DNA from: Candidatus Heimdallarchaeota archaeon
Lineage (GTDB): Archaea; Asgardarchaeota; Heimdallarchaeia; JABLTI01
Direction: 5' to 3'
Length of the DNA stretch: 23,066 nucleotides
Assembly: GCA_019056785.1 (NCBI GenBank)
Contig: DXJV01000048.1
Span: forward strand, 1 to 23,066
Shown here: positions 1 to 23,066 of the stretch, one piece after another
Numbering within the stretch: position 1 is the stretch's first letter
How the letters are laid out: each line of letters begins with the position of its first letter
The notes under the pieces: model-generated
What the model saw: only the letters and a program-made list of their open reading frames with translations
Databases searched by the model: none
What the model was told of the DNA's origin: nothing
Position numbers and translations under genes: made by a program

Positions 1-63
1 ACACAACATTCAACTTGTCAAATAGAGCAATAAAAATTGGAAAAACCTTTTTTTGGCTATTTT

Positions 64-366
64 TTACTCTAATCTGCTTCTGAGTTTCTCCATTTCTGCA
101 TAACGCATTGGTTTTGTGATTTTCCGATGTAGAATCAACCCGGCTGTTAGGATTACGAATCCCGCCACCAGCACCCAGAAGATTGGCAGTTTATAAAAAG
201 TTGACCAAGATAGCTCTGGCAAAAGACCAGGGACAAAAATAAAGACAGTAGGGATAAACATCATAATTGCACCTATTACTGCTAGGCCAAAGGCTAAATA
301 GAGTAGTGTTTTACTTCGGTGTGGTTCTTCAGATTCTTCTGAAATCAATACATTTGATTTTGTCAT
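64..366 (-). CDS. Small hypothetical membrane protein (2 predicted TM helices)
   Basis: 100-aa ORF with ATG start. Two hydrophobic stretches (LLYLAFGLAVIGAIMMFIPTVFIFV; IFWVLVAGFVILTAGLIL) are followed by a basic tail. Confidence 0.75.
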   Translation of the reverse strand: MTKSNVLISEESEEPHRSKTLLYLAFGLAVIGAIMMFIPTVFIFVPGLLPELSWSTFYKLPIFWVLVAGFVILTAGLILHRKITKPMRYAEMEKLRSRLE

Positions 367-490
367 TGTTTTTACCTTCTGCGAGCCATCTTTTCCTTAG
401 AAATTAATAATTATTATTCTTTCCTATTGTAATATTAATATTTACTAAATTATTGAAACAATCGAAAGACTCTACGGTCGTGTAGAAAAA

Positions 491-1261
491 TTGAACGATG
501 AAGAATTTATACTCAGTTCTGAAATTGCTCAAGCCTTGATTAATAAGGCTGCTTTAGAAAAAGGCTTCCACCGGAGGATTACTGCCAAAATTTTCCAAAG
601 CGAGGCGAAGGCTATTAAAAAACGTTTTAACACCATCAGCTTATCTGTAATTGGTGTTTTAGTTATTCTTGCGTCAATCTTGATAATTTTGCAAATACAA
701 TTGATCCTCTTTACAAGCGAAATTGCCATTCCGTTTATTCTTCTTGGACTTACCGTTATTGTTGCCGGTGTTTTTGCTCTCGACTATTTCTATGTTCATT
801 CGAAAGGTGACAGCTTGTTAGAAAAGCATCTTGGAGCAGCAACAATCTGGGAGCAAAAACTCAAAGAACTTCAACGACAAAATACTCGAGTATATAACCA
901 TGTCAAAAAGGCCTTTGATTCAATTCTCCATGTTGACTCCAAATTCATTTTAAATGCATTTATTTTACGTTATTATGTTACTTCACTCAAAGAGGAGGAG
1001 CAACCCATTCCCTTGGAAAGGCTCTATAAATTATTATTATTACTTTCATCAAAAAAGAATATTGACTTGAAAAAACGCCTGAAGAATAAAGAAGAAGAAG
1101 CGGTTTTACGAGAGCAATTGACTCCTTACTGTCAAAAAGCTCGCCTGATTCTAGAGCAGCTTTTAAAACAAACCCCTCTCCCACAGTTTTTCAGATTCAA
1201 CATTCTTTCTGCACAACAAGCGCTCAAGTCTTTCCTTTCTGGTCCTCCTAAAAGAAAGTAA
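491..1261 (+). CDS. Hypothetical membrane protein (2 TM helices plus helical C-terminal domain)
   Basis: 256-aa ORF with TTG start. Two adjacent hydrophobic segments precede a charged helical region. No family recognised. Confidence 0.75.
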   Translation: MNDEEFILSSEIAQALINKAALEKGFHRRITAKIFQSEAKAIKKRFNTISLSVIGVLVILASILIILQIQLILFTSEIAIPFILLGLTVIVAGVFALDYFYVHSKGDSLLEKHLGAATIWEQKLKELQRQNTRVYNHVKKAFDSILHVDSKFILNAFILRYYVTSLKEEEQPIPLERLYKLLLLLSSKKNIDLKKRLKNKEEEAVLREQLTPYCQKARLILEQLLKQTPLPQFFRFNILSAQQALKSFLSGPPKRK

Positions 1262-1296
1262 TGAAAAAAATGAACGAAAAAAGAAGTTGATGCTTG

Positions 1297-1998
1297 ATGA
1301 AGAAAATTGGCATTATCGGTGGTTTAAGTGCCTACTCAACTATCGAATACTATCGAATTCTTATTGAAGAATATAATAAAATAAAAGGAAAAAACCACTC
1401 ACCCGAATTAGTTATTGAAAGCCTTGATCTCGAAATTATCAGTGAATTAATGAGAGCCGACAAATGGGATCAAGTGGCTGAAATCCTAATCGAATCTGCG
1501 CAAAATTTGATCCTCGCCGGAGCAGAAATTATTATTATGGCTACCAACACTCCCCATAAGGTCCATTCTGAGATAATAAAGCATGTTCCTTTCCCTTTTC
1601 CGAGCATTATGGATGCAACAGCAGAAGCTATTGTTGCGAAAGGTATTTCAAAAGTGGGCTTGTTGGGCACTCGGTTCACTATGCAAGGTAAATTCTATCC
1701 TGAAACGCTTGCAAAGTATTCCATTGAAATTTTCGTTCCTTCTCCAGAAGATCAAGAGCTAATTAACAATGTCATTTGGAAAGAGTTAGCGCGTCATGAA
1801 TTGAAACAAGAATCGAAAGAGAAGTATCTTGAAATCATCAACAAGCTCATCGAGAATGGAGCCAAAGGCATTATTCTTGGCTGTACAGAAATCCCTCTTC
1901 TCATAAAACAAGAGGATTGTTCTGTACCGGTCTTTGATACGACAGCCATTCATGCAAAAGCAGCATTAAAATTGGCGCTCGAAGAAGATGATCAGTAA
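1297..1998 (+). CDS. Aspartate/glutamate racemase family protein (YgeA/RacX-like, PLP-independent)
   Basis: Motifs MKKIGIIGGLS..ST..YY, MATNTPH, VGLLGTRFTM, ILGCTEI and FDTT.IHA. ATG at 1297 is preferred over TTG at 1294. Confidence 0.93.
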   Translation: MKKIGIIGGLSAYSTIEYYRILIEEYNKIKGKNHSPELVIESLDLEIISELMRADKWDQVAEILIESAQNLILAGAEIIIMATNTPHKVHSEIIKHVPFPFPSIMDATAEAIVAKGISKVGLLGTRFTMQGKFYPETLAKYSIEIFVPSPEDQELINNVIWKELARHELKQESKEKYLEIINKLIENGAKGIILGCTEIPLLIKQEDCSVPVFDTTAIHAKAALKLALEEDDQ

Positions 1999-4667
1999 TT
2001 AGTGAGAATCTTCAGTAAGAGAGGTTCTTTCCTCACTTCTTTTTCTATACTATCGATTATTTTTGCTTCAAGTAAATTTTGAAAAGAAGTATTTATTACT
2101 TTGACCTTTTCGGGCAATTTGTCATCTTGACTATCCTTTTTCTCTAATAGTTGCTTTATTTCACTATCTTCCAGCTTTAATGGCAAGAGCAAATTGTTTA
2201 ATTCATCCTCATATTGTGGTAGTGTTTTTACTTCAAAATATTGTTGATAGGCCAAATAATCGATTAATTTCTGATAAACTGGCAATTGTTTTTTAAGTGT
2301 GATTGCCTGCTGAGACTGATAGGTATATTCTATTTGTTTTACGAGAATTTGATAATCTGCTAATAACTGCAGAAGCTGCTTTGTTGATTCTTTTACTTCT
2401 GCTTTAATTGGCAATTGTTTTAAATAACTGCCATTATACCGTAGAAACCCTCCTGCTAGATGGATATTACTAAATAATATGCTGTAAATGAAATTCATAA
2501 CTTTCGAATTCAGCAATGCCACGAAATATTTACAATCGCTTTTTTCTTCTGGTAGTAACAAATAAACACCGGTTAAACTTGCAAAAATTCCAGGGTCATA
2601 TGCCGCAATTAATTTGTGAGCAACTTCTTTAATCAATATTTTTGGTTCCGTGAAAATTTTCCATGCTTTTTCAATTTCAGGCGAATGTTTTAGAAAATAA
2701 TTTTTGAATCGTTGTTTGGCAAGCGTAAGCTCTTTCTTTGGGTTGACAGCAAAAGGCGAGATATTTGCTGTCCCTATGAAGTATAAATCCTTGGGAGAAG
2801 TTTTTTGTGGGGCTAACCTAGAGAGATTTTTCTGCCAATTAATAAATCCCAATAAACGGTAATGTATTTGGAATTTCTCTCCTAAAAAGTTAGGCTTTTC
2901 TTTTTGGAACAATTTTTTGACATGAGCAAAATCCTCAGAGAGGATAAATTGTTTATTTGGAAATTTTACAAAGTCTTCTTGTGCTACGCTCAAAACTTCT
3001 ACCGCCTCATTTATCAATGCTTCTAACTTGGTTATTTTTGGATAAACCGCGATGTTTTCTTTTTGTTCTTCTTTATTAGCGGTTCGCTTTTGCACCCCGA
3101 TGACGATTGGATAACTTGCCGTTTTCTGAAAGATTGGGAGATAAGAGATATCCACTAATAACCGAATGTTTGTTTTCTCTAGGAGCATTTCTCTTGTTCG
3201 TAGTCCAAAATCGGTTGATAGAAATTTGTTGGTGATCAAATATACCAGAATTCCATTTGGTTTGAGCAATTGCAAACCTCGCTCAATGAATAAAACGGAC
3301 AAGTCATAGAGTTTGTATGCTGTTCTGAAGAGTTGTTTGTACAAGTGTTTTTCGATATTATTGCGCATTTTTTTACACTCAAGATAAGGAGGATTACCAA
3401 GAATAATATCAAAACCGTTGTTTTGCATAATTTCCGGCCAGTGGATGTACCAGTGAAATGGTTTTAATGTGTCATATTCCCTTCTCAGAAAGGGCATTTT
3501 TTTGAACTGCTTCAGTAAATCCCTATAATGAAAATCCTCGAGCTCTTTTTTAGAGGGCATAGTTGAAAGCTTATGTACACCGATCAAACTATTCCCCACA
3601 TAAAGGTTAGTTTGTACAGTCATTCCTTTTTCGATAAGCTCATGACTCGAGTTATCATATGTTTTATTATCATCTTCTTCTAATAACCAGAGGAAAAATT
3701 GCAATTTTGTTAGATTTACTGCTTCTTCTAGGAGATCAACTCCATAAAGGTTATTTTGGATGATGGATGTTTTAATAATAGTTTTAGAAATGGTTTGCTT
3801 ACCTCGTTGTATGGCCATTTGCAGCTTGCTTTGCCAGCTAAACAATATTTCTGCACTGCTAAGAAGAAACGCTCCTGCTCCAACAGATGGATCAAGTATT
3901 TTTACTTCTTGAAGTAACGAAAGGGCATGAACTTTTTCCTCGTTAGGCGCTGTTAAAAGATCTTCAAATGACTCTAATCTTTTCTTTAGTCGGGAAGTCA
4001 AAAACATTAGAAGTGCTTTTTCGCTCATGAAATCAGCTATTGCTTTTGGAGTGTAATAGGCACCAAAATGCCGGCGTTTGTTAAGTAAAGCATCAATCTT
4101 TGTTGTTGCGTCCACATTTTCCAGCAGCATTAAGTCTTGTTCAAAAATCAAACTGAACAACAAACGAATTGTTTCAAGCGACTGTTCTCTCGAGTATTTT
4201 TCAACTAAATTTATTACTGAAGAAGTTATTTCAGAAGAAAAATTAACGCCGCCTTTTGTATATGAGAGTATTTTTGGGAAACAATTTAAGAGAAAAGAAC
4301 TTTTTCTCTCTCTCTGTGCTGTTTTAATGTTTAATTTTTTCTCCAAGAATGTTTTTAGACTTCTTTGCAAATTTTCGAAGAAGTTGTCTGTTGAAGAGTT
4401 TCTGTTCCAAAAAGCACCGGTTTTGTTTTGATTCTTTGCATTTGATTTCAGAAATTTTTTTTCGCTCATAATTACAAGTAAAAACAATGCAAAAATTATT
4501 TCATGGAAATAATCCAGGCGGTCATTTATCTCCATTGTAGAAGGCAAAGATTCTAGCACAAGGTTTCGGAGGTCAATGTATTCTTCATTGAAAGTTTCGA
4601 AAAAATGTTTTTTATTTTCCTGCAAAGCTACATTGTGAAAACTTTTCGATGAGGACGGCATTGACAT
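1992..4667 (-). CDS. N6-adenine DNA methyltransferase, Eco57I/TaqI-like (gamma-type motif order) with C-terminal target-recognition region
   Basis: Motif X GAYYTP, SAM-binding motif I ILDPSVGAGAFL, LYGVDL, GNSL, catalytic motif IV FDIILGNPPY, DLSVLFIERG, and TaqI_C-like EPKILIK...ALLNSK...YLKQLPI. Confidence 0.9.
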   Translation of the reverse strand: MSMPSSSKSFHNVALQENKKHFFETFNEEYIDLRNLVLESLPSTMEINDRLDYFHEIIFALFLLVIMSEKKFLKSNAKNQNKTGAFWNRNSSTDNFFENLQRSLKTFLEKKLNIKTAQRERKSSFLLNCFPKILSYTKGGVNFSSEITSSVINLVEKYSREQSLETIRLLFSLIFEQDLMLLENVDATTKIDALLNKRRHFGAYYTPKAIADFMSEKALLMFLTSRLKKRLESFEDLLTAPNEEKVHALSLLQEVKILDPSVGAGAFLLSSAEILFSWQSKLQMAIQRGKQTISKTIIKTSIIQNNLYGVDLLEEAVNLTKLQFFLWLLEEDDNKTYDNSSHELIEKGMTVQTNLYVGNSLIGVHKLSTMPSKKELEDFHYRDLLKQFKKMPFLRREYDTLKPFHWYIHWPEIMQNNGFDIILGNPPYLECKKMRNNIEKHLYKQLFRTAYKLYDLSVLFIERGLQLLKPNGILVYLITNKFLSTDFGLRTREMLLEKTNIRLLVDISYLPIFQKTASYPIVIGVQKRTANKEEQKENIAVYPKITKLEALINEAVEVLSVAQEDFVKFPNKQFILSEDFAHVKKLFQKEKPNFLGEKFQIHYRLLGFINWQKNLSRLAPQKTSPKDLYFIGTANISPFAVNPKKELTLAKQRFKNYFLKHSPEIEKAWKIFTEPKILIKEVAHKLIAAYDPGIFASLTGVYLLLPEEKSDCKYFVALLNSKVMNFIYSILFSNIHLAGGFLRYNGSYLKQLPIKAEVKESTKQLLQLLADYQILVKQIEYTYQSQQAITLKKQLPVYQKLIDYLAYQQYFEVKTLPQYEDELNNLLLPLKLEDSEIKQLLEKKDSQDDKLPEKVKVINTSFQNLLEAKIIDSIEKEVRKEPLLLKILTNY

Positions 4668-4706
4668 TCAATTTAAAAACGAATTTACTGACTAAATGTT
4701 TTTTGT

Positions 4707-4727
4707 AAAAAAAAGAAAAAGAGAGAG
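4707..4727 (-). terminator. Putative oligo-T terminator after ferritin
   Basis: Minus strand reads CTCTCTCTTTTTCTTTTTTTT about 20-45 nt past the ferritin stop codon. Confidence 0.45.
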
Positions 4728-4749
4728 GGAGTTATTTCCCAAATTCTGT

Positions 4750-5235
4750 TTAATCGTCCTCTCGATGGACATGACGATCAAAAAGCATGTCATTTTTATA
4801 TGCAACGTGGATCTCAATGAGTGCAGTTGCGTTTGCTTCTTCCTCGATTTGTTCATTAATGAACCATTGTAATAGCGATCGTGGTTGTAATTCTTTGAGT
4901 TTTTCTGCGAGTTTCCAGAGTTCAGTTATTTTATTAGTAATATATTGCTCATGTGCCAACCCTGCTTTAAGGATTTCCTCCACACTTTTCCAGTCTGATT
5001 TTGGTTTCTTTAACTCTAAGAGCTCGACTGTGCCACCCGTTTCGATTATGTACTTCCAGAATTTTTCTGCATGTTCGAATTCTTCTTTTGCTTGTATCCA
5101 GTACCAATTTGCGAGATTCTCAAAATTGTGCTCTTTAAGCCAAATAGACATTCCGAGATAAAGGTATCCGGAATCTAATTCTTCTTTGATTTGTGCATTA
5201 AATGCTTTATTTAGTTCTTCACTTATTAGTGCCAA
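4750..5235 (-). CDS. ftnA: Non-heme ferritin
   Basis: Ferroxidase-centre motifs QIKEELDSGYLY, KEEFEHA, AHEQYIT and WFINEQIEEEA. Likely start is TTG at 5235 (161 aa); the longer ORF start at 5316 adds a low-complexity Lys-rich stretch that is probably non-coding. Confidence 0.93.
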   Translation of the reverse strand: MALISEELNKAFNAQIKEELDSGYLYLGMSIWLKEHNFENLANWYWIQAKEEFEHAEKFWKYIIETGGTVELLELKKPKSDWKSVEEILKAGLAHEQYITNKITELWKLAEKLKELQPRSLLQWFINEQIEEEANATALIEIHVAYKNDMLFDRHVHREDD

Positions 5236-5429
5236 TTGTTTTTCAATCCTGATTTTATTTTTGATTTTTTTTCTTCTTATTTTGCTTTTTTGGGATGAGT
5301 TAGAGAAATCCCACAAGCTTTTTCCAGTTAAACTTACGGAAAGAAGAATAAAAGACTTATTTCTTCGAATCTACTCTTTTGGAGGGGATTTTTGAAATTT
5401 TATAAAGAAAAAGAGAGCAGCAACGGCTC

Positions 5430-6869
5430 TTAAATTCCCCATCGATGTTCTCTTGGGTGGGGGTCGATTAGTTTCAGCATCTCATCTATACCAGGTTCAA
5501 TGCCTTGCATTAGTAAATACCCTTTATTTAGCTCCCGGGTAGTAATTTCGCCAGCGATATTCGTTGTCATGATTCTTTTCACTTCTTTTATATCTCGAGT
5601 TTGGCCAAGCGTCCAGATCATTTTTGCATAAGCTGTTCCCGGCAGCATATTTGCTCCCTCAAATACTCCTCTTGCAAGCATATCTCGCCCTGTCTCGTAA
5701 ACCCTAAGATTTGTAAAGCCAAAGAGTGGTTCCACAACAATGCAGATGGGTATCTCTTCTTCTTGCGCACGTTCCAGGGCAGGGTACATGGCTGTGTTAA
5801 CATGTCCCAGTCCCGTACCAATAAAGATCACCCCGTGATAACCATTATCAATAACTGAGTGCAGCATGTCAGGATTCATTCCCGGATAGAAATAAAGAAT
5901 CGCCACTTTCGGGTCGATTTTTGTGTTTATCCAGGTATCAGCGATATCTCCTCGTCTCTTGACATCCTTTTTAAAGAAGGTAATTTTTTGATTTGCATCA
6001 ATAATTCCCAATGGGATGTCACTTAGAGTACGAAAGGCGTCTCGTCGACTGGAATGCATTTTCCTTACCCGCGTACCACGATGGATAAGATTATAGGAAT
6101 CGCTTGTGCCGCCATGCATACAGACGACCACTTCAGCCAGGTCCGCTTTGCCAGCAATAGTACTGGCATTAATGATATTTAATGGTCCATCACTTGATGG
6201 TCTATCACTACTTCTTTGACTACCAACAAGAACAATGGGAGCTGCCAAATCTTGAAAGATAAATGAAAGAGCTGAGGCAGTGAAACTCATAGTGTCAGTG
6301 CCATGGCCAATAATAACGCCATCTGCTCCACTCTCAAATTCCTTCATCACAGCTTCAGCTGTTTTAACCCAGTACTCAGGTTGGAAGTTCTCAGAAAGAA
6401 GAGAGTAGATTTTTTTCGGCGTAAGATTACAAATATCCATTAATTCCGGCACAGCACTAAAAAGCTCTTCTGGGGTAAATGCCGGGAGTACTGCACCAGT
6501 GCGATAGTCTAACCGAGAGGCAACCGTTCCTCCTGTTCCGAGGAGAGTTACATTGGGCAAGCCTTCTTTAAATCGAATATTAACGTCTGGGAGTTTATAA
6601 TGCCCTTCTTTATACCCTTGTTCTTTAATGGTTGTTTCTGGAGTAATCTTTACACCGATATTATAACCAGTATCTACTTTTAGCACTAAATAACCTTCAG
6701 CTGTATGATCACTTCGTGGGAGAATAACACCCTCATAAATAGCATCACCTTTTTTCACAACAACTTCGCTCCAAACCCCAACCCCTTCCTTCTCGAGTCG
6801 TTTCCGCAATTCCCCTCGATAGCCGATAGGCTCTTTCTGCTTTGCTTTGTTCTTCTTCGTAGTCGACAT
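5430..6869 (-). CDS. gatD: Glutamyl-tRNA(Gln) amidotransferase subunit D
   Basis: GatD N-terminal domain (YEGVILPR...LKVDTGYNIG) plus asparaginase-like motifs TGGTVASRLDYRTGAV, HGTDTM, GSQRSSDRPSSD, KMHSSRRDAF and GTGLGHV. Likely ATG start at 6869 (479 aa). Confidence 0.96.
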   Translation of the reverse strand: MSTTKKNKAKQKEPIGYRGELRKRLEKEGVGVWSEVVVKKGDAIYEGVILPRSDHTAEGYLVLKVDTGYNIGVKITPETTIKEQGYKEGHYKLPDVNIRFKEGLPNVTLLGTGGTVASRLDYRTGAVLPAFTPEELFSAVPELMDICNLTPKKIYSLLSENFQPEYWVKTAEAVMKEFESGADGVIIGHGTDTMSFTASALSFIFQDLAAPIVLVGSQRSSDRPSSDGPLNIINASTIAGKADLAEVVVCMHGGTSDSYNLIHRGTRVRKMHSSRRDAFRTLSDIPLGIIDANQKITFFKKDVKRRGDIADTWINTKIDPKVAILYFYPGMNPDMLHSVIDNGYHGVIFIGTGLGHVNTAMYPALERAQEEEIPICIVVEPLFGFTNLRVYETGRDMLARGVFEGANMLPGTAYAKMIWTLGQTRDIKEVKRIMTTNIAGEITTRELNKGYLLMQGIEPGIDEMLKLIDPHPREHRWGI

Positions 6870-7005
6870 TTTTGCGTTCCTAGCTCTCGTTGCTCTTTTT
6901 TCTTTAAAAGCTCTCTGATAACTTTTGCAGTTCAAAGAAAGAAATGAATCATGCTTTCGAACATAGTTTTTGTATGATCTTAATCGATTTAAGCTAACCT
7001 CCAAC

Positions 7006-7338
7006 TCAAAGTTGCTTTTCTAGCTGGAAGCAGTCCTTCATAAAAGTAATGTCTCGTAGAATCAATTGCTCTCCTGACGCCCCTTGACTAATAGCACCAT
7101 CAGCTTCAATGACTACATCCGGAATGATTTTTTCTTTCGAAAGGATTCCTTTAAGCATCAGCTGCTTTCCCTCTCGTTTTTCAGGCCACTCCAGAAGGTT
7201 CTCCACAAAAACAATCTGCTTATCTTTTAAAAGAATGGCAGGACCGGCTTTAGTTCGAACAGCAAGACCAGTTAGAACGACCTCTTTACCGATATACTTC
7301 TCGAGAGCATCAATGATTTCATTTGGCAAGGAAAACAA
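7006..7338 (-). CDS. Small hypothetical protein, probably beta-rich (OB-fold-like pattern)
   Basis: 110-aa ORF with protein-like pattern GKEVVLTG...KAGPAIL...EWP...GKQLMLKG. Function not recognised. Confidence 0.65.
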   Translation of the reverse strand: MFSLPNEIIDALEKYIGKEVVLTGLAVRTKAGPAILLKDKQIVFVENLLEWPEKREGKQLMLKGILSKEKIIPDVVIEADGAISQGASGEQLILRDITFMKDCFQLEKQL

Positions 7339-7764
7339 CCTTTCACACTTTAATAGATTATTGTCTTTCTTTCTTCAAATGCTTTTTTATAATTCTCATA
7401 GCCTTCATCTTCACCAAAAAATTTAAATGGCTATTAGGTAGTTATTTCGTAAAATCGTACTACACTTTGGCTATTATCTATTAGCAAAAAAATCATAATA
7501 CTTTATTTTCTTCATCAATATTATCTTTTATCTCTACGGCTACAATTACCATAAAGTGATCAATTTTTTTGTACTTTTCTTCTATTCTTTTTATGGTATT
7601 CTAGTAATTTTAAAAATTGATTATTTTCTCATTTCCAACACTTTCTAACAAACCGGTTTTATCATGACATTCTAATTCAAAGGTTTTTAGAATCCCTTTC
7701 TTACTCATTTTCTTGCCACAAATTATTTTAATCTTTTAGTGATTGTTGTTTCCAGGCGATAAGT

Positions 7765-8877
7765 TTGCAACTTGAGAGACGAACTGATTTTGAGGATCTC
7801 ATCTTTGGGGCGAAAATTCTCGGTTGTGGCGGTGGTGGTGAAGAAGCTTTAGCAAGAACATTTCTAGAGCGGATTCTTGCTGAGGGGTTAAAGGTTACTG
7901 TTCTTGATCCTAAGACTGAGCTCTCTGATAATGCTCTTCTCTGTGTGACAGGTATGGTTGGTGGTCGTAAAACCCCTGAAACTTTAGCAATCATTGAAGG
8001 GCTTGAAGAAATTAATAAGGATCCAATGCTTTCTGCCACTCGTTTACTCGAGCAATTTCTCGATGAGAAGTTTTACGCCCTTGTCTCCACTGAAATTGGT
8101 GCCGGTAATTTTTTTGTCCCTATTTATGTTTCTGCAAAGCTAGGTATTGGTGTTATAGATGGCGATCTTTGTGGTCGGGCTAAACCTGAGATTAGTATTT
8201 CCACGAGTAATATTGCCGGCCTTTCCATTACTCCTTTGGCGATTGTTTCTGCTTTTGGCGACGAATTGCTTCTTAAAAGTGCTCAAACAGACCAACGTGC
8301 TGAAGCTATTGCTCGCGAAATGGCTGTGCTTTCTGGCGGGACCGTTGGGGTTGCTCGTTGCCCTGCCTATTGGTCAGCATATCAAAAAGCGGTTATTCCT
8401 GGCACTATGAGTTGGGCTCAGAAAATTGGTACAACCATTCGTTTGGCGCTGGAGAATGGTCAACAACCCCTCAAATCTTTGTTATCTTTACTCACTAGCC
8501 CCTTTCAGCCAAGTGAACCGCGTTATTTTCACGCTCATGTCGAGAATTTTGAGGTTGCCGATCGTGTTGGATTTGTTATTGGTGAAATTTCCCTCAAAGA
8601 TAACAAAGGGCATCGCTATCGAGTTTGGTTTAAAAATGAATTCCTTGTTATCTGGCGTGATGATACACCAATTGCCAGTGCTCCTGACCTGCTTTGCATT
8701 GTTGATGCTAAAACGTGTGAAGGTTTGACGCCGTGGGAGAATGATTTTTTCTCTGGACGCGAAGTCGTTGTTATTATCACCAAGAATCACCCTCTTTGGT
8801 ATACTTCCCGAGGTTTGGAACTTTTTAGCCCCAAGCATTTTGGTTTTACTTTTAATTACCCCGGCACTAAAGTCTAG
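7765..8877 (+). CDS. DUF917 family protein (S-methyl thiohydantoin desulfurase-like fold)
   Basis: Family motifs GAKILGCGGGG, GMVGG, EIGAGN, VIDGDLCGRAKPE, WFKNEFL, PDLLCIVD and FSPKHFG. Confidence 0.88.
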   Translation: MQLERRTDFEDLIFGAKILGCGGGGEEALARTFLERILAEGLKVTVLDPKTELSDNALLCVTGMVGGRKTPETLAIIEGLEEINKDPMLSATRLLEQFLDEKFYALVSTEIGAGNFFVPIYVSAKLGIGVIDGDLCGRAKPEISISTSNIAGLSITPLAIVSAFGDELLLKSAQTDQRAEAIAREMAVLSGGTVGVARCPAYWSAYQKAVIPGTMSWAQKIGTTIRLALENGQQPLKSLLSLLTSPFQPSEPRYFHAHVENFEVADRVGFVIGEISLKDNKGHRYRVWFKNEFLVIWRDDTPIASAPDLLCIVDAKTCEGLTPWENDFFSGREVVVIITKNHPLWYTSRGLELFSPKHFGFTFNYPGTKV

Positions 8878-8997
8878 TTGGTCAGTTTGTGGTCCTCAGA
8901 GACAAGTATTTTATTAATGTATGACCAGAGATAATAAGGAAACAATAGAAACTCTAAATATAAACCATAAAAGACTATTTTATCTGATGGATGAGTT

Positions 8998-10377
8998 ATG
9001 ATTGATCAAATGCTAAAAGGGATAGAGTATGGCAATGAATTCAAGGTCGATTTTATTGACATACGCTATCAAGAGAAATATCGAGCGAATTTCCAGTCTC
9101 GAGATGGTGAATTAACAGCAGACACCGGTTCGCGGCGAGGATTTTCGACTCGTGTAATAATCGATGGGGCACTTGGCTTTGCTTCTACCACCTCTATTGC
9201 TCTGGCTGACTTGAAGTCCGCAATCGAAGCGGCAGCAAAATTAGCTAGAAGTGCTGCTCCTGTAGTGAAAGAAAAAATCGTTTTTGCAGATGTCAAACCT
9301 CAACAAGATAAGGTTGAAACAAACCAAGTGAAGCTTTTGCAGAATGTTTCTATTGCAGAAAAAATGGAGATGATCAAAGAAGCAGAGAAGACTTTCAAAG
9401 ATTTTTCAGAAGTCAAAAGCTACACCATAGGTTATGAAGAGATGATTGACCATCGCATTGTGGTTAATAACGAAGGAACTCAAATTGAGCAAAAGATTGC
9501 TATTCCCGCTGTGCGAGTGCAAGCAACAGCTGTTCGTGGGACAAAAATTGCCAGTTATCATGATGCTTGGAGTAAAGCCAAAGGATTTGAACTAGTTGAT
9601 GAACACCCGTTAGTGGAGCTTGCCCAGCATGTTGCAGAAACAGCCACTAAGAATTTAGATGCTACTCTTCCACCTGGAGGCCCAACGAAAGTTGTGATCG
9701 ATAATACTGTGGTGGGTATTCTGGCTCATGAAGCTGTCGGACACCTCTTTGAAAGTGATCTGGTGGAAGCCGGCAGTTTTGCTAAAGGAAAATTAGGGCA
9801 GAAAATTGTTTCAGAGCTTATTACCATCATTGATGCCCCTGTTCTCGAAGATGCTTCTGGTTGGTATATGTATGATGACGAAGGAACCAAAGGACGTGCT
9901 GTTGAGTTGATCAAGAATGGTGTTGTTTCTGGTTTCATGAACAACCGATTTTATGCTGCAAAATATGATATGGAACCAACTGGCAATGCTCGAGCATTCA
10001 ATTTTAATGATGAGCCCCTTGTCCGGATGCGAAACACCTACATTGTTCCGGGCGACTTTTCTGACGAGGAATTATTTGAAGCTGTTAAGGATGGCCTTTT
10101 CGTCACTGGCTTTATGAATGGCTCTGCGGACACTTCAGGTGAATTCATGGTAGGTACAGGCCAAGCAATAGAAATTAAAAATGGCAAACTTACTGACAAA
10201 GTGTTTATTGGTCCCACCATGTCTGGGAATTCTATTGAAGTGCTTTCCTCCACTCTGGGTGTTGGGAAGGAATTAGCCTTGAATCTTGGCACAGGCTTTT
10301 GCGGTAAAGAACAGCTTGCAAAAGTCGATGCAGGTGGCGGTAAAGTTGCCTGTACAGTTATTCTTGGAGGGCGGTAA
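8998..10377 (+). CDS. tldD: TldD metalloprotease, catalytic subunit
   Basis: HExxxH motif (HEAVGH), YDDEG, TGNARA, PLVRMRNTYI and the C-terminal metal-ligand Cys in GFCGK. Confidence 0.93.
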   Translation: MIDQMLKGIEYGNEFKVDFIDIRYQEKYRANFQSRDGELTADTGSRRGFSTRVIIDGALGFASTTSIALADLKSAIEAAAKLARSAAPVVKEKIVFADVKPQQDKVETNQVKLLQNVSIAEKMEMIKEAEKTFKDFSEVKSYTIGYEEMIDHRIVVNNEGTQIEQKIAIPAVRVQATAVRGTKIASYHDAWSKAKGFELVDEHPLVELAQHVAETATKNLDATLPPGGPTKVVIDNTVVGILAHEAVGHLFESDLVEAGSFAKGKLGQKIVSELITIIDAPVLEDASGWYMYDDEGTKGRAVELIKNGVVSGFMNNRFYAAKYDMEPTGNARAFNFNDEPLVRMRNTYIVPGDFSDEELFEAVKDGLFVTGFMNGSADTSGEFMVGTGQAIEIKNGKLTDKVFIGPTMSGNSIEVLSSTLGVGKELALNLGTGFCGKEQLAKVDAGGGKVACTVILGGR

Positions 10378-10379
10378 CT

Positions 10380-11744
10380 ATGCTTGAAGAACTCTTTCCT
10401 ACATGTCAGAAAGTTATTGATGCTTCTGAAAAGAAGGGTGTAGAAGCCATCGAGATTTTTCTTTCATACAATAAACAACAGCAAGTTATTCTTAATGGTT
10501 TGAGTATTGGTACACAAAGAGCAAAAGAAGAAGCAGGTGCGGGGATTCGTGTCCTTCATAACAATGCTGAAGGATTTTCTTATACGAACAACTTAACTTT
10601 CGATTCCTTATTAGCAACAGCATTAGAAGCTCACAGTATCGCTCAACACGCACCGAAAATTGAAGGTGTTGCTCTTGCAACAGTTAAAACTGTGCCTACT
10701 GTTAAAGGAACTTATTCACAAGAACTTGCAGAGCTTTCAGCTGATGCTTTGACAAAAGATGGCTTGAACTTTCTCAAAGGATTTACCAGTATTGATCCTC
10801 GAATCCGTACCGTACTCAGTAATATCACTAATATTGTTGCTGAACGAGCGATTATTAATTCGAATGGGGTGAAAGTAACCACTAAAAACAGTAGCTTCCA
10901 AGCCGGGTTAATGGCAGTGGCAAGTGATAAGACTCGTGCTGGCGGATATGTTTTTGATGATGCTTTCAGCCGGAAGCATGATGTTGATTTTTATTCGAAA
11001 GGCATCGAACTTGGAAAAAGAGCGATTAATGGCTTGAAACAAGAACCCATAAAAGCCTTTGACGGGCCAATAATTTTCGAACCAAATGCGATTTTTAATC
11101 CGATAGCTATCGTTCTAGGGTTAACCACTTCCGCTGACTGGCGACAACGGGGCATCTCATTCTGGCGTGATAAACTTGCTGATAAAGTTGCAGCCGAGAA
11201 TTTTCAGCTCATAGATAAACCCCATGACTTACAAGGTGGTGCAGGCGTTAGACCATTTGACGATGAAGGAACCCCTACAAATGAGCTCCCTATTATTCAA
11301 GATGGCATTCTTCAAACATTCTTACATAATATTCGAACAGCCAATAAAGAAAACCTCAAGTCAACCGGACATGCAATGCGTGGTTTAGGCAATCAAGCTA
11401 CCTTCACACAAAAACCTACGAACGCGTTCTTTAACTCGCCCTGGATATTAGCCGGTGATGTTAGTAAAGAAGAAATGATTCAAGAAACTCGAAAAGGACT
11501 TATCATCCATAACTACCAGGGAACTGTTCGACACCAGAATGGCATTTTTTCCGGTGTGGCAAAAGGCGCACATTTAATCGAAAATGGTGAGATTACCAAA
11601 CCAGTTACAGGCGTGTCAATCTCAGGAAATGTCTTTGATCTTATTAATAACATTCGAGCTATCGGTAAAGAATACCATCTTGCCAGCGGCTTTTTAACTA
11701 CACCAATAATTCAGTTTGATGGAATAAGAATTTCGACGAAGTAA
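10380..11744 (+). CDS. pmbA: PmbA/TldE, non-catalytic partner of TldD
   Basis: Motifs GAGIRV, RPFDDEG, STGHA and IENGEI..PV...ISGN. Lacks HExxxH and starts 2 bp after tldD. Confidence 0.9.
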   Translation: MLEELFPTCQKVIDASEKKGVEAIEIFLSYNKQQQVILNGLSIGTQRAKEEAGAGIRVLHNNAEGFSYTNNLTFDSLLATALEAHSIAQHAPKIEGVALATVKTVPTVKGTYSQELAELSADALTKDGLNFLKGFTSIDPRIRTVLSNITNIVAERAIINSNGVKVTTKNSSFQAGLMAVASDKTRAGGYVFDDAFSRKHDVDFYSKGIELGKRAINGLKQEPIKAFDGPIIFEPNAIFNPIAIVLGLTTSADWRQRGISFWRDKLADKVAAENFQLIDKPHDLQGGAGVRPFDDEGTPTNELPIIQDGILQTFLHNIRTANKENLKSTGHAMRGLGNQATFTQKPTNAFFNSPWILAGDVSKEEMIQETRKGLIIHNYQGTVRHQNGIFSGVAKGAHLIENGEITKPVTGVSISGNVFDLINNIRAIGKEYHLASGFLTTPIIQFDGIRISTK

Positions 11745-11772
11745 TTCTTTTTCTTTCCTTTTCTTTTTTTTT
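11745..11772 (+). terminator. Oligo-T/pyrimidine terminator after pmbA
   Basis: An uninterrupted pyrimidine tract of T-runs (28 nt) follows the TAA stop directly. Confidence 0.6.
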
Positions 11773-11888
11773 AATTACTTTTCTTAGTTTAATTATGTTA
11801 TAAAGCTCTTGTCATAAAGTTGTTACAGTTCGACAAAAAAGTAATATACTATGTTTGTCTAGTGTAAATCTCCAAGAAGGTTGACAGT

Positions 11889-12719
11889 ATGGGTATTGTT
11901 GGTGCTTTTATTGTTCCTCATGGCGCCATGATCTTAGATAGAGAGAGAGCAAGGCAGCAAAAAGCCGAGAAATTGCATGATGCCATGCTTGAGACTAAAA
12001 AGGCCATTCAAAACTTGCGCCCGGAGATTATTTTCCTGACTTCACCTCATGGCATTTCTCTTTCAAATGATTTTGCCATTTATCTTAATGAAAAAGCATC
12101 CTGCTCTGCAGAATGGAATGGAGAATATGAAGAGTTCGTTTGTCAGGTGGAGATTGAGACGAATTATACCGAACAACTTTTAGGCTATCTCTTGGAGAAA
12201 GAAACAGCAATAAGTGGTTTAGCAGCTTATACCCCCAGTGTAGAGATCAAACTTCGATGGGGTGAATCTGTTCCCTTGTGGTTCCTCAAGGACATTCCTG
12301 CAAAGTATATTCTTATGTCTCAACCTTTAAAACGATTAGAAAATGCTGTGGACATGATTCCAGAAACTCTTACACTTGGCAATGATCTACGCTTATTTTT
12401 CAATAAACTTGATGAACGAGTGGTAATTATTATCAGTGCAGACCTCTCTCATACCCACCAAAAGGATGGTCCCTATGGATTTTCTGAACAAGCAAAAATA
12501 ACTGATAAATTACTCGGACAGTGGGCAGAAACCCTTAATGAGAAGCTTCTCACAAAAAAGGTTGCCTCTCTTCTGCCAGAAGCTAAAGTGTGTGGCTTTA
12601 TCGGCTTTGTCCTTATCCAGGGGTTGATGAATCGCTTAACCGCTTATAAGCCACATTTATTGCTCAATGAAGCACCCTCCTATTATGGCATGATGGTGGT
12701 ACATTATTTAAAGGATTAA
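11889..12719 (+). CDS. Class III extradiol dioxygenase subunit B-like (LigB/Memo superfamily) protein
   Basis: His motifs VPHG, TSPHG and ISADLSHTH, plus WGE.VPL.F, GPYGF, CG and PSYYGM. Confidence 0.82.
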   Translation: MGIVGAFIVPHGAMILDRERARQQKAEKLHDAMLETKKAIQNLRPEIIFLTSPHGISLSNDFAIYLNEKASCSAEWNGEYEEFVCQVEIETNYTEQLLGYLLEKETAISGLAAYTPSVEIKLRWGESVPLWFLKDIPAKYILMSQPLKRLENAVDMIPETLTLGNDLRLFFNKLDERVVIIISADLSHTHQKDGPYGFSEQAKITDKLLGQWAETLNEKLLTKKVASLLPEAKVCGFIGFVLIQGLMNRLTAYKPHLLLNEAPSYYGMMVVHYLKD

Positions 12720-12936
12720 CAATTACCGATAATTCGTCTTCAATCGCTGTTCTTTTCACGAGAAAGTACTTCTCCTTTGCTTTAGCTTTCAGAGTTTCTC
12801 ATAATTTTCTTCGATTTCTTCTTTCTAGAATCACTCTCTGGAGGGAGAAAGCTTTTTTGAGATAGTTACAAGATCAGCTAATTTTGGGCTGTTATATTTA
12901 CTTGCTATTCCATTTTAATTATAGTAGATAAAAGCT

Positions 12937-13300
12937 TTAGATACTTCTTGGAGTATAACTTTCGCCCGTAAAATAGAGCTTCATTGATTGCTTAATATCG
13001 ACTTTCCGCATTATTTGACTGTAATTTGGATCGCCCATATTCTTCAATTCATTTATAACTGTCTTTACCTTCTCAAGGTCATATTCATTTTCGTCAATTA
13101 ATTGGCAAATTAAACTCACTTTATCTTCAATTTTATCATCAAAAAGAATCAAAGTTAATTGTGCAGTAAAACGAGTGTCATTTTTTTTTCAAAATTCTGG
13201 GATTTAAGATTAGTAATTCAGATAACAAAAAATAGACTTGTTTTACCTCATTTCCCAATACCTTTTCACACGCAAGCTCAAGATTCGTTTTCTTAGCCAC
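12937..13300 (-). pseudogene. Frameshifted paralog of 13528..13956 (one extra A in an A9 run)
   Basis: GTG at 13300 follows GAGGAG and reads MAKKTNLELACEKVLGNEVKQVYFLLSELLILNPRILKKK* (stop 13180..13178). Removing one A from 13181-13189 gives ...KKNDTRFTAQLTLILFDDKIEDKVSL..., colinear with the neighbouring gene. Confidence 0.85.
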
Positions 13301-13527
13301 GTTCAACTCCTCAATAAATAATCTCCCCTTTAGTTATTTTAGACCTTTAATTATCAATCGAAGCAAATTGGCTACTTGATTACTATGTTTCAATACTTTT
13401 TAGTCAAAGAGTGATTTCTTCCAGAAAACGTTTTAAGTTCTTAATTGTTTTTTTTACCTCTTCCTTAATACCTGGTTTGTCTTGTGTTGCGTAAAAAGTA
13501 CTTTTAGCAAAATCGAGAGATTGACTT

Positions 13528-13956
13528 TCAAGCTCTTCTTCGTGGAATGACAGTCTCACCGGAAGCATAATGCTTGATCCGCAGCTTGTCGGTATTTACC
13601 TTTCGTAGTATCTCTTCATACTCAGAAGAACCCATATTCTTCAATTCTTTGATTATTGCTTTTGTGTTCTCTAATGTAGGGTCTAATTCCAGTAAAGTTT
13701 TTGCATATTTGATTTCTTGCATCTTTGTTTTTTTATTGTATTCGCTTACATCAATAAGATTACATAACAGGGATACTTTGTCTTCTATGTTTTCATCATA
13801 AAGAATGGCTGTTACTTGTGCAGTAAATCTGGAATCATTCCTCTTTATTGTACGAGGATTAAGGAGTAATAATTCTGATAACAGCTGATGATATGCTTCA
13901 GCTTTTTTATCAATTACTTTCTCACAAGCAATTTCAAGTTTCGATTTTTCTTTCAT
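13528..13956 (-). CDS. Hypothetical alpha-helical protein, intact copy of a tandem paralog pair
   Basis: 142-aa ATG ORF. Coding status is supported by amino-acid-level conservation with the adjacent paralog. Confidence 0.85.
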   Translation of the reverse strand: MKEKSKLEIACEKVIDKKAEAYHQLLSELLLLNPRTIKRNDSRFTAQVTAILYDENIEDKVSLLCNLIDVSEYNKKTKMQEIKYAKTLLELDPTLENTKAIIKELKNMGSSEYEEILRKVNTDKLRIKHYASGETVIPRRRA

Positions 13957-14028
13957 AAATAATCCCCAAATAGTATTAAATTGCCAGATTATTTAAAGAT
14001 ATTTTAATAAAAAACAATGGGAAAATGG

Positions 14029-15333
14029 TTAATAACGCATCAAGTACCTTTGCTTTTCCCATTCTGTCACTTGTAAACGATATTCATCCCATTCCTTTAA
14101 TTTTGCTTGGATGTAGGAGGTATAAAGTGGTTCTTCAAAGACAGCTTTCACTAATGCTGACTTTTTGATATAGCTTATTGCTTCCCAAAGGCTTGCAGGC
14201 AATTGATCGACATTAAGGGAACGTAATTCTTCTCCTTTCAGGTCGTAAAGATTCTCCTGACGAGGTGGAGGTGCTGGGAGTTTTTGGCGAATACCTTCTA
14301 AGCCTGCTTCCAGCATAACTGCCAAAGCCAGATAAGGATTACACATAGGGTCTGGACATCGAAGTTCAGCTCTTACGGAGGAGCTTCTATTCTTTGGTAT
14401 TTGTGGTATTCTAATAAGGGCAGATCGATTGAGTTGTGCCCAGCTTATGTAGACAGGTGCTTCATAACCGGGAACAAGACGCTTATAGGAATTCACTGTT
14501 GGTGCAATAACTCCCACAAGTTCTTTAGCAAACTTCAATTGCCCTGCAATAAAATGTTTAGCAATGTCTGAAAGGAGCATATCGTCATCAGGATCGTAGA
14601 ATGCATTCTCACCATCTTTAGTCCAGAGGGATTGGTGACAATGCATCCCACTCCCATTTTGCCTAAAAAAGGGTTTGGGCATAAACGATGCTATAAGAGA
14701 ATGTTGCCTAGCAATTGTTTGGATCAGAAGTTTCATCATCATAATCCTATCTGCCGTTTCAAGTGCTTCACTATAGCGAAAGTCAATCTCTTGTTGTCCC
14801 CTCGCAACTTCGTGGTGGCCCATTTCACATTGTATGCCCATTTTCTTTGCACCTAAAAGAATTTCTTGCTTAATTTCAAACCCTTTATCAAATGGTGAGC
14901 TATCAAAGTATCCCGCTGGGTCCATTGGAGCATAGTAACCATTTTTTTGTTCAAGTAGGAAGAACTCAAGTTCCGCTCCAACCTTATATTTGAAGCCCAG
15001 TTCTTCTGCTCTTTTACAGGCTCTTCGTAGCACATCTCGAGGGTCTCCTTTAAAGGGGAGATTTTTGGGAGTATAAATATCTGCCCAGAGACAGGCCACC
15101 TTTGGATTCCAAGGCAATTCAGTTAGTGTGTTAATATCCGGTCTCAAATAGAGATCTGATTCGATTATTCTGGTAAATCCTTGTATTGATGAACCATCGA
15201 ACCAGATTCCTTCTTCCGGGTTATCTTTCATACTCTCACTCGGTATGGTCACACTTTTCAAGACACCATGAATATCACTGAACTGCACTTGTATTGTGTG
15301 ATATTTTTCCAGTTTTTCTTTTAATCCATCCAT
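14029..15333 (-). CDS. glnA: Glutamine synthetase type I (GSI-alpha-like)
   Basis: Motifs FDGSSI, GAELEFFL, HHEVARGQQEI, FMPKP...NGSGMHCHQSL, NSYKRLVPGYEAP, NRSALIRIP and ELRCPDPMCNPYLA. Confidence 0.97.
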   Translation of the reverse strand: MDGLKEKLEKYHTIQVQFSDIHGVLKSVTIPSESMKDNPEEGIWFDGSSIQGFTRIIESDLYLRPDINTLTELPWNPKVACLWADIYTPKNLPFKGDPRDVLRRACKRAEELGFKYKVGAELEFFLLEQKNGYYAPMDPAGYFDSSPFDKGFEIKQEILLGAKKMGIQCEMGHHEVARGQQEIDFRYSEALETADRIMMMKLLIQTIARQHSLIASFMPKPFFRQNGSGMHCHQSLWTKDGENAFYDPDDDMLLSDIAKHFIAGQLKFAKELVGVIAPTVNSYKRLVPGYEAPVYISWAQLNRSALIRIPQIPKNRSSSVRAELRCPDPMCNPYLALAVMLEAGLEGIRQKLPAPPPRQENLYDLKGEELRSLNVDQLPASLWEAISYIKKSALVKAVFEEPLYTSYIQAKLKEWDEYRLQVTEWEKQRYLMRY

Positions 15334-15384
15334 TCCAGAACCTCTTAAGAATATTTTTTACTCATTCTGTAACCAGTGAATCAT

Positions 15385-15445
15385 TATTGCAAAAAAATGC
15401 TACTTTATGCAATATTTTTAGCATAATTATAGAAAAAAGGCAATA
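15385..15445. promoter_or_regulatory. Candidate Lrp-family operator region between divergent glnA and lrp
   Basis: TTGCAAAAAAATGCTA and TATGC-N10-GCATA imperfect palindromes; TGC recurs at 15388, 15398 and 15408 (10-bp phasing). Confidence 0.4.
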
Positions 15446-15502
15446 ATTTTTATATCTTTTGCCCTCCTTTATAATTTAACTATCAAAAAGAAGTGATAAA
15501 GT

Positions 15503-15958
15503 ATGATCCTTGATGATGTTGATAAAAAAATACTTCAAATCTTAATTGACGATGCCAGAACTCCTGTACTCGAAATTGCTAATCAGACCGGAAAACACTT
15601 AACAACAATTACGAGAAGAATCAAGACACTAGAACAGGAGGGAGTAATTCAAGGCTACGCTGCGATTGTTGATTATGAAGCACTTGGCTTTGATTTAACA
15701 GTAATTATTGAACTTACTTTGGCAAGAGGAAAGCTCTTTAAAGTCGAACATGAAATTGCTGCGCTCCCTGGTGTGCTAAGTGTTTATGATGTGACTGGAA
15801 AAATAGATGCAATCTTAATTGCGAAATTCAAGAATCGTCGTGAAGTAAGCGAGTTTGCGAAAAAACTTTTAGCCATGCCTTTTGTCGAACGAACCGAAAC
15901 GCACATTGTGTTAAATATCATTAAAGAAGACATCCGGTTAAGTAAAGAACTCGATTGA
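15503..15958 (+). CDS. Lrp/AsnC family transcriptional regulator
   Basis: N-terminal HTH (LDDVDKKILQIL..DAR...EIA...RRIKTLEQEGVIQGY) and RAM domain (VYDVTGKID...VERTETHIVL). Confidence 0.95.
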   Translation: MILDDVDKKILQILIDDARTPVLEIANQTGKHLTTITRRIKTLEQEGVIQGYAAIVDYEALGFDLTVIIELTLARGKLFKVEHEIAALPGVLSVYDVTGKIDAILIAKFKNRREVSEFAKKLLAMPFVERTETHIVLNIIKEDIRLSKELD

Positions 15959-16076
15959 TAGATTATAAGAACTAACTAGTTATTTTTCCCTCTTAAGAAA
16001 GATTATTTTTGAGTGTTTTTTCCTACAAAATATTTTTCAAGTGAAAGATAATGGATAATTGATAGAGGAAGCAGAG

Positions 16077-16511
16077 ATGACAAGTTCCGATAAAAAAGAA
16101 ACCATCACACGCACAGGTATTTCTCTCGAGAGTGATTTGCTTAAAGAATTTGATGTATGGCTTAAACAGCGGAGCTTTCCTAACCGTAGCGAAGGCATTC
16201 GTTTTCTAATTAGAGAGAAATTAGACCAAGAAATTCTTGTGGCTAAAAAAGACCTTCAAGTGGTAGGTTCACTTACATATATTTTCGATCATCACGGCTT
16301 TGATTCATCCTTAAAATTAACAGAGATTCAACATGATTTTGGACATCTTATTATCTCAACTATGCATGCACATATTACACATGATATTTGCTTGGAAACG
16401 ATTTTTCTTCGTGGAAGGCAAGATGAAGTTCGAAAGCTTGCCGACGCCATTTTGGCATTAAAAGGTGTACAAAAGGGCCAGATTTATCTCATCCCCTCAC
16501 ACCAACAATGA
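16077..16511 (+). CDS. nikR: Nickel-responsive transcriptional regulator NikR
   Basis: Ribbon-helix-helix RTGISL...FD...NRSEGIR and the high-affinity Ni ligand set QH...HAH.....CLE, plus YIFDHH. ATG at 16077 follows GAGGA. Confidence 0.94.
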   Translation: MTSSDKKETITRTGISLESDLLKEFDVWLKQRSFPNRSEGIRFLIREKLDQEILVAKKDLQVVGSLTYIFDHHGFDSSLKLTEIQHDFGHLIISTMHAHITHDICLETIFLRGRQDEVRKLADAILALKGVQKGQIYLIPSHQQ

Positions 16512-16577
16512 GAAAAAAGGCAAAAGAACTTTTAATATCTCACTCTTCTCTCCTAATAGAAAGAAATGTTTCCCAGC

Positions 16578-17438
16578 TTATTGATGCTGTTGTACAATCC
16601 CCCTTCGTTTTTTCGGTGAAAAAATCACGCTTACAACGAAAATAATACTCGAAACAATAATAATTGATGATCCTATAGGGAAGTTTGTCATGAATGAAAG
16701 GAGGACCCCACCTATGGCTGAAATTATACCAACAACAGGGGAGAAAATGAAGATTTTTTTCGTATCGTAAGCAAATTGATAGACTGTTGATGTAGGATTC
16801 ACGATTAATGCATAGACTAGCAATGCTCCAACAATTTTTAAGGTGAATGAGACCGTTAATGCCGTTAGAAACAGTATAAGGAAATTAAAGAAGCTCACAT
16901 TTATTCCTGCAGCTAAAGCGACTTTTCGATGAAACATTGTCGCCAGGAATTCTTTGTAAAAGATGATTATAATTGCCACTATTGCAAGATTAACTAATCC
17001 CAGAAGCAAGAAATCCAACCAGTCAAGTCCAAAAACGCTTCCCCATAGAATTTGAACGGCTTCGCTGCTAACAACACCGGACGGCAAGAAGCTTAGGAAG
17101 ATGAACCCCAAAGCTAATGACAAAGTGAAAATGATCCCGAGTACAACATTGGGGTTCAGTCTTGTTTTTTCAGACATTGGCCCTAAAAGTAAAGCAACAG
17201 CAATTGCAAAAATTGACGCAGAAATCAGAGGATCAAAAGAGAGATAACTGTTAATAAGCAATCCTAATGCCGCTCCGGCAAAAGCAGCATGAGACATTGA
17301 AAATCCTATTGCAGTTATTTTAAGATGAACAACAAAAACACCTATCAACGAACAGGCCATACCTGCAAGCGTTGCGCCAAGTATCACCTTGAAAAGCAGT
17401 TGCAACGAAAGTCTGCTAAATAAAAATAACAAGTCCAT
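16578..17438 (-). CDS. Metal ABC transporter permease (ZnuB/MntB, ABC-3 family)
   Basis: Multi-TM protein with SLIGVFVV...MSHAAFAG.ALG, ILWGS, KIVGALLV.AL...P and FPIGSSII. Confidence 0.92.
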   Translation of the reverse strand: MDLLFLFSRLSLQLLFKVILGATLAGMACSLIGVFVVHLKITAIGFSMSHAAFAGAALGLLINSYLSFDPLISASIFAIAVALLLGPMSEKTRLNPNVVLGIIFTLSLALGFIFLSFLPSGVVSSEAVQILWGSVFGLDWLDFLLLGLVNLAIVAIIIIFYKEFLATMFHRKVALAAGINVSFFNFLILFLTALTVSFTLKIVGALLVYALIVNPTSTVYQFAYDTKKIFIFSPVVGIISAIGGVLLSFMTNFPIGSSIIIVSSIIFVVSVIFSPKKRRGIVQQHQ

Positions 17439-17457
17439 TGGTCATCCTCCCATGTCA

Positions 17458-18333
17458 TTATTTTTCTTGTGCCGTTTTCGCGGCATTGTACACTCCTTTT
17501 TCTGCTTGAGAAAGCTCAATAAAGGCTTTATATAACGGTGAAGTGAGTGCCTTTTCTCGTTCACTATTCATAATGATCCGTCCGTTTTGCATCAGAATCA
17601 CTTTGTCTGTTTCAGGAGGGATGCCTAAATTATGTGAAACACAAAGAATTGTTACTCCTGCCTCTCGATTTAATTTTAGCAACAACTGATAAATGTCATG
17701 TCGTGCATTTATGTCTAAATTGGCAAATGGCTCATCTAATAACAACACTTCAGGTTCACCCGCCAAAGCTGATGCTATCATAACTTTTTGCTGCTGGCCA
17801 GCGGAAAGTTTGCCGATCGGTCTCCCCCAAAACGCCTCCATCCCGACGGCTTCGAGACTAGCCCGCACAATTTCCCAATCACGCTTTGTTACACGTTTAC
17901 CAACACCAATTAGGCCTATCCGCCCAATTAAAACAACATCTTTGACGAGAAAGGGCTCTGAAGGGTCAAAATCCATCTCTTGAATAACATAACCAATTCG
18001 TTTACGTATTTGATGCCCATACTTTTTTGTCGATAAGCCGAAAACTTCCACTGAACCTTCACGCAAAGGCAATATACCACAAATTGTTTCTAAAAGAGTC
18101 GTTTTGCCAGCGCCATTTGGCCCGATAATAAAAAGAATCTCTCCCTTTTTCACTCGAAGGGAGATATCCTGTATTGTTGGGATACGTTCTCCTTCGTAGA
18201 CGGTAGTAGCACTATCAAGTACAATGATTTCATCAGTGGATCCTTCTTGTAATGCTTTTTCTGCTCGTGGGTTGAGAATTTCAGATAGTTTTGGATTAAG
18301 AGCTTGTAGAAAGGTGTTAGAGCTGAAACTCAT
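17458..18333 (-). CDS. Metal ABC transporter ATP-binding protein (ZnuC-like)
   Basis: Walker A GPNGAGKTT, Q-loop GYVIQ, signature LSAGQQQ, Walker B LLLDEP and H-loop VSH. Start overlaps the upstream stop (ATGA). Confidence 0.94.
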   Translation of the reverse strand: MSFSSNTFLQALNPKLSEILNPRAEKALQEGSTDEIIVLDSATTVYEGERIPTIQDISLRVKKGEILFIIGPNGAGKTTLLETICGILPLREGSVEVFGLSTKKYGHQIRKRIGYVIQEMDFDPSEPFLVKDVVLIGRIGLIGVGKRVTKRDWEIVRASLEAVGMEAFWGRPIGKLSAGQQQKVMIASALAGEPEVLLLDEPFANLDINARHDIYQLLLKLNREAGVTILCVSHNLGIPPETDKVILMQNGRIIMNSEREKALTSPLYKAFIELSQAEKGVYNAAKTAQEK

Positions 18334-18746
18334 TCCAAAATCTCCAAAAAATCCTCTGCCGGCATTTTGGCATACTCGAGTGCTACTTGTCGCACTTGCT
18401 CCGTTACTAAACCTTTGAGGTCAGGGTGTTTAAGCAAACGAAAGAGAATAGTTTTGTCGTCTTTGATGAATTTTGCTTCTGGTATCCCACTATCTTCGAT
18501 TTTTATGTTGCCTTTACCGAGTGTGCAACCAGAGATAAATTGAATTCCATCTACCATACACGAAAGAGGGGGGGTAATCCCTGTGTAGACGATTGCTTTC
18601 ATCTTAAAGGGATCAAACCCCAATCGCTCTATGGCAATTTCTGCCATTCTCGCACCAATGATGAGGTAGGGACCTAAATGGGTATGGAAACGTCCAAGAA
18701 GGTCAACAACTTCTTGGACTTTGAATGGAGCATATTCCGCTTTCAT
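18330..18746 (-). CDS. FmdE/FwdE family protein (putative metal-binding/chaperone)
   Basis: FHTHLGPYLIIGARM and SCMVDGIQFISGCTLGKGNI motifs. Likely ATG start at 18746 (138 aa) after GAAGGGG. Confidence 0.88.
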   Translation of the reverse strand: MKAEYAPFKVQEVVDLLGRFHTHLGPYLIIGARMAEIAIERLGFDPFKMKAIVYTGITPPLSCMVDGIQFISGCTLGKGNIKIEDSGIPEAKFIKDDKTILFRLLKHPDLKGLVTEQVRQVALEYAKMPAEDFLEILE

Positions 18747-18777
18747 TTTTTTCCCCTTCAATTTTTGATTCTGGCTC

Positions 18778-19767
18778 TTAGTGTTTCTTCTGCTTGTTTC
18801 TTTTTTCCTGGTGGAGGAAATAGGGGGCAATAATAATTATACTAGTCAATCCAACAAACAGCCCCAAGGCAGAATTTGCACTATTCCCCGTAGCAGAAAA
18901 TGCTTGTCGTATTTGCTCCAAATTGTACTCCAACATACTCAAATAATTTGCTGCTTCTGGATCGTTTTGCGGGAAATTTGTTAAAATTGCATGGGGAATG
19001 CCCAAGTCATTAGCAATTTCTTCCCCAACATTTGTGCCTGATTGAAGATTGCTAATGACAATTTCAGCTTGCGCCTCAGCCGCTTCTGTAATTAACGCTG
19101 CCACTTCTTGCACGGACATTAATTCATCAGATTTCGACCAATTCGCCACGACATCTAAGCCAAGGAAGCTGGTAAAACCAAATTGATGGATCATTACCAC
19201 AGCTTTCTTGTGGAGTAAGCTGTAGTTCTGAGCTAATTCTTGCAGCTCAAGTGCTTTTGCATTTATCTGATTAGTGTAAGTCTGTAAGTTTGTATTAAAT
19301 TGGCTTGCAAGCCCGGCATAAGTATTATTTAACTTTGCAGTGATAACCTCGAGATACTTGATTGCATTTGCCGGTACACCCCAAGGAGCTCCTGCAACAA
19401 GTGGGCCTAGAGGATATTTCGCAGATGATTTATTCACACTAGTCAAGAGATCATCTAACCATTGCCCTTCAAAACCATGACAAAAAACAATATCGGCATC
19501 TTGAACAAGTGCAATATCTCCTGGTTCGGAATCATAATGTGCAGGACAAGTTCCCGGGTTAATTATTGGCTCAATCTCTTTACCAATAATTGCCCCGACA
19601 AAGTCAGCAAGTGTTGTTGTTGTCACTGCGACATTAACTCCCACAGCCTTAGCAATATTCTGCCTATTAATTTGTATATTCACTGCCATATTTTTTGGCA
19701 CTACATTTGATGCCAAAAGCAACAAACCCAATATAATTATAAACGCACTTTTTTTCTTGAGTGTCAT
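18778..19767 (-). CDS. Metal ABC transporter substrate-binding protein (ZnuA/TroA-like) with N-terminal signal and C-terminal membrane anchor
   Basis: VAVTTTTLADFV..I, IINPGTCPAHYD..PGD....DADIVF.HGFE..W and YLSMLEYNL. Hydrophobic N- and C-termini with a basic tail. Likely ATG start at 19767. Confidence 0.88.
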   Translation of the reverse strand: MTLKKKSAFIIILGLLLLASNVVPKNMAVNIQINRQNIAKAVGVNVAVTTTTLADFVGAIIGKEIEPIINPGTCPAHYDSEPGDIALVQDADIVFCHGFEGQWLDDLLTSVNKSSAKYPLGPLVAGAPWGVPANAIKYLEVITAKLNNTYAGLASQFNTNLQTYTNQINAKALELQELAQNYSLLHKKAVVMIHQFGFTSFLGLDVVANWSKSDELMSVQEVAALITEAAEAQAEIVISNLQSGTNVGEEIANDLGIPHAILTNFPQNDPEAANYLSMLEYNLEQIRQAFSATGNSANSALGLFVGLTSIIIIAPYFLHQEKRNKQKKH

Positions 19768-19811
19768 TTTTTCCGTTGCCCCTTCCAATGTTCTTGTAGA
19801 GCACGAAGTGT

Positions 19812-19836
19812 TAACACGATTTTCGAAATTGTGTTA
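19812..19836. promoter_or_regulatory. Putative NikR operator (TAACAC-N13-GTGTTA inverted repeat)
   Basis: TAACACGATTT-tcg-AAATTGTGTTA has 10 of 11 arm positions complementary. It lies 8 bp downstream of the operon's TATA box, over the expected transcription start. Confidence 0.7.
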
Positions 19837-19844
19837 CTAATCCC

Positions 19845-19853
19845 TTTATAAAA
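19845..19853 (-). promoter_or_regulatory. TATA box of the metal ABC operon
   Basis: Minus strand TTTTATAAA preceded by CCCAAAA (possible BRE), about 80 nt upstream of the binding-protein start. Confidence 0.55.
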
Positions 19854-19995
19854 TTTTGGGAAAAACGCAAAAGAGCAACCATGGCTGAGAAAAAAGACTG
19901 CAAGTAACCTTTTGAGTATGAACAGAACTGTTTTAACCTAAAAAGTAAAAAATAATAACAGCTATTTGCATAATAGGTTTGCCGGTGAACGTTCC

Positions 19996-20847
19996 ATGTT
20001 AAAAAGGATCCTTAAAAGTAAATCAGGTGTGTCTAATGTTATCTCAACCTTACTAATTATTAGCATAATGATCACCTCTATTGCCTTAACATATGTATAT
20101 ATTATCCCGACCATTGAGCGTGCTCGAATGAATGCAACTGTGAGCACCTCGTCATTATTTATGTTCAAAATGGATGGGGCAATACAATCCTTATATTTTG
20201 ATGGTGTCGGATCTGCCCGAACGATTGAAGTTGATGCTTTTACCGGCAATCTCGAGTTTCGGAGTTATGCTCTAAATGTCCGTGCATATATTGATGGTTC
20301 AATGTTTGTTGCTATTCCTTCCCTTGAATATGGCCTTGCTCGCTTGTCATTTAAAAGTGACGTTGGAATGCTTCCGTTAAATTCGATTAAATATCTTAAA
20401 GGCAGTCCTTACAATTCCCCGGTTGTTACCCAAGATGGTCAAGGAACTATTGACCCTGCAATTATAACCATTGAGCGCCCTGAAAGCACAAGCTACAATC
20501 TCGACTTTTATTATCGCCTTTTACTTCAAGCGAGAGATACCGGTGTTGGGGGGACAATTGATGTTACGTTAGTTTGTGTCCAATTTACCAATGCTGAATC
20601 TTTACGAGGGCTCCATTCTGGCACTTACCAATTGACTATTAACAAAACACGTGTTGAATTAAATCCTGCACGATATGGCTTTGCAGGAGATGGCTCACCA
20701 ATCGAAGCTTCAGGCGATGATTTTTACATTGCTGTGAATAAAGGAAGTGGTTTGCTACCTGTCTATGTAACCTCCGGAACACGAACAAATGTTGCATTCA
20801 ATTTACTAGTGATGACTTTTGACTTCTATGCTGTCAAAATTGCTTAA
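19996..20847 (+). CDS. Archaeal type IV pilin/archaellin-like protein with class III signal peptide
   Basis: MLKRILKSKSG|VSNVISTLLIISIMITSIALTYVYIIP: basic leader, Gly at -1, hydrophobic helix, then a beta-rich domain. ATG at 19996 follows GGTGA. Confidence 0.82.
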   Translation: MLKRILKSKSGVSNVISTLLIISIMITSIALTYVYIIPTIERARMNATVSTSSLFMFKMDGAIQSLYFDGVGSARTIEVDAFTGNLEFRSYALNVRAYIDGSMFVAIPSLEYGLARLSFKSDVGMLPLNSIKYLKGSPYNSPVVTQDGQGTIDPAIITIERPESTSYNLDFYYRLLLQARDTGVGGTIDVTLVCVQFTNAESLRGLHSGTYQLTINKTRVELNPARYGFAGDGSPIEASGDDFYIAVNKGSGLLPVYVTSGTRTNVAFNLLVMTFDFYAVKIA

Positions 20848-20884
20848 AAAACAGAAATCACCAACAAGTAAAAAGTACAGCCTA

Positions 20885-21532
20885 TCAATCTTTTTCTTCG
20901 AAAACCTCTTTTAATTTTAGTAATTGTCTCGAGTCTACAACCTCTTTTTCCAATCGTGTTTCAAGGATTGTTTCCAACTGCCGATAGAAATTTCGTGCTG
21001 CAGTTCGATCCTTTTGTTGCAATAAAAATTGTGTGGCATTAAACAACCCTTTGGCACAAGCAGTCTGAACCTTTTCATTTGTCGGATGTTTTCTGCTAAG
21101 ATCTATTAATTCAGTTGCAAACTCATTTATTGATGCAGCGTGATTTTTCAGGCTAAAATCATAGATGGAATTTACGAGTATCATACCCAAAAATTCTGTT
21201 AAAATATCACTCGTCGTTTTATCGGCAAACGCTCTAAAATTATTAATTATTGCTTTTATTTGTAGGAGAGGGAGTTGGACGAAAAGAATTGGCAAGGTGT
21301 TTAAGACTATTTGCCCATAAAGTGTTTGTAGTTGTTTGTTTTCTGGAACAACTGCCAGTACTCTTTCCACAAAGGTAATTAGTGTTAGAATGGTTTCACT
21401 GTCAGTTGTTTGTTCAATATTAATTATAATCCGTGAAATTTTCTCTAAAAACTCTGAAACGAGAGAGGATTGCTGGGATGTTTTTTCCAGCGCAATGACT
21501 ATTTTCTCGAGCTCTTCAAACATTGCTACCAT
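20885..21532 (-). CDS. Hypothetical alpha-solenoid (helical repeat) protein
   Basis: 215-aa amphipathic helical ORF with a recurring (G/A)xx(L/V)(L/V/F)N motif. Confidence 0.7.
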   Translation of the reverse strand: MVAMFEELEKIVIALEKTSQQSSLVSEFLEKISRIIINIEQTTDSETILTLITFVERVLAVVPENKQLQTLYGQIVLNTLPILFVQLPLLQIKAIINNFRAFADKTTSDILTEFLGMILVNSIYDFSLKNHAASINEFATELIDLSRKHPTNEKVQTACAKGLFNATQFLLQQKDRTAARNFYRQLETILETRLEKEVVDSRQLLKLKEVFEEKD

Positions 21533-21610
21533 CTTCTCTTTACAATTTCATTCAATGAAATATTATTATTTCCATTCAGAGAATCTTTTTTGAGGTAAAG
21601 TCTTCTTCGC

Positions 21611-22654
21611 TTACAGGATTAAAATAACGAGGATATTTCCACCAATAGTTAAAACGGTCCCTAAGATGATCTTCCAATCGACTTTTTCTTTCAAGAAGAG
21701 GATAGACAAAGGTGTTGCAACCAAAGGCCCCGAAGCGGCAATTGCCGATGGGGTCGATGTTCCGATTAAATCAAGAGCTTTAAGATAACAAATATTTGCA
21801 ACAAATAAACTCAATAATGCTGCCAGAGCAACAAGAGCAAAAGATTTCCAAGTGATTTTCTTCACTTTTTTATGTTCCTTTGTGACATAAAATAGCGCGA
21901 CTGAAAGGGGAATTAAAAAGAGCAATCTGCCGGCATTAATAGGAATAATTCCAACATCTGTATTATTCAAACCGTATTTTATCAATGTCGAACCCGAAGC
22001 CCAAGTAATGGAGCTCAAGGTTGCAAGTATGACTCCCAGAACTGCAGCTCGTTTTGTGGGGTTCTTTACAGTATCTTCTGCATCTTTTTTTATTTGCCGC
22101 TCAGAAGATGTGTCAGGCAAACCCTCTGCTGCTGTTTCTGATGGTTTTTCAAGTATTTGTTGCCTTTGTCCAGCTGGCTCTTTTTCCAGAAACAGTTCTT
22201 TGTCATTTTCTTTAACATTTATCTTTGAGAACGAAATTAGTACTACTCCGACAATTATGAGCACGATCCCTGCAGCTTTTTTCCAATTAAAAGTCGCTCC
22301 CAGAAATAAGATTTCGAGGATGTATGTTAAAAAGGGGTATGTCATTGTAATTGGATAAGCTTTTGAAACACCAATTAGTTGCATGCTAATTAAATAGAAA
22401 TAATTACCAACGATAATGCCCATAATTGCTGCGAAAACGAACGCGAGGAATGGGAAAAGTGGAACCGAAAAAATATCTTGAAAATCACCCATAGCACTAA
22501 CGAGAATAATGAAAGCAAGCCAGGAGATTACCGAGTTGATTACCACCATTAATGCCGGTTTGATTTTTTCCCCTTGAGACTTGTAAATAACAGCCGAAAT
22601 ACCAGAAAGGATCATGTTCCCAAATGCTGCTAATATCCCGAGCCAGTTCAACAA
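21611..22654 (-). CDS. DMT/EamA family transporter
   Basis: Two five-helix EamA repeats (IGVSKAYPI...YPF..; IGTSTPSAI....PL.ATPLSILFLKEK) joined by a long hydrophilic linker. Confidence 0.9.
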   Translation of the reverse strand: MLNWLGILAAFGNMILSGISAVIYKSQGEKIKPALMVVINSVISWLAFIILVSAMGDFQDIFSVPLFPFLAFVFAAIMGIIVGNYFYLISMQLIGVSKAYPITMTYPFLTYILEILFLGATFNWKKAAGIVLIIVGVVLISFSKINVKENDKELFLEKEPAGQRQQILEKPSETAAEGLPDTSSERQIKKDAEDTVKNPTKRAAVLGVILATLSSITWASGSTLIKYGLNNTDVGIIPINAGRLLFLIPLSVALFYVTKEHKKVKKITWKSFALVALAALLSLFVANICYLKALDLIGTSTPSAIAASGPLVATPLSILFLKEKVDWKIILGTVLTIGGNILVILIL

Positions 22655-22826
22655 GATTCACGGTATTCTCAATGCATGGCTCTTTTTGAATTCTTCCGTT
22701 AGTAGTGAAAAAGCTCTTTATTGTTCAGAGACATTTTGAGGAATAATAGCCAATTTTTAAAGCTAATAGCTGTTTACATTTGAATGATAAAAATTTAATA
22801 GTAATTAAAAGTATGGAATGGTAAAA

Positions 22827-23066
22827 ATGATAGACGAAATTCTAAAAGACGAGGAAATGAATTGCATTTATCAAATTCTCAAAAAAGAGAACAACATAAC
22901 TTCCCGAAGAATTCTCGAACTAGCAACAACAGAAGAATTCGAGGACATCTGTACTGGCTGTGTCTCCGGCGATTCATTTTTACGTGCAGTAAAAAAGATG
23001 GAACAACTGGGAGTCATTAAATCATCTTTAGGTAAAGGAGGGTATCGATGGGAATTAATTGCGAAA
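22827..23066 (+). CDS. Winged-helix protein with CxxC, truncated at the window edge (absent from the ORF track)
   Basis: Open frame MIDEILKDEEMNCIYQILKKENNITSRRILELATTEEFEDICTGCVSGDSFLRAVKKMEQLGVIKSSLGKGGYRWELIAK. Alternative in-frame ATG at 22818. Confidence 0.75.
   Translation, partial: MIDEILKDEEMNCIYQILKKENNITSRRILELATTEEFEDICTGCVSGDSFLRAVKKMEQLGVIKSSLGKGGYRWELIAK

Follow-up and report, generated by a model that had tools for sequence, protein, structure and literature searches.

A candidate NikR-controlled nickel uptake operon of the ZnuABC/ABC-3 type, with an embedded FmdE protein, in a Heimdallarchaeota archaeon

Four adjacent genes in a Candidatus Heimdallarchaeota archaeon probably form a nickel uptake system that is built on a ZnuABC/ABC-3 chassis and repressed by NikR, as judged from their sequences and surroundings. 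The genes lie in a 23,066-nt stretch of contig DXJV01000048.1, the whole of which we refer to as the window. The genome encodes HypA and more than one large subunit of [NiFe] hydrogenase, and this gene content indicates that the organism needs nickel. CbiM, NicO (NiCoT) and HupE were not found in the genome, which is 82.5% complete and might hold further nickel transporters in the part that is missing. Nik/CbiMNQO, NikABCDE and NiCoT are the sole archaeal nickel transporters in published surveys (PMC2667541), and the literature that we searched for NikR together with FmdE, ZnuA or TroA, or for FmdE together with nickel, does not describe the present class (the Ni/Co survey of Rodionov et al. 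2006 fell outside this coverage). The features of the locus are as follows.

16077-16511, plus strand: nikR, 144 aa, with an RHH domain and a NikR_C nickel-binding domain
16578-17438, minus strand: permease of the ABC-3 family, 286 aa, at the end of the operon (PF00950, E = 1.4e-50)
17458-18333, minus strand: ABC ATPase, 291 aa (PF00005, E = 2.4e-31)
18330-18746, minus strand: short FmdE-family protein, 138 aa (PF02663, E = 2.7e-23)
18778-19767, minus strand: ZnuA-family (cluster A-I) substrate-binding protein, 329 aa (PF01297, E = 4.5e-30)
19811-19837: predicted NikR operator, an inverted repeat matching the reversed NikR signal of PMC545781
19846-19853, minus strand: TATA-like box TTTATAAA, read off the sequence and preceded by an A-rich BRE-like stretch

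The order on the minus strand is binding protein, FmdE, ATPase and permease, and the operon is convergent with nikR, the stop codons of nikR and the permease being 66 nt apart. The preliminary description had read four tightly packed genes here, and all of its coordinates and spacings are confirmed: 31 nt separate the binding-protein stop codon from the ATG of FmdE, the FmdE stop codon and the ATPase start codon overlap in ATGA, and the gap between ATPase and permease is 19 nt. The permease has a further Pfam match, to FecCD, which falls under the cut-off of that family.

The convergence on an intact nikR likewise holds, with both domains present and the four nickel ligands kept. The Pfam match to NikR_C is strong (E = 9.5e-27), that to RHH_1 scores 19.0 bits, slightly under its cut-off, and the protein aligns over its full length with 1q5v (E = 7e-22) and 2bj1 (E = 1e-20). 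The nickel-site ligands H76, H87, H89 and C95 of E. coli NikR (1q5v) are all preserved in the alignment, and Asp34 of the potassium-ion site is replaced by Phe. The sequence traits of the NikR family are thus present in domain composition (RHH and NikR_C), in the His3Cys ligand set and in a predicted palindromic operator with two half-sites, which in NikR systems lie about 13-16 bp apart. No second NikR was found in the genome at 82.5% completeness.

The strong inverted repeat noted earlier at the operon promoter is borne out, with two 11-nt arms (19812-19822 and 19826-19836) that are 91% complementary. Read as half-sites, it gives the 27-bp palindrome GTAACAC-N13-GTGTTAa, a match to the reversed NikR signal published for delta-proteobacteria, GTAACAC-[N13/14]-GTGTTAC (PMC545781). 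This predicted operator lies 8 nt downstream of the TATA-like box, and the ATG of the binding protein follows 43 nt past it; archaeal promoter geometry suggests that the box is the promoter of the operon. At up to one mismatch, the 27-mer pattern has a single occurrence in the 2.87-Mb genome (82.5% complete). In the forward orientation, GTGTTA-N15-TAACAC, the box is not matched well anywhere in the window, and the region upstream of nikR has no comparable repeat, so that autoregulation of nikR is not indicated.

The operator is also found in relatives. When loci L005-L009 are compared, it is conserved and its flanks have diverged. The half-sites are retained in relatives whose FmdE proteins are 93%, 74% and 67% identical to that of the window, although in one of these the promoter sequence is unrelated and the flanks differ, and a separate lineage with the order nikR<>SBP-ATPase-permease-FmdE carries a box with N15 spacing. 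To place these cases in a wider sample, we collected 80 loci, one per species, that were selected by the binding-protein motif alone. At up to one mismatch and with N13 spacing, they contain 13 boxes, against 0.2 in shuffled sequences, and each of the 13 lies at the 5' end of the ORF for the binding protein, mostly the first gene of its operon; some occur in phyla in which nikR is elsewhere in the genome. Most of the 80 loci have no box at this criterion. A looser search (up to two mismatches, spacers of 12-16 nt) gave 39 boxes in related loci and 24 in shuffles, and because this excess is only modest, the stricter criterion and the position of the boxes are what carry the statistic.

This importer class is widespread, with members in many archaeal and bacterial phyla, and the synteny search suggested in the preliminary description ties orthologous operons to nikR and to the repeat across many of them, the reverse of the outcome that it had set as a refutation. 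An FmdE gene lies within 6 kb in 44 of the 80 loci and nikR in 16, every one of the nikR-linked loci (16/16) also having FmdE, and the placement of nikR varies, with four or more arrangements. Among 50 genomes that carry the module, NikR occurs in 46-47 and HypA in 40; CbiM was found in about 4 of the 28 genomes in which the module contains FmdE. Many of the genomes examined have NikR and HypA and no CbiM.

A further comparison comes from a sister species (G009), whose NikR is 70% identical and converges on cbiM/nikM(N), nikM being the usual nickel importer, a gene whose promoter bears GTAACAC-N13-GTGTTAt directly after a TATA-like box. Within the genus, the module occurs in G000 and G008, CbiM in G003, G006 and G009, and both in no genome. 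The organism itself encodes a second, canonical ZnuA-ABC3-ATPase operon on another contig (C80), which has neither FmdE nor NikR and whose ZnuA has His at each of the three motifs where ligands are expected, as in Synechocystis ZnuA. A nickel role for the operon in the window appears much more likely than one in zinc or manganese uptake, because of the association with the NikR box, the box on nikM of the sister species and the separate canonical ZnuABC; the same observations support the earlier suggestion that a system of the ZnuABC fold has been turned to nickel.

The binding protein itself has an N-terminal signal or anchor and a C-terminal membrane helix, and its only Pfam match is to ZnuA (105.5 bits against a cut-off of 29). 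Its AlphaFold model (pLDDT 86) gives TM-scores of 0.6-0.77 to MntA, AztC, YfeA, PsaA and ZnuA, and Foldseek finds MntA, AztC, YfeA and PsaA at E ~1e-14, in keeping with the cluster A-I fold of two Rossmann-like lobes linked by a long rigid helix. The canonical four-ligand site, either three His with Asp or water or two His with Glu and Asp, is absent. In the alignment, the His of ligand 1 has moved by one residue and lies inside a CPAH motif, the His of ligand 2 is deleted, the position of ligand 3 holds His here and Trp in most relatives, and the Asp of ligand 4 is lost, with an invariant N264-F265 in its place. Of the resulting Cys-Pro-x-His motif, C74 and P75 are kept by all 81 sequences and H77 by 73, and the invariant set in the pocket, a placement judged by sequence alignment only, also comprises Gln195 and Asn264. 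The metal pocket is, by this alignment, remodelled around Cys-Pro-x-His. An invariant Cys is uncommon among binding proteins for zinc and manganese.

The FmdE protein consists of the core domain alone, and its PF02663 match, though above the cut-off, covers only profile positions 1-83 of 133; it has neither a signal peptide nor the C-terminal zinc ribbon. Across 39 operon-linked homologues, H21, H23, C63 and C74 are invariant. The Cys of the FHGHxC motif is replaced by an invariant Gly25, and the two His, the equivalent of Cys55, and the Asp, Gln and Thr are retained. FmdE had been linked to metal transporters as early as 2010, and the core site in an FmdE crystal bound zinc and nickel at a Zn:Ni ratio of 2.6:1, nickel that possibly came from the purification resin (PMC2954224).

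The operon could instead encode an ordinary importer of Zn, Mn or Fe of the ZnuABC/MntABC/Yfe kind, with the NikR-like protein sensing that metal or regulating something else. We consider this unlikely, though it is the best placed of the other explanations. The Pfam families (ZnuA and ABC-3) fit it, as do the public names of the binding-protein family, which are zinc or generic metal-binding ('zinc/metal ABC transporter substrate-binding protein'), and the mainly zinc-filled FmdE crystal site. It also draws on Methanothermobacter, for which Kaster et al. guessed that a NikR homologue of such a cluster senses zinc (PMC3087415). In M. marburgensis, the ZnuA-like protein MTBMA_c09840, which is encoded beside nikR2 and may or may not belong to the CPxH subfamily, shows no consistent rise under nickel limitation, and the later iron-limitation triplicates show it and NikR2 raised about 3- to 4-fold (PMC12350162, supplement files 8 and 6). 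Our profile search did not reach Methanothermobacter. Against such an importer stand the His3Cys nickel site retained in NikR, the 70%-identical NikR of the sister species, where nikM carries the same box, the canonical ZnuABC with the usual His ligands elsewhere in the genome, the binding protein that is without canonical ligands 2 and 4 and has the unusual invariant Cys, and the mutual exclusion of the module and CbiM within the genus. Observations that count against a nickel role include the Methanothermobacter expression data, the zinc annotation, the zinc-rich FmdE crystal and, among the 80 loci, the presence of nikR near only 16 and the lack of a box at up to one mismatch in most.

That the imported metal is cobalt, or nickel and cobalt together, seems to us improbable. 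Nickel and cobalt transporters often belong to sister families, such as Nik/CbiMNQO and NiCoT (PMC2667541). No sequence feature separates the two metals here, and the CbiM beside NikR in the sister species is assigned at Pfam level only. Against cobalt, no B12 genes were seen beside the modules examined, and in Thermoplasmata genomes the module is often within 10 kb of hypA. To our knowledge, no NikR regulator responds to cobalt in cells, and control by a B12 riboswitch is usual for cobalt importers.

The preliminary description had argued that FmdE is no dehydrogenase subunit since the window has no other fmd or fwd gene. The argument proves weak, as the genome encodes a true FwdA (739 bits, contig C25) and two Ftr genes on contigs other than that of the window, yet the conclusion still holds because 23 of the 28 genomes with an FmdE-containing module are without FwdA. 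For FmdE to serve formylmethanofuran dehydrogenase, for instance in metal or cofactor insertion, and merely share the transporter operon is the least probable alternative, although such a role at a distance keeps a small probability in this organism, given its FwdA: FwdA and the two Ftr genes are accompanied by a single FmdE gene, no second one having been found in the genome, and the founding members of the family sit in fmdECB operons (PMC2954224), but FwdA is present in 15 of the 22 genomes whose module has no FmdE and missing from most that have it, FmdE is translationally coupled to the ATPase, and the solved Fwd/Fmd complex does not contain FmdE (PMC11237513).

Returning to nickel uptake, the gene content, the operator match and its conservation, and the ligand and phyletic patterns are observed, whereas which metal is carried, that NikR represses the operon and what FmdE does are inferred in the following scheme. 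With enough cytoplasmic Ni(II), the square-planar His3Cys sites of the NikR tetramer would be filled and the tetramer would bind the palindrome at 19811-19837, next to the TATA-like box and in all likelihood over the start of transcription, which would thereby be blocked. When nickel is scarce, NikR would leave the DNA and the four genes would be transcribed as a single unit. The membrane-tethered binding protein would capture extracellular nickel through its Cys-Pro-x-His pocket, and the permease dimer and ATPase would pump the metal inward. FmdE, which would be co-translated with the ATPase and carries the invariant His-x-His...Cys...Cys set, may be a cytoplasmic metal acceptor; this small protein would most likely receive the incoming nickel, or else keep the transporter active. 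A more specific version, in which the thiolate-histidine pair of CPxH captures nickel, possibly as a chelate in an invariant Gln/Asn-rich pocket, and FmdE is a dedicated nickel acceptor that docks on the importer, we offer only tentatively.

Nickel is required by hydrogenases, CO dehydrogenase and methyl-coenzyme M reductase and so underpins anaerobic energy metabolism, and the function of FmdE has been unsettled since the 1990s. If the nickel reading is true, the module would supply the missing importer in genomes that have NikR and HypA without CbiM and mend a systematic mis-annotation as 'zinc ABC transporter'. The specificity of the cluster A-I family would be extended to a new metal, with cysteine as a ligand, and FmdE would gain a testable role. 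If the more specific version holds, FmdE proteins in general would be metal-delivery factors, which would settle their role in fmd operons, and the module would be a major way, so far overlooked, in which strictly anaerobic archaea and bacteria obtain nickel.

The proposed regulatory logic is shared with NikR-nikABCDE of E. coli and the predicted NikR regulons (nikMNQO) of delta-proteobacteria (Rodionov et al. 2004, PMC545781), in which a nickel-loaded NikR tetramer acts on a 27-28-bp palindrome of a nickel ABC importer. The half-sites GTAACAC/GTGTTAC of the delta-proteobacterial signal match, with the orientation reversed as had first been noticed in D. psychrophila (PMC545781). Unlike those bacterial systems, this one belongs to an Asgard archaeon, so that repression must act on a TATA/TFB-type promoter. 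Where NikABCDE, of the peptide/opine class, has an SBP_bac_5 NikA with two permeases and two ATPases, this operon encodes a single ABC-3 permease and a single ATPase, and in contrast to the Nik/CbiMNQO ECF systems, which have CbiM/NikM for substrate capture and CbiQ as T-component, neither the window nor the genome yielded a CbiM.

With ZnuABC, MntABC, PsaABC, AztABC and YfeABCD, the importer shares its fold (TM-score 0.6-0.77), its Pfam families and its three-part architecture, but two of the four canonical ligands are gone and the pocket has Cys-Pro-x-His, Gln195 and Asn264. It further differs from ZnuABC-type importers in its predicted control by NikR instead of Zur, MntR or Fur and in its extra FmdE gene. 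In its alpha+beta core, His-x-His, Cys55-equivalent and D..Q...T motif, this FmdE resembles the proteins encoded in fmdECB operons as well as the PF02663 structures 2glz, 2gvi and 3d00 (Axelrod et al. 2010), whereas the FHGHxC Cys has become an invariant Gly, a second invariant Cys (C74) is present, and the zinc ribbon and adjacent fmd genes are absent. A parallel is Helicobacter NiuBDE, an ABC importer for nickel that is under NikR control without belonging to the NikA type and that needs a cytoplasmic metal-binding accessory, SlyD, which contacts the permease (PMC5140060, PMC7840056). NiuBDE is of the FecCD/cluster A-II kind, and SlyD, an unrelated PPIase chaperone, has its gene elsewhere (PMC5140060, PMC7840056), whereas here the putative partner, FmdE, is encoded within the operon.

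The window, which is the entire 23-kb contig of an Asgard archaeal metagenome-assembled genome (2.87 Mb, 102 contigs, 82.5% complete), carries the five genes of the module at the positions and with the spacing (from the binding protein onward 31 nt, an ATGA overlap and 19 nt) reported in the preliminary description, and the inverted repeat noted there at the operon promoter is present as a 27-bp palindrome.

Features of the window (coordinates, strand where assigned, description)
1992-4667, fused restriction-modification methylase, Eco57I/MmeI-like, 891 aa
4750-5316, ferritin-like gene
5430-7004, GatD
8998-11744, TldD/PmbA pair
16077-16511, + strand, nikR
16578-17438, - strand, ABC-3 permease
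17458-18333, - strand, ABC ATPase
18330-18746, - strand, FmdE core-domain protein, 138 aa
18778-19767, - strand, ZnuA-family binding protein
19811-19837, near-perfect palindrome GTAACAC-N13-GTGTTAa, 8 nt beyond the TATA-like TTTATAAA
19846-19853, TATA-like TTTATAAA, upstream of the binding-protein gene

The N-terminus of the binding protein is signal-like, and its C-terminus forms a membrane helix; FmdE lacks both features and should therefore be cytoplasmic. A glutamine synthetase gene adjoins a divergent Lrp/AsnC regulator (14029-15958), a pairing that is kept in two loci with related operons (L005 and L007), not in a third (L008), and that marks the border of the mobile five-gene module. 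The methylase, the ferritin-like gene, GatD and the TldD/PmbA pair are all ordinary.

The NikR of the window aligns over its full length with the E. coli and Pyrococcus proteins and retains the square-planar nickel site (His76, His87, His89 and Cys95). The residue equivalent to Asp34 of E. coli NikR, which is part of a potassium-ion site joining the two domains, is Phe here, as it is in the NikR of the sister species. Rodionov et al. 2004 (PMC545781) reported a NikR signal in reversed orientation, GTAACAC-[N13/14]-GTGTTAC, which the palindrome matches; at one mismatch or fewer the palindrome occurs once in the 82.5% complete genome. From the usual archaeal TATA-to-start distance, transcription should start inside the palindrome. 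The operon is very likely under NikR control.

The same arrangement (binding protein-FmdE-ATPase-permease with a convergent nikR) recurs in relatives whose FmdE is 93%, 74% and 67% identical to that of the window, and in every one of them both half-sites are kept at the N13 spacing, even in one relative where the flanking genes and promoter sequence are unrelated to those of the window. In another lineage nikR is divergent from a binding protein-ATPase-permease-FmdE operon, with GTAACAC-N15-GTGTCAC between them. For a broader survey we collected 80 loci, one per species, by the binding-protein motif alone, and determined their content from profile scans of ORFs. They come from Archaea (Asgard archaea, Bathyarchaeia, Thermoplasmata, Thermoproteota, Thermococci, Archaeoglobi, Theionarchaea and Korarchaeia) and Bacteria (Atribacterota, Acetothermia, Aerophobetes, Thermotogae, Omnitrophota and Elusimicrobiota). 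FmdE lies within 6 kb in at least 44 of the 80 loci and nikR in at least 16, these counts being lower bounds because many contigs end early; all 16 nikR-linked loci have FmdE, and nikR is placed in no fewer than four ways with respect to the operon. Boxes with the N13 spacer and no more than one mismatch number 13 in the 80 loci, against 0.2 in shuffles, and all 13 lie at the start of the binding-protein ORF, in most cases the leading gene of the operon. Among the 13 are boxes in Atribacterota, Thermococci and Theionarchaea loci without an adjacent nikR. Of the 50 genomes examined for NikR, 46-47 encode it. The preliminary description would have been refuted by orthologous operons that lack an association with nikR or the repeat; this association is present across many phyla.

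Several variants of this organization were observed. The N13 spacer is itself TATA-like in several archaeal loci, e.g. CATTTATAAAATC (L008:4973-4999, L035:2976-3002, L065:5867-5893 and L098:6379-6405); at these loci NikR would bind on both sides of the TATA box, and in the window it would bind downstream of it. Two Thermococci loci (L050:3535-4521 and L065:5867-6828) have a binding protein of the subfamily with a perfect or near-perfect box, and ATPase, permease and FmdE are all absent within 6 kb; they resemble orphan binding proteins under NikR control. Two Theionarchaea loci (L068 and L071) have the order FmdE-ATPase-permease-binding protein with boxes before both FmdE and the binding-protein gene, which suggests two NikR-controlled promoters. 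In some binding proteins of the subfamily (P0041, P0043 and P0044) an N-terminal dockerin-type domain (PF00404) replaces the C-terminal membrane anchor.

Within the genus, the module is present only in G000 and G008. In the sister species (G009), a NikR 70% identical to that of the window and with the same DNA-reading strand is encoded convergently on a cbiM/nikM(N) gene, whose promoter carries GTAACAC-N13-GTGTTAt directly past a TATA-like box. Searches detected CbiM in G003, G006 and G009, and no genome of the genus shows both CbiM and the module. At least 10 genomes from another genus of the class have NikR and CbiM about 2 kb apart. The module thus occupies the regulatory slot that the nickel ECF importer normally holds.

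The window genome encodes several [NiFe]-hydrogenase large subunits and HypA, and searches for CbiM, NicO and HupE/UreJ in this 82.5% complete genome found none. Its contig C80 carries an operon of canonical ZnuA (189 bits), ABC-3 permease and ATPase, without FmdE or NikR; this ZnuA, like that of Synechocystis, carries a His ligand in each of the three expected motifs, and it is 25% identical to the window binding protein. In Thermoplasmata genomes, hypA is located within about 1-10 kb of nikR or of the module (G076:C1:21387-22747; G053:C81; G057:C3; G079:C41). The nickel-uptake role first proposed for the operon is supported by the nickel site of NikR, the match of the box, the survey and the sister-species nikM box, and nickel import is the best-supported function and probably the correct one. 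One caveat comes from M. marburgensis (PMC12350162): the binding protein beside nikR2 shows no consistent rise under nickel limitation, and its level is elevated in the later triplicates recorded for iron limitation. A further caveat is the zinc-sensing NikR homologue suggested by Kaster et al. for the Methanothermobacter cluster (PMC3087415).

The binding protein has the cluster A-I fold and a non-canonical metal site. The ligand-1 His is displaced by one residue, inside the invariant Cys-Pro-x-His motif; the DPHxW motif has lost its ligand-2 His by deletion; the ligand-3 position holds His in the window and Trp in most relatives, with a conserved Gln adjoining; and another residue stands in place of the ligand-4 Asp, beside an invariant Asn-Phe-Pro. 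Cys74 is conserved in all 81 binding-protein sequences, and an extracellular thiolate ligand fits the strictly anaerobic distribution. The substrate would be nickel, as the free ion or as a chelate.

For the FmdE core domain, Axelrod et al. 2010 described a His-His-Cys-Cys site with Zn and some Ni, and found that most PF02663 genes adjoin metal-ion transporters (PMC2954224). H21, H23, C63 and C74 are invariant in 39 operon-linked homologues, every one of which has Gly in place of the canonical motif Cys. Other Asgard genomes encode short FmdE paralogues that stand alone, without a transporter in the vicinity (L012:6001-6438, L014:6001-6423 and L016:3766-4161), two of them adjoining Arf/Ras-like small GTPase genes. 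A formylmethanofuran dehydrogenase role had been discounted from the lack of any other fmd/fwd gene in the window, an argument that was incomplete, since the genome encodes FwdA and Ftr; nevertheless, FwdA was not detected in 23 of the 28 genomes with an FmdE-containing module. FmdE is not a component of the solved Fwd complex (PMC11237513). The closest functional precedent for FmdE is SlyD, whose contact with NiuD is required for the Niu nickel importer of Helicobacter to function (PMC7840056).
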